Positions 1 to 64,000 of a DNA stretch of 64,000 bases are shown piece after piece. Origin of the DNA: a virus. Taxonomy: Duplodnaviria; Caudoviricetes. Under the pieces are notes generated by a model. That model worked only from the letters and a program-made list of their open reading frames with translations. It was not told where the DNA came from and searched no databases. The position numbers and the translations under genes were made by a program. Position 1 is the stretch's first letter. Each line of letters opens with the position of its first letter. The stretch is from positions 1 through 64,000 of IMG/VR virus record IMGVR_UViG_3300028833_000119; one strand, 5' to 3'.

Positions 1-19
1 CGGCGGAAACAACTCTTTT

Positions 20-544
20 ATGTGGATCTTTGCTTTGCTGCTCCTGATTTACGGCGGCAACGGATTTGGCGGATTTGGCGGCGGACGTTTCCCGGCGCCC
101 GATGTTGCGACCAACGGAGCAATGACTGCAGGATTCAATAATCAGGCAACTCAGGCTCAACTTCAGCAGATCGCGCTCTCTTCCGCGAATAACAATTATG
201 AGACGGCTCGACTGATCCAGTCTCAGACGGCGGAGCTTGTGGCGCAGAACAACACCAACCTGATCAACGCGATTCAGGGATTTAACCAGGTGAACCTTGG
301 TATCCAGAACCAGACCAACGTACTGTCTCAGCAGCTTCAGGCGCTGCAGTCCAAGATGGACAGCTGCTGCTGCGAGATTAAGACGCAGATGCTTCAGGAC
401 CGTCTGGCAGACGCACAGGCTGCGAAGGTGGCTCTGCAGAACGATATCAGCAACTACAACCAGTCTCAGTACCTGCTGGGGCAGATGGGTCGCTATGTTG
501 CATGGGCTGGAAGCGGAACTCCGGCTGCGCCTACAGGCACCTAA
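20..544 (+). CDS. Hypothetical Gly/Asn/Gln-rich protein with CCCE motif; open at the left window edge
   Basis: Frame is open from position 2. N-terminal hydrophobic/GGFGG stretch, coiled-coil and SCCCEIK motif, a type seen in Firmicutes phages. Confidence 0.75.
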   Translation: MWIFALLLLIYGGNGFGGFGGGRFPAPDVATNGAMTAGFNNQATQAQLQQIALSSANNNYETARLIQSQTAELVAQNNTNLINAIQGFNQVNLGIQNQTNVLSQQLQALQSKMDSCCCEIKTQMLQDRLADAQAAKVALQNDISNYNQSQYLLGQMGRYVAWAGSGTPAAPTGT

Positions 545-642
545 CTTAATTTAAAGTCGCTGTAGGCACGGATACAGTAATATTTAAGCGCAAGCCGATA
601 TAACAGCTTGCGCTTATTTTTTTATGAAAGGAGGGACCATGG

Positions 643-996
643 ATGCACTGGGTTGAAACTGTTTTGACAGTTTTGTGCGCAGTGATTGCCTCTTCTGGAT
701 TTTGGGCGTGGTTATCGAACAGAAATAATAAGAAGAGCGCGAGCACACAAATGATTCTTGGACTTGGACATGATAGAATAATTTACCTGTGCGAAAAATA
801 CATTGAGCGCGGCTGGATTTCAACTGACGAATATGAGAACTTGAATATGTATTTGTTTGAACCGTATACTAAAATGGGTGGTAACGGGACAGCAAAACGT
901 CTAATGGCAATCGTTGACAACCTGCCAACAAAAGATGTTGAATACACGGCAGACGGCAGGAAAATCGAATCCGAACAAAAAGCACGAAGGAAATAA
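643..996 (+). CDS. Holin-like membrane protein
   Basis: RBS AAGGAGGG; N-terminal TM helix (VLTVLCAVIASSGFWAWL); GHDRI...Y...MGGNG pattern typical of Firmicutes phage holin-like proteins. Confidence 0.6.
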   Translation: MHWVETVLTVLCAVIASSGFWAWLSNRNNKKSASTQMILGLGHDRIIYLCEKYIERGWISTDEYENLNMYLFEPYTKMGGNGTAKRLMAIVDNLPTKDVEYTADGRKIESEQKARRK

Positions 997-1032
997 AAAT
1001 GCCCTGGGGTTATCCCCAGGGCGCTATTTTTT
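997..1032 (+). terminator. Rho-independent terminator
   Basis: gccctgggg-ttat-ccccagggc hairpin followed by a T run, with an A run on the left (possibly bidirectional). Confidence 0.8.
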
Positions 1033-1235
1033 TTGGCTGATGGGGCAGGATTGTCCTGCATATTGTTTGGCTTGAACAATGTCTTGCGCTCCACCCCCGT
1101 TCTCACGGTTACTTGTGGCCGGAGCATTAAACGACCCATCTCAAGTCTTCACGAAAATACATCGGTCAACCGTTGTACTTTGGTGAGGATTTGAAGAATG
1201 AATAAATATACCGCAAGGCTGAATAATTGGTAAAT

Positions 1236-1282
1236 GGTCTGCAAAACCTTTATTCTCCGGTTCGAATCCGGATGGCACCTCT
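1236..1282 (+). other. attP-like core: 3' half of tRNA-Cys(GCA)
   Basis: ggtct-GCA-aaacc anticodon arm, ccgg-ttcgaat-ccgg T arm and tggcacctc acceptor 3' strand; no D arm or 5' acceptor strand; adjacent to the integrase 3' end. Confidence 0.8.
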
Positions 1283-1294
1283 CAATCCCTTATA

Positions 1295-1333
1295 AATCAA
1301 CGCTTCCAGCCGACGGAAGTGTTGATTTTTTTT
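1295..1333. terminator. Hairpin terminator between att core and integrase
   Basis: aatcaacgcttcc-agccgac-ggaagtgttgatt followed by a T run. Confidence 0.7.
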
Positions 1334-1363
1334 GATGAATTTTTGGTAAGACCTTTATCGCAT

Positions 1364-2389
1364 TTATAAACACAAAGCTGCATACATGTCATCGAAGCCG
1401 TCGCCATACAGATTGATGTAAGTATTATATGTTACTTTCACATCACTGTGTCCCAACAGCTTCGAAAGGATCTTAATGTCGATCCCTTTGTAATAGCAAT
1501 TCGTTGCGAATGTATGCCGGAAAACGTGTGCCCCTCGATAGGGAACGTTGGATTCCTTGCACATCTTCTTAATTGTACGAATCAGAACAGGATATTCAAG
1601 ACGTTTGTCTATACCAAACACAAATTCGCTGGACGCTCGCTTTTTCAATATGTTGAGTATAGCTGTTGCTCTTACATTAAGAGGTATAGTACGAATACTC
1701 GCGTCAGTCTTCGGCGTGTCCTGAACATATGCTTTTGATGGCAGGTGAGGATTGACAACGGTTGCACATACATGACAGCGATGTTTATCAGTATCCACAT
1801 CACTCCATCGAAGGGCAAGTGCTTCGCCGGATCGCAAACCTGTCTCAATCATAAAAGCAACACACAGTACAGCGTTTTGATCAGAGTGTGTTTCGATATA
1901 ATCCTGTAACCTGCGCTGTTCTTTTTCATTATATGCCAGAACTTCGCGTGGCTTTTTGATTATCTTCTGGTTTGGCATATCAACTTCCTGCGCAGGATTG
2001 TCTGGGATAATTTTTAGCGACACGGCTTTGCGAAGCGACGCACGAAGCAACTCCAATTGTTTTTTTATTGTACTGAAACTATACCCTTCGTTCGTGATCT
2101 GATTGATATAGAATTGGATATCAAGCGGTGTTACATCGCATACACGTTGCTGTCCGATTGGATATCTGGCGAGCGATTCGTTTGACCCTGTGAGCCTGTC
2201 ATATGTTCCAGATTTGACTTCGTTCTTTTTAAATAGATCCAGCCAAAGCGAAATGTACGTGTAGAGACTGATTGTGTTATCCATAATTAGAGCTCCTTTA
2301 CTGGAGCCTTGCGGTATATTGTAGTTGTCAAAGTTCGCAGCATCTACCTTATTTGAAGTATATAAATTAGCAAAATGATTGTCAAGCAT
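1364..2389 (-). CDS. int: Tyrosine integrase
   Basis: TGLRSGEALAL, HVFRHTFAT and LGHSDVKVTYNTY catalytic motifs (R-H-R-H-Y), preceded by a SAM-like N domain. Confidence 0.95.
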   Translation of the reverse strand: MLDNHFANLYTSNKVDAANFDNYNIPQGSSKGALIMDNTISLYTYISLWLDLFKKNEVKSGTYDRLTGSNESLARYPIGQQRVCDVTPLDIQFYINQITNEGYSFSTIKKQLELLRASLRKAVSLKIIPDNPAQEVDMPNQKIIKKPREVLAYNEKEQRRLQDYIETHSDQNAVLCVAFMIETGLRSGEALALRWSDVDTDKHRCHVCATVVNPHLPSKAYVQDTPKTDASIRTIPLNVRATAILNILKKRASSEFVFGIDKRLEYPVLIRTIKKMCKESNVPYRGAHVFRHTFATNCYYKGIDIKILSKLLGHSDVKVTYNTYINLYGDGFDDMYAALCL

Positions 2390-2966
2390 ATGAAATATCT
2401 CCTGACATAGATATAACTACTTGTTCTGCATTTAAATGTTTCGCACAAAGTTTGTCGATAAGTATTGACATAGGAATATTATATTTTTCACATATTTCAT
2501 CTATTGTTAATTGTTCTCCAAGTATATTGTATATTTTTTTATTTTTGGAAAAACAAACAGGTGTTGATACTGCGTCGATAAATGACATACCTTTATTTAA
2601 CCTCTTGTATAATGTAGCTGGTCTTATTTTGTATTCATCGGCCCACTCTGCTACAGTTTTAGTTTCTCCATTAAATGTAATATATTTACAATTCGATCTG
2701 TTATTACAATTCTTTTTGTGTGTAACAAAACGACAATTATCTGGAGTATAATTTCCATTATTATCAATTCTGTCGATATCTAATCCGGGGTGATATCCAT
2801 TTTCTATCGCCCATTTTTCAAATTCTCTAAAATGTTTCCATTCAGGCGAAATAACTATTCCTCTTCCACCATATCGAGGATATGCTTTTCTGTTTTTGTT
2901 GTAACAACGTTGTTTTATTCCATAATACATTTGTTCAAGTTTTGATTTATGCATTTTATCCTCCAA
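2382..2966 (-). CDS. HNH homing endonuclease
   Basis: YYGIKQRCYN...YPRYGGRGI...LDIDRIDNNGNYTPDNCRF; visibly AT-rich relative to its flanks. Confidence 0.9.
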   Translation of the reverse strand: MEDKMHKSKLEQMYYGIKQRCYNKNRKAYPRYGGRGIVISPEWKHFREFEKWAIENGYHPGLDIDRIDNNGNYTPDNCRFVTHKKNCNNRSNCKYITFNGETKTVAEWADEYKIRPATLYKRLNKGMSFIDAVSTPVCFSKNKKIYNILGEQLTIDEICEKYNIPMSILIDKLCAKHLNAEQVVISMSGDISYA

Positions 2967-2969
2967 CTA

Positions 2970-3010
2970 AAACGCCCGGTCAGCTTCGTGCCGACCGGGC
3001 TTATTTTTTT
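2970..3010. terminator. Bidirectional terminator ending the long leftward operon
   Basis: gcccggtc...gaccgggc hairpin with T runs on both strands. Confidence 0.7.
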
Positions 3011-3195
3011 TATTCAACTTGTAACTTCTGCTGTTTGTCTCGTTTTCGCGAAAGCTTATCGTCCACCTTGGCAGCTTTTCTATTTGCCTTGCAAGAGTTA
3101 CAGTTTCTTCGATTCTTGCAGAACCAACAACCGTCCTGCCCGAGCCAATACCAATGCGGCATCGACGGCCTTGGTTTACGTTTTGCTTTGCCCAT
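3010..3195 (-). CDS. Small Cys-rich hypothetical protein
   Basis: MGKAKRK start; CWFC...CNSC; basic tail. Confidence 0.6.
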   Translation of the reverse strand: MGKAKRKPRPSMPHWYWLGQDGCWFCKNRRNCNSCKANRKAAKVDDKLSRKRDKQQKLQVE

Positions 3196-3403
3196 ATTTT
3201 TTCTTCCGCTGGTTCCACGAATCGATTGCTTCCTGAGCAGACGCACACCATCCGCTGGCAGCGCCGCAACCACCGTCACGGTAATCGCATACAACCATGT
3301 ACTTTATTGTAAACCGTTCCGGAGCCTTACGCGGAAGCACAACGACTTTCGGATATGGAAACGCACAGAACGGACATCTGCGCAGTTCTTTATTATTCAT
3401 CAA
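3176..3403 (-). CDS. Lar-family restriction alleviation protein (Zn ribbon)
   Basis: LRRCPFC...VVC...CGA...EAIDSWNQR pattern. Confidence 0.7.
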   Translation of the reverse strand: MMNNKELRRCPFCAFPYPKVVVLPRKAPERFTIKYMVVCDYRDGGCGAASGWCASAQEAIDSWNQRKKKYGQSKT

Positions 3404-4299
3404 TTCTCCTTCAATTCCAGAAACAGATCGCCGACAGCCGGCGCCATATCAAAGTCGATCGGTCGCAGATGGTGCGAGGATGACTTGCCGTATTTCTTCT
3501 CAACCATATCGATATACATGGTGAACTCGCCGTCGTCGCCCATGTACAGTTTGTCATAATCTTCGCCAGGAAGGTTCTTGCGAAGATTCATCTGCCTGAC
3601 GGCAAGATTATCAAATGCTACAGCCTTGAAATGTTTTTTCAGCCACGGCAGACGTTGCTCAAGACCATAGATCCTATCCAAAATCATTTGCTCATTAGCT
3701 ATAAAACATTGATACCCCTTACCTTTGGTTTTATATCCAAGAATAAGCAAGTTAAGGCTATGATCTGCAAGTTGGTCAAAAACCAACGGAGGCGTCACGC
3801 CGGCGATGGTATGAATCACTGCGTTGGGGAAATCCTTCAGCGCAGGAATCAATCCGTCCGGAATCGCAGTCTGGACAGAGATGCCGAGACCGTGAATCAG
3901 CTTACGATCGCACAGTTTCTTGAGACGCGCGATGTTGTTCATGAAATGCACGGCGTTGACAGTCAGGTTACAGATCACGTTGCGGCTGTGCATATACCAA
4001 AGAAAACCTTCAAGCTGCGGGTGCTCCAGCGGGTTGCCGCCGCCGATCGCCAGTTCGGTATAAGGCTTGATGGTATCGAAGATCGGATGATGCAGGTCCG
4101 CGTGCTTGCCGTCCGGCGAGGAACATTCGGCGCACATAGGACAACCAAGATCGCATCGATTCGTGATCTTCAGGTCCATGGATTCAGGAAATTCAGGGGC
4201 GGCTTTTTCGCCGTCCCTGATATAGCGTTCCTTGGTTCCGTCCTCGTGCATCACAACAATCGTGTTTCCGTTGACATAGGTTCCGAGAATCTTACTCAT
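3400..4299 (-). CDS. Radical SAM protein
   Basis: DLKITNRCDLGCPMCAEC (CxxxCxxC) and ELAIGGGNPL. Confidence 0.9.
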   Translation of the reverse strand: MSKILGTYVNGNTIVVMHEDGTKERYIRDGEKAAPEFPESMDLKITNRCDLGCPMCAECSSPDGKHADLHHPIFDTIKPYTELAIGGGNPLEHPQLEGFLWYMHSRNVICNLTVNAVHFMNNIARLKKLCDRKLIHGLGISVQTAIPDGLIPALKDFPNAVIHTIAGVTPPLVFDQLADHSLNLLILGYKTKGKGYQCFIANEQMILDRIYGLEQRLPWLKKHFKAVAFDNLAVRQMNLRKNLPGEDYDKLYMGDDGEFTMYIDMVEKKYGKSSSHHLRPIDFDMAPAVGDLFLELKEN

Positions 4300-4829
4300 C
4301 TCCAGTTCCCCTTATAATAAGTCTCATGCGGGTAATCAACGTCGGTCTGTTCGTCCATCCATTCATCTTCGTGTGTATCACAATTGTCATTTCCGGTAAC
4401 CACAAACGACTCATCCGAGAACAGATACTTGATCAGAGCATGTTCATGCGACAGCATACGGTTCACAAAGTCCATTGCATCCCCGTCGGTACAGTGATCA
4501 ACGTATCCGTTGTCGAGATATTCGCCGTCAGACCACGAGGACTTTACAAATTTCGCCGGTTTTGAACAGGAGCACTGTATGCCGTATTTGATAAGCATGT
4601 CATACAGGCGCGGATAAACATCCTCACCGAGGCAACCACATGCCATGGTATACAGATAAGAAGCTTTCTCATTAATTGTATCCAGTCGTTCAAACTCCCA
4701 GCCGAATTCGCCGATTGCGAAATCGACAAGATTGCCAGGCTCTGTTTTCTGGTCGGTCACAATAATTGTGTGCGTAGAAGACGAATTTGTTTCAAACATA
4801 CCTTTACGAATTTTTACCATAATATTCAC
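4296..4829 (-). CDS. Conserved phage protein with FETNSSS motif, coupled to the radical SAM gene
   Basis: KIRKGMFETNSSSTHTI N-terminus; YVDH motif; 4-nt overlap with the radical SAM gene. Confidence 0.75.
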   Translation of the reverse strand: MNIMVKIRKGMFETNSSSTHTIIVTDQKTEPGNLVDFAIGEFGWEFERLDTINEKASYLYTMACGCLGEDVYPRLYDMLIKYGIQCSCSKPAKFVKSSWSDGEYLDNGYVDHCTDGDAMDFVNRMLSHEHALIKYLFSDESFVVTGNDNCDTHEDEWMDEQTDVDYPHETYYKGNWR

Positions 4830-5092
4830 CTTTCGTGTCTATATTCTTTTTCCTCGCAATCCATTGCTTCTGCTCTGCGCTTGTCCCTTCCGGTAAATCC
4901 TCTTCCGATCCTCTTGCGCTTCGGATTAGTCTTGGCCGCACACAAAGGACACGAGCAATGAATCTTGCCTTTGCTGTATTCATGCAGATTGTCATACCAG
5001 CCTTCTGGCCAGCAATAGACATGATGGACGATCCACTCCTTGCGCCTCGCCTTGCGCCAGTTATTTTTTCTTCGTGTTGATCTGCGATACAT
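4826..5092 (-). CDS. Basic hypothetical protein with HCSCxxC motif
   Basis: Operon-packed ORF; KIHCSCPLC. Confidence 0.6.
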   Translation of the reverse strand: MYRRSTRRKNNWRKARRKEWIVHHVYCWPEGWYDNLHEYSKGKIHCSCPLCAAKTNPKRKRIGRGFTGRDKRRAEAMDCEEKEYRHER

Positions 5093-5390
5093 ACGGCGAA
5101 CTTCCTTCCATACTAAAATACTGCCGGAAGAAATCCAGCAGCTCATCATCTTCAGGAAAGAAGATATCCCGCTTTGTTGTGTCTACATATGCTCCGAGCA
5201 CGTTACTGATCAGCTGGCCGAAGCGCCAGTCCGGAACGCGGTGCCAGTAATATGCCAACATCCTGCAAAAGTTATCGATTCTGTTTGAATCTCTTACGGT
5301 TTTTAGAGATGCTTTCCTCATGCATTGCGGGCAAACTTGTTGCCCCTCCGGAATTATTTTTCCACAGCACACACACCGTTCTTCAGTCAT
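5061..5390 (-). CDS. Hypothetical protein with N-terminal Zn ribbon
   Basis: CVCCG...CPQC; WHRVPDWRFGQL. Confidence 0.65.
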   Translation of the reverse strand: MTEERCVCCGKIIPEGQQVCPQCMRKASLKTVRDSNRIDNFCRMLAYYWHRVPDWRFGQLISNVLGAYVDTTKRDIFFPEDDELLDFFRQYFSMEGSSPYVSQINTKKK

Positions 5391-5419
5391 CTTAATATAC
5401 CTGCCTTTATAAATTATAG

Positions 5420-5632
5420 TTATCTTTCTACCTTTTTGCGACACTCAATGCAAGCTTCAATTCCTTCCGGTATACAATCCTTGCAATCTGAATTCCATTT
5501 CATGTCATACGGAATCGTTGGCTGTTCATTGAGTATTCTTGCTAAATCTTCAGCTCTTATCATTGCAAGGCCACAAACATTTTCCATATATTCTGGTTTA
5601 ACACGAATAGCATCAGCATCAATCAATCTCAT
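5420..5632 (-). CDS. Hypothetical phage protein (MRLIDAD type)
   Basis: MRLIDADAI...LNEQPTI, a common small phage protein pattern. Confidence 0.65.
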   Translation of the reverse strand: MRLIDADAIRVKPEYMENVCGLAMIRAEDLARILNEQPTIPYDMKWNSDCKDCIPEGIEACIECRKKVER

Positions 5633-5915
5633 TCCACTTCAACTCCTGTCCGCAATATTTGCAAAACTTTGTTGGATCGCTCGTTTTATTTGTAATGCCT
5701 CTCCGACAAGCTGGACAGTATCCAACTTCCATTTCTCCGACCGAATCCGCCACAGATAAAACTTGCTTCGGCTCCTGCTCTTTCAGCAAAACAATAATAT
5801 TTTTAATTATTTCTTCAGAAACCGCATAAACATCACCAACGCCATCAATGAATCCACAACGCTGATTCTTTAATGAATCATCCAATGCTTGTATAACTTT
5901 CTCCTTGTCAGGCAT
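5619..5915 (-). CDS. xDxEKVI...LLKEQE family protein with C-terminal Zn ribbon
   Basis: MPDKEKVIQAL...LLKEQE...CPAC...FCKYCG; RBS AGGAG. Confidence 0.7.
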   Translation of the reverse strand: MPDKEKVIQALDDSLKNQRCGFIDGVGDVYAVSEEIIKNIIVLLKEQEPKQVLSVADSVGEMEVGYCPACRRGITNKTSDPTKFCKYCGQELKWNEID

Positions 5916-5940
5916 TTCTATCACTCCTGTCTTTGGGCCT

Positions 5941-6129
5941 TTAATGTATTGGCACAAACTCTGCTCCTGTCGTGACGATCACTTCCACATCTGCGGCATT
6001 ATGTTCGTCCATGCCGTAACCTTCTGTTGCAATGAACAAATGCACATCAACGTTCTTCGGATCAACGTTATAGTGCTTTGCTATAATCCGTTGCACATCA
6101 TACTTGTCTAGAAACACTTTTGTTTTCAT
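5941..6129 (-). CDS. Hypothetical protein
   Basis: Operon-packed ORF with RBS. Confidence 0.55.
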   Translation of the reverse strand: MKTKVFLDKYDVQRIIAKHYNVDPKNVDVHLFIATEGYGMDEHNAADVEVIVTTGAEFVPIH

Positions 6130-6146
6130 TTCCGTTCCACCGCCTG

Positions 6147-6524
6147 TCATATGTGCTTTGCCTGTTCAAGTACTGATCGTATATCGTCCGTTAAAAGTCC
6201 CTTGTAAAGCAATTCTTTGTATATCCATTCGTTCATCAACAACTTCCCAAGCAATATCCCACGTTCTTCACCTTGTTTGGCTGTTCCTGTTGAAATAAAT
6301 GTGATACCGTCTGCTGCTTGCTGAATGCCAAGCAAACTCTGCTGCTCTTTCAGCAGGGCAAGAGCAGAACGACATAGCCACGCATAGAAGTGAATCTCAT
6401 CATTTGTGATTGATTTCCTATGCGGTATGTCCCATCCGCAATACTTGAGTTCAGCAAGTGCATTGCAATTTGCAAAACGCTTATTGTCTTGCATAACCTG
6501 TTCGTCAGTCAATCTCATTCCCAT
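6147..6524 (-). CDS. LLKEQ family hypothetical protein
   Basis: ALALLKEQQ junction motif. Confidence 0.65.
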   Translation of the reverse strand: MGMRLTDEQVMQDNKRFANCNALAELKYCGWDIPHRKSITNDEIHFYAWLCRSALALLKEQQSLLGIQQAADGITFISTGTAKQGEERGILLGKLLMNEWIYKELLYKGLLTDDIRSVLEQAKHI

Positions 6525-6537
6525 TTCACCCCATCAA

Positions 6538-6807
6538 TCAATACCATAGCAACTCTCTTCCACAAAATCCACAAAACTTCGGATGCCAGTAGCGGTTAAC
6601 TGTTTCGCCACATTCACATTTATTGATTTTATCTTCTTTTACTGGCACTACTTCCTGACCTTTCAGCAGGGATATGGCATCAATAGCGATATCGGAATAC
6701 TCTTGTGCCTTCTCACATTTATAACTGTCTGTGTCATTTCGATAAATATCAAAAAAGTAATCTGATATTTCTCCCAATCCTTTGATAGCCTTCTTCCGGT
6801 CTGCCAT
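6538..6807 (-). CDS. xDxEKVI...LLKEQE family protein with Zn ribbon
   Basis: MADRKKAIKGL...AISLLKGQE...CECG...FCGFCG. Confidence 0.7.
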   Translation of the reverse strand: MADRKKAIKGLGEISDYFFDIYRNDTDSYKCEKAQEYSDIAIDAISLLKGQEVVPVKEDKINKCECGETVNRYWHPKFCGFCGRELLWY

Positions 6808-6812
6808 CTGTT

Positions 6813-7130
6813 TCACCGTCCTTCCGAAATGATGTTCCATGCAATCTGCAACCCGTCCCAAATACCCTTTTTGTATTTATTCTCAAGATACTCGTCCAAT
6901 GACATAAACCCATGATAATCGTTCGGAGCGTGGGCGAGTTGCATGTCAGCAATCTCTTTTGTCCATTGCTTTACAACTGCATCCTGCTCTTTCAGAAGGG
7001 CAAGGGCATCTTCTCGGCAAGGGCATATTATTTTGCTATCAAGAATCTCCTTGAAATATGGGCATCCTCTACAATCTCCCTCACTTATACAATGTTCCAG
7101 CCCTTTGATAACTTTTTCTATATCAGCCAT
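6813..7130 (-). CDS. xDxEKVI...LLKEQE family protein
   Basis: MADIEKVIKGLEHC...DALALLKEQD. Confidence 0.7.
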   Translation of the reverse strand: MADIEKVIKGLEHCISEGDCRGCPYFKEILDSKIICPCREDALALLKEQDAVVKQWTKEIADMQLAHAPNDYHGFMSLDEYLENKYKKGIWDGLQIAWNIISEGR

Positions 7131-7135
7131 TCAAT

Positions 7136-7522
7136 TCACCGCCTTTTATACGGGCTATATCCTGCCCCGTTTTTGAAGACAAAAATCATCGCATCGTTCC
7201 AACCATCCCTGTATTGCGAACACGTTACCGGGCACTTGCTTCGACTGTCACGATACCAAAGACAATCTGTATGATCATACTTATACTGAAATTTGCTTGC
7301 ATCTGGTTCCTGATCTTTTAGCATTCTACGAAGCCATTCGATTTCTTCCCGTGCTTTTTCGAGCGACTCATCACGGTTTTTTATTTGCTCTTCTTGCTCT
7401 TTCAGCAGGGAAAGGATCATGTCGGCTTCTTTAAATGGAACAATAATTCGATCCTGTGCATATTCTTCCGATTGCTTTTTTGCTTTTTCAATGGCCCGGA
7501 TTATTTTCTCTCTGTCGTTCAT
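7136..7522 (-). CDS. xDxEKVI...LLKEQE family protein with coiled coil
   Basis: MNDREKIIRAIE...LSLLKEQE. Confidence 0.7.
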   Translation of the reverse strand: MNDREKIIRAIEKAKKQSEEYAQDRIIVPFKEADMILSLLKEQEEQIKNRDESLEKAREEIEWLRRMLKDQEPDASKFQYKYDHTDCLWYRDSRSKCPVTCSQYRDGWNDAMIFVFKNGAGYSPYKRR

Positions 7523-7893
7523 TCCCACTTCACTTCCTTGCACTGTTCAAAAGTTGGTTTCCCTGTAAACAGTTTTAATTTACCCATCAGCAATGCGGGT
7601 TCATGAACATCGTTCGGATTAAGAATCCACATTGGCGAAGTATCGTTTTCCCACAGCATACAAATAGGATTTCGCCTTGAATCTGCTTTCCATTCACGCC
7701 ATTCGTCCATGGTAAGCTCTCGTACTTCCTGCTCTTTCAGCATGTAGATCACGTTCGTATACATTTCATGCAGCTCCACATCATCCTGCACAAGTTCGCA
7801 ATCGGCACAGTTCCGATCACAATCGTCGTGCGCTCCACGAAGCATACATTCATGTTCGATTTCCAGTAGTTCGATCATTCGCTGGATTGTCAT
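7519..7893 (-). CDS. Cys-rich LKEQE family protein
   Basis: CDRNCADC...IYMLKEQE. Confidence 0.65.
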   Translation of the reverse strand: MTIQRMIELLEIEHECMLRGAHDDCDRNCADCELVQDDVELHEMYTNVIYMLKEQEVRELTMDEWREWKADSRRNPICMLWENDTSPMWILNPNDVHEPALLMGKLKLFTGKPTFEQCKEVKWE

Positions 7894-7898
7894 TCGCT

Positions 7899-8123
7899 TC
7901 ACCAATCCTTCTTATACCATTTTCCATCTATACCTTCATACATCAATTCTCGTTTGCCCTGCATAGCGTCATTAAAACCTTTTTCATATTCGGTATCCTG
8001 CTTGTTCAGCAGTTCAAGCGCAGCCATCGCAATTTGCTGAACCTCAGAATCGGAATGGAATAATTGCCAATCATCCTGTGTCAGCCCCTCCAGCCAGCTC
8101 ATAACCGTTTTTCTGTCAGGCAT
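7899..8123 (-). CDS. xDxEKVI...LLKEQE family protein
   Basis: MPDRKTVMSWLEGL...ALELLNKQD. Confidence 0.65.
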   Translation of the reverse strand: MPDRKTVMSWLEGLTQDDWQLFHSDSEVQQIAMAALELLNKQDTEYEKGFNDAMQGKRELMYEGIDGKWYKKDW

Positions 8124-8352
8124 CGTCCGTTCTCCTTTCCCCGTCAGCGCAGAACCAATCCTTATCCGGCTTGAATTTTACGCAGTATTCATCTCTCATA
8201 TTCGCACAGTATCCATCGTTCATAAACCCATAATGGTCAATTAAATACTTGCAATCCTTGCACCGAATCAGTTCCTGCTCCGAATAGGTTTCAACGTGCG
8301 GTTTGCCTTCAACCATTGTGATTGATCGTCTAACAATGAAATCTTTTTTCAT
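8116..8352 (-). CDS. Hypothetical protein (ELIRCKDC...DWFCADGERR type)
   Basis: Cys-rich small phage protein pattern. Confidence 0.65.
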   Translation of the reverse strand: MKKDFIVRRSITMVEGKPHVETYSEQELIRCKDCKYLIDHYGFMNDGYCANMRDEYCVKFKPDKDWFCADGERRTDDA

Positions 8353-8359
8353 TTTCACT

Positions 8360-8554
8360 TCACCGGCTTTCCTGCAATGCGTTTGTATAACGTTTGTCAG
8401 AATCCAATGGGCATCTATAACGGATATAATATCCGTCACAATCATCGACTTGAACTTTCAGAATGTCGCAAACAGATGTCCAATCATCTACTGACATATC
8501 CCACGTTTTGTAATGCGGACATTCTGTAGTGCAATCCAAAGGAAAGCATTTCAT
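8360..8554 (-). CDS. Cys-rich hypothetical protein
   Basis: CTTECPHY...RCPL; operon-packed. Confidence 0.55.
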   Translation of the reverse strand: MKCFPLDCTTECPHYKTWDMSVDDWTSVCDILKVQVDDCDGYYIRYRCPLDSDKRYTNALQESR

Positions 8555-8886
8555 TCCCACTTCACCGCCTGTCCGCAATGTGGGCAAAAGCTCCACGTCT
8601 GATACACAAGCACCTTGCATTTCGGACAATACGGATGCCCGAACGCATCAATTTTTGGCTTTATCGCTTCCTGCTCTTTCGGCGTGTCATGAAACTTGTG
8701 TTTCCATTCACTGATTTCATTACATAATCTGTCAATGTCGTTCTGTTTTTTGTGGAGTAATTCATCCTGCTCTTTCAGCACTTTCAGTGTCTCAACCACC
8801 GCAGAGTACGCAAGAGGAAGAACCTCGCCTTCTTGGTGTTTCACCCACCACTCAAGCCCTTTAATGATCGTCTCTCTATCAGTCAT
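8551..8886 (-). CDS. xDxEKVI...LLKEQE family protein with Zn ribbon
   Basis: MTDRETIIKGLE...LKVLKEQD...CPKC...FCPHCG. Confidence 0.7.
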   Translation of the reverse strand: MTDRETIIKGLEWWVKHQEGEVLPLAYSAVVETLKVLKEQDELLHKKQNDIDRLCNEISEWKHKFHDTPKEQEAIKPKIDAFGHPYCPKCKVLVYQTWSFCPHCGQAVKWE

Positions 8887-8900
8887 TCTGATATCTCTTT

Positions 8901-9134
8901 TCACGATAAACCCTCCATCCTGCGATAAGCAGATACTTTTCTGTCATTTAAGAATTCAGCGTATGATATTTCTTTGCATGCCAGGATCATGGCAGTATGT
9001 TTTACACCAGGCATTGCTTTCGCCATATCCATTGCAGTTACAGCATCCTTTGCGATAAAAGAAAAAGAAATGGGCTGGTATCTGCCATGCCCAAAGTGAC
9101 CATGTTTGCAAGTTACACGAAAATACCGCATCAT
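8901..9134 (-). CDS. Hypothetical protein
   Basis: VTCKHGHFG motif; operon-packed. Confidence 0.6.
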   Translation of the reverse strand: MMRYFRVTCKHGHFGHGRYQPISFSFIAKDAVTAMDMAKAMPGVKHTAMILACKEISYAEFLNDRKVSAYRRMEGLS

Positions 9135-9556
9135 ATGATCACCACCGGAAGATCTGGTTTCTTTTTCTTTGGCTCTTCTTTAGCATATCTTTTGTCACCA
9201 TCCATCAGCACCGGGTTTTCGATCTTTTTCTTCGACGGTTTATTTACACGCTTCCGCTTAATTTTTGTCTTTGGCCTATATCCATTTTGAAAAGAAACGG
9301 CCAGACGATAATATCGTTCATTGATCGTTTCAAGGCTGGAGGCATACTTTTTTGATTCTGCAAGATCATTTCCAAGCTTCTCACACCTGGCGCGAAGTGT
9401 TTGAATTTCAGCATCAAGCGCACGAATCATCATGGCTACTTCCTTCATTTTGCATGTATCTGTCGTGCCGCGACAATCCGCAGTATACGGACATTTGCCG
9501 TTCTTACAGGTTGCGGACGCGCTTGCAAATTTCATTGCTACATCAAGATGATCCAT
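9131..9556 (-). CDS. Hypothetical coiled-coil protein
   Basis: Cys-rich N-terminus, coiled coil, Lys-rich tail. Confidence 0.6.
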   Translation of the reverse strand: MDHLDVAMKFASASATCKNGKCPYTADCRGTTDTCKMKEVAMMIRALDAEIQTLRARCEKLGNDLAESKKYASSLETINERYYRLAVSFQNGYRPKTKIKRKRVNKPSKKKIENPVLMDGDKRYAKEEPKKKKPDLPVVII

Positions 9557-9839
9557 TCTTTTTCACCCGCCCTTCGGCAAGACGCTTTGCAGCAGTTGCA
9601 CGTTGCTCATCAGATACAATACGTTTCGGTGTAATCCTGACACAGGAACGATCCACTTCTGCAAAAAGTGCATCCCCAAGATCGCGTTTAATTCTGACAC
9701 AATCTGGTCTGGACTTAGCCTGATTTCGTAGCTTTTTCAACATAGAAGGGATGCTTGTATACACTTCTGCGGTTTTACTTACCTGTGCCGCCGGTATGTT
9801 AATAATGGTTTCCTGTTCTTCATACGGTGTTCTTTTCAA
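9543..9839 (-). CDS. Hypothetical phage protein
   Basis: EQETIIN...AEVYTS pattern; RBS AGAAGGTG. Confidence 0.65.
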   Translation of the reverse strand: MKRTPYEEQETIINIPAAQVSKTAEVYTSIPSMLKKLRNQAKSRPDCVRIKRDLGDALFAEVDRSCVRITPKRIVSDEQRATAAKRLAEGRVKKNGSS

Positions 9840-9877
9840 TTTATCACCTTCTAAATTATATTTTCCCCGCCATTACA

Positions 9878-9908
9878 TATGGGAACATTTTTGTGCTATT
9901 TGTCTACC
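9878..9908 (-). promoter_or_regulatory. Phage-specific promoter motif, copy 1 (GGTAGACA-N17-CCCATA)
   Basis: Same 31-bp geometry as 33332-33362 and 52506-52536; intergenic; points into the downstream operon. Confidence 0.65.
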
Positions 9909-10106
9909 AATTCATTTAAAATAAATAAAAAAAATACCCTGCCAATTTGGACGATGAAATATACGCCCATAATATGGCAGGGTAATAAAACTATTGATAA
10001 TCAATGGAGTGATGCATGGTATCTTACGCGCATGGCGGTCTTTTCAGGACCGCCCAGCAGTAAACGATAAACAGCAAAACAACAAATACAATTTCAGGCC
10101 AGCTCA

Positions 10107-10643
10107 TCAGTCGTCACCCTTTTTGTACGGATCGTCGATCAGCCCCTGTTTTATCAGCCATGCAATGCCTACAGCAACGGCGTCAGATTCATCATCGCAT
10201 GCATATTCCTGTTTTCCGACGAACTGTTCCAACGCTTCGGCAACTTCATTCTTTTCTGCAGAAGCATCATTTGTAATTTTCTTCTTAACAGTAACAGCTT
10301 CTATTTCCTGAAACTGGCGCTGCCCGAATGCCCATGCATACAAATCAGAAACACCGACAACACGATTCAGGATTGATAACACTTTCCCGCTGGCAGACGT
10401 TCCGCTCTTACGGAGAGCTTCTTCACGGACCAGCTCTGCATCCGGATGCGCTGTCAGCAGTCTGCGTAGTTCGGCTGCGATCTCAGACAATACTTCTCCA
10501 TGACATTTTTTCTTTCCGGCATAAGTCTTGTTATTGATATTGCTCAATTCCTACACGGAAACTGTGCGGTCGTCCGGGCTGTATCGAAGAACGGCAAACC
10601 CTGGACGGCGCATGGAAAAATCACAGGCGATGATTTCAGTCAC
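10107..10643 (-). CDS. ruvC: RuvC-like Holliday junction resolvase with in-frame TAG at 10551-10553
   Basis: GTG start coupled to the upstream TGA; MTEIIACDFSMRRPGFAV (first catalytic Asp) then TVSV*ELSN; downstream VREE and DESDAVAVG motifs. Confidence 0.85.
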
Positions 10644-10965
10644 AGGAATCACAACCCTGCTGATTACATGTTACCGTGATATGATCCGAAGAGATCGTAT
10701 TGTCGCCGCATGTTACCGAATACCAGTATTTATTTTCTCGTTCTTCTTTCTCAAGACACATCTTGTGACAATCCGGGCAGTTTGCGTGGTAACGCACACT
10801 GTACGTGTTTGTAAATGTATATGTCGTGCTGATGCACCCGTTGCCCCAGGAAGAATCCTGATAATACTCGTCCGGCGCAGCCCTGAACTTACACCCACAG
10901 TTCGGACATGTAAAAATAACAGATCCGTCTTTTATTTTATTCTTTCCGCTTGAAATGATTTCCAT
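10636..10965 (-). CDS. Zn-ribbon hypothetical protein
   Basis: FTCPNCGC...CPDC. Confidence 0.65.
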   Translation of the reverse strand: MEIISSGKNKIKDGSVIFTCPNCGCKFRAAPDEYYQDSSWGNGCISTTYTFTNTYSVRYHANCPDCHKMCLEKEERENKYWYSVTCGDNTISSDHITVTCNQQGCDSCD

Positions 10966-10968
10966 AAA

Positions 10969-11346
10969 TTATTCACCTGCACTTACTCTTGTCTTTCGAT
11001 CCTCGACATCATATGCAAACATCAGGCGGACAATTGCATGACCGAGATGATCATCCTGTTTGTCGCCAGCAAGGAACGCATAGATATGCTGGATCGCATG
11101 GTTCAGATGTTCAATTGTGTCGATTTTTGTATAGTTCCTTTCGCTGAATGTTTCGCCGTACTTATCAGCGCCATATTTTGCAACCTTGGCAGCATCAAAC
11201 AGTGCGCTGATCGGAAGCAGGTGAAACCCGTATGGTGTATCGGACTGCTTTCCACCATTTTTATTTGTAATAATCGGCGCATCCGGCTCTACGCCAGCGA
11301 TCAATGTTGACGCAATATCTTTACCATTTAAGCATGTCGCGTTCAT
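10969..11346 (-). CDS. dATP/dGTP diphosphohydrolase-like protein (DUF5664)
   Basis: GGKQSD...FHLLP...YGADKYG...NY...HLNHAIQH...HLGHA pattern. Confidence 0.75.
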   Translation of the reverse strand: MNATCLNGKDIASTLIAGVEPDAPIITNKNGGKQSDTPYGFHLLPISALFDAAKVAKYGADKYGETFSERNYTKIDTIEHLNHAIQHIYAFLAGDKQDDHLGHAIVRLMFAYDVEDRKTRVSAGE

Positions 11347-11858
11347 TTGCTTCCTCCTGTCGAACCAAATCCGCCGGTTCGTTTGCCTGCGATCGGTTCG
11401 TCGTTTTCAACTGTGCCATACTTCACGATGATTCCCTGCATAAACCTGTCGCCGGTACCAAGCCTGAACATTTCGTCTGTTGTAATCTTTGCGGCGATAT
11501 GACCTTCATTATCGGAATAGTAATAGTCTTCATCAATGATACCGACACTGTTTCTCAGTTTCATTCCATATTTAAAACCGAGGCCTGACCTCGGTACGCA
11601 CATCAGGAACGTTCCCGGGTCCAGCCTGACGCGAATCCCCGTCGGGATCATCACAGGGATGATGGACGTGAACGCGACAGGAAAAGGCAGGAAGAAATCA
11701 TACCCGGCAGAACCAGGCGTAGCACGGCGTGGCAGCTGGATTGCGTCATAATATCTGTGAATCTCGTCGTTGCCGGAAAAGCACATTTCGCCGCTCGATT
11801 CAAGTTTATTGCATGCGTTTTTGAATTCTTCAAAAGAGACTTTTTGAAACTCAGCCAT
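11343..11858 (-). CDS. dut: Trimeric dUTPase
   Basis: ATPGSAGYDF, PRSGLG, GIIDEDY and RTGGFGSTG motifs. Confidence 0.95.
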   Translation of the reverse strand: MAEFQKVSFEEFKNACNKLESSGEMCFSGNDEIHRYYDAIQLPRRATPGSAGYDFFLPFPVAFTSIIPVMIPTGIRVRLDPGTFLMCVPRSGLGFKYGMKLRNSVGIIDEDYYYSDNEGHIAAKITTDEMFRLGTGDRFMQGIIVKYGTVENDEPIAGKRTGGFGSTGGSK

Positions 11859-12060
11859 TGTTGTCCTCCGTTGTTTCCCATGCTTTCATATCGTTATTCC
11901 AGATTTGTTTTGTGCCATATTCATCTTCGCGGATAATCGTCATACAGCCATACTGCTGGAGGTTTTTGAAATCAGACGCAAAGATAAACGCATCATTTTC
12001 ATGTTTTGTTTTACGGATGGGTTTCATATTCCCTTCGCCGTAGATAAAGTACTTAATCAT
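11851..12060 (-). CDS. Hypothetical protein
   Basis: Operon-packed ORF. Confidence 0.55.
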   Translation of the reverse strand: MIKYFIYGEGNMKPIRKTKHENDAFIFASDFKNLQQYGCMTIIREDEYGTKQIWNNDMKAWETTEDNNG

Positions 12061-12436
12061 GTTTTGACCTTTCTGTTTTTTTAATATCAACCATTGCCCG
12101 TGCGAGATCGTCAATCAGCTGATGGAGGACACGGTCCGACAGCGTTTCTGTTTCCAGCTTCGAGGACATAAGGGATGTTTTCAGATGAAGCAGCTCGTGA
12201 ACAAGCACTTCCTCGAAATCAAACGGCCGCGAAAGCTCTTCGATCTTTTTCGGGTCAACAATCTGGATCATTGCTGACTTTGTGGACTCCTGCCATGAGG
12301 TGCATCCTACGGTATCTGGGATCGCCATATCCGAAGGATGGCACTCTGTCTGGAGAATGATTGCCCAGTCCTGAAGGCCAAGGCGTTTTGTCCATTCGTT
12401 CAGCAATGACATTTCCTTTGGAACTTTTTTAACCAT
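12053..12436 (-). CDS. Zincin-like metallopeptidase-domain protein
   Basis: EEVLVHELLHL (HExxH). Confidence 0.7.
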   Translation of the reverse strand: MVKKVPKEMSLLNEWTKRLGLQDWAIILQTECHPSDMAIPDTVGCTSWQESTKSAMIQIVDPKKIEELSRPFDFEEVLVHELLHLKTSLMSSKLETETLSDRVLHQLIDDLARAMVDIKKTERSKHD

Positions 12437-12942
12437 TAGCTTATCCTTTCAGCATATTGATTATCGCTTGCAAGGTTTACTCCAAGCACCGGATCAAAAT
12501 GCGGAGTTTGTCCAGGAATATAACGGCCAAACTTAATGATAATATTTTTGAATGCTGAGATCCCGGAGAAAATATCCAAAGTTTCTCCGGGATATGGAAT
12601 TACTTTACTTTGCAGCTCTTCTTTTGTATATCCGGTATAGATCACGATATCGTCATCCGTTGCCCAGCGCAAATCATTGATCAGAAAAATCAAATCAACG
12701 CATGAATCGAATGGTTCAAGGCCACCGAACACAATCGCTTTTGTAATCGGATTGGATATATACCTGCTCACAATCGCTTCATTATCTACCTTGTGCGAAG
12801 GCTGTTTTACAAGCTCGCTGTTCTGGCAAATCTGATGACCGTATTCCTTATCACATTTAAACGAGCATGTCGCTGTAGCGATATACATGGACGGGACCTT
12901 ATAATTAATAAAGTCCTCGTCCGTTATTCCTTTGATTAACAT
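12436..12942 (-). CDS. nrdG: Anaerobic RNR activating enzyme-like radical SAM protein
   Basis: CSFKC...C and IVFGGLEP; directly after nrdD. Confidence 0.8.
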   Translation of the reverse strand: MLIKGITDEDFINYKVPSMYIATATCSFKCDKEYGHQICQNSELVKQPSHKVDNEAIVSRYISNPITKAIVFGGLEPFDSCVDLIFLINDLRWATDDDIVIYTGYTKEELQSKVIPYPGETLDIFSGISAFKNIIIKFGRYIPGQTPHFDPVLGVNLASDNQYAERIS

Positions 12943-14882
12943 TACTGCATAATCCCATCATTCGACAGCACGTTCATCCACCGGCGCTTGTCAAATTCCT
13001 TCTTTCGAATTTTCTGGTAACTGCTGGTCGGCGTATAAAACCCAACAACACGGGCGTAAGTGTCAGCGATCGGCTTGCCGCAGACCGGGCATTTCGGCTC
13101 ACTGATAAACGCATGTTTATCCTCGCACACGCTGATCTTTGTTGTGAATGCGAAATAGATCACACCCTGGGATGCAACATAGTTCAGCATCTCCCATGCG
13201 GTTTCTTCGTTCGCAAAGCGATTCTCAATATTGATATGGGCAATACAGCCACCGCCACACTTCTTATCGAACAAAGATCCCAGGCGGCACTTCTCCTGGA
13301 TCGTACATTTTTCCATGAGCGGAATCCACTGGTTTGAATAAATCCAGTACTTGTGCTGTTCAAACAGAAGATTGTCGGCCTGACAGATAACACCGGCGCA
13401 GTTCTCGGCTGGAATCATTTCGATATTGAAAGTGAAGTCACATTCAAAATGATCCTTAACGTCGTTCATAGTATCCAGAATCTGTGTAGCGAATTCAACA
13501 GCTTCCTCTGAATAGAATTTGCAGCCAAGCTCATCAGTTCTTATAAACCCAAACAGGTCCATGACTTCGTACATACCGATACCGCCGATAGTACAGAACT
13601 GTTTGTCCAATTCGACCGCGCCGTCCTGATAGTTCGGGAGCAACCCCTTTTCAATATTACGCTGCAGAACATGGCGCATGGATGCAAGCGCCTTGCAATC
13701 AAGAAGCACACGTTGACGCAGGATTTTCAGGTATTTCCTTTTGTCGAAAAGTCCTTCTTCGTCTTTGGACTCATAGGCAATACGCACAAGGTTTATCGTG
13801 CTGACCCTGCAGGATCCAACAGACAATGCCGTGCCGCCGATGGAGTTAATGAATGCATCCAACTTGGAAGTATCAGACAGCAGCCGGCAGCAGTTAGAAA
13901 GGACGCCGACATTATCGCTGACAAAGAAGTTGGAGTCGCTCCACTTCATATTGTGTGCGGAACACCAACGGGCGAATGGCTCGTCCTGGAATTTGCCGTC
14001 CTTATAAAGCAGGGAATAAGTTAATACAGGATACGTAAACATGTTGATCTCGCGTGTCTCGCTGACCACTTCCATGAAAACCTTCTGTGCTTCAATCAGG
14101 TCTTCAACATGTTCAATTGCCAGCGTACCGTCCGGGAACTCAACGCCGCCGAAAATTGCCTCAATATACGGGCGGTCAAAGATCGACACATTGGTAAACG
14201 CGGACTGGTCGATCCGCAGGAACGGCTGATTGAGCCTGAAGATAAACTTCTGGAACTGCTGGCGGAGATAATAATCAGGATCTTTCATATAGTATCCGCC
14301 TTCGACATCCTTCTTCCAGAAATACCATGCCCAGATCAGAACGTTCGGCATACCAACCGCGCCGGACTGCCGGTTGGACAGGAACGAAACAAATTCGATC
14401 ACATCATCGAAGTATGTGGTCAGATGTTTCGGAGCCTCATTGTTATAGTTTTGCAAAAAGAAAAGGCCCTCGGTTGCGAGCCTTGTGAAGTCGTTAGCCC
14501 AGCAGTACGGGAAGTAACTCGCCGTCGTGCTGTCGTTGAGATAGAACCCACGGCTGAACTCCTGCTCCAGCCATTGCTTTGCCGTTCGCAATCCCCACAT
14601 CTTCTTGATCTCCATGAAGATCTTGTTCAGCCCGAACAGCTTGTCCTCGGACTTACCCTTCTCGGTCATGAAGCTTCGGATGTCGCGGGTGTTTGCGTTT
14701 GCATTCGGGTCAATACTTGCATCAGCCAGCGTATCATGACCCACGAAGTTATTGATAAACTCGGAGAAGTCCAGCTGGCTGGGATGAAGACCATTAATAT
14801 ACTCGAAGTCTTCACCGTATTTTTGTTTCAGTTCTTCTAGAAAACGCTCGAAGTCTTTGGATAATTTCAACTGAATATCCAT
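12942..14882 (-). CDS. nrdD: Class III anaerobic ribonucleoside-triphosphate reductase
   Basis: LSNCCRL, MIPAEN, C-terminal CxxxH...CPVCG and glycyl-radical motif YARVVGFY. Confidence 0.93.
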   Translation of the reverse strand: MDIQLKLSKDFERFLEELKQKYGEDFEYINGLHPSQLDFSEFINNFVGHDTLADASIDPNANANTRDIRSFMTEKGKSEDKLFGLNKIFMEIKKMWGLRTAKQWLEQEFSRGFYLNDSTTASYFPYCWANDFTRLATEGLFFLQNYNNEAPKHLTTYFDDVIEFVSFLSNRQSGAVGMPNVLIWAWYFWKKDVEGGYYMKDPDYYLRQQFQKFIFRLNQPFLRIDQSAFTNVSIFDRPYIEAIFGGVEFPDGTLAIEHVEDLIEAQKVFMEVVSETREINMFTYPVLTYSLLYKDGKFQDEPFARWCSAHNMKWSDSNFFVSDNVGVLSNCCRLLSDTSKLDAFINSIGGTALSVGSCRVSTINLVRIAYESKDEEGLFDKRKYLKILRQRVLLDCKALASMRHVLQRNIEKGLLPNYQDGAVELDKQFCTIGGIGMYEVMDLFGFIRTDELGCKFYSEEAVEFATQILDTMNDVKDHFECDFTFNIEMIPAENCAGVICQADNLLFEQHKYWIYSNQWIPLMEKCTIQEKCRLGSLFDKKCGGGCIAHINIENRFANEETAWEMLNYVASQGVIYFAFTTKISVCEDKHAFISEPKCPVCGKPIADTYARVVGFYTPTSSYQKIRKKEFDKRRWMNVLSNDGIMQ

Positions 14883-14888
14883 ACGCCA

Positions 14889-15089
14889 TTACCTTTCATT
14901 TACATATTTGATTGCTTCAGGGAATTCCATCAGTCTGCCATCAACGGACATGATCGGCACGGACAATATACCCATGCGCTGCATTTCGTCCTCGTCGTTA
15001 AACTCTTCGTAGGCGATTCCCTTGTCATCAAGTTTCTTTTTCAGAATCTTGCATTTCGGACATGTACTTGTTGTATAAATTGTAATCAT
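14889..15089 (-). CDS. nrdH: Glutaredoxin/NrdH-like redoxin
   Basis: IYTTSTCPKC...SVPIM. Confidence 0.85.
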   Translation of the reverse strand: MITIYTTSTCPKCKILKKKLDDKGIAYEEFNDEDEMQRMGILSVPIMSVDGRLMEFPEAIKYVNER

Positions 15090-15751
15090 TTCTTTTCCTC
15101 TTCTTCCGGAAGGAATCCTGGCAACACTTTGTCAACCTCGATCTTCAGCAAACGCATGCACTCTCTCATTTCCGGATATGCAGCTTTTGCACTCCTCAAT
15201 TCATAAATATGCAAAAGCTCGCGGAGGTTTACCTTCATCACGATTCTGGTCATTGTCGAGTTCGGCAGAACCTTACGCGCATCCTCGTTGCGAAGGCCGA
15301 TCGCTCGCATACTTTTATAAGAGCTTTCAATATTTTCCATCTGATCCTGCCAGATCATCGACGAATAAAAAATCGGATCTTCATATGGCCGATCCGGATT
15401 ATCAGGCTCATCTTTATAGAACAGTGGCTTGATAAATTCAATATCTCCGGTCTTTGACTCATCAACATACCGTTGTGACCTGATCGCGAAACTCGCAAGG
15501 CGATGCCGGGTGATCTCAGCCATCACATCCCTGGACGTTACAATCTCCAACGTGATATGTCCAAACTCAAGAGGTGATTCATGACCACGTTTGCGCAGAT
15601 TCTCAATAAACTGTTTGTATGAATCGTCTGTCATTTTACTGAAGCTGTCCCAACAATTACGTCCTGCGTATTCAATCTGGAACAGCTCGTTTTTTGCCTG
15701 TTCTAAGGTGCTCGGATAAATAACTTTAACACTTTGATCAATAATCTTCAC
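15086..15751 (-). CDS. thyX: Flavin-dependent thymidylate synthase
   Basis: GHESPLEF, EITRHRLASFAIRSQRY and DARKVLP motifs. Confidence 0.95.
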   Translation of the reverse strand: MKIIDQSVKVIYPSTLEQAKNELFQIEYAGRNCWDSFSKMTDDSYKQFIENLRKRGHESPLEFGHITLEIVTSRDVMAEITRHRLASFAIRSQRYVDESKTGDIEFIKPLFYKDEPDNPDRPYEDPIFYSSMIWQDQMENIESSYKSMRAIGLRNEDARKVLPNSTMTRIVMKVNLRELLHIYELRSAKAAYPEMRECMRLLKIEVDKVLPGFLPEEEEKK

Positions 15752-15766
15752 TTCACTTTACCTCAC

Positions 15767-15982
15767 TCAGTCGTTCATGGCGTTGTTGATTGCTTTAATC
15801 AGGGTGCATCCGTCAACAGAAACATGCCCAAGCACACGCCATGTATTGTCAAAAAATTCCTTGATGCTGATGTTCACATTGTGATAACCAGTATCATTTT
15901 TGATAACCAGAACCCTGTTGCCTTCTGTGTTATCCGGGATTTTGAATCCATTTCCATGCAGTATGCATTCAACGTCCATCAT
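15767..15982 (-). CDS. Hypothetical protein
   Basis: Operon-packed ORF. Confidence 0.55.
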   Translation of the reverse strand: MMDVECILHGNGFKIPDNTEGNRVLVIKNDTGYHNVNISIKEFFDNTWRVLGHVSVDGCTLIKAINNAMND

Positions 15983-16323
15983 TGTTCCTCCGGTTCGGTT
16001 TCGTCTTCGTCAAGCTCCAGCAGATCCATCGCGTCATCTTCGGTGGCGTTGGACGGGAACTGCTCCGGGTTCAGCGCAAAGCGTTTCATCAGCGTCAGCG
16101 GCTTGATGCAGGACGCGACAATAGTGCCATCATCAAGCAGCAGGACGGAACGGTAATGGCGTCCGAGCGTGGCGTCAATAAACTGTCCGCGTTCCTTGGC
16201 GCGGTCGATGTAACGCTTTGCCGTCTTTGTTGTCGGGATCATCACGCACAAAACACGGGTTGTCTGTACGAGATGGTTCATGCCGATATGGGCAAACTGT
16301 GCGGTTGCCATAAAAAATATCAC
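15979..16323 (-). CDS. remA: RemA/DUF370-like regulator
   Basis: HIGMNHLV...AKRYIDRAKERGQFIDATLGRHYRSVLLLDDG...KPLTL parallels RemA NIGFGNII...[30 protein letters not shown]...QPETV. Confidence 0.8.
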   Translation of the reverse strand: MIFFMATAQFAHIGMNHLVQTTRVLCVMIPTTKTAKRYIDRAKERGQFIDATLGRHYRSVLLLDDGTIVASCIKPLTLMKRFALNPEQFPSNATEDDAMDLLELDEDETEPEEQ

Positions 16324-16382
16324 TCCTTGTTTTTGAATAGATAATTAAAATTATGAAGAGAAAGGGTGGATTCTCTTCAGAA

Positions 16383-17753
16383 TTATTCGGTTAATTCTTC
16401 CTGCGCTTCCTCGATATCCGGCGCAGTTGCTTCATCTTTTGCAATTCCTTCAAGCACCTTAAAACTAAAGTTTTTATGTTTATACACCGCAAAACTATTA
16501 CGGTTCAAAATCCTCGCTACAACACCTTCTCGGACGTGCGTCTTGCCAATCGGATCAGGTCCGTCAAAAAACTTCTCAACCTCGCGGACAACATATTCGC
16601 CAGGGTCTACGTTGAAAGGGATTACAAACGTCTCAAATTCGAGAACAGTATTTACGCCCATCTGTTCGCAGCGGTATTTGATCTGTGCCGGCGAGTATTC
16701 AATCACATCGCCGTCATCATTGACCATAGTCATGCGGTAAACATATACTTCACAACAAGGAGCAATCTTCACAATAGCGCCGTCGGAACAGTCGCAACAA
16801 TCTTCCCAGTCGTAACCGCCGGATTGTTCACAACCGTACGAGAATGTGGTTACATCGCCATACATCTTGCTAAACTCTTTGTCTTTGATTTTTGAGTTTG
16901 CAACCTGACCCATAATCGGCGCACCATTCGGTCCCTGGAAACCGACAATCTCATAATAAACCGTTTCGCCTTTATGAAGCTTGCCTTCAAACTTCTTGGC
17001 CATGGCATGACGGAAATCGTCTGACTCATAAAAACCACCGGCCTGTCCATTTGCGAGAACAACACGGCGAGTACCTGTGATATAGCCATATTTAAGATGT
17101 TCATGCGGAGGACGGCGGAATAGTTTTTGCAACCAGTTCTGTTTATCCTCGGTAACAAGCGGCAAGTATCCTGTGCGTCCGGATGTACCGTGCATTTTGA
17201 GCGTCAGCTGGACAATATCACCATTACGGAATTTGCCGATATTATATGCAAGCTGTTCTGTCTCGACATGCTCGAAGAACGTCGGCGCAATATTTTTCTT
17301 TGCACGTTTGGGATTGCGCGGACCACCAACGCCATAGTTCGGATTACTGCGTGGAATATATTTTTTACAAATCTCTTCGCCGTTCACAACACTGATTGTA
17401 TCGCCGACCTTCAGGTCAGAAATCGTACAGAAATCAGTTAGGCAAGTAATAGGAAGATACAGGCCATCCGATTTTTCCCCGCGAAGTTTGATTGCCTTAA
17501 TATTACGTTTTTCAGGGTCCATGTATCCGCCGCACTGATTACCGTTTTCATCCTTGCGGCGAACCAGATCATTGACCTGACAAAAACGCTCAGACAGCTG
17601 ACCGTCAACCGGGAAGTAAACACCAATATCTCCTTCGTGTACATTCAAATCAACGATCGTATCATTACCAAAGAATGTTGCAACCTGAAGGCGATCAGCA
17701 TTCGAATGCTTACGAAGCTGAGTAACTTTAACAACGTATGCGTTATAAGACAT
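16383..17753 (-). CDS. RNA ligase (Rnl2/DRB0094-like, N-terminal OB-like domain)
   Basis: LRKHSNADRLQV N-terminus; TLKMHGTS (motif I), YYEIVG, REGVV and YKHKNFSFK. Confidence 0.85.
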   Translation of the reverse strand: MSYNAYVVKVTQLRKHSNADRLQVATFFGNDTIVDLNVHEGDIGVYFPVDGQLSERFCQVNDLVRRKDENGNQCGGYMDPEKRNIKAIKLRGEKSDGLYLPITCLTDFCTISDLKVGDTISVVNGEEICKKYIPRSNPNYGVGGPRNPKRAKKNIAPTFFEHVETEQLAYNIGKFRNGDIVQLTLKMHGTSGRTGYLPLVTEDKQNWLQKLFRRPPHEHLKYGYITGTRRVVLANGQAGGFYESDDFRHAMAKKFEGKLHKGETVYYEIVGFQGPNGAPIMGQVANSKIKDKEFSKMYGDVTTFSYGCEQSGGYDWEDCCDCSDGAIVKIAPCCEVYVYRMTMVNDDGDVIEYSPAQIKYRCEQMGVNTVLEFETFVIPFNVDPGEYVVREVEKFFDGPDPIGKTHVREGVVARILNRNSFAVYKHKNFSFKVLEGIAKDEATAPDIEEAQEELTE

Positions 17754-17841
17754 ATTCTTTTCCCTTTCTTTGCTCGTGGCAAAATAAAAACCATTTTGCC
17801 GACATTAGCAAAATGGTTCATTGAAGTTGTTGAAGTAAACT

Positions 17842-18024
17842 TCAATCAGTTTCTTTTATTTCAAGCGGACAATTGTACGGCCTGACTTCCTGTGCCGTCT
17901 GATAAGGCCAGCCACTGTCACTGACAGAAAGGCCGAGGCAGTATCCGTCATGGCAGAGCGGACAGTTATCATAGCATCCCTCCGGGAGATCGTGCATGGT
18001 TGTGATAACAATCAATTTACTCAT
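17842..18024 (-). CDS. Small Cys-rich hypothetical protein
   Basis: LPEGCYDNCPLC...RPYNCPL. Confidence 0.6.
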   Translation of the reverse strand: MSKLIVITTMHDLPEGCYDNCPLCHDGYCLGLSVSDSGWPYQTAQEVRPYNCPLEIKETD

Positions 18025-18320
18025 TCAATAGCCTCATCTTTCTTTTCACAGCAACACATTTCATGCGCATCAATCCACATTGAAATAATATGCATCACAT
18101 CTCTATGTGCTGCATCCATTCCTATGCTTGAATAATAGTTTTTCAACCATTCGACCGAAATGTATTTTTTATAGTCCGGCTCAACATCTACCTGCGCTTT
18201 CAGCAGTTCCAATATATCTATGACAATATCTTTGCGGACAAAACACCACATATTTTCTCGTCTCGAAGCATCATAGCAATCCTTCAGGTGGTTGATAACT
18301 TTATTTATATCAGGCATCAT
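18021..18320 (-). CDS. xDxEKVI...LLKEQE family protein
   Basis: MPDINKVINHLKDC...LELLKAQ; RBS GGAGGAG. Confidence 0.65.
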   Translation of the reverse strand: MMPDINKVINHLKDCYDASRRENMWCFVRKDIVIDILELLKAQVDVEPDYKKYISVEWLKNYYSSIGMDAAHRDVMHIISMWIDAHEMCCCEKKDEAIE

Positions 18321-18406
18321 TGTTTTCTCCTCCGTTAAATTACCTTGTGCGATGCAATTTAACCATCCATTGTGACACAATAGGTTTTCATTGTTTTGCT
18401 CATGAT

Positions 18407-18643
18407 TTACTCCTCCGGTATTGGATACCCGTACTTCTTTTCAATTTTATCTTCTGTATCCCAAATGATACCGTCTTTATACGTAGTAACTACATATATC
18501 GCCATCTCCCAGATTTCTTCAGGCGATGCGTTAACATATTTTAGCATTTCCTTGTTCTGCCACATGGTTGTAAAGTAATCGAAGTCTTTATTTTCTTCAA
18601 GACATGTTATGGCGTTTTCAATCAGGTGTTCGACGTTGCTCAT
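18407..18643 (-). CDS. Hypothetical protein
   Basis: Operon-packed ORF with RBS. Confidence 0.6.
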   Translation of the reverse strand: MSNVEHLIENAITCLEENKDFDYFTTMWQNKEMLKYVNASPEEIWEMAIYVVTTYKDGIIWDTEDKIEKKYGYPIPEE

Positions 18644-18644
18644 C

Positions 18645-19046
18645 TTATTTCTCCTTCGGCGGTTCAGGCAACGGCATCCAGTGGCTTACATGTTTAATGC
18701 AGTTACCTTTCCAATGCCACCGTTCCGGATGATCTTTCTGTGTCCCCTGGAACATTCCGGTAGTACTGCTCCTTGTTCCGAACGCCAGAACAACTTTACC
18801 TTCTTCCGGCAGGCGGTCATAAACACTAATCCATTTGGTTTGCTGTTCTTCCATTATTTCACACATAACATGCTGCGCACCTTCGAGCATTAAGATCTCA
18901 TTCTTTTGATTGATTAATAGCTTGGCGGTATCATCTATTTCTTTTTCTGCAGAATCAATATAATGTTCAGGAAGAAACGAAGTAACAATTGTTTTAAGAT
19001 CCTGGAGTTCTTTCAGCACTTTGTAATATTCAGTCAGGTCACTCAC
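18645..19046 (-). CDS. DUF551-like domain protein
   Basis: WISVYDRLPE...VSHWMPLPEPP. Confidence 0.75.
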   Translation of the reverse strand: MSDLTEYYKVLKELQDLKTIVTSFLPEHYIDSAEKEIDDTAKLLINQKNEILMLEGAQHVMCEIMEEQQTKWISVYDRLPEEGKVVLAFGTRSSTTGMFQGTQKDHPERWHWKGNCIKHVSHWMPLPEPPKEK

Positions 19047-19356
19047 TGAGTGTATCCTCCTCTTCTATTTCCTCCAACATATCTTCAGAATTAAACAAAA
19101 TTGCCAGCCCTCGCAAAAACATGTCGGCGCCTTCTTTTGCTTTCGGCTCAAGTGTAGAATAAACCTTTAAGCAATCAACCATCGGACACCATTCCGGTCT
19201 TGCTTCCGGATCAACGAAAATAGTACTGATGTCCTGCTGTTGAGCAGTCGGATCAATTGCTTTCATATGGCAATAAAACTTTTTCCCAAGCGGACCTGGA
19301 TATTCGATTAAACTGCTGCACTCTTTGCAGCACGGCGGAACTTTAAAAGCGATCAT
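19039..19356 (-). CDS. Hypothetical Cys-containing protein
   Basis: PPCCKEC...RPEWCPM. Confidence 0.6.
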   Translation of the reverse strand: MIAFKVPPCCKECSSLIEYPGPLGKKFYCHMKAIDPTAQQQDISTIFVDPEARPEWCPMVDCLKVYSTLEPKAKEGADMFLRGLAILFNSEDMLEEIEEEDTLSE

Positions 19357-19585
19357 ATATTATATCCTTTTCTTTTGCTGCGTTTATAAACGTTTGTAGA
19401 AAAAATTCATCCTGCTCAAGAAACTCAACAATCTCTTTTGTCTGAGGATGTTCTTTCAGATAATCAGGAAACTTATGGTTATTGTTGTCGTATAGCATAA
19501 TTACGAACAAGACGAACCATATACCATTGTCACCAAACTTTTCTTTTATCTGAGAATAAAAATTATGGATTTCATCGTATGTCAT
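19343..19585 (-). CDS. Hypothetical protein
   Basis: RBS AGGAG before MTYDEI. Confidence 0.55.
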   Translation of the reverse strand: MTYDEIHNFYSQIKEKFGDNGIWFVLFVIMLYDNNNHKFPDYLKEHPQTKEIVEFLEQDEFFLQTFINAAKEKDIIYDRF

Positions 19586-19586
19586 A

Positions 19587-19814
19587 TTATTTCTCCTGTG
19601 TTTCATCTGAAAAGATAAATGTTTCACCAATATATGTTATGTATGATGGTAGATTTTCAGGCTTATAATTCAATCTGAAAATCCAACAATCAGAAATTGA
19701 AAATGGCTCACATTTTACCCACGTTATATTTCTGTTAATCAAATCTTGTTGCGGATGTTTTTCAATATGATAATCATAATATGCTGACATACAGTCATAT
19801 CTATAGTGATACAT
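19587..19814 (-). CDS. Hypothetical protein
   Basis: RBS GAGG; HPQ...WIF pattern. Confidence 0.55.
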   Translation of the reverse strand: MYHYRYDCMSAYYDYHIEKHPQQDLINRNITWVKCEPFSISDCWIFRLNYKPENLPSYITYIGETFIFSDETQEK

Positions 19815-19863
19815 ATTTTTTACCTCACTGTTATACGGTTTTATATGCTCCTTATTTTATATA

Positions 19864-20008
19864 ATGCAGGTAAGGATTTGCACCTCACATAGGCCGGTAC
19901 CTGCCCGGGTTAGTGGGATTTGAACCGCTGTGCCGATTACTACTATCAGTCTTTAACTACTCGGCTTTCCTAACATTTCCCCGCGTCTACCTATTCCGCC
20001 ACCGCATT
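19864..20008 (-). ncRNA. tRNA-Leu-like shell with a ~90 nt insert replacing the anticodon region
   Basis: Minus strand: gcgg-TG-GCG-GAATAGGTAGA-CGC (Leu D arm) ... tgagg-tgcaaat-cctta-cctgcat (T arm plus acceptor). Confidence 0.5.
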
Positions 20009-20017
20009 TTGCATATA

Positions 20018-20200
20018 TCATTCTTTAACTTCCTCGGAATCGACCCAATACTCCCCACCGTTCTCTTCTTCTAAACGCTTTGCTTCTTCTTCAGCCGATT
20101 CTTTTGTCGCATGAATGGATACTGTAACAACGGTGTCATCCGTCAATCCATGCCCGATATAATTTCCAATTTCTGTGTGCAATACAGCAAATACTTTCAT
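20018..20200 (-). CDS. Hypothetical protein
   Basis: MKVFAV...SIHATKESAEEEAK; RBS GAGG. Confidence 0.6.
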   Translation of the reverse strand: MKVFAVLHTEIGNYIGHGLTDDTVVTVSIHATKESAEEEAKRLEEENGGEYWVDSEEVKE

Positions 20201-20223
20201 TCTGCACCTCATAAATTGTTATG

Positions 20224-20436
20224 TCATTCTTTAACTTCTTTAACGGAAAGAACCTTCCCCAAACAATTTTCGATATTTCCTGTCACAATTTCTTTTATGC
20301 GCTCAAAGGTTTCGTTTTCATCGCATGGCTTGTATTCGATTTCAATTACGATTTTCATAATACCTTGCATCGCATTCGCTACAGAAATAATCCGTTGCTG
20401 GACATCTTGCCCAGCGATTCTTTTTACTGTATTCAT
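20224..20436 (-). CDS. Hypothetical protein
   Basis: Operon-packed ORF. Confidence 0.55.
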   Translation of the reverse strand: MNTVKRIAGQDVQQRIISVANAMQGIMKIVIEIEYKPCDENETFERIKEIVTGNIENCLGKVLSVKEVKE

Positions 20437-20459
20437 AATTAATTCTTTCTAATTTTTCA

Positions 20460-23400
20460 TCACACAATCGTATATTGGTCCATCCAGTTTTCCATGACGC
20501 CAGGTTTACCATACGCTTCCTTCTGCTGCCACCTGTCAAGGCGAATAATATTGCCGGCTTTCAGCGGATTCGCGGCGAATGTTTTTTTTAGCACCTTCAT
20601 CATGCCGACATTGCCGGTAGTCAGTGACTGCATACGAATTTTCGGAGAATACTTTTCGTCCACTTCGAGGACAGCATAGCATCCTTTGTACGCCTCCGGA
20701 AGTATCGTCATTGGTGCGCCAAGCAGCTCACACTCATAGCGAACCACTTCCAGCGGATCGTCCTTGTCAACCATGGCATGCTGGTTGTCCGATTTAGTGT
20801 CGAACATACCGGACAAAAAACCATTGACCACGGAACTGTCTCCAGTCTCGATGGCGATCAGTTCATTCATTCGCTTCTGCTGGGATGCCAGCACAAGCGT
20901 TGTTTTAAAACAATGGGCGCCGTTATAAAACTCATCGTACAACCACAACAACCGTTTGATTGTGCCGAACTCCCGGAAGTAATCCAGCTTGATCAGCTTT
21001 TCAATGACAGCGGTATTCAATGCGCCTGGATACAGCGTCATGTCGCGGAGGAGTTCAACGAACGTACCATACTCACGATTCTTCATATTCCAGAGCGCTT
21101 CGGCATCCTTGAGGCCGACGCCCTTGATGGACGAGAGCGCATCACTGATCGTGTGCTCAACCGGATCAATACAGAACGTGCGGTTATCTTGGCGGAACTT
21201 CGGTTTGGTCATCCGGATACCACGGACTTTTGCCATTGTACGTCCTGTGTTAATATCGTCATCATTGGCGGCGTTCTTCAGGTAAGCAGCGATGAACTGC
21301 TCAGGATGATGATGGCGTAGATAACCACACATATATGACAACAGGCTGTATCCTACTGCGTGGTTATAATTGAAGCTGTACTCACTGGAATCCTCGATGA
21401 CTTTCAGGAATTCTTTTGCTTCTTCCTCTGCTTCTTCTCGCGGCTTATCAGAATTTTTACAGTAACCGTCAAGAATCTCAGGCATTGCTTTGTCAATCTT
21501 GTCGCGCTTCTTCTTAGATATCGCACGACGGATGGTGTCGGCGTATGAAGCAGACAGGCCGCAAACCTTTTGTAGAAATTCGATGACCTGTTCCTGATAG
21601 CAACAGAATCCATAGGAGTCCCAGAAGATTTCATCAATCTGTTTTGTTGGATTCTTGTGCCGTTTCCTCGCAAATAACTGATCACGATAAGACGCACTGC
21701 CAGGGCGGAGAGCAGCGTTCACAACAGTAATCTCTTCGATACTGCGAGGTTTAAACTTTTTAATAGAGTCAGAAGCAAAGTCAGATTCAAACTGGAATAC
21801 GCCGCTTGTGTCATTACAGATATCGTCCCATACATCCTTGTCACAGAAGTCTATTTCATTCATACGAGGGTAGGGAAGACCAAGCAGTTTATATGTGTCG
21901 CTGATAACCTGAACCGTCTTCAAGATTAACAGATCGTATTTCACAAGATTGACTGTGCTGGCTTCATTCATATCAATGAGCAAGCAACGTTCGCCATCCT
22001 TGTTAAACACTCCCCAGTTTTCTTCGAGCGGTTCGCAACAGATGACCATGCCAGCTGGGTGAACTGACTGTGAAACACGAGTACCAACCATTGCATTCTC
22101 ATAATAAAAAAGATCCGGGTATTTTTTACGGGTAGTATCCTGGTCTGTTTTATATTCTTTTTTGATTGCCTGCAGTTTCAGAGGATTATATGGATTCTTA
22201 TGGTCGAACTTATATTTTACTTTATCCATTCGACCATTCTCTTTAAACTTCTCAGGAAAGTGTTCTCGTTCCCACATAATCCCAAGACCGCCACCACAGT
22301 CATCAATAAACGAGAGGTCGGCAATCGTACCATATGCAGCGACCCTGGCACATTTATCGGCACCAAACTTTGAGATGATATATTCGAAGATTGCAGGACG
22401 ATCGCTTTCAATACAGTCCTCGTCAACGTCTGCCAGACTGACGCGTTCACTGTTACAGAACCGGCTGAAGTTCGTATGCCACTGAACAGGATTCAAGTCT
22501 GTAATACCAGTAACATACGCGACACGGGAACCGCTGACAGATCCACGGCTTGGACCAATTGGCTTACCGGTATCACGGCACCAGTTAATGATCTCGTGCA
22601 TGGAAAGCATGAACCCACCCATATTTGTCTGATGGAACGCATCAAACTCTTCTGTGATATCACGGCGAAATTCTTCTTCCTGCTCCTTTGGAATCACGCC
22701 GGATTCAATTTTCTCATCGAGCATCTTCCATGTAACTTCATGAAGTTTTTCTTCGTCAGCTTCAGGAGATCCGTACAGCACAGGATACTTTGGACGCTTA
22801 TCCAGTGACCAGTCTTCAACAAGATCGGCCATTACATTTGTGTTTTCAATAGCATCCATGTAAACACCGCGAGGCAATGCATCCTGTTTTTCATATGCAT
22901 CGATCAGTTCATCATAATTCTTCCATGTCATATCCCAGCCATCTTCGTTGTATTTTTGTTCCTTATACTCTAGTAATACATCTCTTGCCTGGGCTTTTAT
23001 TATAGAAGATGAATGAGTATCTGTACCGGCAATCAGCGGTATACCTGTCTGCTGAGACAGCTTTAATAACCAGCGGTTATAATCTTTCTGATCCTGCACA
23101 TTATGGTGCTGGATCTCAAGATAATCAAACGCACGAACAATCTCCATATATCTCGGATCTGTATGTTCGATACGGTTGAGAGGCGAGGCAAGACATGCAC
23201 TCGTCTTAATAACATTACTGGAAATATTCAGGAGCTGGTCTATACTTATTCTCGGCGAATAATAGAATTGTTCAGGCTGAGTCGCGAGATTCATCAGGCG
23301 ATTAATCTCATGAAACCCTTCTTTATTACGGGCGAGGAGACACACATGCATATTATCTCTGACCTTTGGATCGAGAGAATATGTGACATATGCTTCTACA

Positions 23401-23594
23401 CCAAAGATAAATTTTATACCTTTGCTGTCGCAATAATCTTTCTTCTCAACCCAGGAACGCGGAAGGCCGTGCTCTGTTGACCCAATGGCTTTCATGCCCT
23501 GTGCAACAGCAAGATCTACATATTCAGAATATTTTGAACAGCTATCAAGAAGCGAAGAATCAGAATGAAGATGGTAACATACAAAATTACCCAC
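20460..23594 (-). CDS. dnaE: DNA polymerase III alpha subunit (family C)
   Basis: GTG start with GGAGGA RBS; PHP domain HLHSDSSLLDS, TEHG, GTDTH; GPSRGSVSGS; ADVDED catalytic motif; FNYNHAVGY; HhH SSIKGVG. Confidence 0.95.
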   Translation of the reverse strand: MGNFVCYHLHSDSSLLDSCSKYSEYVDLAVAQGMKAIGSTEHGLPRSWVEKKDYCDSKGIKFIFGVEAYVTYSLDPKVRDNMHVCLLARNKEGFHEINRLMNLATQPEQFYYSPRISIDQLLNISSNVIKTSACLASPLNRIEHTDPRYMEIVRAFDYLEIQHHNVQDQKDYNRWLLKLSQQTGIPLIAGTDTHSSSIIKAQARDVLLEYKEQKYNEDGWDMTWKNYDELIDAYEKQDALPRGVYMDAIENTNVMADLVEDWSLDKRPKYPVLYGSPEADEEKLHEVTWKMLDEKIESGVIPKEQEEEFRRDITEEFDAFHQTNMGGFMLSMHEIINWCRDTGKPIGPSRGSVSGSRVAYVTGITDLNPVQWHTNFSRFCNSERVSLADVDEDCIESDRPAIFEYIISKFGADKCARVAAYGTIADLSFIDDCGGGLGIMWEREHFPEKFKENGRMDKVKYKFDHKNPYNPLKLQAIKKEYKTDQDTTRKKYPDLFYYENAMVGTRVSQSVHPAGMVICCEPLEENWGVFNKDGERCLLIDMNEASTVNLVKYDLLILKTVQVISDTYKLLGLPYPRMNEIDFCDKDVWDDICNDTSGVFQFESDFASDSIKKFKPRSIEEITVVNAALRPGSASYRDQLFARKRHKNPTKQIDEIFWDSYGFCCYQEQVIEFLQKVCGLSASYADTIRRAISKKKRDKIDKAMPEILDGYCKNSDKPREEAEEEAKEFLKVIEDSSEYSFNYNHAVGYSLLSYMCGYLRHHHPEQFIAAYLKNAANDDDINTGRTMAKVRGIRMTKPKFRQDNRTFCIDPVEHTISDALSSIKGVGLKDAEALWNMKNREYGTFVELLRDMTLYPGALNTAVIEKLIKLDYFREFGTIKRLLWLYDEFYNGAHCFKTTLVLASQQKRMNELIAIETGDSSVVNGFLSGMFDTKSDNQHAMVDKDDPLEVVRYECELLGAPMTILPEAYKGCYAVLEVDEKYSPKIRMQSLTTGNVGMMKVLKKTFAANPLKAGNIIRLDRWQQKEAYGKPGVMENWMDQYTIV

Positions 23595-24237
23595 AGTATT
23601 TCCTCCTGTGTTTATGCGTTTGTTCTGATAATGCACGTTCGACTGACCAGCCATATATAACTATCCGTCTTCTGATTGTATCTTTACGGATGCCAGTAAT
23701 TTCAGACCATTCCTGGATAGTATGTGTTTCACCATTATAGGTTAATAGGTGATTAGACCTCATATTGTTACATTGCTGCTTTTGTGTATGCCATGCACAA
23801 TTTTCGGGAGAATAATTACCATTTGTATCGATGCGATCAATAGTACACTGATACTTTGGAGCGGAATCATCATATCCATGTGAATATGCCCATTCTTTGA
23901 ACAGTAAATAATTGTCCCATTCTTTACATACTTTTATTCCCCTTGCACCATACCATTTGTATTGCGGAGAGTTTACATTATTGCATCTGTCTTTAATTCC
24001 ATGCCAAACACCATATAATCTATCATCGTGTCTTGCATTACGGACATGATCTGGTCTTACACACCCACAACATTTACTGGTTCCGGTTCTGACACTTCTT
24101 CCTTCAACAATCTTTTCTTTTCCACAAAGCAAACAACGACACAAAAAAGTGGCAGATCCCGATTTGCTTCTGCCAACTTCTTTAATTACATACCAATTGT
24201 TAATTGTTTGCCCAGTAATGTCTTTTACATTACCCAA
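23587..24237 (-). CDS. HNH homing endonuclease
   Basis: KDITGQTINNW...FLCRCLLCG...CCGC; YGVWHGIKDRC...YGARGI...TIDRIDTNGNYSPENC; TTG start with AAAGGA RBS. Confidence 0.88.
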   Translation of the reverse strand: MGNVKDITGQTINNWYVIKEVGRSKSGSATFLCRCLLCGKEKIVEGRSVRTGTSKCCGCVRPDHVRNARHDDRLYGVWHGIKDRCNNVNSPQYKWYGARGIKVCKEWDNYLLFKEWAYSHGYDDSAPKYQCTIDRIDTNGNYSPENCAWHTQKQQCNNMRSNHLLTYNGETHTIQEWSEITGIRKDTIRRRIVIYGWSVERALSEQTHKHRRKYCG

Positions 24238-24244
24238 TGTTATA

Positions 24245-24532
24245 TTATCCTTTCTTCGCCCACTGCACCTGCACATGCTTTTCAAGAACGTCTTCATAGA
24301 TCTCAGGATATTCCATTTCAACTGCCTTATCCATCACCAACTCGGTTCCATAACCGAACGCCTTGTCACATTTCGGACACAAGAATTTTGCAAGCGAAAC
24401 CTGATAACCATATGCCAGTCGGTCATCCGTTATATCGTAACCACGATACCAACTATGGCAGTACGGGCACTGCACAGCAATATGACGAATTGGAGCCAAC
24501 TCGTATTCGACACGGACATTAAATTTATTCAT
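24245..24532 (-). CDS. Zn-finger hypothetical protein
   Basis: VQCPYC...LCPKC. Confidence 0.6.
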   Translation of the reverse strand: MNKFNVRVEYELAPIRHIAVQCPYCHSWYRGYDITDDRLAYGYQVSLAKFLCPKCDKAFGYGTELVMDKAVEMEYPEIYEDVLEKHVQVQWAKKG

Positions 24533-24896
24533 CTTTTTTCTCCTGTTCACTGATCATATCATCAATCGCCCAGCAGGCATCGCGAACGCCTTTGCAATAA
24601 TACAGATACTGAATTGATTCTCGACCATATAAGGATTTGTTCGGTAGATACTCAACCTTCAGCCGCGCATTCTTCAGCGTGTTTGTCACGATCTCGTTCT
24701 TGCCGAGACTCGCCTGAATACCGTTGGCCACAAGCGATGCATTGTGCCGGCGAAGCTTGTCAATCTCCTTGGCGTCCTCATCAAGCAGCGCAACCGCACT
24801 ATCAAGCGCATTGATAACAGAATCCGATAAAACCGCATTCGATGCAATCAATGCAAGTTTTTGTTTCAGAAGATTACGATCCTTCATATTACTCAA
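24525..24896 (-). CDS. Hypothetical coiled-coil protein
   Basis: Operon-packed ORF. Confidence 0.6.
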   Translation of the reverse strand: MSNMKDRNLLKQKLALIASNAVLSDSVINALDSAVALLDEDAKEIDKLRRHNASLVANGIQASLGKNEIVTNTLKNARLKVEYLPNKSLYGRESIQYLYYCKGVRDACWAIDDMISEQEKKDE

Positions 24897-25260
24897 CCCT
24901 CAACTCACACAACGTTTTACTGTTCTTCCTTACAACCGGCATAAACGAAACACCGACATTCATATCCCATGATTGTGTAAAATGAGCAAGCGGATACGGA
25001 CTGTTACCACCATACATATCGACTGTATTCGCGGTCATCGATATCTCCTCAAGTTTTGGAACGGCAAGCATTGACATAATCACGCGCCCATCTGAATTAC
25101 CAAGCCGGACATTGCTCGGAAGAACAAACTGGCACACCACCGGATCATCAGATGCAAAGTCAATCGCCGTCAGATCAAGATAAGTCGTGCCGCAGAAAGG
25201 ACACTTGATCTCAGACGTATCCTTCGCGGCACCACAGTTAATGCAATTTGTTTTACTCAT
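24889..25260 (-). CDS. Zn-ribbon hypothetical protein
   Basis: NCINCGA...KCPFCG. Confidence 0.65.
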   Translation of the reverse strand: MSKTNCINCGAAKDTSEIKCPFCGTTYLDLTAIDFASDDPVVCQFVLPSNVRLGNSDGRVIMSMLAVPKLEEISMTANTVDMYGGNSPYPLAHFTQSWDMNVGVSFMPVVRKNSKTLCELRVE

Positions 25261-25468
25261 CTTTCACCACAGCAATAATAAAAGCCACAGCAATAATCAG
25301 CGCAGCCAAACAAAGCGTAATCCATGTCGGTGCCAGTACCCACCACCAGCTCCAGTCAATCACCTTGCACAGCTTCAGAACGATGAACGCAACCTGCAGG
25401 ACACCGGTAGACCCGATGCCGCCTTTGGACGATTGGTTCTCATGGTAAACTCTTACTCGGCTCATCAA
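25253..25468 (-). CDS. Small transmembrane phage protein
   Basis: GIGSTGVLQVAFIVLKLCKVIDWSWWWVLAPTW. Confidence 0.75.
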   Translation of the reverse strand: MMSRVRVYHENQSSKGGIGSTGVLQVAFIVLKLCKVIDWSWWWVLAPTWITLCLAALIIAVAFIIAVVKDE

Positions 25469-25480
25469 TAATCAATCCTT

Positions 25481-25765
25481 TCAATTATATGTATTACAGT
25501 ATTCGCAGAAACCGCTGCGGGAAACCGGAGCCCCGCAGTTCCTGCAGTTTGTTTTCTTGGGACGCGAAAGCGAACCGTCATCGCAACAGCATTCAGGAAT
25601 ATTCGGATAATAATACGGATGTGCGATCAACGCCCATGCCGGCGATTGCAACGGACGTTGGCTAACAGCCTGAGTCGAACTCAGAATCGCCTGGGTCTGT
25701 AGCGTACAACAAATGTTCGCTTGCTGTTCCTCCAGCAGTGAACGCAAATCACAAATATCATGCAT
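25481..25765 (-). CDS. Hypothetical protein with C-terminal Zn ribbon
   Basis: NCRNCGAP...CEYC. Confidence 0.55.
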   Translation of the reverse strand: MHDICDLRSLLEEQQANICCTLQTQAILSSTQAVSQRPLQSPAWALIAHPYYYPNIPECCCDDGSLSRPKKTNCRNCGAPVSRSGFCEYCNTYN

Positions 25766-25965
25766 TATTCATCATGGCACTCAATGAGTGCTTCTCCTTC
25801 GCCAAGATGAAACACATGGCGGATGTTTTCATGTTTAAACATGAATGTTTCATCACCGTTTTGATCTTTGCCAAGCGGCTGCATAAACTCAACCTCAACC
25901 TTGTCATCCAGATCGCAGTTCAGGACAAGCGCCTGGATCAGCTCGCGGACTGTTGTCATCATCAT
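25765..25965 (-). CDS. Hypothetical protein
   Basis: MTTVRELIQAL pattern. Confidence 0.6.
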   Translation of the reverse strand: MMMTTVRELIQALVLNCDLDDKVEVEFMQPLGKDQNGDETFMFKHENIRHVFHLGEGEALIECHDE

Positions 25966-26288
25966 TGTTTCCTTTCTTCAAACTCAACCCTGCCGGATTT
26001 ATACAAAACCAAATTCATATTGCGGGGGCCTACGGTGCAAAGCTTATCACGATGCCTCAGCATCGCATCCAGGATTGCGAGGATCATGCGGATATCCTTG
26101 CGGCGAATACCACGCTTATACAGCGCATTAGAACGCGACTCAATAATATCGTACATCAGGACAATAGCGGCAGCGAACCCGGCGGCATATTCTTTGCTGT
26201 TAGTATCCAAAGGCAGCAGCCTCCTCGGCTTCACGTTTTGCTTTCCATGCTTCGATCGCGGCCAGATGAACACGCTGATAATCATCAC
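25962..26288 (-). CDS. Hypothetical protein (true start probably an internal GTG)
   Basis: Operon-packed; overlaps the 3' end of the nuclease gene. Confidence 0.5.
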   Translation of the reverse strand: MMIISVFIWPRSKHGKQNVKPRRLLPLDTNSKEYAAGFAAAIVLMYDIIESRSNALYKRGIRRKDIRMILAILDAMLRHRDKLCTVGPRNMNLVLYKSGRVEFEERKQ

Positions 26289-27057
26289 AGGACGGATTCA
26301 CGCCGCAGATCCATTTGCAAAAATATGGCTCTTTTGTTTCTTCGGCGCCGATACAGGAATGCCAGTCTTCAAACAGGTCGCATGCTTCAATCTCCCGGAT
26401 GCCATCCATGAACCATTTCTTTGTGACGTCAACCATCGCTTCATCAAACGGCTCATCAATGTTCACCATGTCTTTGACCATATTAAAACGCAGTGTCTTC
26501 GGATATACGCCGTACTCTTGCTTACACCAGATCGCATAGAGATATAACTGCATCCTGTAAATCTGGTATTCTTTTTTCATTGAGGCCATGGACTTTGTCT
26601 TATGATCAACAATGATGATATCCGGTTGCAAGGCCGTGTCGCAAAGCACCAGATCGGCAATTCCCGAAACAGGATAACCGCCGATATCAAGCACAAACTT
26701 CTTTTCAACAGAAAGGACTTTGTAACCATCCGGGATGCCTTCAAAATTTTCAAGATACTGAATCGCAGCGTTGTAATTCTTCTCACCGAAACCCTTTGGA
26801 AACGGCGGAGGAGCAACAATTACTTCAGACTCATAACGGGACCGCCATTCATCTGCGAGACAGAATACAGGAAGATTGCCCTTGTAATACTGCTCCAGAA
26901 TCGAATGCATCAGCGAACCGTACTCGGAAAAGTACCCCGGCAGTTCATCGTCGCTGCCGGGGTTTTCAACGTATGTCAAATAGAATGACATGGGACATTG
27001 TTTGAAAGCTGCGATCTTGCTGAAACTGTACCGGAAGTTATTCGGCAGGTGTTTCAT
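26200..27057 (-). CDS. PD-(D/E)xK exonuclease, Cas4/AddB-like with Cys cluster
   Basis: SFSKI...QCP, YGSLMHSILE, VEKKF, GIADLV, DHKT, QLYLY and C-terminal C...CKWICG...C. Confidence 0.85.
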   Translation of the reverse strand: MKHLPNNFRYSFSKIAAFKQCPMSFYLTYVENPGSDDELPGYFSEYGSLMHSILEQYYKGNLPVFCLADEWRSRYESEVIVAPPPFPKGFGEKNYNAAIQYLENFEGIPDGYKVLSVEKKFVLDIGGYPVSGIADLVLCDTALQPDIIIVDHKTKSMASMKKEYQIYRMQLYLYAIWCKQEYGVYPKTLRFNMVKDMVNIDEPFDEAMVDVTKKWFMDGIREIEACDLFEDWHSCIGAEETKEPYFCKWICGVNPSCDDYQRVHLAAIEAWKAKREAEEAAAFGY

Positions 27058-27646
27058 CCTTCTTCTCCTTTGATGCTTCGCCGGTAATTGCTTTGGCAAG
27101 ATTGTTGATCGCATCGCAGATAAATTTAGTAGGCTGCGGATTGGAATCGTATTCTTTTGGCTTTTGCTCGGTTTTCTTTGGTTCAGGCTTTGGTTCGGCC
27201 ACAGGTTTCAGGTTATCCATGTCGCACTCTTGCATGATCGCCTTGGCCCGGGAGGTAGAACCGAACATCTTCTTCATGCAGGCCATGGCAAACCCGGCGT
27301 ATTTCTCGTAGGGCTGGTCTTCCATGCATTTGACTACGGTTTTTGTTCCGTCGTCCCAGAAGACGATCGTTGCCGGAGGATTGAAGATAATACGATCGAC
27401 GTCAGGGATACCCCACATCATCGGATCTTCTTCCTCGAGCTCAAGTTCGCAGTCGAAACATTCTTCCTGGCAGAGATCGCACTCAGAACAGTCAAGATCA
27501 CAGAATGGGATTTCTTCGTCAGGAATATCTTTGGTTACAGTTTCTTTGGTTTCACTTACAGGTATCAAACGGCAATCATGCCAGTAATAACTACCATCAC
27601 CAGTATGTATTGCCTGAAGCAACAAGGAATCAAAATCATCAACCAT
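27038..27646 (-). CDS. Hypothetical phage protein
   Basis: RIIFNPPATIVFWDDGTKTVVKC domain; acidic Cys-rich linker. Confidence 0.75.
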   Translation of the reverse strand: MVDDFDSLLLQAIHTGDGSYYWHDCRLIPVSETKETVTKDIPDEEIPFCDLDCSECDLCQEECFDCELELEEEDPMMWGIPDVDRIIFNPPATIVFWDDGTKTVVKCMEDQPYEKYAGFAMACMKKMFGSTSRAKAIMQECDMDNLKPVAEPKPEPKKTEQKPKEYDSNPQPTKFICDAINNLAKAITGEASKEKKDETPAE

Positions 27647-27766
27647 ATTATTTCCTTCCTGCCGGTTGTTCCGGCGGTTGTTTATTTGTTTTAGTTAAAA
27701 TGGAATGAATAATATATTATCTAAACAAGGATAAAATTGGCATTATAGATAATATATGCGCTGTAA

Positions 27767-29626
27767 TCAGAACGGCTGGCGATCGAGCTGGGAAAGCTGA
27801 ATACCATACTCGGGCATGGAGTCAGCGCGTGGCTTCGGTTTGGTTAATCCGGTATGATCCCACGAGAAATGGTTCAGGTCACCCTTGTCAGCCTGGAAGA
27901 TCCTGCGTGAATCACCAGCATAACAACAAGGAATATTGACTTGCTTGCCATCAAGACGTGACTTGATAATCTCAAGGTCAGGACGCTTGATAACAATCGC
28001 GTTATCGCACAGGTTCATAATGGAAGATGTGCCGGAGATATCGTCACGCGTGATCTCGGCACCTACTTTTGTCTTCCTTGGGTGTGCGACAAGCATGACA
28101 TGCGCCTGATAATGGGTTGCGAACTTTTTAATTGCGTTAATGAAGATTGCCTGCGCTCGCCATTCATCATCAGAGTCTGCAACGGAAGTCATCATGTTAT
28201 CAATCAGGAAGAGCTTTGCATTGTACTTGCGAGCAGCCTGTGTGAAGACATTGATGATTGCGTCCGTCTGCTTCAGGTCAACGAACTGTTCGTTGTTGTC
28301 ATAAAGCAGAAGCCTGTCGCCAAGCCAGTCAAGAATACGATGCTGGATTTCCGGGGAAACATACGGAATATTTCGTCCACGGATCGGGTCCCATTTCAGG
28401 CCGATCCAGTCACTTCCTGCAGCCTGTGCCAAGATCCATTCCTGAAACAATCCTGCGGAGAGTTCACCGGAATACGCAACACATGTATATCCCTGTTCGA
28501 TTGCATTCAACAGGATCAGGCCGGACAGCGTTGATTTACCGTTGCCGGACTTGCCGGTGAACACAGTGACACAACCCTCGGCAAGACCGCCGATTGCATC
28601 GTCCAGCGCAGGAATATTGGTTTTGATCCGGGGAATCTTGGTTGGATCAACAGGAATAATATCAGCGACCCGGATGAGCCCTTTTGTTTTTACATCGTCG
28701 GCGGACTCAACCATTTCGATCAGCGCGGACTCGCCGAAACGATACAGGATTTCGTTGGCATCCTTGCAATACTGCACAGGATTTGTACCCGGAATCTCCG
28801 GGTAATCCTTAACAATCAGGACCCTGTATTCACCAAGCTTTTTTGTCCAGTTCTCAACGCCACGATGACCAGGCGCGTCGTTATCACCGAACAGGATAAT
28901 GGTCTGGAACTTTTCAAGCCAGTCATAGCAATATGTGATCCAGTCGTTGTTGTCCACACCGCATGGGACAGACACAACATTGGTCAGACCGGCTTCATAC
29001 AGAGACAACGCATCAATCTCGCCCTCAGTAATAATAAGCGGCTGATTAAAAACAACCCCGTCCATGTTGTACAGGATTGCCTTGGTGCCGGACTCCTGCC
29101 ATTCCTTGCGGCCTTTATCTTCAGGCAACGGTTTTCTTGGCTTGCGGAACTTATGATATACATCCTCGCCGTTCCAGAAGAACCGAAAAACAATGTTGCC
29201 TTCCTTATCGGATCCAATCCTCAGCGCATCCACAGTCGAACGCGAGATTTTACGCGACTCAAAATACCTGTATATTTCTTCGGTCGGATCAAAGACAGAA
29301 ATACTCGGAAGAACAAACTGTTTGTCGGATTTCTTTGAAAAAACAGAACGATTCAGTTTTACGTCCTGACCTGACAATTCCTTGACAAGCTCTTCAAACC
29401 TGCCGTGGCGCCCACAGGAACCGCGCTTGCAGACGAATGTACCGTTGTTTAAAAACAGCGCAAAGGTATGTTTATCTTTTCCGTGAGAACCGCCGTGACA
29501 CAAAGGACAAAGGTCAGGAATGATTTTCTCATCCTGGCCCGAAGTCTTAATGGAATATGGCGCGAGATACTTGTCAGCGAAATCTACGATCCGTTGCCTT
29601 TGCTCTTGGTCAAGCAAACCACTCAC
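27767..29626 (-). CDS. Primase-helicase (T7 gp4/Twinkle-like)
   Basis: Zn finger CPLC...CKRGSC; TOPRIM ITEGEIDAL and FGDND; Walker A GKSGNGKS; LIDN; LVAHPRK; DISG. Confidence 0.92.
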   Translation of the reverse strand: MSGLLDQEQRQRIVDFADKYLAPYSIKTSGQDEKIIPDLCPLCHGGSHGKDKHTFALFLNNGTFVCKRGSCGRHGRFEELVKELSGQDVKLNRSVFSKKSDKQFVLPSISVFDPTEEIYRYFESRKISRSTVDALRIGSDKEGNIVFRFFWNGEDVYHKFRKPRKPLPEDKGRKEWQESGTKAILYNMDGVVFNQPLIITEGEIDALSLYEAGLTNVVSVPCGVDNNDWITYCYDWLEKFQTIILFGDNDAPGHRGVENWTKKLGEYRVLIVKDYPEIPGTNPVQYCKDANEILYRFGESALIEMVESADDVKTKGLIRVADIIPVDPTKIPRIKTNIPALDDAIGGLAEGCVTVFTGKSGNGKSTLSGLILLNAIEQGYTCVAYSGELSAGLFQEWILAQAAGSDWIGLKWDPIRGRNIPYVSPEIQHRILDWLGDRLLLYDNNEQFVDLKQTDAIINVFTQAARKYNAKLFLIDNMMTSVADSDDEWRAQAIFINAIKKFATHYQAHVMLVAHPRKTKVGAEITRDDISGTSSIMNLCDNAIVIKRPDLEIIKSRLDGKQVNIPCCYAGDSRRIFQADKGDLNHFSWDHTGLTKPKPRADSMPEYGIQLSQLDRQPF

Positions 29627-31185
29627 TCCTTCAACGCTTCTTCAACCTGCTTATACCGACCTGACATCAGTTTATCCACCAGACACTTGTACGGATCCAG
29701 TTCGCCGGACATAACCATGTCGGCAATGTTTGGCGAGAAACCGGATACCAGCGCAACGCCAAGTTCATTTGTAGTTACCGGAATAGTTCCTGTGCGTGAG
29801 CAGACGTTCCAGAAGATCAGGCGGGGGAGCTTATAGCCGGCGGATTCCCAGCGGTTACGAATCGTATCGAAGAGCGTCTGATCGACCTTGGAACAGTAAT
29901 ACAAATAACTGCAACAAGCTGTTGCCTGGTCGAACTCCATGTCACTGACGATCAGCACATTCGCCGGGAGCTCCTCCTGTTTCAGATGGTTCCTCACGGC
30001 GGTATCAAGGATCAGATCGAACGTCTTTTCGATGTTCGTGTTCGAGCACTCGTCATGATGACGCATGATCTGAAGTTTTGCCGCCAGTGTCAGGCCATCG
30101 TGGAAATGCACATACTTCGGATTTGCAGAGAAGGTTATGAACGAATCCTTGTACGGACCCGTCAGTTTCTCTGAGAAGTAAATGCCAAGCGAACGCGCCA
30201 CATCATGGCAGGAAACGCCTGTATTACCAACAGGTGAACCCATTGAACCGGAACCGTCAACGACAACCAGTGTGGAGCCGTTCTCAGGCACTTTGTTCGG
30301 CAGTGCTTTCCACTGTTCCTCAAGCGTCGGATCGGCATCACACTTGTTTCGATACGCATGAACGATATCATACGGGAAAAGTACACCGGAATGGATCTTC
30401 GCTTTGCCTTCCTTGACATTTGTCAAGTACTCTTCATATCGATCGCCGTCATGGCGGAGGAAAGCGTCGCGATAATTCATGGCTGCGCGGGAAGGGACTC
30501 CTTCGTAGTCAATCTCGCTCCACTGATTCGCAGACATCTGCTGTTCGACAACCTTGATGCGCCTGCGTAGACCTGAAAGATTCATGCGATACTGTGCCGG
30601 CGCCCATCCGAACGCGTTTCGCAGGAATTCAGCCCTGCGGCGAGTTTCTTTGGAGGAAGTGTTGAGTGACGGTAACCACTTGGCAAGCAAAGAAACAGGC
30701 TGTTTGGTATTTGCCATCCGGATGTCCGACTGAATCTGCATACGGAGTAATTCGATCGCTTCGTCACGCACCTTGCACGGCACATGACCGAACACAACTT
30801 CGACCACATCATCCCAGCGGCCATAAAACGGAATCAGATGAAGCAGTTTGATCGCTGCGTCCTGGTTTTCATTGCAAAAACGCTCAAAAATCACGCGGAA
30901 CGTACGTCTTTCACCGCAACCTTCTCTCGCATCCCTGGCGAAGAACAGCCAAAGGATCGCAAGCGTCGGATTTTCATTGTACGCCGGCAAAAACTTGTTC
31001 CAGATCTCATCCGGAGACATATTTCGCATGGACGAAAGCGCAAAATTGCAGTCCAGCAGGGCTTTGCCGGTTGTGCGGAGTCCAACAGCGCCGTTTTCGG
31101 TTACGGAAACGTTCGGCTGAAGCCAGTAAGCTCTTTCGGCGAGCGCAGACATAAAATCACTCATCATCTTCATCTCCTTTATCAA
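29623..31185 (-). CDS. DUF2828 family TROVE-like/vWA protein
   Basis: FFARDAREGCGERR, YGRWDD, LLAKWLPS, VVVDGSGSM (MIDAS), STNIE-like SNTNIE, IVSDMEFD and IFWN. Confidence 0.85.
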   Translation of the reverse strand: MIKEMKMMSDFMSALAERAYWLQPNVSVTENGAVGLRTTGKALLDCNFALSSMRNMSPDEIWNKFLPAYNENPTLAILWLFFARDAREGCGERRTFRVIFERFCNENQDAAIKLLHLIPFYGRWDDVVEVVFGHVPCKVRDEAIELLRMQIQSDIRMANTKQPVSLLAKWLPSLNTSSKETRRRAEFLRNAFGWAPAQYRMNLSGLRRRIKVVEQQMSANQWSEIDYEGVPSRAAMNYRDAFLRHDGDRYEEYLTNVKEGKAKIHSGVLFPYDIVHAYRNKCDADPTLEEQWKALPNKVPENGSTLVVVDGSGSMGSPVGNTGVSCHDVARSLGIYFSEKLTGPYKDSFITFSANPKYVHFHDGLTLAAKLQIMRHHDECSNTNIEKTFDLILDTAVRNHLKQEELPANVLIVSDMEFDQATACCSYLYYCSKVDQTLFDTIRNRWESAGYKLPRLIFWNVCSRTGTIPVTTNELGVALVSGFSPNIADMVMSGELDPYKCLVDKLMSGRYKQVEEALKE

Positions 31186-31753
31186 ATTCGTCGTACTCTT
31201 CCTTGAGTTTTTTTATTTTTTTATCAATTGCCTGAAAACATACCCCAAACTGACCTGCTATTTCACGTATATTCATGCCATACAAACGCATTGATGCAAT
31301 CCGTTGTGTGCTTTCATTCTGTGTAGACATAAAAAGATTGAAATCTATTTCTGTCTCTTTGTCCGGGACCCAATGTTTTGACATACCATCAATTTCAATC
31401 CCGCTCGACACGAGAACGTCATAAGAAACTGTTGCAGGAATTGAATTGGTTATCTTGGTAAAACTGGACGTTCTTAACGGGACGGAAACAGACTGGTTTT
31501 GCAATACCAGTCTGCTCATTGCGTTTGTCGCATCGTACCATGGGAACTTGTTTATCTTTTCTTCTGTGTCGCAGTTGCGGATATATTTCAAGAACGCAAT
31601 GGCAACTTCCTGGACACAGTCATCATAAGATGCCTGACGTGCACTTTTGCCTGTATACCTTGCCATAAAATTATCGACAGACCGATAAATTTTCGGCATG
31701 TTCTGCTCGATTAATTCGGCTTCGCGTTCCCTGGACAATTGCATAAGAAACAC
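31157..31753 (-). CDS. Phage RNA polymerase sigma-factor-like protein
   Basis: Region 2-like IEQNMPKI...YDDCVQEVAIAFLK; region 4 HTH YGMNIREIAGQFGVCFQAI. Confidence 0.7.
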   Translation of the reverse strand: MFLMQLSREREAELIEQNMPKIYRSVDNFMARYTGKSARQASYDDCVQEVAIAFLKYIRNCDTEEKINKFPWYDATNAMSRLVLQNQSVSVPLRTSSFTKITNSIPATVSYDVLVSSGIEIDGMSKHWVPDKETEIDFNLFMSTQNESTQRIASMRLYGMNIREIAGQFGVCFQAIDKKIKKLKEEYDEFDKGDEDDE

Positions 31754-31848
31754 TCCCTCCCATTCACGTATTCATGTGATGGTGAGGGAGTGAATGTGTA
31801 AAACGTGCGATCCCTCACACTATTTGGTTTTGTGAGAATATTTAATCT

Positions 31849-32298
31849 TTAGAAAGGAAGTCCATTATCGAATTCTACAGGCGTAAACCCTGGATTCTGC
31901 GTATAAGTCTGTGCGGGCGCCTGCTGATAAACAGGAGCCTGTGCGGCGGGAGCGGACGCCTGTGCCTTTGCTTCGGATTCAGCCCTGGTTTCAATCAGGT
32001 CAATTTCCGCGTTATTGATCTCAACGGCGGTGTGCTTGACATTATCGCTTCCAACATAATCGCGGATCACAAGATCTCCGGACACTCCTACACGGTGACC
32101 TTTCCGCAGAAATTTCGTCGCGATATCCGCAGTCGCTCCCCATGCGGACACGCGGTAGAAGTTGGTGCCGTACTGATTTGTCTGCTTATCCTTGTTCTTG
32201 TTCTGCGCGGCAACGCTGAAGTTCGCCACATTGCGACCGTTGAAGTCCTTTACCTCAACATCGCTTGCCATACGACCGATTACAGTAATTCTGTTCAT
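31849..32298 (-). CDS. ssb: Single-stranded DNA-binding protein
   Basis: MNRITVIGR...NFSVA...FYRVSAWG...LRKGHRVGVSG; acidic tail DNGLPF. Confidence 0.95.
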   Translation of the reverse strand: MNRITVIGRMASDVEVKDFNGRNVANFSVAAQNKNKDKQTNQYGTNFYRVSAWGATADIATKFLRKGHRVGVSGDLVIRDYVGSDNVKHTAVEINNAEIDLIETRAESEAKAQASAPAAQAPVYQQAPAQTYTQNPGFTPVEFDNGLPF

Positions 32299-32310
32299 AA
32301 AATTTCTCCT

Positions 32311-33285
32311 TTACACATTGAATGCATGATACAGTTTGGTTAATACATCGATATCAGTGACCTGTTTATAATTTGCAGTGCCGCAAATCTCGATCACCTT
32401 TGCCTTGGTTCCTTCCTTGTCCGCAGCTGCAGCGGCAACGATCAGCGGGTCAACCACGGCGAGCGCCTTTGCAACGCGGTCGGAAAGATCGGAAGGAGCG
32501 GGGGAGGGAGCGGGAACTTCCGCAGTCTTTGGCGCAGGGACAGCGCCGGACGAAAGCCATGCATACATCTGTTTGCCGGTATTCTCGTCAATCACAAAAT
32601 ATTTTCCATCAAACATTCCGGTACGGTCTTTGGTGGCATTGGCAACATGGTCATAATCCAGCATAAAAGACACAGTAAACTCGTACTCAATGCCTTCTTT
32701 CATAACAACGCCCATACCGAGAGCTTTGATCTGCTTTTTCCCACTTTCGTTCGTCGTCTGCTGGTATTCCATCTTGGCTCTCATATTTGCTATAATATGA
32801 GCGGGAGACTGCAGCATCGCATCAACAAGCTTGTTGTGCTTCGGGGTGATAGTCCTCCACGCCGTCCACGAATTACCGGAACGCTCGGCGATTTTGCCCT
32901 GCTGGTCCAGAGCGCCGCCGGCTCCTGCCCATGCGTGGGAAAGACTGTCAATGATAATTACATTCATTCCATAGTTTTCCGCCATATGAATAGCATCCAC
33001 AAAAACATCTGGTTCAAAAGGCGGAGGAAGCGGAATTGTGTTATACTCGCCAATTACTGTAGCACCAACCTGTTTGCCGACATACAGAGAACCGGAGCCG
33101 GATTCCGTATCAATAATACAGATCTTGCTCCATATTTCCGCTTCGGAAAGATTCGGATATTCCGCTCTGGTAATACCATAAGCCATCAGAAGCGAGCTCA
33201 TGGTTTTCCCGGCTCCTGCGGGGCCTGCGATAGAAACTTTGATACGAACCTGTTCTCTTTGAGCTTTCTTAAACTGAAGCGCCAT
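32311..33285 (-). CDS. AAA ATPase, Sak4/AAA_24-like recombination protein
   Basis: GPAGAGKT, IIDTE, IIIDSLSHAW and EYEFTV. Confidence 0.85.
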   Translation of the reverse strand: MALQFKKAQREQVRIKVSIAGPAGAGKTMSSLLMAYGITRAEYPNLSEAEIWSKICIIDTESGSGSLYVGKQVGATVIGEYNTIPLPPPFEPDVFVDAIHMAENYGMNVIIIDSLSHAWAGAGGALDQQGKIAERSGNSWTAWRTITPKHNKLVDAMLQSPAHIIANMRAKMEYQQTTNESGKKQIKALGMGVVMKEGIEYEFTVSFMLDYDHVANATKDRTGMFDGKYFVIDENTGKQMYAWLSSGAVPAPKTAEVPAPSPAPSDLSDRVAKALAVVDPLIVAAAAADKEGTKAKVIEICGTANYKQVTDIDVLTKLYHAFNV

Positions 33286-33331
33286 AACTTATTTCTCCTT
33301 TTTCGTATTTATTCGGTTTCCTGTCACTATT

Positions 33332-33362
33332 TATGGGAACATTTTTGCCTTGTTTGTCTACC
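33332..33362 (-). promoter_or_regulatory. Phage-specific promoter motif, copy 2
   Basis: GGTAGACAAACAAGGCAAAAATGTTCCCATA upstream of the recombination/replication operon. Confidence 0.65.
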
Positions 33363-33384
33363 AGTTTGAAAAATATTTTTTTTA

Positions 33385-33879
33385 TTAAGCTGCGATAAAC
33401 TTCAGATAGAACCCGCGAAGCTTAATCTGCTTTTCTTTGCTCTCATTCTCAACATATTTGGCCATAGGAACATTGCCCCAACCAAATGCTTTTGCTGCCT
33501 GTGTAATAGACGGGTACTCGCCAATCTTTTTGCCGTTCGGAGCATATTTGCCGATCTTCCTGGGCTTCCGACTGTGAGATTTTTCCGCAGGGACAGTATC
33601 CTTGGCTTTTTCAGCTTCCTGTTTCAGCCTGATAAATTCCGGAACTGGCCTTTCCGCAGGTTCTTCGGTGATTGCAGGGTTGCTGTCATCTTTTACAAGC
33701 TCAAGGGACTCAACAGCCATTTTGATTGCGGCATGTTTATCGTTCAGCTTGTTAATTTCCGCTTCCAGAACACCAAGCCGGAAACGAACAGCGTTTGCCT
33801 CTTCATTTCTTTCTTTCAGCGTTTTCGCGATCGAGGCCTCTTCTTCTTTTAACTGAGCAACCATTAAAGAAAGTTCCAT
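33385..33879 (-). CDS. Coiled-coil protein with C-terminal NUMOD1-like HTH
   Basis: MELSL start with RBS AAAGGAG; KIGKYAPNGKKIGEYPSITQAAKAFG. Confidence 0.7.
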   Translation of the reverse strand: MELSLMVAQLKEEEASIAKTLKERNEEANAVRFRLGVLEAEINKLNDKHAAIKMAVESLELVKDDSNPAITEEPAERPVPEFIRLKQEAEKAKDTVPAEKSHSRKPRKIGKYAPNGKKIGEYPSITQAAKAFGWGNVPMAKYVENESKEKQIKLRGFYLKFIAA

Positions 33880-33979
33880 ATTGTTTTTCTCCTTTCTAAT
33901 CGTACAATAATACAAACTGTTCCGTTGCGTCCGTACACAACCGTCACATTCGTTACAATTTTTATAAAAATTTCCGGCG

Positions 33980-34025
33980 GAAAAAAAACACGGCCCACGT
34001 TTTTGTGAGTCGTGTGAGTTTCTTC
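33980..34025 (-). terminator. Terminator after the second recombinase
   Basis: acacgactcac-aaaaac-gtgggccgtgt followed by a T run on the minus strand. Confidence 0.6.
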
Positions 34026-34033
34026 CTATTATA

Positions 34034-34948
34034 TTATCTGCCCCAGGCAAGGGAGTTGACAGCATCATGCCGCTGCTCCGCAGTGGAGTGGTCGTACCGG
34101 TTGGTGATGGCCAGGGACTTGTGGTTCGCAAGGTCCCTGGCAACCGCTCCGCCGCCGATCTTCTCGACCGCAGATACGAACGAGTGCCTGAATACGTGCA
34201 AGCCACCTTGATATCCCTTATCCAGAATTCCGGCCTTCTTCTGCTTGTTCGTCATAGCGTACCAGAGCTGGTTTGGGCTGCATGGCATACCATGCGTGGT
34301 TATGAAAAGCGGATCGCTGTCCTTGATGTCCTTCCGCGTCTTCAGGTACGTCTCCACATACTTGTACGCAAATTCCGCCACATCCACATCCTTGATGGCG
34401 CCGCCCTTACGGCGAACACGCACATATCCGTGCTTGTAATTCCGCAGATGCCCCACCGTCAGCTGGCAAAGCTCTGATGCGCGGAGGCCTGTGCCGATAA
34501 ACATGGCGATGATCGCCCTGTCACGCTTCTTCAGGTCGGAGTCGCGCTTTGGAATTGCCAGCAGCTTTGAGATGTCCTCATCGGAGTAGTACTTATCCTT
34601 CGGCTTCTCCTCATCCGGGATCTGATCATAAGAGGGGAGCCGCATCGTCTTCAGCACGTTCGACACATCCGGAATGTCCGGATAGATCGTATGTGCCCAG
34701 CGAAGGAACGGATTAATTGTTACCACATAGTTATTGATTGTGGACGGCTTCTTGTCCTTCTTGAACGCATTGAACCAGCGCTGCAGTGAAGCGCCGGTCA
34801 ACCCGTCGATGGATTCCTCGTTCATCTTAACACCGAAGTCCTCCATCTGGCGGAAGACCCGCTGAAGAACGTCGATATGGTGTGCCACAGAGGTTTCTGC
34901 GATACTGCAGGACTCGACATAGAAATCGATCATCGGATACATACACAT
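34034..34948 (-). CDS. Second tyrosine recombinase (Xer-like)
   Basis: RDRAIIAMFIGTGLRASEL, VRRKGG, LHVFRHSF and LANHKSLAITNRY. Confidence 0.9.
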   Translation of the reverse strand: MCMYPMIDFYVESCSIAETSVAHHIDVLQRVFRQMEDFGVKMNEESIDGLTGASLQRWFNAFKKDKKPSTINNYVVTINPFLRWAHTIYPDIPDVSNVLKTMRLPSYDQIPDEEKPKDKYYSDEDISKLLAIPKRDSDLKKRDRAIIAMFIGTGLRASELCQLTVGHLRNYKHGYVRVRRKGGAIKDVDVAEFAYKYVETYLKTRKDIKDSDPLFITTHGMPCSPNQLWYAMTNKQKKAGILDKGYQGGLHVFRHSFVSAVEKIGGGAVARDLANHKSLAITNRYDHSTAEQRHDAVNSLAWGR

Positions 34949-35021
34949 AAAAATACTCCTTTCTCAGTCGGTGGTGTGGTGGTTCATGGTTTGCATATTA
35001 TACCATATTTTACATCGTTTG

Positions 35022-35189
35022 TCAATTCAGATAAACCTGACTTACACTTTCCAACTGAATGCAGAACTTTTCGCCGTTGGAAATGAAATATACATTTCCA
35101 TTCCTCACACAAAACTCCATATTATCGATTTCCTTCCGCACAAACTCATCATTGTTGTTCCTGTAGTCGATCATCATTACTTTTTCCAT
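35022..35189 (-). CDS. Small hypothetical protein
   Basis: MEKVMMIDY..., 55 aa, RBS AAGGAG (below the ORF track cutoff). Confidence 0.55.
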   Translation of the reverse strand: MEKVMMIDYRNNNDEFVRKEIDNMEFCVRNGNVYFISNGEKFCIQLESVSQVYLN

Positions 35190-35201
35190 ATTAATTTCTC
35201 C

Positions 35202-35438
35202 TTACGCAATTTCAACACGTTTCGCATTACTGTTTATCAGGTCGGTCAGTTTGGTTACAAGATTAGTCCTCGTCTCAATGGCAAGGTAACCAAGATTCTT
35301 GACAACGTCGCTGTCTGTTTCTTCAATTTCAATTCTGTATGTAACAATTTCATGATTCAATGCCTGTACGATCCATCCAAGCTCTGTTGGACTCAGCGTT
35401 TGGGAAGGACATGATTTTACTTTCGGCATACTCAACAC
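35202..35438 (-). CDS. Hypothetical protein
   Basis: Operon-packed ORF. Confidence 0.55.
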   Translation of the reverse strand: MLSMPKVKSCPSQTLSPTELGWIVQALNHEIVTYRIEIEETDSDVVKNLGYLAIETRTNLVTKLTDLINSNAKRVEIA

Positions 35439-35665
35439 TCCCTTGCAGATTCAAGGCATTCGATCGTATCCTCAACAGAAGCCAGCGCATCATCCAGATT
35501 CTCGACAGCTTCTTCCATCATCTCATACCGGTCAGATCCTTCCAGGGACTCCGGCAGGTTGTCAAATGCTTCCTCTTCCTGATCATGTATGTTTTCAATC
35601 TGGTCGCGGATATCAGCCAGCGCTACAAGCAGAGCATCAATCACTTTCCGTCTCGCTTTATTCAT
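35432..35665 (-). CDS. Hypothetical helical phage protein
   Basis: MNKARRK...EEEAFDNLPESLEGSDRYE pattern. Confidence 0.7.
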   Translation of the reverse strand: MNKARRKVIDALLVALADIRDQIENIHDQEEEAFDNLPESLEGSDRYEMMEEAVENLDDALASVEDTIECLESAREC

Positions 35666-35666
35666 C

Positions 35667-35999
35667 TTACTTGTCCTCCTCAAAAATCACATGTCCTGTA
35701 TATTCCTGTGTGTCACCATTCTTCCAGCAAACAAACCGGTCAGGCGTCATCTCATACTCGTAACGATAAACAACATCGACATAATGGATACTTGAGGTCT
35801 GATTAAGTATTGTGCGAACGCGGTTCATGACTTCAATTGGTTTCATGTCGCTTGCAAAAAAGAAAACAGCGTGATGATCTTCACGCTCATCAATATCACG
35901 ATCACTGATTCCAAGGAAGTCCTCAAACAGAACCAGAATTCCGGTCGTAACTTTCTTGTTGCCTTCCATCTGGATTTCTACATTATAATAAGCATTCAT
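35667..35999 (-). CDS. Hypothetical protein
   Basis: Operon-packed ORF with RBS. Confidence 0.6.
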   Translation of the reverse strand: MNAYYNVEIQMEGNKKVTTGILVLFEDFLGISDRDIDEREDHHAVFFFASDMKPIEVMNRVRTILNQTSSIHYVDVVYRYEYEMTPDRFVCWKNGDTQEYTGHVIFEEDK

Positions 36000-36000
36000 A

Positions 36001-36219
36001 TCACATCACCCTTTCAATTTCTTCTTCGGTATCCCAGCGCACAATCTTTGCGGTGGCAAACTTCCCGGCGCGGAACTCCGCGTAGACGAAATCCCGCATG
36101 TCTCCCAGGCTGTCCGACCTGTATCCGCAACGGTAATATTTCCTGCTTCCTTTCTGCCGGTACAGCGCAGTATAATAGGTAGGTTCTGTTGCCCATACAG
36201 CTTTCTGGCTCATAACCAT
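36001..36219 (-). CDS. Hypothetical protein
   Basis: Operon-packed ORF. Confidence 0.55.
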   Translation of the reverse strand: MVMSQKAVWATEPTYYTALYRQKGSRKYYRCGYRSDSLGDMRDFVYAEFRAGKFATAKIVRWDTEEEIERVM

Positions 36220-36410
36220 TCCTCCGTTTCATCATCGTATACTTCGATGCCGTCATAGTCCGGCCACTCTTCAATGTCGTCTTCCGAGAAATAATCCCGG
36301 AAATCTGACTTCGCTTCCTGAAGGCTGTTTGCACGGGTGTACTTATACCCCCATGTCCTGCCTTCCTCGCAACAGAGATAACAAACCGGAATCCGATACT
36401 GGTTTTTCAT
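36210..36410 (-). CDS. Hypothetical acidic protein
   Basis: RBS AAGGAGG. Confidence 0.55.
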   Translation of the reverse strand: MKNQYRIPVCYLCCEEGRTWGYKYTRANSLQEAKSDFRDYFSEDDIEEWPDYDGIEVYDDETEEWL

Positions 36411-36518
36411 TGCGCTTTCCTCCTTATTGTGATAAAATTTCCATGACCCCTTTCTTGCGTGGTGGCTTGAAAGGTTGGTGTTCATGGTTGGGAGTCGGAG
36501 TGGTGTCCGGCTCCCTTT

Positions 36519-36827
36519 TTATTTCTTTCTTTCGCCGGCACGAACCATAATGGTTCCGCGCTTTCCTTCGTGGAGCAGACGGTCAAGTGTATTCATATGC
36601 GGAAGCATCCGCGCTCTCGGAGCCCTGGGTCGGAGCGTCGGCGGAATATACGGTTTCGGATCTCCGGCATGATGACGTCCGGCAAGCCTGTAGTATTCCT
36701 CTGCCTGTCTCTGCCTGCGCGCCTCATCCAGCGCGTCCATCATCAGGTGTCTGGCAAAAATTCCTCCGATAATGAACGCGCACACGAACATGGCGCCGAG
36801 GATAATGATTGCAAACACGATGTACAT
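36519..36827 (-). CDS. Membrane-anchored hypothetical protein
   Basis: N-terminal TM helix; RBS AAGGAGGAG. Confidence 0.65.
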   Translation of the reverse strand: MYIVFAIIILGAMFVCAFIIGGIFARHLMMDALDEARRQRQAEEYYRLAGRHHAGDPKPYIPPTLRPRAPRARMLPHMNTLDRLLHEGKRGTIMVRAGERKK

Positions 36828-37180
36828 CAGCGACTCCTCCTTTTTCTGTACGGAAATACGTTCAGATGCGTCTGGTCAACCTTGAAGCTGTAGTCCATCA
36901 GGTCGCCGGCATAATTAAAAGCGAGAACCGTGCTGTAATTCTCGCCTTCAATTTCTGTTCCGTGCTTCTTCGCGAACTTTTCGAGCTTTGCCCAGTCCGA
37001 ACACTCCTTAAAGAAGTGATACACGAGCTTGATAAACTCGCTAACATCGTCCGACAGCAGATGTTCCTGCAGTTCGTGGTCAAACTTGGTATTTGCCCAG
37101 CCATTATCCGTCATTTCTGCGCTGAAACACCCAATGGGTGTTCGCTCATACTGTTTATACTCTACAGGATCATATTTCAT
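36827..37180 (-). CDS. Hypothetical protein
   Basis: Operon-packed ORF. Confidence 0.6.
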   Translation of the reverse strand: MKYDPVEYKQYERTPIGCFSAEMTDNGWANTKFDHELQEHLLSDDVSEFIKLVYHFFKECSDWAKLEKFAKKHGTEIEGENYSTVLAFNYAGDLMDYSFKVDQTHLNVFPYRKRRSR

Positions 37181-37394
37181 TCAGATCAAACTCCTTTCCG
37201 GGAGCAAGTTCCCAATTCCACACTTCCTCATCGGAAAGTTTTCGCATATAGATCAGCTTTCCCCATGCTTCACGGTCAATCTCGCGCACATACATCCGCT
37301 CACCGAAGTCATTGAGATCCGTAAGGCCGTCGATCGGCATCGCGCCGGGAGTCGGAGGCCTCATCAACATGTAATACACATAACGTTTACTCAT
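37170..37394 (-). CDS. DarA C-terminal-like (defence-against-restriction) domain protein
   Basis: YYMLMRPPTPGAMP...REAWGKLIY...LSDEEV..WEL pattern. Confidence 0.5.
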   Translation of the reverse strand: MSKRYVYYMLMRPPTPGAMPIDGLTDLNDFGERMYVREIDREAWGKLIYMRKLSDEEVWNWELAPGKEFDLNEI

Positions 37395-37692
37395 CTTCCT
37401 CATCCTCCACCCATATATCATTCAGTTCCGCCTGACTGAACACAATTTCCTCGGCCTGCGTGTCATAATCGTCCGCGTAATACTCCTCATCAACCTCATC
37501 CATGCATTCGCTGACAAAATCTTCCTCATCAAAGTCTTCCGTGAAACGCAAGTTCTCGGAATTTATCTCGATCTGATGCCGGATGCAGGATTCCCATGTG
37601 TCTCTGCGGATTTCCTCGTATGCGAGGCTCATTTCTGCCGGCGTCAGAACAATTTCGAGCTTTACGCCGTTGATTTCTCTTGTGATCTTCAT
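37387..37692 (-). CDS. Acidic hypothetical protein
   Basis: Very Asp/Glu-rich; IVLTPAEM...AYEE N-terminus. Confidence 0.6.
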   Translation of the reverse strand: MKITREINGVKLEIVLTPAEMSLAYEEIRRDTWESCIRHQIEINSENLRFTEDFDEEDFVSECMDEVDEEYYADDYDTQAEEIVFSQAELNDIWVEDEEDE

Positions 37693-37694
37693 AC

Positions 37695-37883
37695 TTACCA
37701 CCCTGCCTTTCTCTTATTGTCGTCCGCCTCACGGAACCACTCCATGATCTGCCGGACTTTCTCCGTGTTCGGATAAACCCACACTGTCATTCCGTCCTCG
37801 TTCTTCTCCCAAGAGAGATGATGTACGCCAAGGCTCCATAAGGTCTGCTCCAGTTTCCGGTTCATCGTGCGAAGTGTTGCCAT
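37695..37883 (-). CDS. Hypothetical protein (DUF5659-like size and pattern)
   Basis: RKLEQTLWSLG...VWVYPNT. Confidence 0.55.
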   Translation of the reverse strand: MATLRTMNRKLEQTLWSLGVHHLSWEKNEDGMTVWVYPNTEKVRQIMEWFREADDNKRKAGW

Positions 37884-37884
37884 A

Positions 37885-38160
37885 TCATTTTCCCTCCTCA
37901 TACATTTTGTCGATCTGTTTTGCTGTCAACCACTGGTCAAACACCGGATCTTCATGACCCGGCGCCCAGACATGAACCTTCACAACAGGTTCCTCATCCG
38001 GATCGCTCTCGTCCACCTCAAGCAGGGCGATATCCACACATTTTCCTTTGTGGTTGATTGAGAAAACAAAGCCCGGATAACCTTCAGCGGTAAATCCGGA
38101 CTTCTTGATCTGAATGGTTCCGAGTGTGGTTTCAATTTCAAGCGCAGGTTTCTTACTCAT
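37885..38160 (-). CDS. Hypothetical protein
   Basis: Operon-packed ORF with RBS. Confidence 0.6.
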   Translation of the reverse strand: MSKKPALEIETTLGTIQIKKSGFTAEGYPGFVFSINHKGKCVDIALLEVDESDPDEEPVVKVHVWAPGHEDPVFDQWLTAKQIDKMYEEGK

Positions 38161-38830
38161 CCTTGTCATCCTCCTTCACAAAGATCACATGGTCCAAATC
38201 CAAACCGGTTGACTCGCTGATTGCCTGTGCAATAGCATCTGCAGGTTCACTTGTGTCCGTATTCTCTTCATCCACATAAGCGAAGGTACAATTTCCGCCA
38301 CCCCAATAGCCGACCGCAACAATCAGCTCACGAGGGGAGTTGTCGAAGAATCCATCGATACGCTTTACGCCGTACCAGGCATCATCCTCATCGCAGAGCG
38401 CAAACCGTTTGCACTTGCCGGACAGCATCCGGGTTGCAATGATCTTTCCGGCGTCGGTGATCGTTGCGTTCCATTCTTTCTGATCAGGTTTGTAATCTCC
38501 GGCAAGTTCATTCAGCGCCTTTTCGATCGCGTACAGCGTGGAGTTGCTGAAGACTCCATATTGTTCTGCGTATGGCGCACCACTTTTGCGGTATGTTCCA
38601 TCCTCAGTCGCATCCATATATGCTGCAATCTCCTGCGCCATCTCGTAAGCCATCTGCTCACGGGGCTTCGGAGGATTTGACGGAACAGAATGGAGCGTTT
38701 CTGTTCCATAATCCTCATCTTCGCTGGTGAATGAACAGTTCAGCATGGAATACATTCCGGTATTCACATACTCGATTGCGGTATCGAAATCATAATCATG
38801 GGCAAAGAACTCAACAGACCTCTTCATCAT
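38153..38830 (-). CDS. Hypothetical protein
   Basis: 225 aa ORF with RBS AAGGAGG. Confidence 0.65.
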   Translation of the reverse strand: MMKRSVEFFAHDYDFDTAIEYVNTGMYSMLNCSFTSEDEDYGTETLHSVPSNPPKPREQMAYEMAQEIAAYMDATEDGTYRKSGAPYAEQYGVFSNSTLYAIEKALNELAGDYKPDQKEWNATITDAGKIIATRMLSGKCKRFALCDEDDAWYGVKRIDGFFDNSPRELIVAVGYWGGGNCTFAYVDEENTDTSEPADAIAQAISESTGLDLDHVIFVKEDDKDE

Positions 38831-38840
38831 TCATTCCTCC

Positions 38841-39923
38841 TTACGCTACATTCAGTGTGCTGACAGCATTCAGACGATTCCACTTGGTCGGTGACATTCC
38901 GAGGATGTCATACCCAACAGACTCCAATTCAGTACTGCGGTCGTAGGATTCCACATCCTGCGCAAACCTTGTGACCGCATTCGCCATACCGTACAGACTC
39001 AGATCCCCACCACGGATCAGGTGATCGAGGATACCCTGGCTTTCCGCCTTGTTGAAACCGAAGTCTGTTCCGGCAAGCTCCACCATCGCAGGGATATTTG
39101 CCGTCACGATCTTCGCATCCTTCGCCTGACGCATCATATCAACCACACGGTCGAACCGCGTCTGGTCCGCAATTGCCTTAACAGTGTCACGCACCTTCGC
39201 AAGGAACGCATTGTCGTCCAACTTCAGCGTTTCGTCACTGTACAGCGTGAAGTCCTCGCTCGCCACATTTCCGCGCCCAACATGACGGCGCTTCGTGGAC
39301 GCATCGTTGACCACCATACCGTTGGAGCAAACCAGCCGGTATACAAGGGGCTGAATTTCCACACTGCCGGCGCCGACTTCGCTGTTGCTGATGATTATTC
39401 CGCTCTGGACGATGTCGCCAGGGACAACCTCTGCTGTCAGTCGAGGATTCACAACCTTGATATACATCTTCCGGTCGGTCAGTTCGCAGGATTCGATCTT
39501 CGCATCCTGCATATCAGCAATGATCGGCAAAACGGTCATCGCGATAGGGTAGTTATCGATCCGGCGGTACTGCTTGGAGAGGAACGCACGGACATCGTTA
39601 TCGAGCGTCCGGATCATCCGTTCCTTGGGATCTTTCTGGAACCAACTGTTCACGTTCTGGGACAGCAGCTCCGGATTTTCCCGGCGCATCTTGTCATAGT
39701 AGGCTTTCGGAATTCCGAGCGCCGTACCGATCTGCGAATGGGCGATGTCATTCACGCCGAGGATCGTGGTGGTGTTGGTCTGGTCATTGGTCAGTGACAG
39801 CATTCCGCCATCCGTGCCGTAGTCAAAGGTTATCTTGCGAGTATCAACGAGGTAGTCCTTCTTAGCGTTCATCTGCCGGGTCAGTTCCTGGGCAAAATCC
39901 ATCAGCGTCTTACCAAACTTCAT
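38841..39923 (-). CDS. DUF932-family protein
   Basis: AHSQIGTALGIP..Y, MIRTLD..VRAFLS..YRRIDN, IIISNSEVG, RLVCSNG and RRHVG. Confidence 0.8.
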   Translation of the reverse strand: MKFGKTLMDFAQELTRQMNAKKDYLVDTRKITFDYGTDGGMLSLTNDQTNTTTILGVNDIAHSQIGTALGIPKAYYDKMRRENPELLSQNVNSWFQKDPKERMIRTLDNDVRAFLSKQYRRIDNYPIAMTVLPIIADMQDAKIESCELTDRKMYIKVVNPRLTAEVVPGDIVQSGIIISNSEVGAGSVEIQPLVYRLVCSNGMVVNDASTKRRHVGRGNVASEDFTLYSDETLKLDDNAFLAKVRDTVKAIADQTRFDRVVDMMRQAKDAKIVTANIPAMVELAGTDFGFNKAESQGILDHLIRGGDLSLYGMANAVTRFAQDVESYDRSTELESVGYDILGMSPTKWNRLNAVSTLNVA

Positions 39924-39943
39924 AATTTTTCTCCTCCTCTTTC

Positions 39944-40489
39944 TCAATACCACAGGTCAACAACAGTGTCAGTGACAGCGAACTTTATCAGATCAGTGTG
40001 CGCATTCAGAAAGTCCAACATGCTCCGCTCACAGGCTCTCTTGAAGCTCTCCACTGTTCTGCGCTTCGGGATAAACATCTCATCGTCGAGCAATTTGTAC
40101 GGATTGTCCTTTACCCAAAGGTCTAACACCTCATCCGATTCACCGAATACATACACATCATTCGTACATTCATGGTATTCCGGATCAAATCCACCACCAT
40201 TGCACCGGAATTCCACCAGAATCTTTCCAACATGCATTGCACCGAACACATCGGTGTCCTGTTTGTCGAACCGGATCTTCTCAAAACCGTCTTCAGTCAG
40301 CTTCCAGACAAAGTTCAGATCGTACTCATCACGTTCATACTCGTAACGTTCTCCTCCACGATATTCCTGGTGCTGGTTGATCCAGTCCATCGCTTTCTGG
40401 TAACCAGTGCCGTCCTCGTCCGTGCTGATTCCGAAGTATCTGGGTTTGTGTTCCAACTGATCTGTGACAACGTGCGTGTAAACTTTCAT
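39944..40489 (-). CDS. Hypothetical protein
   Basis: Operon-packed ORF. Confidence 0.6.
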   Translation of the reverse strand: MKVYTHVVTDQLEHKPRYFGISTDEDGTGYQKAMDWINQHQEYRGGERYEYERDEYDLNFVWKLTEDGFEKIRFDKQDTDVFGAMHVGKILVEFRCNGGGFDPEYHECTNDVYVFGESDEVLDLWVKDNPYKLLDDEMFIPKRRTVESFKRACERSMLDFLNAHTDLIKFAVTDTVVDLWY

Positions 40490-40827
40490 CGTGATTCCTC
40501 CTCATCCGGCAAATTCTTGTCGTGAATATACTGATCAAGCACAGCGTCCAACACGGTCTTTTTCTCAATTCCTCTCTCGCTCACTTCGTACAATCCGGAG
40601 TCTGCCATGTCATATTCAAGCCAATTTTCCGGTATATAACCGCCCTCGTCCCAATCACACGGCTCAAATTGCTTTGTTTCAAGTTTGACCTGCACGGATC
40701 GTGGCAACTCCGCGTATTCCACATCACATCCACGACCAAACTCCGCCAACTGCCTGTCTACAATCTCCTGGAGCTGTTTGTCTGTTACTTCAATCTCAAC
40801 GCTTAATCTCATGTGCAGTTTTGCCAT
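40486..40827 (-). CDS. Hypothetical protein
   Basis: Operon-packed ORF. Confidence 0.6.
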   Translation of the reverse strand: MAKLHMRLSVEIEVTDKQLQEIVDRQLAEFGRGCDVEYAELPRSVQVKLETKQFEPCDWDEGGYIPENWLEYDMADSGLYEVSERGIEKKTVLDAVLDQYIHDKNLPDEEESR

Positions 40828-40830
40828 CGC

Positions 40831-41355
40831 TCATGCCGCCTTTCTCAACTGTGCATGAATTCCGAACTGGTTCCAACAAACATCCTCGACCTCGTCATCG
40901 GTCAGCACCTTAACCACCTTGATCCGGTCGGTGATCAGCCAGTTGCCGTATGCATTTGGATTTGTCGTGAACCAGTAGTACCCATGATCCGGCAAGTGCT
41001 TCAAACAAGCACGTTGCGCACTGAATTTTCCATTCAAGATTCCGTTTTTATGAGCCTCCGGCGTGTAATCCTTGCTATCACACACTTCGCACAGCGCCCA
41101 TACCGTATCCGGTCGCTGATACTTGACTTTGCCGTTCTCTTTAATGCCGATATGCGGAGCGAACGGCGCCTCCGACAGATGCCATCCGGGACGGTAGGCA
41201 AGGGGGCCAAGCCTGCTCCTTACCTTGCCGTTCATATCCCGGATTCCTTCCTTTGCCTTGAGCCATTCTCCAACCGGGATTGTTTCGTTGGCAAAAACAA
41301 AGAGCGGATGTAACTTTCCGCTCTTATCCATACGAAACTGCTTGTATGCGATCAT
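40831..41355 (-). CDS. Conserved hypothetical phage protein
   Basis: AYKQF...LHPLF...LAYRPGWHLSEAPFAPH...VWALCEV. Confidence 0.7.
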   Translation of the reverse strand: MIAYKQFRMDKSGKLHPLFVFANETIPVGEWLKAKEGIRDMNGKVRSRLGPLAYRPGWHLSEAPFAPHIGIKENGKVKYQRPDTVWALCEVCDSKDYTPEAHKNGILNGKFSAQRACLKHLPDHGYYWFTTNPNAYGNWLITDRIKVVKVLTDDEVEDVCWNQFGIHAQLRKAA

Positions 41356-41411
41356 CGTTTCATCATCCTTTCTGCGTTTGTGGTGGTGGTGTTCGTTGGC
41401 TAATATCGAAG

Positions 41412-41603
41412 TCATTCCTCCTTCTTTTTCTTCGACTCTTGTAACTTCTCTACAAATCGCTTCGCTTCATATCCTTCAGAAAATCCTATGCTCCATGCAC
41501 CTCCATCATGCAAATACATAATCAGAAAAATAGTTCCCATCACAAGGACTCCAAGAACAACCCCGACGATCAACGCAAGGAGATCAAACGTCCATGTAAC
41601 CAT
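41412..41603 (-). CDS. Small membrane protein
   Basis: One TM helix. Confidence 0.6.
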   Translation of the reverse strand: MVTWTFDLLALIVGVVLGVLVMGTIFLIMYLHDGGAWSIGFSEGYEAKRFVEKLQESKKKKEE

Positions 41604-41604
41604 C

Positions 41605-41826
41605 TCACCAAACCTCCTCTGCACTCTGCGGATTCTCGTAATGCCGTCCGTATTCTACCTGCGCCGACACGCTGACCCGGTAGCCTTCATTCTCCGGGAA
41701 TTTTTGCTTGATAATAGGGAACACTCGCTCCAGATCCCACTTGTTTGCGATACTCCGCTTTGCCGTTGCGAATAAGTGTATCCCGTTCTGGGAAACGTTG
41801 ATCTCGTACCAACTTGCGATATCCAT
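41605..41826 (-). CDS. Hypothetical protein
   Basis: YEINVSQNGIHLFAT...KFP...Y.VSV pattern. Confidence 0.65.
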   Translation of the reverse strand: MDIASWYEINVSQNGIHLFATAKRSIANKWDLERVFPIIKQKFPENEGYRVSVSAQVEYGRHYENPQSAEEVW

Positions 41827-41831
41827 ACTAA

Positions 41832-42371
41832 TCACTCCTTTGCATATTTCGCATAGTCATCGTTGCTCTTCTGAAGCGTCTTCTGCATTTTCTCCATGCG
41901 TTCCGCCAGAACGTGCTTTATATAACCTGCAATCGCTTTCTCGATATCGCGCTCAAGTTCCGGATTCCACGCATCAACAATCGCCCTCATTGACTTGCTG
42001 AATCCGCCGGTGCGACAGGCACTCTCGAACGATTCCTGCTTATCGCAATCCATCGTTCCAATGTAGTAACCGCCGGAGTAAATCTTATCCGTATAGAATG
42101 TGATGCCGGCTGTCCGCCTGTATCCGTCATCTTCGCTGTAGATGACCCTGTTCAGCACCACGAACGTCGGCTTATTGTTCGGCGTCCGCATAGCATCCGC
42201 CTCGATCAGCACTTTCAGCATCTCATCCAGAAAGATTCCGATCAACTGTAACTTGTTCTTGCGTTCCTGCTGTACCTGCGCTTCCTGCCGTTCAACCGTC
42301 CGCTCAACCTCGACTTCCAGTGCGTTGATCCGCTGCGCTTCCGCAATAAGTTCATCCATCAGTTTGCTCAT
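41832..42371 (-). CDS. Hypothetical coiled-coil protein
   Basis: Operon-packed ORF. Confidence 0.6.
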   Translation of the reverse strand: MSKLMDELIAEAQRINALEVEVERTVERQEAQVQQERKNKLQLIGIFLDEMLKVLIEADAMRTPNNKPTFVVLNRVIYSEDDGYRRTAGITFYTDKIYSGGYYIGTMDCDKQESFESACRTGGFSKSMRAIVDAWNPELERDIEKAIAGYIKHVLAERMEKMQKTLQKSNDDYAKYAKE

Positions 42372-42374
42372 TTC

Positions 42375-42623
42375 TCATTCTCCTTTCAGATACTCGTTGG
42401 TGTACATCGGCAGGAGTCTCAGATCGTCCTCGCTAATCTTCTCAGAAACTTTCGTTTCGGATCCATCGAAACCATCCAGAAGCTCGTCGTTCACATCACG
42501 CTCCATCTCCATGTCCGTGTCCTTCTTCTCCCAGAACAACCGCCGTGCTTCTTCGGCGGTTTCCGCTTCCACAATGAAGCTCGCCTTGTAGGTTTCGGTG
42601 ATCGTGACCTTGAAATTCTTCAT
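42375..42623 (-). CDS. Small acidic protein (DpnD/PcfM-like pattern)
   Basis: FKVTITETYKASFIVEAETAEEA. Confidence 0.6.
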   Translation of the reverse strand: MKNFKVTITETYKASFIVEAETAEEARRLFWEKKDTDMEMERDVNDELLDGFDGSETKVSEKISEDDLRLLPMYTNEYLKGE

Positions 42624-42624
42624 A

Positions 42625-43173
42625 TCAAATATCCTCCTCGCTGATCTCGGCATTATCCGGATCGCACACAGAAGCGTCCTCTTCATACGCACGTCCATAG
42701 TCCCAATCGCCGTGATACTGCACATCTTCAGTAAGATCGCACATCATCTGATTTATGCCGTGCCTGCTTTCCGACCACGCATCAAAGATACGATCGGCGT
42801 CTTCCTTGTTCTTCGCCTTGATGGTATACTCATGGGTCATCGTCAGCGTAACTTCCTTGCTGAACACCTTGTACGGCTCTTCCTTCTTCAGTTCGTCCTT
42901 ATGCTTTTCGATCACGGCATTCATAGCCGGGAAGATGTTGCTTCCCATGTTTTCGTCCATCGCATCCTTTTCCTGCATAACTTCGTCAACCATCTTGCCA
43001 AAGAGTTCTGCAGGGATCTCGTCGATGATGTTCTCTTCCTGCATCAGACGCTCGTTCAGCATTTCCCGTGTGTTGTACCGCTCCGCTTCGTAATGCGCAT
43101 CCAGAATCTCGCCATCGGTCAGGTCGATTACAACGTCCGTGCCCAGAATATTCCGCTTAATCTGCATAATCAT
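42625..43173 (-). CDS. Acidic hypothetical protein
   Basis: IDLTDGEI...; YTIKAKNKEDA. Confidence 0.6.
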   Translation of the reverse strand: MIMQIKRNILGTDVVIDLTDGEILDAHYEAERYNTREMLNERLMQEENIIDEIPAELFGKMVDEVMQEKDAMDENMGSNIFPAMNAVIEKHKDELKKEEPYKVFSKEVTLTMTHEYTIKAKNKEDADRIFDAWSESRHGINQMMCDLTEDVQYHGDWDYGRAYEEDASVCDPDNAEISEEDI

Positions 43174-43176
43174 TTC

Positions 43177-43572
43177 TTATTCCTCCTCTTCTCCGTCCAG
43201 TTCTTCTGCGATCACATACTCAGCAGTCAGCCAGAAGGATTCCATAAAGCTATCGTTATCGTTCAGCGCATCGTCGAACCGTTCTGCCGTGTTCCGCACC
43301 CATTCTTCGTCGTTTAGCACACGACGCAATGTCTTCCGCGATACCTCGATTCCGTGGTCGATATATACCGGCTCGTCTTCCGGTTCATCCTCGCCGATGA
43401 AATCTTCCAGTTTTGACTTGATATCTTCCATGTTGTAGTACAGGCGTCTTGCCCGGTAGACCTGTTCAATTTCCTCATCCGTCAGCTTAATTACCTGCCA
43501 CTGTGTGCATTGCGTTCCTTCTGCAATCTTCCGCTTCAGTTCCATTTCCATCTCAATGCTCCTCCTTCTCAA
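43177..43572 (-). CDS. Acidic hypothetical protein
   Basis: IKLTDEEIEQVY, a motif shared with 37387 and 42625. Confidence 0.6.
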   Translation of the reverse strand: MRRRSIEMEMELKRKIAEGTQCTQWQVIKLTDEEIEQVYRARRLYYNMEDIKSKLEDFIGEDEPEDEPVYIDHGIEVSRKTLRRVLNDEEWVRNTAERFDDALNDNDSFMESFWLTAEYVIAEELDGEEEE

Positions 43573-43792
43573 TCAGTCCGTATGCGATACACAGTTCCTC
43601 AAACTCTCCGGCAAGGTGATCGTAATCTTCGCCATAGATGATTGCGCAATCTTCCGGCGCTTCGCCATCTGCAATCGCCTGATCACGATCATCGCAAGGG
43701 ATATCATCCGCAGTAATTCCTTTGCTCTCCAACCAATCTTCCACAATGTCCACCATAGTTCCGAAAAATTCCATCCGTTCGCTGTGATCCAT
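43553..43792 (-). CDS. Acidic hypothetical protein
   Basis: FFGTMVDIVEDWLE...IYGEDYD. Confidence 0.65.
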   Translation of the reverse strand: MDHSERMEFFGTMVDIVEDWLESKGITADDIPCDDRDQAIADGEAPEDCAIIYGEDYDHLAGEFEELCIAYGLIEKEEH

Positions 43793-43846
43793 AAAAATCC
43801 CTCCTCACTTCTTATGGGAACATTTTCTGTTACGAATTAATTACGA

Positions 43847-44656
43847 TTATTTTAATTCTTCATAAATATCGAACACATCGTTCTTCTTGTAGCACACCAG
43901 ACAGGATTTGCAGCTCCGTCCACCGCAGTTAATCACGATTTCCGGATGATCTGCCAGATATTCCTTGCTGAACACTGTAAACCGATGATCAACCCACTCG
44001 CGGATACATTCCGGCACAGGATCGATCACATTGATTCGCAGACTGCTCCACACAAACATGACATTCTTCGGTTTGCCTTCCAGCCGGAACGCTTCTGCCC
44101 AGATTCCGGCATTCTTACTCCAGATTGCGCATGGAAGATAACCAGGGCAACTCCGCAGAAGATTCCGTGCTTCCGTCACGTTTTCAACATCGCCGAAACT
44201 CTGTACCCGATAAAAAAGAGCGTTGCCGAGATTCAGCTTCGCCCATATCTTTTTCGGAATCAGTACGTTCCGCAGTATGTATCCGTTTAATTTGTTCCGG
44301 TTGCTCAATCCTGCATACTGTCGTTGCATCGCTTCGGCATAACAGCTTGCGCAGATGATATCTGTCCAACCTTGCTTCGCAATTTCCTCCATAGCCATCT
44401 TCATCCGGGCGATGCAGTACACATTATCGTGTACTTCCGTGCTGACGGATGCTCCGCCGTCAAGTTTGCTGTTGTTTTCATCACTCTTGTGAAACACAAT
44501 CCAGATTGCGGTCACAAGCACGATATATTCCGCAACATTCAGCTTGCCTTTCCTGAGATATTTCTCCACAAGCGGATTTACCATTTCCGCAACCTTGCTA
44601 ACCATCTTCCCGAATGGTTTACCCTTGTACGTGGTGGCTTTCTTGAGATCGTTCAT
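43847..44656 (-). CDS. GP88-like Cys-containing phage protein
   Basis: NSKL...C...ICASCYA...YRVQSFGDV...WSKN...INCGGRSCKSCLVCY. Confidence 0.55.
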   Translation of the reverse strand: MNDLKKATTYKGKPFGKMVSKVAEMVNPLVEKYLRKGKLNVAEYIVLVTAIWIVFHKSDENNSKLDGGASVSTEVHDNVYCIARMKMAMEEIAKQGWTDIICASCYAEAMQRQYAGLSNRNKLNGYILRNVLIPKKIWAKLNLGNALFYRVQSFGDVENVTEARNLLRSCPGYLPCAIWSKNAGIWAEAFRLEGKPKNVMFVWSSLRINVIDPVPECIREWVDHRFTVFSKEYLADHPEIVINCGGRSCKSCLVCYKKNDVFDIYEELK

Positions 44657-44762
44657 GGTGTAATTCCTCCTTTGTGTAGTGTGAAATAATCTCTGACACA
44701 ATATCCTCGTATCAAATATATCGTGTCACAAAAAATGTACCGGATTCGTTACATCCGGCACA

Positions 44763-45209
44763 TCATTTCCTCACTTTCCATCCATATATATTCGCGACCT
44801 TGTCGCCGATTCTCTGTGTGTATCTCGTGATGTCTTTTCGAGTTGCTTTCCCGATCGCAACTTTCTGCATAAAGTACGATCTCTGCGCATGACTGATTTC
44901 AGGTTTCCATGCCCTGTATGTATACAGGTTCGTTCCGTCATGGTGGATATCACGGCACATCAGATCTCCGCGATCATCCACGAACCATGTGACGTAATCG
45001 CCACATGTTCCGGTCAGGCAATCTGCAATATTCGTGCTATGCAGAAGTTTGTATGCCTGATGCCGTCCGTCCCACAAACCGAGATCCGCAATGATGATGA
45101 TTTCCTCGCCGACTTCGATATTCAGATTTGCCCGTTCATCTTCCAGACCGTCCAGTTCGTCACCGTAGAGATCATTGCTCCAGATAACATTCATCTGCAT
45201 ACCCATCAC
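44763..45209 (-). CDS. Conserved hypothetical protein
   Basis: IIIADLGLWDG...HHDGTNLYTYR. Confidence 0.7.
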   Translation of the reverse strand: MMGMQMNVIWSNDLYGDELDGLEDERANLNIEVGEEIIIIADLGLWDGRHQAYKLLHSTNIADCLTGTCGDYVTWFVDDRGDLMCRDIHHDGTNLYTYRAWKPEISHAQRSYFMQKVAIGKATRKDITRYTQRIGDKVANIYGWKVRK

Positions 45210-45219
45210 TCATTCCTCC

Positions 45220-45462
45220 TCATTCGTTAAAAATACCGTCATGGTCTATTCCACAGACGGTAATATCGTGCTCTTCGATTTCCATATCGGGGTCTTCCGC
45301 TCCGTCAAGCTCGCTGTTATCCGCTACGATCATCTGTTTTGTCAACTTCTCAATCTCCTCATCCGTAGGGTCTGCATCAAGCGGAATCCGCAGGTACACA
45401 TGGTAGAATTTGCGAACACAGACATTTACAGGAACAATCTGCCATACATACTCGTCACTCAT
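45220..45462 (-). CDS. Acidic hypothetical protein
   Basis: Operon-packed ORF. Confidence 0.55.
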   Translation of the reverse strand: MSDEYVWQIVPVNVCVRKFYHVYLRIPLDADPTDEEIEKLTKQMIVADNSELDGAEDPDMEIEEHDITVCGIDHDGIFNE

Positions 45463-45773
45463 GCGAAACACTCCTTTCTACTATAAGCACTGGAATTACT
45501 TTCCAAATACCAGTGGCAACGGCGGAACACGTCCGCATATTCTGCCGGCATCTCAAGCAACCTATACCATGTTCCGTCAATCTCAATGATCTGAATACAG
45601 GCATCCCAGTATTCCGCACGTTCTTCCGGCGTAGGATTCTGTATTGCCATCTTTCCCCAGATTTTCCCTTTCGCTCCAAGGGAAAAGTGTTCGTATGTCG
45701 CCCATATATTTTTGTCATCGCTGACGAAAACGATTTCTCTGCCCTTGATCTTGTTTCCGACTTCAAGCTTCAT
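45459..45773 (-). CDS. Hypothetical protein
   Basis: Operon-packed ORF. Confidence 0.55.
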   Translation of the reverse strand: MKLEVGNKIKGREIVFVSDDKNIWATYEHFSLGAKGKIWGKMAIQNPTPEERAEYWDACIQIIEIDGTWYRLLEMPAEYADVFRRCHWYLESNSSAYSRKECFA

Positions 45774-45778
45774 CTCGA

Positions 45779-45994
45779 TCACTCCTTCGCACACAGGTCG
45801 TAGATGTCTGTATCACAGATAACTTCGTTGCAGTCGTTACATTCCAACGTGTAGCAACCCTGTCCAATTCCGTATTTGACAATGGCAACGTCGTGTCCGC
45901 AATGTTCCGACAACCTGCGGTACAGCAGGGTCAGATCGAAGTTGGGACTCTTGTCTGTCTTTGCGTTCGTGCTTGTAATCGTGATTTTCGCCAT
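45779..45994 (-). CDS. Hypothetical protein with Zn-ribbon-like motif
   Basis: EHCGHDV...LECNDCNEVI. Confidence 0.65.
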   Translation of the reverse strand: MAKITITSTNAKTDKSPNFDLTLLYRRLSEHCGHDVAIVKYGIGQGCYTLECNDCNEVICDTDIYDLCAKE

Positions 45995-46006
45995 TGTAAT
46001 TCCTCC

Positions 46007-46264
46007 TCATCCAATGTTGTAGTTATACAGTGTTCCGCCATGCTCCGATATAAGAAACGCTGGTATCGGTCGGCGATCTCTCTGCAAATCCCACGGGATA
46101 AATCCGTCACGATATTCCATACCGTCTTGCACGTTGTATTGAATAAAGCGGAAGCCTTCGCCCGGAAAATAGCTCCAGTATTCCATCCAATCCCCATTTA
46201 GTTTGTATTCATACACTCCAATTTTTTCCGCATGAAACAACGCAAGCCTTTCGTTTTCACTCAT
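46007..46264 (-). CDS. Hypothetical protein
   Basis: AEKIGVYEYK...YWSYF. Confidence 0.6.
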   Translation of the reverse strand: MSENERLALFHAEKIGVYEYKLNGDWMEYWSYFPGEGFRFIQYNVQDGMEYRDGFIPWDLQRDRRPIPAFLISEHGGTLYNYNIG

Positions 46265-46512
46265 GCTCTCCCCACCTTTCTGATTGTTCCGTCCTTCCGC
46301 AGTTGAAATCCCTGCATTTCGCCATAAGCATAAGCGTTGTCGTACATTCCGACATCGTATACAAACCACGTCTGTTCCGGCGTGATTCCGTATTCCGCAC
46401 GGTTCAGCGCATCAGCAATCTTCTGCGCTTTCTTCTCCGCAACTCTATGCGCACTCGCTGCGCTGTACAGGAATTCATGTCCTTTGATTGCTCTCGCAAC
46501 AACTATCATCAC
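46261..46512 (-). CDS. Hypothetical protein
   Basis: Operon-packed ORF. Confidence 0.6.
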   Translation of the reverse strand: MMIVVARAIKGHEFLYSAASAHRVAEKKAQKIADALNRAEYGITPEQTWFVYDVGMYDNAYAYGEMQGFQLRKDGTIRKVGRA

Positions 46513-46812
46513 TCATCCCTCCTCTCCGCATCTCTTCATTCCGGGATAGTACGCTTTTGTGCCCCAACGATTTGCTTCCGAATCAAGGCACAAACCATCT
46601 TTCATGTACCGCCTCATCACGGACAGGAATTCCAACACACATTCCTCAAATTGCTCCTCATCCTCTGCAATATCTGCATAATCATCCTCGCTTGCTCCGT
46701 CCGGGAAAATGCAGATCCACGCCATGAATCCTTCTTCATTGTTCATACTCCGCATCAGACGATCCATGGCTTTTAGATCGTCAATTCTGCTCCGCTTCAT
46801 CTGTTCCGTCAT
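46513..46812 (-). CDS. Hypothetical protein
   Basis: FMAWICIFPDG. Confidence 0.6.
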   Translation of the reverse strand: MTEQMKRSRIDDLKAMDRLMRSMNNEEGFMAWICIFPDGASEDDYADIAEDEEQFEECVLEFLSVMRRYMKDGLCLDSEANRWGTKAYYPGMKRCGEEG

Positions 46813-46961
46813 TACGCACACTCCCTTTCTTTTTCGTACATGAATGTAATCTTCCGGCAGGATACGCAGATATACTGGAATCCCTCGTAATCTTCCGCAA
46901 TGGATTCCAACTGTTCCTTCAGCGTCATCCGGTAGTCACGCTCGATGTGTCCGATCTTCAT
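46812..46961 (-). CDS. Small hypothetical protein
   Basis: Coupled start and stop codons. Confidence 0.45.
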   Translation of the reverse strand: MKIGHIERDYRMTLKEQLESIAEDYEGFQYICVSCRKITFMYEKERECA

Positions 46962-47098
46962 ATATTCACATCCTCTCCGTAATTCTTCCGCACATATTCC
47001 CGGGCAGATTCCTTGCTCGTCAGACTCGCTTCCACCCAATCGCCATTCACCCATACGCTCCAGTATCCGCTCGGCAGTTTCCGAATCTCGATATTCAC
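46958..47098 (-). CDS. Small hypothetical protein
   Basis: GTG start, RBS GAGGAG; IRKLPSGYWSVWVNGDW. Confidence 0.55.
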   Translation of the reverse strand: MNIEIRKLPSGYWSVWVNGDWVEASLTSKESAREYVRKNYGEDVNI

Positions 47099-47100
47099 GT

Positions 47101-47253
47101 TTATTCTCCTCTCTGATAGGCGTTCCTCACTTCTTCTTCCGTCATGGTCGGCGGATACGTGCATCTTCCACGTTCTCCGTCTACCACCCATTCTGCACCG
47201 CCCCAGTTGGCAGTGCGGGTTTCTTTGCGGATGTCCCAGATTGTGTAATTCAT
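47101..47253 (-). CDS. Small hypothetical protein
   Basis: MNYTIWDIRK..., 50 aa, RBS GGAGGG. Confidence 0.5.
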   Translation of the reverse strand: MNYTIWDIRKETRTANWGGAEWVVDGERGRCTYPPTMTEEEVRNAYQRGE

Positions 47254-47732
47254 CAATCATCCCTCCAATTCACATATGCTCTGCGGTTCCTGTCCTCGTA
47301 TTTTTCCGACATCTTCGCACTCACAAGCAATCCAAACAGAATTCCTGCACACTCCGCAACCTGCTCGTCTGTGCAATCCGTCCGGAGTAGGGGATTCAGC
47401 ATCCATCGCCGGGACAACCCTTCGTAGTACACGTTCCGGTTATACTGATTTCCGACAAGTTGCATTTTTCCGTACAGGTGATCGAAGAACATATTGTCGT
47501 TCACGCTGAAGTCGTACACAATTCCGTCAAGCAGGAATTTGATGTATCCTCTGCCCCAGATCGGCTTCGGCTCATCATTCTCAATGCAGTAATAACTCGC
47601 CATAACCTTGATAGACGGCTTCACTTCTCCGCCTTTGCTTTCCACAATTTCCGCAAGCTTTCCAAGCATTCTCGCCGTGTTGTACTCCCACGCTGTCAGA
47701 TATACACGTTCGCCTTCTTTGAAGATAAACAT
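47253..47732 (-). CDS. Hypothetical protein
   Basis: RBS AAGGAG. Confidence 0.6.
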   Translation of the reverse strand: MFIFKEGERVYLTAWEYNTARMLGKLAEIVESKGGEVKPSIKVMASYYCIENDEPKPIWGRGYIKFLLDGIVYDFSVNDNMFFDHLYGKMQLVGNQYNRNVYYEGLSRRWMLNPLLRTDCTDEQVAECAGILFGLLVSAKMSEKYEDRNRRAYVNWRDD

Positions 47733-47750
47733 TATTTCCGCACTCCTTCC

Positions 47751-48086
47751 TTAATCACACATCATGTTGTAAACATCCCAACTCTCGAACCGGATACGAT
47801 CTCCATCCCACATAGACGTATAGCCTTCAACTTCCGGCACGTTGTCCAGAACTGCATGATGAACGCATCCGCCACGGTTCCGTGTTTCGCTCTCGTCCGG
47901 GCTATGCCGACCATTACACATGGTAGTTTCCACATAGTATTCCGACACGACCGCGCCGTTATATTTCCCGCCCACGAATTCGCACAGGGTCAGACGCTGC
48001 TTCTTCTCGTGCGAAATCTTGTCGATCGCTTCCAGTTCCTTCCGCGCCTTGTCCTGCAACGCTCTGCGAATCTCCCAATTTTCCAT
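47751..48086 (-). CDS. Hypothetical protein
   Basis: RBS GAGGAGG. Confidence 0.6.
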   Translation of the reverse strand: MENWEIRRALQDKARKELEAIDKISHEKKQRLTLCEFVGGKYNGAVVSEYYVETTMCNGRHSPDESETRNRGGCVHHAVLDNVPEVEGYTSMWDGDRIRFESWDVYNMMCD

Positions 48087-48089
48087 GAA

Positions 48090-48221
48090 TCACACCTCCT
48101 CAAGCATCCACGCAAGATTCTCGATCTCCGCATTAAGTTCAGCTTTCTTTACCGGGTCGCTCGTCTTGACGAATTTCCGGCACAGTTTTTCGATTTCTTC
48201 CACGATCATTTCAGCACTCAT
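48090..48221 (-). CDS. Small helical hypothetical protein
   Basis: MSAEMIVEEIEKL..., 43 aa, RBS GAGGAGG. Confidence 0.5.
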   Translation of the reverse strand: MSAEMIVEEIEKLCRKFVKTSDPVKKAELNAEIENLAWMLEEV

Positions 48222-48224
48222 GGT

Positions 48225-48695
48225 TCAATCCTCCTCATTCATTTTCTCGATGTCATACCATCTTGCCATATCATCTTCCGTCATGCGCTCCATATGCATC
48301 CGGATAATTTTCGCTTTTAATTTCCGGATTTCCGCTTCAGCTTCACTGATAATTTCCGCATTTCCGTTGACGCAATCCGACATTGCATCACGTTCGTCCG
48401 TAATCTTGATGATCTGCTTGCACAATTTGTCGTTTTCGTCTATTGCTTCTTTCAGATTCTTCTGCGCATCAGCAAGCTGATGCTTCGTTTCGTCATGCAT
48501 ACGGCGCTCCGCACTGAAGCGCTCACGTTCCAGTTCCAAATCATTTACCGGCGAATCTCCGAAATCGTCCGTAATGTTTCTCCGGCATACATCGCAGATT
48601 CCGGCAAAGGTCATGGCAATATAGCTGTCCTTCCCGGCACTCTTAATAAGCGCGTCGATCTTCTCCAACAGCTTCAGTTCTTCCGCTTTAGTCAT
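48225..48695 (-). CDS. Coiled-coil hypothetical protein
   Basis: MTKAEEL...DSYIAMTF...NITDDF. Confidence 0.7.
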   Translation of the reverse strand: MTKAEELKLLEKIDALIKSAGKDSYIAMTFAGICDVCRRNITDDFGDSPVNDLELERERFSAERRMHDETKHQLADAQKNLKEAIDENDKLCKQIIKITDERDAMSDCVNGNAEIISEAEAEIRKLKAKIIRMHMERMTEDDMARWYDIEKMNEED

Positions 48696-48952
48696 AACAA
48701 GTCACTCCTCTCATAGGTTTCACGAATGATCACGTCATCCGCAATTTCCTCAGTTCCGCAATCGAACATCACAAGGTTGCACTCATCACCAACCTGCCAA
48801 TCTTCCGCGCCAGAAAATTCCCACAGGTTGCCGTTACAATCTTCACAGACCACAACATCTGTATTGCGGTCAATCTCCACAATTTTTGTCAGATTCGCGT
48901 ATATATTTCCGGACAGCATCATTGCCAGAATTCCGCAGATAATTTTCCGCAT
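48692..48952 (-). CDS. Hypothetical exported/OB-like protein
   Basis: N-terminal hydrophobic segment; DCNGNLWEF...WQVGD...MFDCGT...DD.I. Confidence 0.65.
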   Translation of the reverse strand: MRKIICGILAMMLSGNIYANLTKIVEIDRNTDVVVCEDCNGNLWEFSGAEDWQVGDECNLVMFDCGTEEIADDVIIRETYERSDLL

Positions 48953-48964
48953 ATGATCACCACC

Positions 48965-49186
48965 TTATGCATATTTCAGCCATTCATTCAGCGCAATCAA
49001 TTCCGCATCCGGCTTGACTTCCGTAATAATCCGAAGATATGTTTTGCTGCGGAGTTTGTCCTGCTTTGCACGTTCACGCCGATTCCGTACACGGTTCTTC
49101 CGATCTCCGAAGAAATCGTCCCACATTTTGTCGTACAAGGATTCCGCTTCCGTCAGCATGGCATGTTTTCCGACATAGATTTCCAT
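48965..49186 (-). CDS. Hypothetical protein
   Basis: RBS GAGG. Confidence 0.55.
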   Translation of the reverse strand: MEIYVGKHAMLTEAESLYDKMWDDFFGDRKNRVRNRRERAKQDKLRSKTYLRIITEVKPDAELIALNEWLKYA

Positions 49187-49338
49187 AGTTAGTTACCTCG
49201 CTTTCGCATATTTTTCCGCCATTTGGCGAATTATGCCGGGGAACTCGCCCCGGCAACACTCGACAAATCACAGATATTCACGGATAATATCGTTTCCGCA
49301 TACAATCACGATGATTCCGAACGCAATCCAGTACAGCA

Positions 49339-49506
49339 TCAGTTCCGCTCCTTTCCGATTAGCTCCGCAGTATACTTCCCGGCAGGAAGCGCACCAATTC
49401 GGATATATTCGCCGATACACTTTTCCGCCATGTCCTTGCGCTTGCACTGAAGCACCTTCACGCAGTCACCATTTTCCGCATAGATTCCGTACAGTTTGAT
49501 AGCCAT
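49339..49506 (-). CDS. Small hypothetical protein
   Basis: MAIKLY start, RBS GAAAGGAAGG. Confidence 0.55.
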   Translation of the reverse strand: MAIKLYGIYAENGDCVKVLQCKRKDMAEKCIGEYIRIGALPAGKYTAELIGKERN

Positions 49507-49671
49507 AGTCTTGACCTTCCTTTCGTGTTTGTTGTATAGTGTAAGGTGGTAGGGAAGTAGAATTTCCAGCATGAAACAACGTTGCTACGCAGTCGGCATT
49601 TCATGGTACTTTTCTGCATTCAAAAAGCACCATCGCATTTTCCGCAATGGTGCTTTGGGTCATGGTTTATA

Positions 49672-49923
49672 TCACAGTCTTTGCATTGCTATTTTCCGCA
49701 ATGAATTCCGCAACTGTTCTGTATCACTCAACTCCTTTTCTTTCTTCTGATGTTCCTTAACTCCGCCTTGTAAATATCCCTCCCTTATCAATTTTTCCGC
49801 AATGGCTTGTATGATAAACGAGTTGCTTGAAATTCCACGTTCAAGTCGTAATATGTCAAGTTTTTCGATAATTTCCGCATCCTTCACATCGACTCGAACC
49901 TCTATGTAATCTTTACCACTCAC
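49672..49923 (-). CDS. Ribbon-helix-helix-like DNA-binding protein
   Basis: IEVRVD...EKLD...GISSNSFIIQAIAEKL. Confidence 0.6.
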   Translation of the reverse strand: MSGKDYIEVRVDVKDAEIIEKLDILRLERGISSNSFIIQAIAEKLIREGYLQGGVKEHQKKEKELSDTEQLRNSLRKIAMQRL

Positions 49924-50104
49924 CCCTTTCAACCTCCTCAATTTCTGCAATAGTCATACTATGCACGTTCATACGTTCAAGTTTTTCTGCAATTGCCTTA
50001 TTCACAAAGGCATTAACAGACTCGTTATGCTCTTTGCAATATCGCTTTAATTCATCCGGAATTCCGCAATCATCCCAGATTTTAACCCTAAAACTCTTTG
50101 GCAA
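49913..50104 (-). CDS. Ribbon-helix-helix (Arc-like) DNA-binding protein
   Basis: FRVKI...ELKRYCKEHNESVNAFVNKAIAEKL. Confidence 0.7.
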   Translation of the reverse strand: MPKSFRVKIWDDCGIPDELKRYCKEHNESVNAFVNKAIAEKLERMNVHSMTIAEIEEVERGEW

Positions 50105-50283
50105 ATTTCACACCTCCTTATGCCAAAGCATAACAAATTCTGCAAAATTCCGCAATGGATTTTCCGCTCCACGCAGGGGAATTCCGCATTAGTGTAGAAT
50201 TCCCCTATGGGGAACGGGCGTGGAATTCTCCACGCTCCAAATTCCGCTATTCAATTTTCCAAGATAGGCTCCAGATTCTGTTA

Positions 50284-50814
50284 TCAAGCAGCCATTTCCT
50301 TCATGGCGATGGCGACCTTCAGCTCGTCCACCTGATCGTCCGTCAGTCCCTTAATCCACTGGTCAACGCTCACGTTCTTGACCTTCTTAACCTCGGACTT
50401 CTTCCCCTTCGGGGAAGCCTTCTTCGCCTTCGGAGCGGTCGGAGCCTTCGGCTCTTTGTAGTAAACCGGACGGCTCGCCTTTTCTTCCCAACCGCCGTTG
50501 AACCAGCTCCGCAGGGTGGCGATGCTCTTGATCTTGTTGACCTTCATATGGTCAACGGTGGAGTAGGTGTCCATGCTGACGATCAGGTTCAGGAACAGAC
50601 CCCAGCGATCTTCGGGAGTCTTGGCGCCACAGCACTTCTCCATGAGGGTCTTGACGGTCGGATGGTTCACAAACTGCGGAGCGAGAATCTCACCCTTGAC
50701 AAGTTTGATCAGACCGTTGTACACCCTGAAGGTGTCGTTGTCCCACATAGCCTTGGTGAATCCGGCGGGACGGGTTGCTTTCTTCGTGGCGTTCGTGTTG
50801 GTGTTGGTATTCAT
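50284..50814 (-). CDS. First early gene; Lys/Ala-rich hypothetical protein
   Basis: RBS AAAGGGG; strongly biased codon usage; PKAPTAPKAKK linker. Confidence 0.7.
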   Translation of the reverse strand: MNTNTNTNATKKATRPAGFTKAMWDNDTFRVYNGLIKLVKGEILAPQFVNHPTVKTLMEKCCGAKTPEDRWGLFLNLIVSMDTYSTVDHMKVNKIKSIATLRSWFNGGWEEKASRPVYYKEPKAPTAPKAKKASPKGKKSEVKKVKNVSVDQWIKGLTDDQVDELKVAIAMKEMAA

Positions 50815-50829
50815 GGTATACCCCTTTCT

Positions 50830-51685
50830 CTGGCATAGTGCCAGCTCTGATTATTATGGGCAATATCGCCCTATCGAACGTCCCCGGCGGGGGCGCTCAA
50901 GAGGACGGACGGTCGCTGTGCAAGGCGACAACGAGCAAACGCAGGTTGTCAGCACGTTGACCGTCAGTTGATCTCTGTGGTTCATGCAAGGGTAGTCACC
51001 GTCACGTCCTTCGGACGGCGGACGGCTTGCCTTCTTCGATGCAGCGATTTGGGCAGACTATCCCCCTCATGGTTCACGGTCGTGGTGGCTTGTCCGGACG
51101 GACTCCATGCTTTTACCTCCTTCTCGTCCTCCATCCCGGTGTCATCCCCACCTTCAGCCTGTACCGCCCTGCATGGCAGTAACTCTCAGATCCCGATCTC
51201 ACCATGCCCTGTCACGGGGAAAGAAGGGCGCAGCAAACACACCTTCCCTCCGGAGCATGGTTACTCCTCGGTGCTGATTCTCGGTCGGTCTATAGTACTC
51301 CCATACTCACATCCAGTTGCAAGCTGAAGGGCGACCGCCCTACACCGAAACCCTGTGCCATTCGTACACTGTCCTACTCTACTTTCGGACTGCCTACTCT
51401 ACTTTCGGCATGGTACTACTCCGGTACATTCCTCCGATGCAGTCATCCTGCTTTCTGGGGCTACTCAACCTCATCCCGAAGGCTATGGTACTGCTGTGCT
51501 GTGAGCAAACAACGAACACACAGTCAGTTGTCAAGGTACAGTCGTTGAGTAAACGGTGACGCTAGGTGGTAGGGAGTATCTGCAACCCTACTCTTGATCC
51601 AACCTAGCAGATCTTGACGGTCTTACACTGAGAGTGGCTTAGAATCACGGTTTCTCTCAGAACCCTTGTGCTCTCGATCCGCCGT
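50830..51685 (-). ncRNA. Candidate large structured ncRNA or 5' leader (~850 nt)
   Basis: No coding-like ORF; many short GC hairpins with cTTCGg/GAAA loops; purine-rich on the minus strand; lies directly downstream of a sigma70-type promoter. Confidence 0.4.
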
Positions 51686-51716
51686 CACTATGCAATGTTC
51701 GTATCCGGTTTGTCAA
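51686..51716 (-). promoter_or_regulatory. Sigma70/sigmaA-type promoter for the leftward early arm
   Basis: TTGACA-aaccggatacgaacattg-CATAGT on the minus strand. Confidence 0.55.
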
Positions 51717-51872
51717 TAGGGAATTTTACAGTTAGGTAAAACTAACTTGATATAAAAAGGCTAAAACATATTGAAAAATCTACAGAAAAAAACTTAAAAT
51801 TTTTTTGAAATTTTTTGAAAGTTAGCCGGTTTTTGGCTTGTGAACAAAAACAGACCAAAGTCTAAAAAAAGG

Positions 51873-51937
51873 CGAACGTTCGGGTCTAGAGGCGAACATT
51901 CGATCAAAAAACAGGCTAAAAAACAGGTGAATGTTCG
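51873..51937. promoter_or_regulatory. Three copies of the palindrome YGAAYRTTCG (putative operator)
   Basis: cgaacgttcg at 51873, cgaacattcg at 51893, tgaatgttcg at 51928. Confidence 0.45.
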
Positions 51938-51989
51938 TGTTTTTTGTACGTACAACTTGATTCGGTACCTAACAATCGAAAAATTAGCC

Positions 51990-52138
51990 TGTGGAAAAGT
52001 TATCCACAGGGAAGAATGACGTAAAATAAGGCGTTTCGTTCATATTGAAACAGTAGTTATCCACAGGAAAAAGGGATCAAAAAAAGTTATCCACACATTT
52101 TCCACAGGTGGTTGTGGATAATATAAAAGTTATCCACA
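51990..52138. promoter_or_regulatory. DnaA-box cluster (putative replication origin)
   Basis: Perfect TTATCCACA at 52000, 52057, 52087, 52113 (reverse) and 52130; one-mismatch boxes at 51990 (reverse) and 52098; AT-rich flanks. Confidence 0.85.
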
Positions 52139-52505
52139 ACACCACAAGATATAGTGGTTCTTTAGCTAACTAAAGCAAAGAAGCAAAAACCCGGAACACA
52201 AGGAAATACAAGCTTTGCAGGGTTTTGACGATACAGAATACACAACTAAATATTGTATTTTATTGTATTTTACGTTTGAACCATACGAAAACACACCCAA
52301 ACCCCCATGCCTATCTTTTCTACAACTCGATTTTAAAACGAGATCACAGCACAGTAGCCGGGATCCTCCGCGAGAAACCATAAACATTTTCGGCAAAAAT
52401 AAAAACAAACCAATGAAAACCTTGCGAGATATGAGTGCTTATCATAAAAGTTTGATACTATTTTGATACCTTCTTGCGGGGCGAGGAAAATAAATTTCCA
52501 CTACA

Positions 52506-52536
52506 GGTAGACAAACAACCTCGAAATGTTCCCATA
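52506..52536 (+). promoter_or_regulatory. Phage-specific promoter motif, copy 3
   Basis: GGTAGACAAACAACCTCGAAATGTTCCCATA upstream of the rep gene. Confidence 0.65.
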
Positions 52537-52746
52537 TATAGTGAGGGGCAGTTCAGCCAGCAACTCGCCCGGTTCGCCAGCGAGGTCCGGCTAACGACAC
52601 TGACGATGTCCGGCCATCTTGGATTTCTCCCTGTGTGGCGAGATGTCCGGTTCGGCTGCGGGGCTATCTAATGATATCTAAACATATATATACATATACC
52701 TATTTATTTATCATTAATACATCGTATCTAAAAGTGAGGTTTTTCA

Positions 52747-54102
52747 ATGGATGAATACGTTGTAATTCAACAAATTATGAACCTTTACTGTTTCGATATG
52801 ACGAGGTATCGGTACATGACTCCTGATGGCGAGTACCACACCGTAAAACTTCCGTATGACGAGACGCTGATCTATGAGCACCTCGAGGGGAAAAAGACAG
52901 TGTGCGTGTATGCGCGTGAACGGAACACTATCTTCCACACGTTCGATGTAGACGAGTCGGATCCTATTAAGGTTCATCTAGTCATAGACAAGCTTGTTGG
53001 GATTGGAATACCTCGCGACAAGGTCTACGTTTCGACTTCCGGAAACAAGGGATATCACATCGACCTGTTTTTTGATGCGCCGGTGTGGAAGTCTGACGTA
53101 GAGGGAGTGTTCAACTATGTTGTGCGTGATCCTGTGATTGCGGCTATCAGGATGGAGTGCAAACCCGGACGGAAAGGCGCGATCAAAATCCCGCTTGGAA
53201 TCAATTTCAAAACAGGGCGCCGCTGCTGGTATGTAGACCGGGAGACACTGGAACCGATCGAGCGGAATGATTATGTATTTGAAATTCAGAAGATGAGCGC
53301 GGCGGACTTTGCGCAGATTGCGTATATCTGCAATAAAGAAAAGAAAAAGGAAGATATTCTGCTTGCGAAAGCAAATCAAAGGAAGCCGCAAAAGCCCAGG
53401 AAGTTTGTTGCGCGAAACGAGCCGACGATCACCGCGCCCGGGCAGCGGCACGACAAGATGCTTCAGAAAGCGGTGTGGCTGCGAGCGGTCGGCGGGGATG
53501 CTGATGATATTTATGAAGAGTTGATCAAATGGATTAATCGTCAGGACACATCGCTGATAGGAAGTTCGTGGAAAGAAATTGATGATGATGCGAGCCGGAT
53601 TGCGCGTGACGTGGCAAGACGGTACGAGGTGAAGGTAAAGCAAAAGAATAATATTGTTCGTCGTACTGATGAGATTGGCAGAAATGATATGGAGGTTATT
53701 CTCGCGGCGCCGACAAAGACAGCTCGTAAGGCTGCTTTTTTAATTTGTGCATATTGCAGGGCGTTTGGTGTATGCAGTATGGGATATGATCGGATGGCGC
53801 AAATTCTTGGCGTTACATACCAGACTGCGTTCAATGCAGTAAAAGCGTTGATTGAATGCGGTGCAATTGAAAAGAAGAAAGTTGGCGGTGTTGCTTATTC
53901 TGATGGCAAGCCTGTATTGGTTGCGAATGAATATGCTTGGATAACAAAACAAAGCGATGGTGGCATAAGGTTTACGATCAGTGAAGTAAGCTCTGATTTT
54001 CCGAGGGTTTATTATCGTGCGCTGTGCGATATATTTGATCAAGATATACTTGAGAAACGATTGACGAGATCTGAACTGGAGGAACTAAAAAAATGGAAAT
54101 GA
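52747..54102 (+). CDS. AEP-superfamily primase-polymerase/replication initiator with PriCT-like and wHTH domains
   Basis: EHLEGKKTVCVY, FDVD (motif I), STSGNKGYHIDLFF (motif II), IKIPLG; PGQRHDKML; C-terminal GYDRMAQILGVTYQTA HTH. Confidence 0.8.
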   Translation: MDEYVVIQQIMNLYCFDMTRYRYMTPDGEYHTVKLPYDETLIYEHLEGKKTVCVYARERNTIFHTFDVDESDPIKVHLVIDKLVGIGIPRDKVYVSTSGNKGYHIDLFFDAPVWKSDVEGVFNYVVRDPVIAAIRMECKPGRKGAIKIPLGINFKTGRRCWYVDRETLEPIERNDYVFEIQKMSAADFAQIAYICNKEKKKEDILLAKANQRKPQKPRKFVARNEPTITAPGQRHDKMLQKAVWLRAVGGDADDIYEELIKWINRQDTSLIGSSWKEIDDDASRIARDVARRYEVKVKQKNNIVRRTDEIGRNDMEVILAAPTKTARKAAFLICAYCRAFGVCSMGYDRMAQILGVTYQTAFNAVKALIECGAIEKKKVGGVAYSDGKPVLVANEYAWITKQSDGGIRFTISEVSSDFPRVYYRALCDIFDQDILEKRLTRSELEELKKWK

Positions 54103-54485
54103 ATTATATCGTTTATAACGGTAATCTATTGTGCGAGCGGGATTGTATAGAAGATGCGATAGGTTTAATGCGTTGTGCTATCAGAAGACTTATGGATTGT
54201 GGGGAAGAATTGCCGTCAAAGGAAGAACTTGAAACGGTTTTAAATTCTGCAATATTATATGAAACAAAGGTTAAAGAAGACAATTATGGCATGAATTATG
54301 AGGATACAACAGACAGGCAGTTTGCATATAAAGCGACAAAAGAATATCTGGATGGCATGATGTGTATTTGGGATGGCGCCGGAGGGGGTTTATATCGTCA
54401 TAATGGTGAATGTACTGACATAAGAAATAAGATGATAGACATGTATGGTACTTTGCATAAATTATGTTGCGAAGAGGAGTTCTGA
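54093..54485 (+). CDS. Hypothetical protein
   Basis: Operon-packed ORF. Confidence 0.6.
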   Translation: MEMNYIVYNGNLLCERDCIEDAIGLMRCAIRRLMDCGEELPSKEELETVLNSAILYETKVKEDNYGMNYEDTTDRQFAYKATKEYLDGMMCIWDGAGGGLYRHNGECTDIRNKMIDMYGTLHKLCCEEEF

Positions 54486-54499
54486 GGAGTGCATGAAGG

Positions 54500-54712
54500 A
54501 TGCTGACGAAATGCGGGATTACGATACCTGACGAAAACGACAAGTATCATGGATATTCTGAAGCTATTGTTATGTTATACAAAGTATGCAGGCAGATTTG
54601 TGTTGTGCTTGACAGGCAGCAGGACGAGATTGACCGGATGAAGAGGTGTTTGAATGGCGCAGAGGATAAGGGTGCTGATGCCAGAGGGGTTCAGGGAGTT
54701 TTACATATATGA
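54500..54712 (+). CDS. Hypothetical protein
   Basis: RBS upstream; coiled-coil tendency. Confidence 0.5.
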   Translation: MLTKCGITIPDENDKYHGYSEAIVMLYKVCRQICVVLDRQQDEIDRMKRCLNGAEDKGADARGVQGVLHI

Positions 54713-54893
54713 TGACAACCGGGTGCTGGCGGCTGATTATATCGGCGGAATATTGGCGGCAGGTGAGGAAGTGATATACCGCAGTCTGGTTTGCGAGATC
54801 ATGAACGATTTTGTGGACTGTGACGGCGATACATATCTGGCGTTGCTCATGAAGGGTGGTCTTGGCAACGTAATAGACTTTAATGTTTTATAA
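54654..54893 (+). CDS. Hypothetical protein
   Basis: RBS AAGAGG. Confidence 0.5.
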   Translation: MAQRIRVLMPEGFREFYIYDDNRVLAADYIGGILAAGEEVIYRSLVCEIMNDFVDCDGDTYLALLMKGGLGNVIDFNVL

Positions 54894-55170
54894 GGAGAAA
54901 AGTATGGAGAAAAAGAAATTTGTGGTGGTAACAGACAAGGGCGTTATGGGTTCAAAGGGAATGAGCGGACGTGACGTCATGGCAGAGCTGCTGTATGCGT
55001 TCCTGCATGTATGGTGTGAAGAGGTTTGCCCTGTCGAAATCGGTAAGGCCGGGAAAGCGGTTGTTGATTTGCTGGACTCGATGTGTGACGAAGACGAGGA
55101 AGAAGATAATGATGAAGACGATCTGCTTGCTGATATCATGAAGATGCTGCTGGAGGATGATGACGAATGA
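54883..55170 (+). CDS. Acidic-tailed hypothetical protein
   Basis: Poly-D/E tail. Confidence 0.6.
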   Translation: MFYKEKSMEKKKFVVVTDKGVMGSKGMSGRDVMAELLYAFLHVWCEEVCPVEIGKAGKAVVDLLDSMCDEDEEEDNDEDDLLADIMKMLLEDDDE

Positions 55171-55502
55171 ATGCGAAGGAATTGAAAGAGAAGATCAGTG
55201 AACAGCAGTTCAAGCTGAAGAAAGCGACGACGAGCGGGATGATGGTTGCGCAGGAGACAGACCGTTTGCGGAATATCCTGGTAAACAGCCTGGACGACAT
55301 TCTTGAGGCGCTTGATATGGCGATTTCTGCGGAGGACAGGATTGAATGCCTGACTGTGGAGATCGAATCTGCGGACGCGGAGCTGCAGGAGAAGGACGAC
55401 GAGATCAAGGCGCTGAAGGAAGAACTGGAAAAACCGAACGGTAAGAAGGTTGCCGGGAAACGTGCGAAACTCCCGGTAGTTGACGAATCCAGTGTCGAAT
55501 AA
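55167..55502 (+). CDS. Coiled-coil hypothetical protein
   Basis: Heptad pattern; 4-nt overlap with the preceding gene. Confidence 0.65.
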   Translation: MNAKELKEKISEQQFKLKKATTSGMMVAQETDRLRNILVNSLDDILEALDMAISAEDRIECLTVEIESADAELQEKDDEIKALKEELEKPNGKKVAGKRAKLPVVDESSVE

Positions 55503-55524
55503 AGTTTACAGTGAACTTTCATAC

Positions 55525-55908
55525 ATGCCGCTGAGTGAGGAAAGAGTCGTCCAGAAACTCATTCGCGACAGGTCGGTATAGGACCAATCTTTCTGGCCCA
55601 TGTTTGATCCGTCCGGTATATTGAGCACGGACGGCGTGTTTGCGCTGAACGAGGACGTACTGTGTATTTATGCGGACCTTGATTCGCTGATTGAGCGAGC
55701 GGGATTAAGTGAGCAGGAGCGCCTGACAGTGGACCTGCTGATGCAGGGATACACGCTTCCGGACATTGCTGACCATTACGGGAAGTCAAGGCAGAACTTC
55801 GAGCTTTTTCTGAAGAAGGCTTGCAAGAAGATTGTAAAGCGCAACAATGCCGACTGGGAAGAATGCACGGGTGCGCGGATCGACGACGGCGAGTGGGAGA
55901 GTGAATAA
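55525..55908 (+). CDS. Sigma region-4-like HTH protein with in-frame TAG at 55579-55581
   Basis: MPLSEERVVQKLIRDRSV*DQSFWPMFD...; AGLSEQERLTVDLLMQGYTLPDIADHYG HTH. Confidence 0.65.
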
Positions 55909-55911
55909 TAT

Positions 55912-56073
55912 ATGTGGTTAACAATACTTGCGGCGAGCAGCTGGTGTCTGTTTGCGTATATGGTACCGGTTGTCTGTGCGATTGTGTGGATACGCAGGCG
56001 CCGTGACAAGACTGAAATAATCCAGGAAGGGGACTGGATGTCGGATGACGGCATGCCGGTGGATGAAGAATGA
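55912..56073 (+). CDS. Small membrane protein
   Basis: MWLTILAASSWCLFAYMVPVVCAIVW followed by RRRR. Confidence 0.6.
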   Translation: MWLTILAASSWCLFAYMVPVVCAIVWIRRRRDKTEIIQEGDWMSDDGMPVDEE

Positions 56074-56339
56074 CGAGTTATGAGTTTGAAGTTGCGGCGA
56101 AGAATGCCGTGATTGAAATGCTGGCGAAGCGCGGGATTGACGCGAAGATTGAAGACTTGCAGCTGACGTGGTTTACACATTTGCTTGGAAACAAGAAGTG
56201 TATGATCTGGGGAGAGCCGATGGCGAATCTATATGCGGAGATCACGTATGCGCGTGACAGCCAGATAACGTATTGTGATCTTTACCAGAAGCTGGATCAT
56301 ATGGATCTGCACGATTGGGAACTGGATTTTGAAGCGTGA
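56070..56339 (+). CDS. Conserved phage hypothetical protein
   Basis: WFTHLLGNKKC...YAEITY...YCDLYQK. Confidence 0.7.
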   Translation: MTSYEFEVAAKNAVIEMLAKRGIDAKIEDLQLTWFTHLLGNKKCMIWGEPMANLYAEITYARDSQITYCDLYQKLDHMDLHDWELDFEA

Positions 56340-56340
56340 T

Positions 56341-56607
56341 ATATATGGGGTAGGCAAGAACAGGGAGGTCTGGGCGTGTGTAGGCGAGCGCGTAGCTGAA
56401 GCGGCAGACTGATAAATGCCAAGAAGAAAATACAGCCCGTACGTCAGAACACATCGGGGCCAACCCGACGGGATTCGGAGGACGCAAGTGCCGAAGATAA
56501 ACCTGACACAAGGCGTTTTGACATCTGACAGGGATGCGTGTGATTAAGTGGCGGTGGAGAAAGATCGGTACGATAAAGCGCCGGCGCGACTGCACACCCC
56601 CATATCT
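56341..56607 (+). ncRNA. Candidate ~265 nt structured ncRNA
   Basis: Intergenic; atatgggg (56343-50) pairs with ccccatat (56598-605); gtgtgtag pairs with ctgcacac; GC-rich interior. Confidence 0.5.
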
Positions 56608-56679
56608 TTCAAAAAACCTGACAAGCACGAGGAGGTTAAGGCTACTGCACCAGGCAGCTTTTTCAGTCGTGCGTATCGA

Positions 56680-56739
56680 AAGACGCTAACAGCAAAAATT
56701 ATACAATAACAATTGGAATGTTACTATGCATGCGTCTTG
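56680..56739 (+). repeat. AAGAC(G/C)C...CAGCAAA...G(C/G)GTCTTG RNA repeat, copy 1 (internal taaca-atTGGaa-tgtta arm)
   Basis: 7-bp closing stem, conserved CAGCAAA and a 5-bp/7-nt anticodon-like hairpin. Confidence 0.7.
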
Positions 56740-56763
56740 TTATTTTATATCGGAGGTGCTTAT

Positions 56764-57216
56764 ATGCTTTGCTGGAACGTTTATGTAAGTGACTTTAATT
56801 CCGGCAGGATTAAACCTTATAACATCTTTCAGCACTACGGGTTTTATAACGAGTGCGTGAAAGCGAAGAAAAAACACAAAGACGACAAAGAAGGTTTTGG
56901 AAAAGACGTGCATGGCTGGCTGATGTATTACTTCTGGTCGAAATGTGAATGGGAAGTCATCCTGGACCACTGGCCGTCCGGCGAGTTTTATAACATGCGC
57001 AAAGTGCTGACGCTGGAGGAAATGTACCATGACCTGAAGTATCCGGAAGACAAACTGTTCAGCGCGCCTGATAGGCGGTTCGAGATCCGCGTATTTCCGG
57101 AACACAACCGGTTCAGGGAAGAAAAGATTGACGTTTTTGCCCAAGTGGAAAACAACTGGGATATTTTTATTGATTGGCTATGGGATCACCGCAGTGAGTT
57201 GAAAGCGAGAAAATAA
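56764..57216 (+). CDS. Conserved hypothetical phage protein
   Basis: RBS GGAGGT; WNVY..DFN...YNIF...YYFWSKCEWE...KIDVFAQV. Confidence 0.75.
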   Translation: MLCWNVYVSDFNSGRIKPYNIFQHYGFYNECVKAKKKHKDDKEGFGKDVHGWLMYYFWSKCEWEVILDHWPSGEFYNMRKVLTLEEMYHDLKYPEDKLFSAPDRRFEIRVFPEHNRFREEKIDVFAQVENNWDIFIDWLWDHRSELKARK

Positions 57217-57217
57217 T

Positions 57218-57514
57218 ATGGCGAAGAAAGAAGTAATGCTTGGTGTGCCGGATAGTCCGGAAGTTGAAAATGAAATAAGTTTGTTGGAGCATCGTGCTAT
57301 TTTGTTTGGGTTCCCGGAGCATGCTGTCGAGATTGAGATTCAGGCGAAGGTTTTCGAAAACGGAGAACTGCTGAACGTAACAAAAAAAATGGATATGGAT
57401 GAGATCCGCGAAGCTTTCCGGAAAGCGGATGACGGTTATGTTGATGATGATGATAGATTTGTGATTACCGATAAAGGAATTGCATATCTGGAAGAACACA
57501 ATCAGCCCACTTAA
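57218..57514 (+). CDS. Hypothetical protein
   Basis: Operon-packed ORF. Confidence 0.65.
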   Translation: MAKKEVMLGVPDSPEVENEISLLEHRAILFGFPEHAVEIEIQAKVFENGELLNVTKKMDMDEIREAFRKADDGYVDDDDRFVITDKGIAYLEEHNQPT

Positions 57515-57618
57515 AATCAATACAATTTTATAAGTAATGATAAGTAGATGAGTATTTACCCATCTCGTTTACCGGAGGTTCACTGACCATACTATTATTA
57601 ATGGGGTGATCATACAAA

Positions 57619-57978
57619 ATGAAGGCGAATCGATATGCGCGGAAGCGCCGGCACAAACGTGAGCTTGAGAAGAAATATGCGAAGAAGTATGCGTATGGTT
57701 CCGGACAATATGATGTTCAATGGTTGCGTGAAAAGTTGCGGCGTGAAGCCCAGGAAGACAACTGGTGGATTCGAAGGCATCCTCCAAAGAATAATGGTTG
57801 GGAGTACTGGAGGACATATTCCCTGTCCGGCAGGCGCGGATATGCAAAGAAATATTCAGACAAATGTATCCGGCAGAAGTACAGGCAAATGATCAAGTGC
57901 ATTGATCCGGAGGATGTGATTGCGATGAGGGGCGCTGATTATGAAAAAGAGTATGACTATTCGTGGACGATTTGGTAA
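57619..57978 (+). CDS. Basic hypothetical protein
   Basis: K/R-rich; RBS GGGGTG. Confidence 0.65.
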   Translation: MKANRYARKRRHKRELEKKYAKKYAYGSGQYDVQWLREKLRREAQEDNWWIRRHPPKNNGWEYWRTYSLSGRRGYAKKYSDKCIRQKYRQMIKCIDPEDVIAMRGADYEKEYDYSWTIW

Positions 57979-58486
57979 ATGGCGTGAGAAGCGCATGATA
58001 ATCCGGAAGAACAAGGAACTGTGTGAGCGGTTCCCTTTTTTGATACCATGGCACAGGTTTACTGGCGAACGTTTCGTACAGCTGGACAGGCACGGAAAAA
58101 TGAAAGCTGTTCATGACTATGACTGGTCGTATACAGAACTTGACAGTATGCCGGATGGGTGGCGCAAAGCATTCGGAATGAAGATGTGCGAAGAAATCCG
58201 CGAAGAACTGATCAAGTGGAATGATCTTGACCGCTGGCAGATTATTGAGATGAAAGAGAAATACGGGCAGCTGCGTATTTATGACAACGGCATAAAGATT
58301 GGATGTCGTATTCATGATATCGAGAGAAAATACGAACAGATCAGCGAGCGCACATGCATCGTGTGCGGTGCGCCTGCAACAAAGATGACGCTTGGATGGA
58401 TTTCGCCGTACTGCGACAAATGCTGTCCGGAAGAGTACAGCGAGCCGATCGGCAAATATTTAAAGGGGGAAGATACAATTGTCTAA
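57941..58486 (+). CDS. Conserved hypothetical phage protein
   Basis: DSMPDGWRKAFG...EMKEKYGQLRIY...S..TC..CG...GWISPYC. Confidence 0.75.
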   Translation: MKKSMTIRGRFGKWREKRMIIRKNKELCERFPFLIPWHRFTGERFVQLDRHGKMKAVHDYDWSYTELDSMPDGWRKAFGMKMCEEIREELIKWNDLDRWQIIEMKEKYGQLRIYDNGIKIGCRIHDIERKYEQISERTCIVCGAPATKMTLGWISPYCDKCCPEEYSEPIGKYLKGEDTIV

Positions 58487-58892
58487 TGAAATACAGGTAA
58501 CTGAAAAGATGGCAAAGTTTATTGACTGGGTGACCAGCCTTGGCGAAGATGAGGTGCGTAAACGCATCCGGGATAAAATTAATGAAATCAAAAACCTGCC
58601 GCCGAACGTGCGCGACCGGGACGGTTATTACTGGGATATCCGGCTTGAGCCGAACGATGGGAATGATCAGTACAAACACGGCGGCGACTGCAATCTGTGT
58701 AAACGGCTGAAGTATTGCGGGACAAAGTGCGGAGCAAATAAGGTTTTGAAGAAAATTACAACGCCTTATCTGTACCAGATGTATATTGACGAAAACCCGG
58801 AAGTTGCCGCAGAAGAGGCAGCTGGTCGGATTACACCGGATGATATGTTGAAGATTGTGGGTGCGGACGATGGACAGCAGCCTGTTCTTTGA
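58479..58892 (+). CDS. Hypothetical protein with Cys cluster
   Basis: GDCNLCKRLKYCGTKC. Confidence 0.6.
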   Translation: MSNEIQVTEKMAKFIDWVTSLGEDEVRKRIRDKINEIKNLPPNVRDRDGYYWDIRLEPNDGNDQYKHGGDCNLCKRLKYCGTKCGANKVLKKITTPYLYQMYIDENPEVAAEEAAGRITPDDMLKIVGADDGQQPVL

Positions 58893-59163
58893 TGATATTA
58901 CATGGTGCATGAAAAGCGATTGTCCTATGAGGACATGCAGAAGGAACTCCGTGAACATGATCGATCGCACAGGACTTCATTCGTTCGCGATATTCAAAGG
59001 AACGGCAGACTGTCCGATCAGCCAGTCCCTGGACGAGTGCATGGACGGATGCCTTTACGCAAAAGAGTGCTTCGCAAAACACGACGATCCGGATGAGGCT
59101 TTGAGGGTGCTGGTGGAAGAATACTGTGACGACTGTATGTTTTCTTCTGCGGAGGAAGATTAA
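58870..59163 (+). CDS. Cys-rich hypothetical protein
   Basis: DITWC...CP...C.R pattern. Confidence 0.6.
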   Translation: MDSSLFFDDITWCMKSDCPMRTCRRNSVNMIDRTGLHSFAIFKGTADCPISQSLDECMDGCLYAKECFAKHDDPDEALRVLVEEYCDDCMFSSAEED

Positions 59164-59408
59164 TGAAAGAGATTATTACTGAAAAGCAAATGAAGGATGC
59201 GTTCAGGGTTGCGTATGATTTTATGAACAAACATAATTCAATCCTGCATGAAGCGGATGAGTATACCCGTACGGTTAACGAGATTTATGGGGTTGCAAAG
59301 ACATACGGTGTTAATCCTTTGATGATGCGCCTGGTTGTTGCATGCTACGAATTTATCTGCGACAAGTCATTTGCAATTCGTTCACAGGAGGGAAAAGATG
59401 ACACCTGA
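59163..59408 (+). CDS. Hypothetical protein
   Basis: Coupled start and stop codons. Confidence 0.6.
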   Translation: MKEIITEKQMKDAFRVAYDFMNKHNSILHEADEYTRTVNEIYGVAKTYGVNPLMMRLVVACYEFICDKSFAIRSQEGKDDT

Positions 59409-59583
59409 AGAACTTCTTGAAGATCTTGAGACATGCACAGGGCCTTGCGGACGGATGTGTATGTCATGTCCGGAAAGCAGGTATGTTGCAGAAATCCGCG
59501 AAGTGCTTGTAACGCTTATGGATGAAAACAAGAAATTGCGCGAGGCGCTCAGAGGATATACAGGGGAGGTTGATTTTTTATGA
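59398..59583 (+). CDS. Small Cys-containing hypothetical protein
   Basis: CTGPCGRMCMSCP. Confidence 0.55.
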   Translation: MTPEELLEDLETCTGPCGRMCMSCPESRYVAEIREVLVTLMDENKKLREALRGYTGEVDFL

Positions 59584-59678
59584 TCAGTGCATGGTGGCTG
59601 CTGTTGATTGTTCCCGCGTCGGCGTTGTTGGGTATTTTTTGTATCGCTTTATGTTCGGCATCGAGGACAGATGACTGA
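59580..59678 (+). CDS. Small membrane peptide (DUF3789-like size)
   Basis: MISAWWLLLIVPASALLGIFCIALCSAS. Confidence 0.55.
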   Translation: MISAWWLLLIVPASALLGIFCIALCSASRTDD

Positions 59679-59731
59679 CATGCTTGCATATTTGCCGATT
59701 TATTTAATTATATAAGAGGGAAGGGATTATA

Positions 59732-60415
59732 TTGGCGACAGGACATAAAATTATCGAACCTTCCGGCAGGACTTCTGTTGCGATGATCGATAACCATGAA
59801 AGTGCCGTTGCGTATGTGAACGGCATATAGGAGAAGTGGTCCGGTTATTGCGATAAAAATTGGTTGAACGATTCCGGTGATGTGTATACGCCGGAATTGA
59901 AGATCAAGTATTTTCTTGACGGACTTGCTTATTTGCTGCTGATCGGAAACACGGATGGCATAGAAACGAACTATAAACGTGTGATGAATGCGAAGCGTGA
60001 GATTCCGGCGTCAAGCTGTCCGAGTGAAATCGAGAACCTGTTGTATGGAACCGGATGCTCGACGGATTACGCAGAGGAAGAGGAAGCCCAGTTCCGGGAT
60101 ATGCTGGACAGGCTTGACAGCAAAGCGGAGCCTTATGAATGCAGGAAAACAAAACGAGACAGGAAATGCAGCCTGTTTGCGAAGAAACTGCAGAAAGGCA
60201 TACCGGACGGAGACTGGTATCTTGTTGATACGGAAGGAAGATTCAGGGTCGGCGACCAATGCTATATTATCGAGGATAACGCTGTACAGTACCAGCCGGT
60301 CCAGACGGAGTACGGCAATTATTACGCGATGGATAAAGTCCTGTATGCTGGCGGCAAATTCTACGATATGAATTATGACGAAGTGATTGTCCTTCAAGTC
60401 GGGACGGAGACGTAA
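59732..60415 (+). CDS. Conserved hypothetical protein with in-frame TAG at 59828-59830
   Basis: TTG start after the GAGGGAAGGG RBS; MATGHKIIEPSG...AVAYVNGI*EKWSGYCDKNW continues in frame into ORF 59864-60415. Confidence 0.7.
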
Positions 60416-60428
60416 AACCCGTCTGCAT

Positions 60429-60535
60429 AAGACGCACACAGCAAACCATATACATATTAAAAACTTCTTAATAATAGTTTTCCGGCAACGCCTCCTGACA
60501 GTGCGGACCAGTGCCGGCCTTTTTATTGCGTCTTG
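60429..60535 (+). repeat. AAGAC(G/C)C...CAGCAAA RNA repeat, copy 2
   Basis: aagacgca/tgcgtctt stem with internal hairpins. Confidence 0.7.
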
Positions 60536-60541
60536 TCTTAT

Positions 60542-60615
60542 TGCCTGTTAGCTCAGTCCGGAAGAGCGTCGCACTGTTAATGCGAATGTCACAGGATCGA
60601 AGCCTGTACAGGCAG
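60542..60615 (+). tRNA. tRNA-Asn (GTT), CCA not encoded
   Basis: Acceptor tgcctgt/acaggca; anticodon arm tcgca-ctGTTaa-tgcga; T arm acagg-atcgaag-cctgt; G73. Confidence 0.9.
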
Positions 60616-60713
60616 CGAATTGCGGTATAAGTTTTCGGACTTATATCTGGGTGGCCGGATGCGTCCGGCTTCCTGCACCAAGCTGTGCGAAACATCCGCC
60701 GAACGGCGGACAT

Positions 60714-60793
60714 GGCCGTGTATGCAAAATGGAAAAGCAGTGGCTTCTAAACCCATGGAATTATTCTGGGTTCGACTCCCAGCTCGGCCACCA
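60714..60793 (+). tRNA. Amber suppressor-type tRNA (anticodon CTA, 60747-60749) with Leu-like body and encoded CCA
   Basis: Acceptor ggccgtg/ctcggcc, A73, CCA; D arm tgc-aaaatggaaaa-gca; anticodon arm gtggc-ttCTAaa-cccat (C31:C39 mismatch); ~9-nt variable region; T arm ctggg-ttcgact-cccag. Confidence 0.8.
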
Positions 60794-60856
60794 AAGACGC
60801 TTGCAGCAAACTTGAAGCATCAGACTGTTAATCTGAAGAAGCTAATCGGCGTCTTG
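60794..60856 (+). repeat. RNA repeat, copy 3, with tRNA-Asn-like anticodon arm
   Basis: aagacgc/gcgtctt stem, CAGCAAA and tcaga-ctGTTaa-tctga. Confidence 0.75.
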
Positions 60857-60866
60857 CTACATTTTG

Positions 60867-60928
60867 AAGACCCATACAGCAAACAACTGATGAAGCTACA
60901 GAGGATGATGAGCAGAAAGCGGGTCTTG
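60867..60928 (+). repeat. RNA repeat, copy 4 (compensatory GACCC/GGGTC stem)
   Basis: aagaccc-atacagcaaa...gggtcttg. Confidence 0.7.
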
Positions 60929-60948
60929 GATATTTCAGCCAAGAGGAA

Positions 60949-62169
60949 GTGAAGGGATTGAGCAGGTCTATTGAATCGCTCAATGTAAAGGAAAAAGCGA
61001 GCCTTGTCCAGGAGATGCTGGACAAGAAAACCGGGGTTTTGGATAAAGACTGGTGCGACATGGTCATGGATTACGATCTGGATTGTAATCCGGAAACCCT
61101 GCGGAAAGCCGGGGTCGGCGTAAAGCTTGCAAGCGACGCAGGAATGTGTTTCCCGATTGACGGCGCTGTAACCCGCGACGTTATGGATGGTTATGTTGAG
61201 CGCCAGAAACTCTATGACCTTCAACGCGGAATCAGGAAAGACCTGCGCGAACAATCCAGAAGCGAGCTGCTTCGGGAGATGATCTGCAACGCGATTAAAG
61301 CGCTGCCGAAGATCAATGTGTCTGTATGCCAGGAGAGAGTTGAACATGAAGCCGACAGAAGCCGCGAGCTGGTTGTCGGGATCGGTGATTTCCATTACGG
61401 CGCCAGGTTTACGGTGGAAGGCCTGTACGGCGAGGTGCTGAATACGTATGATCCGTATGTGTTTGATGAACGGATGGGAATGCTGATTCACGAGGTTAAA
61501 CAGATTGCGAAAACACACAAACCGGAAATGATTACCGTGATGATTGTTGGCGATATGCTGGACGGAATGATTCATACATCGCAGCTGACGAGGCTTGAAT
61601 ACGGCGTTGTCGAGAGCGCGATGCGGCTCAGTGAATATCTTGCGCAGTGGCTTGCCGAACTGAATCGCGAGACAGGCGTCCCGGTTCGTGTGTACGCTGT
61701 CCGTGGAAACCACGGCGAGATCAGGCCGCTCGGAACCAAGGCAGGACAGTTCCCGGAGGAAAACCTGGAGCGGGTTGTTATGCATTACCTGGCCATGCGT
61801 TTTGAGGACAACGACGTTATCCTCGTAATGGACGATGACGCGCCGATGAGCCGCGTTGTTGATGTGCTGGACTACAACTTCCTGCTGCTCCATGGACAGG
61901 GAAACGACATTGAAACAATCGCCCGTGACTGCCAGACACTCTATAATAAGAAGATAGATGTGTTTATGGTCGGGCATTTACATAAAAACCAGACGTTCAC
62001 CGCAGGAATGGGACGGAACGGCAATGTGCTGATCGAGCGGATCCCGAGCCTGTGCGGAATGGATCCCTACGCGCAAAGCAAAGGATACGGGTCTCCGCCA
62101 GGTGCGACTGTGATCGTGATGGAAAAAGGATACGGACGCAAGTGTGTGTATCCGATTGTATTAAGCTAA
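60949..62169 (+). CDS. Calcineurin-like metallophosphoesterase
   Basis: GDFHYG, GDMLDG, GNHG, LLHG and GHLH motifs. Confidence 0.88.
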   Translation: MKGLSRSIESLNVKEKASLVQEMLDKKTGVLDKDWCDMVMDYDLDCNPETLRKAGVGVKLASDAGMCFPIDGAVTRDVMDGYVERQKLYDLQRGIRKDLREQSRSELLREMICNAIKALPKINVSVCQERVEHEADRSRELVVGIGDFHYGARFTVEGLYGEVLNTYDPYVFDERMGMLIHEVKQIAKTHKPEMITVMIVGDMLDGMIHTSQLTRLEYGVVESAMRLSEYLAQWLAELNRETGVPVRVYAVRGNHGEIRPLGTKAGQFPEENLERVVMHYLAMRFEDNDVILVMDDDAPMSRVVDVLDYNFLLLHGQGNDIETIARDCQTLYNKKIDVFMVGHLHKNQTFTAGMGRNGNVLIERIPSLCGMDPYAQSKGYGSPPGATVIVMEKGYGRKCVYPIVLS

Positions 62170-62261
62170 CGGTTGATATCAGAGCTGAATGAAGCTCGCC
62201 CGGGGAGATGCCTGCATCATCCCGGGTTTCTTTTTAATTACAGGAAACAGAGGTTTGAAGG

Positions 62262-63128
62262 ATGCCGAAAAAGAAAACGCCGGCAAAGCTGTGCGTCCGG
62301 TGCAACCGCATCCTGCCGCTGGAAAAGTTCAGCCCGAACAAACTCTGGGCTTCCCAGCAGTACAGGGATGCCTGGTGCACAGAATGCGCAAAAGAGTTTT
62401 GCAAAGATGAAGAAACAGTAAAGCGGTACTGCTTCGAGAACAACAGGAAATTTAAAGAAGTTGCATGGGAAGCCGCAAGGAAGAAAGCGGCATACGACCT
62501 GAACAACAACAAAGTATACCTTAATCCAATGACCACTCCGGAAAAGAAAAAAGAAGAGGAAGCCTTGGCACAAGCCAAGGCTTTTTTTAGTTTGAAGAAC
62601 AGCAACTACGCTTATGAGTACGAAGAGAACATCCATGTTGCGGACTCTACACAGGATGAAGTTGTGCATGAGTTTGTAGATGATAAGAACAAGCCTTATT
62701 ATGACAAGATATGGCAGGGCTGGTTCACGCCGGAGCAGGTTGAGTGGATGAATGAAAAGTATGTACAGTATTCAGAAGACTTTGTCCTTGACAACATCAA
62801 TATGCAGGACTATACGCGCAAGGTAATCAAGGCGTCACTGAATGCCGACCTTGCGGAGGACAGGATGCGTCGTGGGCAGGGGACTCCTGATGAGTACATG
62901 AAAGCGCAGAAAATTTTTGATGACCTCAGCAAGAGTTCAAACTTTGCGGCTTGCCGGAGAAAACCCGGCGAGAGCACAGGTATGGGATCTCTTGGTGAAA
63001 TTATCCTAAAGCTTGAGACACAGGGTTACCTTGATGAGAATCCTTATACGTTCCCTGATGATGATATCGACAAGGTGATTCAGGCTTATCAGTATACACT
63101 CGAATCAATCGGGATGGATATCAGATAA
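62262..63128 (+). CDS. Zn-finger protein upstream of terL (possible terminase small subunit/packaging factor)
   Basis: CVRC...WCTEC; stop codon overlaps the terL start. Confidence 0.6.
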   Translation: MPKKKTPAKLCVRCNRILPLEKFSPNKLWASQQYRDAWCTECAKEFCKDEETVKRYCFENNRKFKEVAWEAARKKAAYDLNNNKVYLNPMTTPEKKKEEEALAQAKAFFSLKNSNYAYEYEENIHVADSTQDEVVHEFVDDKNKPYYDKIWQGWFTPEQVEWMNEKYVQYSEDFVLDNINMQDYTRKVIKASLNADLAEDRMRRGQGTPDEYMKAQKIFDDLSKSSNFAACRRKPGESTGMGSLGEIILKLETQGYLDENPYTFPDDDIDKVIQAYQYTLESIGMDIR

Positions 63129-64000
63129 TGCCTTCGATCGACAAAGCGTCTCAGATCAGGGAACTCAAAAATTTTGTAGCGTGGCAAAAACAGATATGGT
63201 TCTGGCGTACACACCTCGACCGGTTTATTGAAGATTATTTCAAGATTAAGCTGAAGCCGAGCCAGCGTGTGGATGCACGAATCCTCGGCAATTTCCAGAG
63301 CATTGACCTGGTGAAAAACCGTGGCGCAGGCAAAACGTGGCTGATTGCGATCTGTGCGATTGCGCTCGGTGTTTTGTATCCGAACAGCTCAATTGCCGTG
63401 ATTTCAAGTACAGCTGAACAGGCAGTGCTTGTCGTAAAGAAAATCGAAGAAAAATTTTTACAGTATCCAGATGTGCTGCGCGAGATTAACGCAAGCCGAC
63501 ATAATAAGCCGGTACAGGTAAATCCGCACAAGGGTGTATGCTGGCTGAAGAGCGGAAGCAAGATCGAGAGTTATTCGATGGGTACGCTGAGAGGTAACCG
63601 CGCAAAGATCCTGATTTGTGACGAGGCGCCTGAGATCGCGAAGAACGACCTTGACGCCGTTGCAAAGCCGATTATGAACGAGACGCGTGATATCTGTATC
63701 CAGCGCGGCATTGAGGATTACGACAGCAAAATTATCAGTATTACTTCAGCATGCCTGAAAAACAATTATTTCTATACGTCTTTTGTAAACATCCTGAAGC
63801 GGATGTCCGCCGGTGAAAAAGGATGCTTTGCATGGGCGATGACATATCAGGAAGCAGTCCGCGAAGGGATTTCAAAACAGTCATATTTTGACGACCAGAG
63901 GAAAGATATGACGGAAGAGAAATTCATGATGGAATATGAAAGCAAATTCCTTGGCGCTGCAGAGGGCGCTGTGTTCCCGTTTGAACTGACGGATAAATGC
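63128..64000 (+). CDS. terL: Terminase large subunit (truncated by the window end)
   Basis: Not in the ORF track (no stop in window); open frame with Walker A KNRGAGKT, Walker B ILICDEA and ITSA coupling motif. Confidence 0.9.
   Translation, partial: MPSIDKASQIRELKNFVAWQKQIWFWRTHLDRFIEDYFKIKLKPSQRVDARILGNFQSIDLVKNRGAGKTWLIAICAIALGVLYPNSSIAVISSTAEQAVLVVKKIEEKFLQYPDVLREINASRHNKPVQVNPHKGVCWLKSGSKIESYSMGTLRGNRAKILICDEAPEIAKNDLDAVAKPIMNETRDICIQRGIEDYDSKIISITSACLKNNYFYTSFVNILKRMSAGEKGCFAWAMTYQEAVREGISKQSYFDDQRKDMTEEKFMMEYESKFLGAAEGAVFPFELTDKC

Follow-up and report, generated by a model that had tools for sequence, protein, structure and literature searches.

A probable leucine-type amber suppressor tRNA and sparse in-frame TAG codons in a Caudoviricetes phage

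Several groups of gut phages, among them the crAss-like, Lak, Garnet, Topaz and phAss-1 phages, have reassigned a stop codon and carry their own suppressor tRNA, reading either TAG as Gln (code 15) or TGA as Trp (code 4) (bioRxiv 10.1101/2021.08.26.457843; PMC9523058). Where the code of the phage differs from that of its host, Borges et al. report only these two changes, and the recoding literature that we searched explains the restriction by the host synthetases, as just those for Gln and Trp tolerate a suppressor anticodon (bioRxiv 10.1101/2021.08.26.457843). Suppressor tRNA genes of gut phages have also been found beside theta ribozymes, with Gln, Trp, Ile and Tyr as predicted isotypes; Leu is absent from that set (bioRxiv 10.1101/2023.06.13.544163). 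UAG is read as Leu by the mitochondria of chlorophyceans (NCBI table 16) and Scenedesmus (NCBI table 22), by chytrid mitochondria and by phyllopharyngean ciliates (PMC6551751, PMC6131824, PMC11687900).

Here we describe a tRNA gene from a 64,000-nt stretch of DNA (the window), part of the 85-kb IMG/VR phage record IMGVR_UViG_3300028833_000119; the phage likely comes from the rumen and likely has a host among the Clostridia. The gene, at 60714..60793 on the plus strand, very probably encodes a leucine-type amber suppressor, tRNA-Leu(CUA), derived from a long-arm class II tRNA-Leu whose arm has shrunk to 9 nt, and UAG would accordingly be read as Leu in this phage. As in the recoded gut phages, there is a tRNA with a CUA anticodon together with in-frame TAGs, TAG does not serve as a terminator, no phage synthetase is found, and relatives of the phage concentrate their TAGs in late virion genes. 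It differs from them in that the predicted amino acid is Leu and the tRNA leucine-type, in place of Gln, and in the very small number of recoded codons, three in 85 kb. Like the suppressors beside theta ribozymes, it is a tRNA(CUA) in a small tRNA cluster of a gut member of the Caudoviricetes, but no HDV-like family adjoins it: a permissive Rfam scan of 60400-61000 returned no ribozyme (HDV-like included) or other family beside the tRNAs. The organelle and protist codes share both codon and amino acid with our reading; there, however, the code is that of a whole genome, whereas here a single viral tRNA would act on a bacterial host with the standard code. Laboratory amber suppressors of the supP/leuX type in E. 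coli consist of a tRNA-Leu body with a CUA anticodon and put Leu at UAG, which they do because leucyl-tRNA synthetase (LeuRS) does not read the anticodon. The phage tRNA is predicted to do the same, but the supP/leuX suppressors are single-mutation alleles of a host gene, whereas this one is natural, phage-borne and long diverged, has a reduced arm, and is accompanied by a genome-wide purge of TAG stops.

ARAGORN calls an 80-nt tRNA with a full cloverleaf and the anticodon CTA at exactly 60714-60793, and the Rfam family RF00005 matches it with 39 bits against a gathering threshold of 29. This bears out the initial annotation, which had described a complete cloverleaf with a CTA anticodon, A73 and encoded CCA from the letters and had proposed an ARAGORN run. 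The isotype label that the program gave, 'Pyl', is due to the anticodon only, as ARAGORN labels any CUA anticodon in this way. A pyrrolysine tRNA was considered and rejected, since the variable region of 9 nt, the anticodon stem of 5 bp and the D loop of 11 nt contrast with the 3 nt, 6 bp and small D loop of tRNA-Pyl, and no tRNA-synt_2d domain occurs in the 85-kb record or in four relatives. The drawing shows A73, the encoded CCA, G1:C72 and A15:U48, a class II-like D arm (3-bp stem, 11-nt loop), a 5-bp anticodon stem with CUA centred in a 7-nt loop, and a variable region that has no stem, the long arm of class II being absent. All elements of the universal tRNA core are present (U8, A14, G18G19, U33, a purine at 37 and TTCGA in the T loop). 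The irregularities remarked on earlier in the anticodon stem, a C31:C39 mismatch and a missing nucleotide 26, conjectured there to weaken suppression by design, are both in the drawing, along with a U6:U67 mismatch. The minimum-free-energy fold of the tRNA by itself is not a cloverleaf and is no better than those of shuffled sequences, which is usual for tRNAs and is evidence neither way. Contigs from RNA libraries cover the locus, although such contigs are no evidence of its transcription, its ends or its timing.

A tRNA(CUA) has been kept at the same genomic place in related phages. Across seven distinct syntenic copies, 91.4% of the cells in the alignment are paired and 18 of the 20 stem pairs show changes on both sides, a level reached by none of 500 shuffles, while slid controls were 37-48% paired. 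The CTA anticodon does not vary among the seven aligned copies or in four more, and A73 is found in the window copy and in all 11 distinct suppressor copies (that of L093 was read by hand at the 3' end of the tRNA). The long variable stem has been kept in the suppressors of L024, L030, L091 and L094. The suppressor tRNA is thus real and conserved beyond chance.

TAG is not used as a terminator in the 85-kb record. The 120 called genes end in TAA (61) or TGA (59) and never in TAG, for which the chance is P 0.002 at a TAG share of 5% and 3e-6 at 10%, and no credible TAG-ended open reading frame was found in the gaps between called genes. Three in-frame TAGs are genuine, with sequence conserved on both sides of each in homologue alignments. 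The absence of TAG stops and the three TAG-containing genes claimed from the window alone therefore hold for the whole record. An apparent fourth case of readthrough, the pair of open reading frames at 2382-3269 on the minus strand, was rejected, as it consists of an HNH endonuclease that starts just 3' of the TAG and of a non-coding upstream part; the remaining TAGs within long TAG-sense reading frames all lie 5' of true starts. Both the TAG at 59828-59830 and the tRNA sequence are unchanged in variant contigs from further studies (sheep, goat and gut), which rules out the assembly error that the initial annotation had named as a possible refutation. It had also seen no phage synthetase or release factor in the window, and domain searches agree: release-factor, class I synthetase and PylRS/PheRS-type domains are missing from the 85-kb record and from four relatives, all of them incomplete records (completeness of the 85-kb record is 74%, and further translation factors could be encoded off-contig).

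The first of the three genes lies directly 5' of the tRNA cluster, at 59732..60415 on the plus strand. It has 227 codons, begins with TTG behind a AGGGAAGGG ribosome-binding site, and carries its TAG at codon 33 (59828-59830). Its product is uncharacterised, with no match to a Pfam or PHROG family. A structure model was poor when built with 10 sequences (pLDDT 58) and usable with 57 (pLDDT 83); Foldseek with this model against the PDB gave nothing at E 0.001 or better, and a profile search of PDB sequences gave no match. A likeness of a small C-terminal beta-barrel to that of the IstA and Mu transposases in VIA-align (Z 6.4 over 58 residues) was within the range of chance and was discarded. 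The second gene, at 55492..55908 on the plus strand, encodes a sigma-factor-like helix-turn-helix regulator (PHROG sigma factor phrog_3512, E 1e-8) with a TAG at codon 30 (55579-55581). We assign it a GTG start; its homologues begin 11 residues ahead of the ATG at 55525. The third, at 10107..10652 on the minus strand, encodes a RuvC-like Holliday-junction resolvase with a TAG at codon 34 (10551-10553). The Pfam RuvC match covers residues 8-164 and so spans the TAG, PHROG 159 matches with E 9e-15, and the catalytic N-terminal Asp strand is upstream of the TAG, with both halves of the protein conserved.

We suggest that the suppressor gene, placed where the packaging and virion module starts, would be transcribed there. 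As no phage synthetase was found, charging must be by a host enzyme, presumably LeuRS, which would ignore the anticodon and recognise A73 and the core (A14, A15:U48 and the position of G18G19). The charged tRNA would then read UAG as Leu, probably competing with release factor 1 of the host, and because TAG has been removed from all gene ends, such readthrough is proposed to be harmless. The single TAGs kept in the resolvase, in the sigma-like regulator and in the tRNA-adjacent gene would mean that full-length forms of these proteins can be made only after the tRNA appears, a sparse 'amber gate' that may tie the three proteins to the phage's own programme. We regard as evenly balanced the wider proposal that a widespread clade of Clostridia phages in the ruminant gut uses TAG for Leu, an undescribed viral code, by means of a fast-evolving tRNA-Leu(CUA) with repeated loss of the arm; that in its sparse users three conserved TAGs and the purine that follows them form a translational checkpoint; and that standard pipelines miss the code or mistranslate it as Gln.

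A gate of this kind is not needed for TAG to mean Leu. The three TAGs could be neutral remnants from an ancestor with heavier recoding, or could have arisen by drift among Leu codons, and TAG load does vary widely in the group, from about 20 supported sites in the relative G001, mostly in virion genes, to three in our phage. Moreover, the columns where our phage has TAG are occupied by plain Leu codons in some relatives that still keep the tRNA. We nevertheless consider a lack of regulatory role rather unlikely. In the family of 59732..60415, where conservation spans the TAG, the codon has been kept at the same column by most relatives: about four fifths of the 120 members listed are either cut short after this column or have a code-15 'Q' in it, and this holds across 37-67% protein identity. 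The other two genes show similar conservation of the TAG column, with the resolvase TAG at the identical column in G003 and that of the sigma-like gene kept in G001, although a single step (TAG to TTG) would be enough to remove each of them. A purine follows TAG at 35 of the 38 supported sites, far above the 63% found after Leu codons (P 5e-5), and each of the three TAGs in our phage is followed by GA. The concentration of TAGs in late virion genes of the relatives also fits a model of late-gene regulation. With one conserved TAG each, the resolvase and the sigma-like regulator would offer a concrete handle on the idea that suppressor tRNAs act in timing.

The amino acid itself was judged from the residues that homologues place opposite TAG, a comparison proposed in the initial annotation, which had favoured Leu, by reassignment or by readthrough, and had named Tyr as the alternative. 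In the gene sets of eight related records, Leu stands opposite TAG in 39 of 71 cases against a Leu background of 7.4%, followed by Ile (8), Val (5), Arg and Tyr (4 each), Gln and Lys (2 each) and others (7), a tally that cannot separate Leu from Ile with certainty. A hand count put Leu in first or joint first place in 20 of the 31 independent TAG columns (P 9e-16, or 4e-6 against a 25% null). The Leu codons aligned with TAG are mostly CTG, CTT and CTC, and so reach beyond the one-step neighbours of TAG. The resolvase of one relative contains five TAGs, each of them matched by Leu in a second relative. At the three TAG sites of our own phage, sense-codon homologues from a large protein collection have Leu in 27 of 47 cases when pooled, made up of Leu 15, Ile 3 and Thr 1 for 59732..60415, Leu 4 and one each of Met, Tyr and Cys for the sigma-like gene, and Leu 8, Val 9 and Ile 4 for the resolvase. 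The closest sense-codon homologue of the resolvase, at 72% identity, has a genuine Leu codon there, as did all three of the three database entries with 'L' at these columns that were checked.

The near-equal shares in the resolvase column could mean that the codon stands for Ile, Val, Tyr or Lys, or for a mixture, in which case the abundance of Leu in the columns would reflect mere hydrophobic tolerance. Some TAG columns of the relatives are likewise mostly Ile, or Tyr/Phe, and a few are aligned with Tyr or with an Arg that is invariant. The window copy locally resembles tRNA-Lys, and bacterial tRNA-Tyr also combines A73 with a long arm. Even so, we find such a reading improbable. No residue other than Leu exceeds 8 of the 71, Tyr aligns with TAG in just one of the 31 columns and Lys in two, and the tRNAs for Lys and Tyr of the likely host lineage have G15:C48 and not A15:U48. 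It is general knowledge that recognition by the Ile, Val, Met and Lys synthetases requires the anticodon, and that the bacterial Tyr enzyme uses the long arm, which the window copy does not have.

Assignment of the tRNA to Leu was made on signature positions. In three Clostridia genomes of the likely host lineage, A15:U48 together with A73 occurs in all 10 tRNA-Leu but in just four of 94 other tRNAs, and the same combination is found in 10 of 11 distinct suppressor copies, that of the window included. Together with the long-arm copies in relatives that are most similar to tRNA-Leu, and with the homologue columns, this supports the reading of TAG as Leu. By global similarity, the copies of L030, G005 and L033 are closest to tRNA-Leu, and for L030 and G005 the six top matches are all Leu. 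For the window copy, Ser, Lys, Met and then Leu are nearly tied. HMMs for each isotype, built from 104 tRNAs of the host lineage and scored with nhmmer, were clear for L030 and G005 only (both Leu). They gave Lys as best for the window copy, with 19 bits, a result that is misleading as the alignments are local and dominated by the T arm and acceptor stem, which is why the signature positions were used instead. BLAST of the suppressor and two of its relatives against 50,697 phage records returned only short, non-significant matches in the T arm, uninformative for isotype. Plain similarity does not make the window copy clearly Leu-like, and its predicted identity rests on the signature positions, the relatives and the codon columns. 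Bacterial LeuRS, as studied in E. coli, does not need the long variable arm; the missing arm thus weakens a description as a typical tRNA-Leu, but not the view that the tRNA is charged with Leu.

Gln, as in code 15 of the crAss-like, Lak and other gut phages, is the sole meaning of a reassigned TAG reported for phages in the literature searched. Many tRNAs with a CUA anticodon are mischarged with Gln in E. coli, and public protein databases show Q at the TAG positions of our phage. We consider it very improbable that the tRNA is charged with Gln here. In five of five cases checked, the database Q turned out to be a TAG translated by the gene caller under code 15, and once such entries are set aside Gln is found at none of the three TAG columns of our phage, in addition to its two of 71 among true sense residues in the relatives. 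TAG columns are hydrophobic, the suppressor has A73 where tRNA-Gln of the host lineage mostly has G73, and its relatives are long-arm, Leu-like tRNAs; by global similarity Gln is never the sole best isotype, though it ties with Arg for one copy, that of G002.

The searchable phage literature reports TAG to Gln and TGA to Trp only. A Leu-type suppressor would represent a third route to reassignment, by way of a synthetase that ignores the anticodon altogether, and compact Leu suppressors with reduced arms may be of interest to those who engineer suppressor tRNAs. If TAG is Leu, a Q written at TAG in public proteins puts wrong residues into the hydrophobic cores of this clade's alignments, structure predictions and family profiles. 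With just three TAGs in 85 kb, a genome such as this is invisible to coding-density tests for alternative codes, and many similar sparse genomes have probably been entered under the standard code, their essential genes broken into fragments by gene calling.

It could be argued from the two stem mismatches, the missing nucleotide 26 and the modest Rfam score that the tRNA gene is a pseudogene in decay and that each of the three TAGs is a true stop, by which its gene is split or inactivated. This view is hardly credible given the strong covariation across syntenic copies, the identical tRNA in variant strains of other studies, a resolvase conserved on both sides of a TAG that lies downstream of its catalytic strand, and the lack of TAG at any of the 120 gene ends. 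The suppressor shares its small cluster with a tRNA-Asn(GTT) at 60542..60616 on the plus strand (called by ARAGORN, with 60.9 bits in Rfam), which has no part in recoding. A tRNA-Asn also lies beside the suppressor in some relatives (L091 and L002).

We find that the residues facing in-frame TAG codons in this phage and its relatives are most often Leu, 39 of 71 in the relatives and 27 of 47 sense residues pooled over the phage's own three sites, in agreement with the initial annotation, which had proposed a Leu reading (with Tyr as alternative) and had named these columns as the place to look. Related IMG/VR contigs were retrieved with exonuclease, resolvase and unknown-gene queries, four were fetched at length, their genes were called with TAG as sense, and every record was compared with every other, counting a residue where at least 8 aligned columns stood on either side of the TAG. 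The other residues were Ile (8), Val (5), Arg and Tyr (4 each), Ala, Glu, Lys and Gln (2 each) and Phe, Met and Pro (1 each), and the background frequency of Leu is 7.4%. As the Leu codons of the relatives opposite TAG are mainly CTG, CTT and CTC, it is Leu itself that is conserved, not mere mutational nearness to TTG. By hand count, Leu is top or tied in 20 of 31 independent TAG columns (P 9e-16), and P is still 4e-6 against a null of 25% Leu. The resolvase of one relative (G004) has five TAGs, and Leu stands at all five in another (G003). Two outliers lie in a third relative (G001, locus L011): codon 562 of a terminase-homologous ORF (8851-10581), opposite an invariant Arg, and codon 52 of the next ORF downstream (10582-12165), in a Tyr/Phe column.

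The phage's own sites lie in three genes, the same three that had been put forward from the sequence. They are a RuvC-like resolvase (10107-10652, minus strand; TAG at codon 34), in which the Pfam RuvC match spans residues 8-164, across the TAG, and the strand with the catalytic Asp lies upstream of it; a sigma-factor-like regulator (55492-55908, plus strand; TAG at codon 30), whose GTG start was set by homologues opening with MSNKV; and a 227-codon gene of unassigned function (59732-60415, plus strand; TAG at codon 33), with a TTG start behind a conserved AGGGAAGGG. Genes were called by codon-usage score, with overlaps removed greedily. The stop is TAA in 61 and TGA in 59 of the 120 genes obtained, and TAG is never used, which bears out its earlier noted absence as a stop. 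ORFs that do end in TAG are either antisense or out of frame, with negative coding scores, or are the short first parts of the three genes, where a strong coding signal continues past the TAG. A fourth readthrough candidate (2382-3269, minus strand) was rejected as an HNH endonuclease starting after the TAG; this gene (2382-2966, minus strand) begins immediately after the TAG, has atypical codon usage and is probably a mobile insertion.

A search of a 5.8-billion-protein collection gave, for each of the three families, many shortened calls starting after the TAG together with full-length proteins. At the TAG of the 227-codon gene (59828) the sense homologues have Leu 15 times, Ile 3 times and Thr once; at the resolvase TAG Leu (8), Val (9) and Ile (4), with Leu in the closest relative (72% identical); and at the sigma-like TAG Leu (4) and Met, Tyr and Cys (1 each). 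Column tallies of this kind leave some ambiguity between Leu and Ile or Val. Gln, which the initial annotation had regarded as an outcome that would speak against Leu, is not seen as a pattern, with 2 of 71 residues opposite TAG. A "Q" at the TAG column was TAG read by a code-15 gene caller in all five look-ups checked. The three "L" entries checked were all encoded by genuine Leu codons. Q entries are left out of the tallies at the phage's own sites. Five homologues (P0005, P0006, P0010, P0021 and P0143, on loci L091, L092 and L095-L097) are publicly stored with TAG as Q, which means that code-15 calling puts Gln into hydrophobic, mostly-Leu positions of public proteins. Assembly error fails as an explanation: contigs from RNA libraries of a second sheep study show no difference over 59721-60438 and 60556-61500, variant strains sampled in goats and in an older gut study retain TAG 59828-59830 among many nearby differences, the tRNA is unaltered in the goat-study contig that spans it, and assemblies made independently share the TAG columns.

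Whether run on the window or on the whole record of 85,213 bases, ARAGORN calls the same two tRNA genes. One is tRNA-Asn(GTT), at 60542-60616; the other, at 60714-60793, has the anticodon CTA and is the suppressor, which also scores 39 bits with the Rfam tRNA model (gathering score 29). The ARAGORN label "Pyl" is printed for every CUA anticodon. The drawing has an acceptor stem of 7 bp with one U:U mismatch, a D arm with a 3-bp stem and an 11-nt loop, an anticodon stem closing with C31:C39 below a UU-CUA-AA loop, a stemless variable region of 9 nt and a normal T arm; A73 is present, CCA is encoded and nucleotide 26 is missing, and the CUA, A73, CCA, C31:C39 and position-26 gap described initially agree with it. 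This copy is the most eroded of its family, and its isotype by similarity to host-lineage tRNAs is ambiguous. For the spacer between the two tRNA genes (60617-60713, 97 nt) the predicted fold has four hairpins and an energy of -40.9 kcal/mol (z -3.7), which none of 200 shuffles equalled. Short elements that start with AAGACGC and then CAGCAAAC and end with GCGTCTTG lie beside both tRNA genes (60429-60535 and 60794-60856) and at 60867-60928, and the one directly 3' of the suppressor includes a hairpin whose loop resembles an Asn anticodon loop, with GTT. They match no Rfam family, and their folds do not stand out from those of shuffled sequences (z -0.5 and -1.5); they may be remnants of tRNAs or serve as processing signals.

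Nearly all relatives whose sequence covers the region have a tRNA(CUA) at the same location, flanked by the unknown gene and the exonuclease gene. In an alignment of 7 distinct copies 91% of stem cells are paired and 18 of 20 stem pairs carry compensatory changes, and no shuffle or slid register came near these values. The variable region ranges from 5 to 17 nt, and a well-formed variable stem in the copies of L024, L030, L091 and L094 makes these class II tRNAs. Three Clostridia genomes from the probable lineage of the host supplied 104 distinct tRNAs for comparison. Against this set the copies of L030, G005 and L033 are most similar to tRNA-Leu; the top six matches are Leu throughout for both L030 and G005, and the L030 copy is identical to tRNA-Leu(CAA) at 63 of 81 positions. 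The combination of A15:U48 and A73 is found in 10/10 tRNA-Leu of these genomes versus 4/94 other tRNAs (the 15:48 pair is G15:C48 in tRNA-Lys, Tyr and Ser, and G73 is present in Ser and in most Gln tRNAs). Of the 11 distinct suppressor copies 10 carry it, that of the window included. The leucyl-tRNA synthetase of E. coli ignores the anticodon; it recognizes A73 and the tertiary core, and can do without the variable arm. These properties would explain how a tRNA with a CUA anticodon is charged and why its arm has shrunk repeatedly. A mismatch at the last anticodon-stem pair, 31:39 (C:C or A:C), leaving a 4-bp stem, is seen in 3 of 7 copies (those of the window, G005 and L033), and its recurrence hints at a functional feature.

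The suppressor tRNA is conserved, the genome has been cleared of TAG as a stop, and its three in-frame TAGs, likewise conserved, stand at mostly-Leu positions. We propose that the tRNA would be charged by the host leucyl-tRNA synthetase and would then compete with release factor 1 at UAG. In the family of the 227-codon gene (162 hits), which stays beside the suppressor tRNA, about four fifths of the members listed are interrupted at the TAG column, across 37-67% identity, and a single base change would turn this TAG into TTG. A purine follows TAG at 35 of 38 supported sites, compared with 63% after Leu codons, and all three TAGs of this phage are TAG-GA. Purine-type 3' contexts of this sort favor suppression in E. 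coli. These patterns suggest that the TAGs are retained on purpose. Since the column is conserved despite a one-step route to TTG, and a purine follows the TAG, our hypothesis is that the three codons act as a sparse gate, by which the resolvase, the sigma-like regulator and the tRNA-adjacent gene would depend on the presence of the phage tRNA. The protein of the latter gene had no Pfam, PHROG or PDB sequence match, and its model (pLDDT 83) had no convincing structural match; only the C-terminal beta-barrel resembles that of the IstA and Mu transposases, at a Z (6.4) that chance could give.

The suppressor tRNA stands at the entrance of the packaging and virion module: 3' of the tRNAs come long uninterrupted ORFs, through a gene of 2,501 codons, and the corresponding module of relatives holds a large terminase. 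In G001 many TAGs are found, mainly in this module and on both sides of the terminase-homologous gene, a concentration consistent with the late-gene regulation proposed by Borges et al. In the present phage the putative Leu reading concerns only three TAG sites, and the record is incomplete: it is a linear IMG/VR entry with a CheckV completeness of 74%, and the window is its opening 64 kb. The record encodes a large DNA polymerase, an SbcD-like exonuclease and an anaerobic ribonucleotide reductase (12942-14882, minus strand) with 81-89% identity to its counterparts in Oscillospiraceae, Acutalibacteraceae and other Clostridia. These counterparts sit on large chromosomal contigs and in a complete Clostridiales genome, which suggests recent acquisition from the host lineage. 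DNA near-identical to the phage is present in sheep, goat and bovine gut metagenomes, and together with the reductase this makes a ruminant-gut phage of Clostridia likely.

For phages with a code unlike that of the host, Borges et al. (bioRxiv 10.1101/2021.08.26.457843) report having seen no reassignments other than TAG to Gln and TGA to Trp, and a jumbo-phage survey of 2026 tested codes 15, 90 and 91 only. The phage suppressors of the theta-ribozyme study (bioRxiv 10.1101/2023.06.13.544163) were predicted to be of Gln, Trp, Ile and Tyr isotypes, whereas the suppressor described here has a Leu-type signature. In the literature searched by full text no phage was described as reading TAG as Leu, and other papers may exist. 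UAG stands for Leu in NCBI tables 16 and 22. The assignment is reported for mitochondria of green algae and chytrids and for certain ciliates (PMC6551751, PMC6131824 and PMC11687900).
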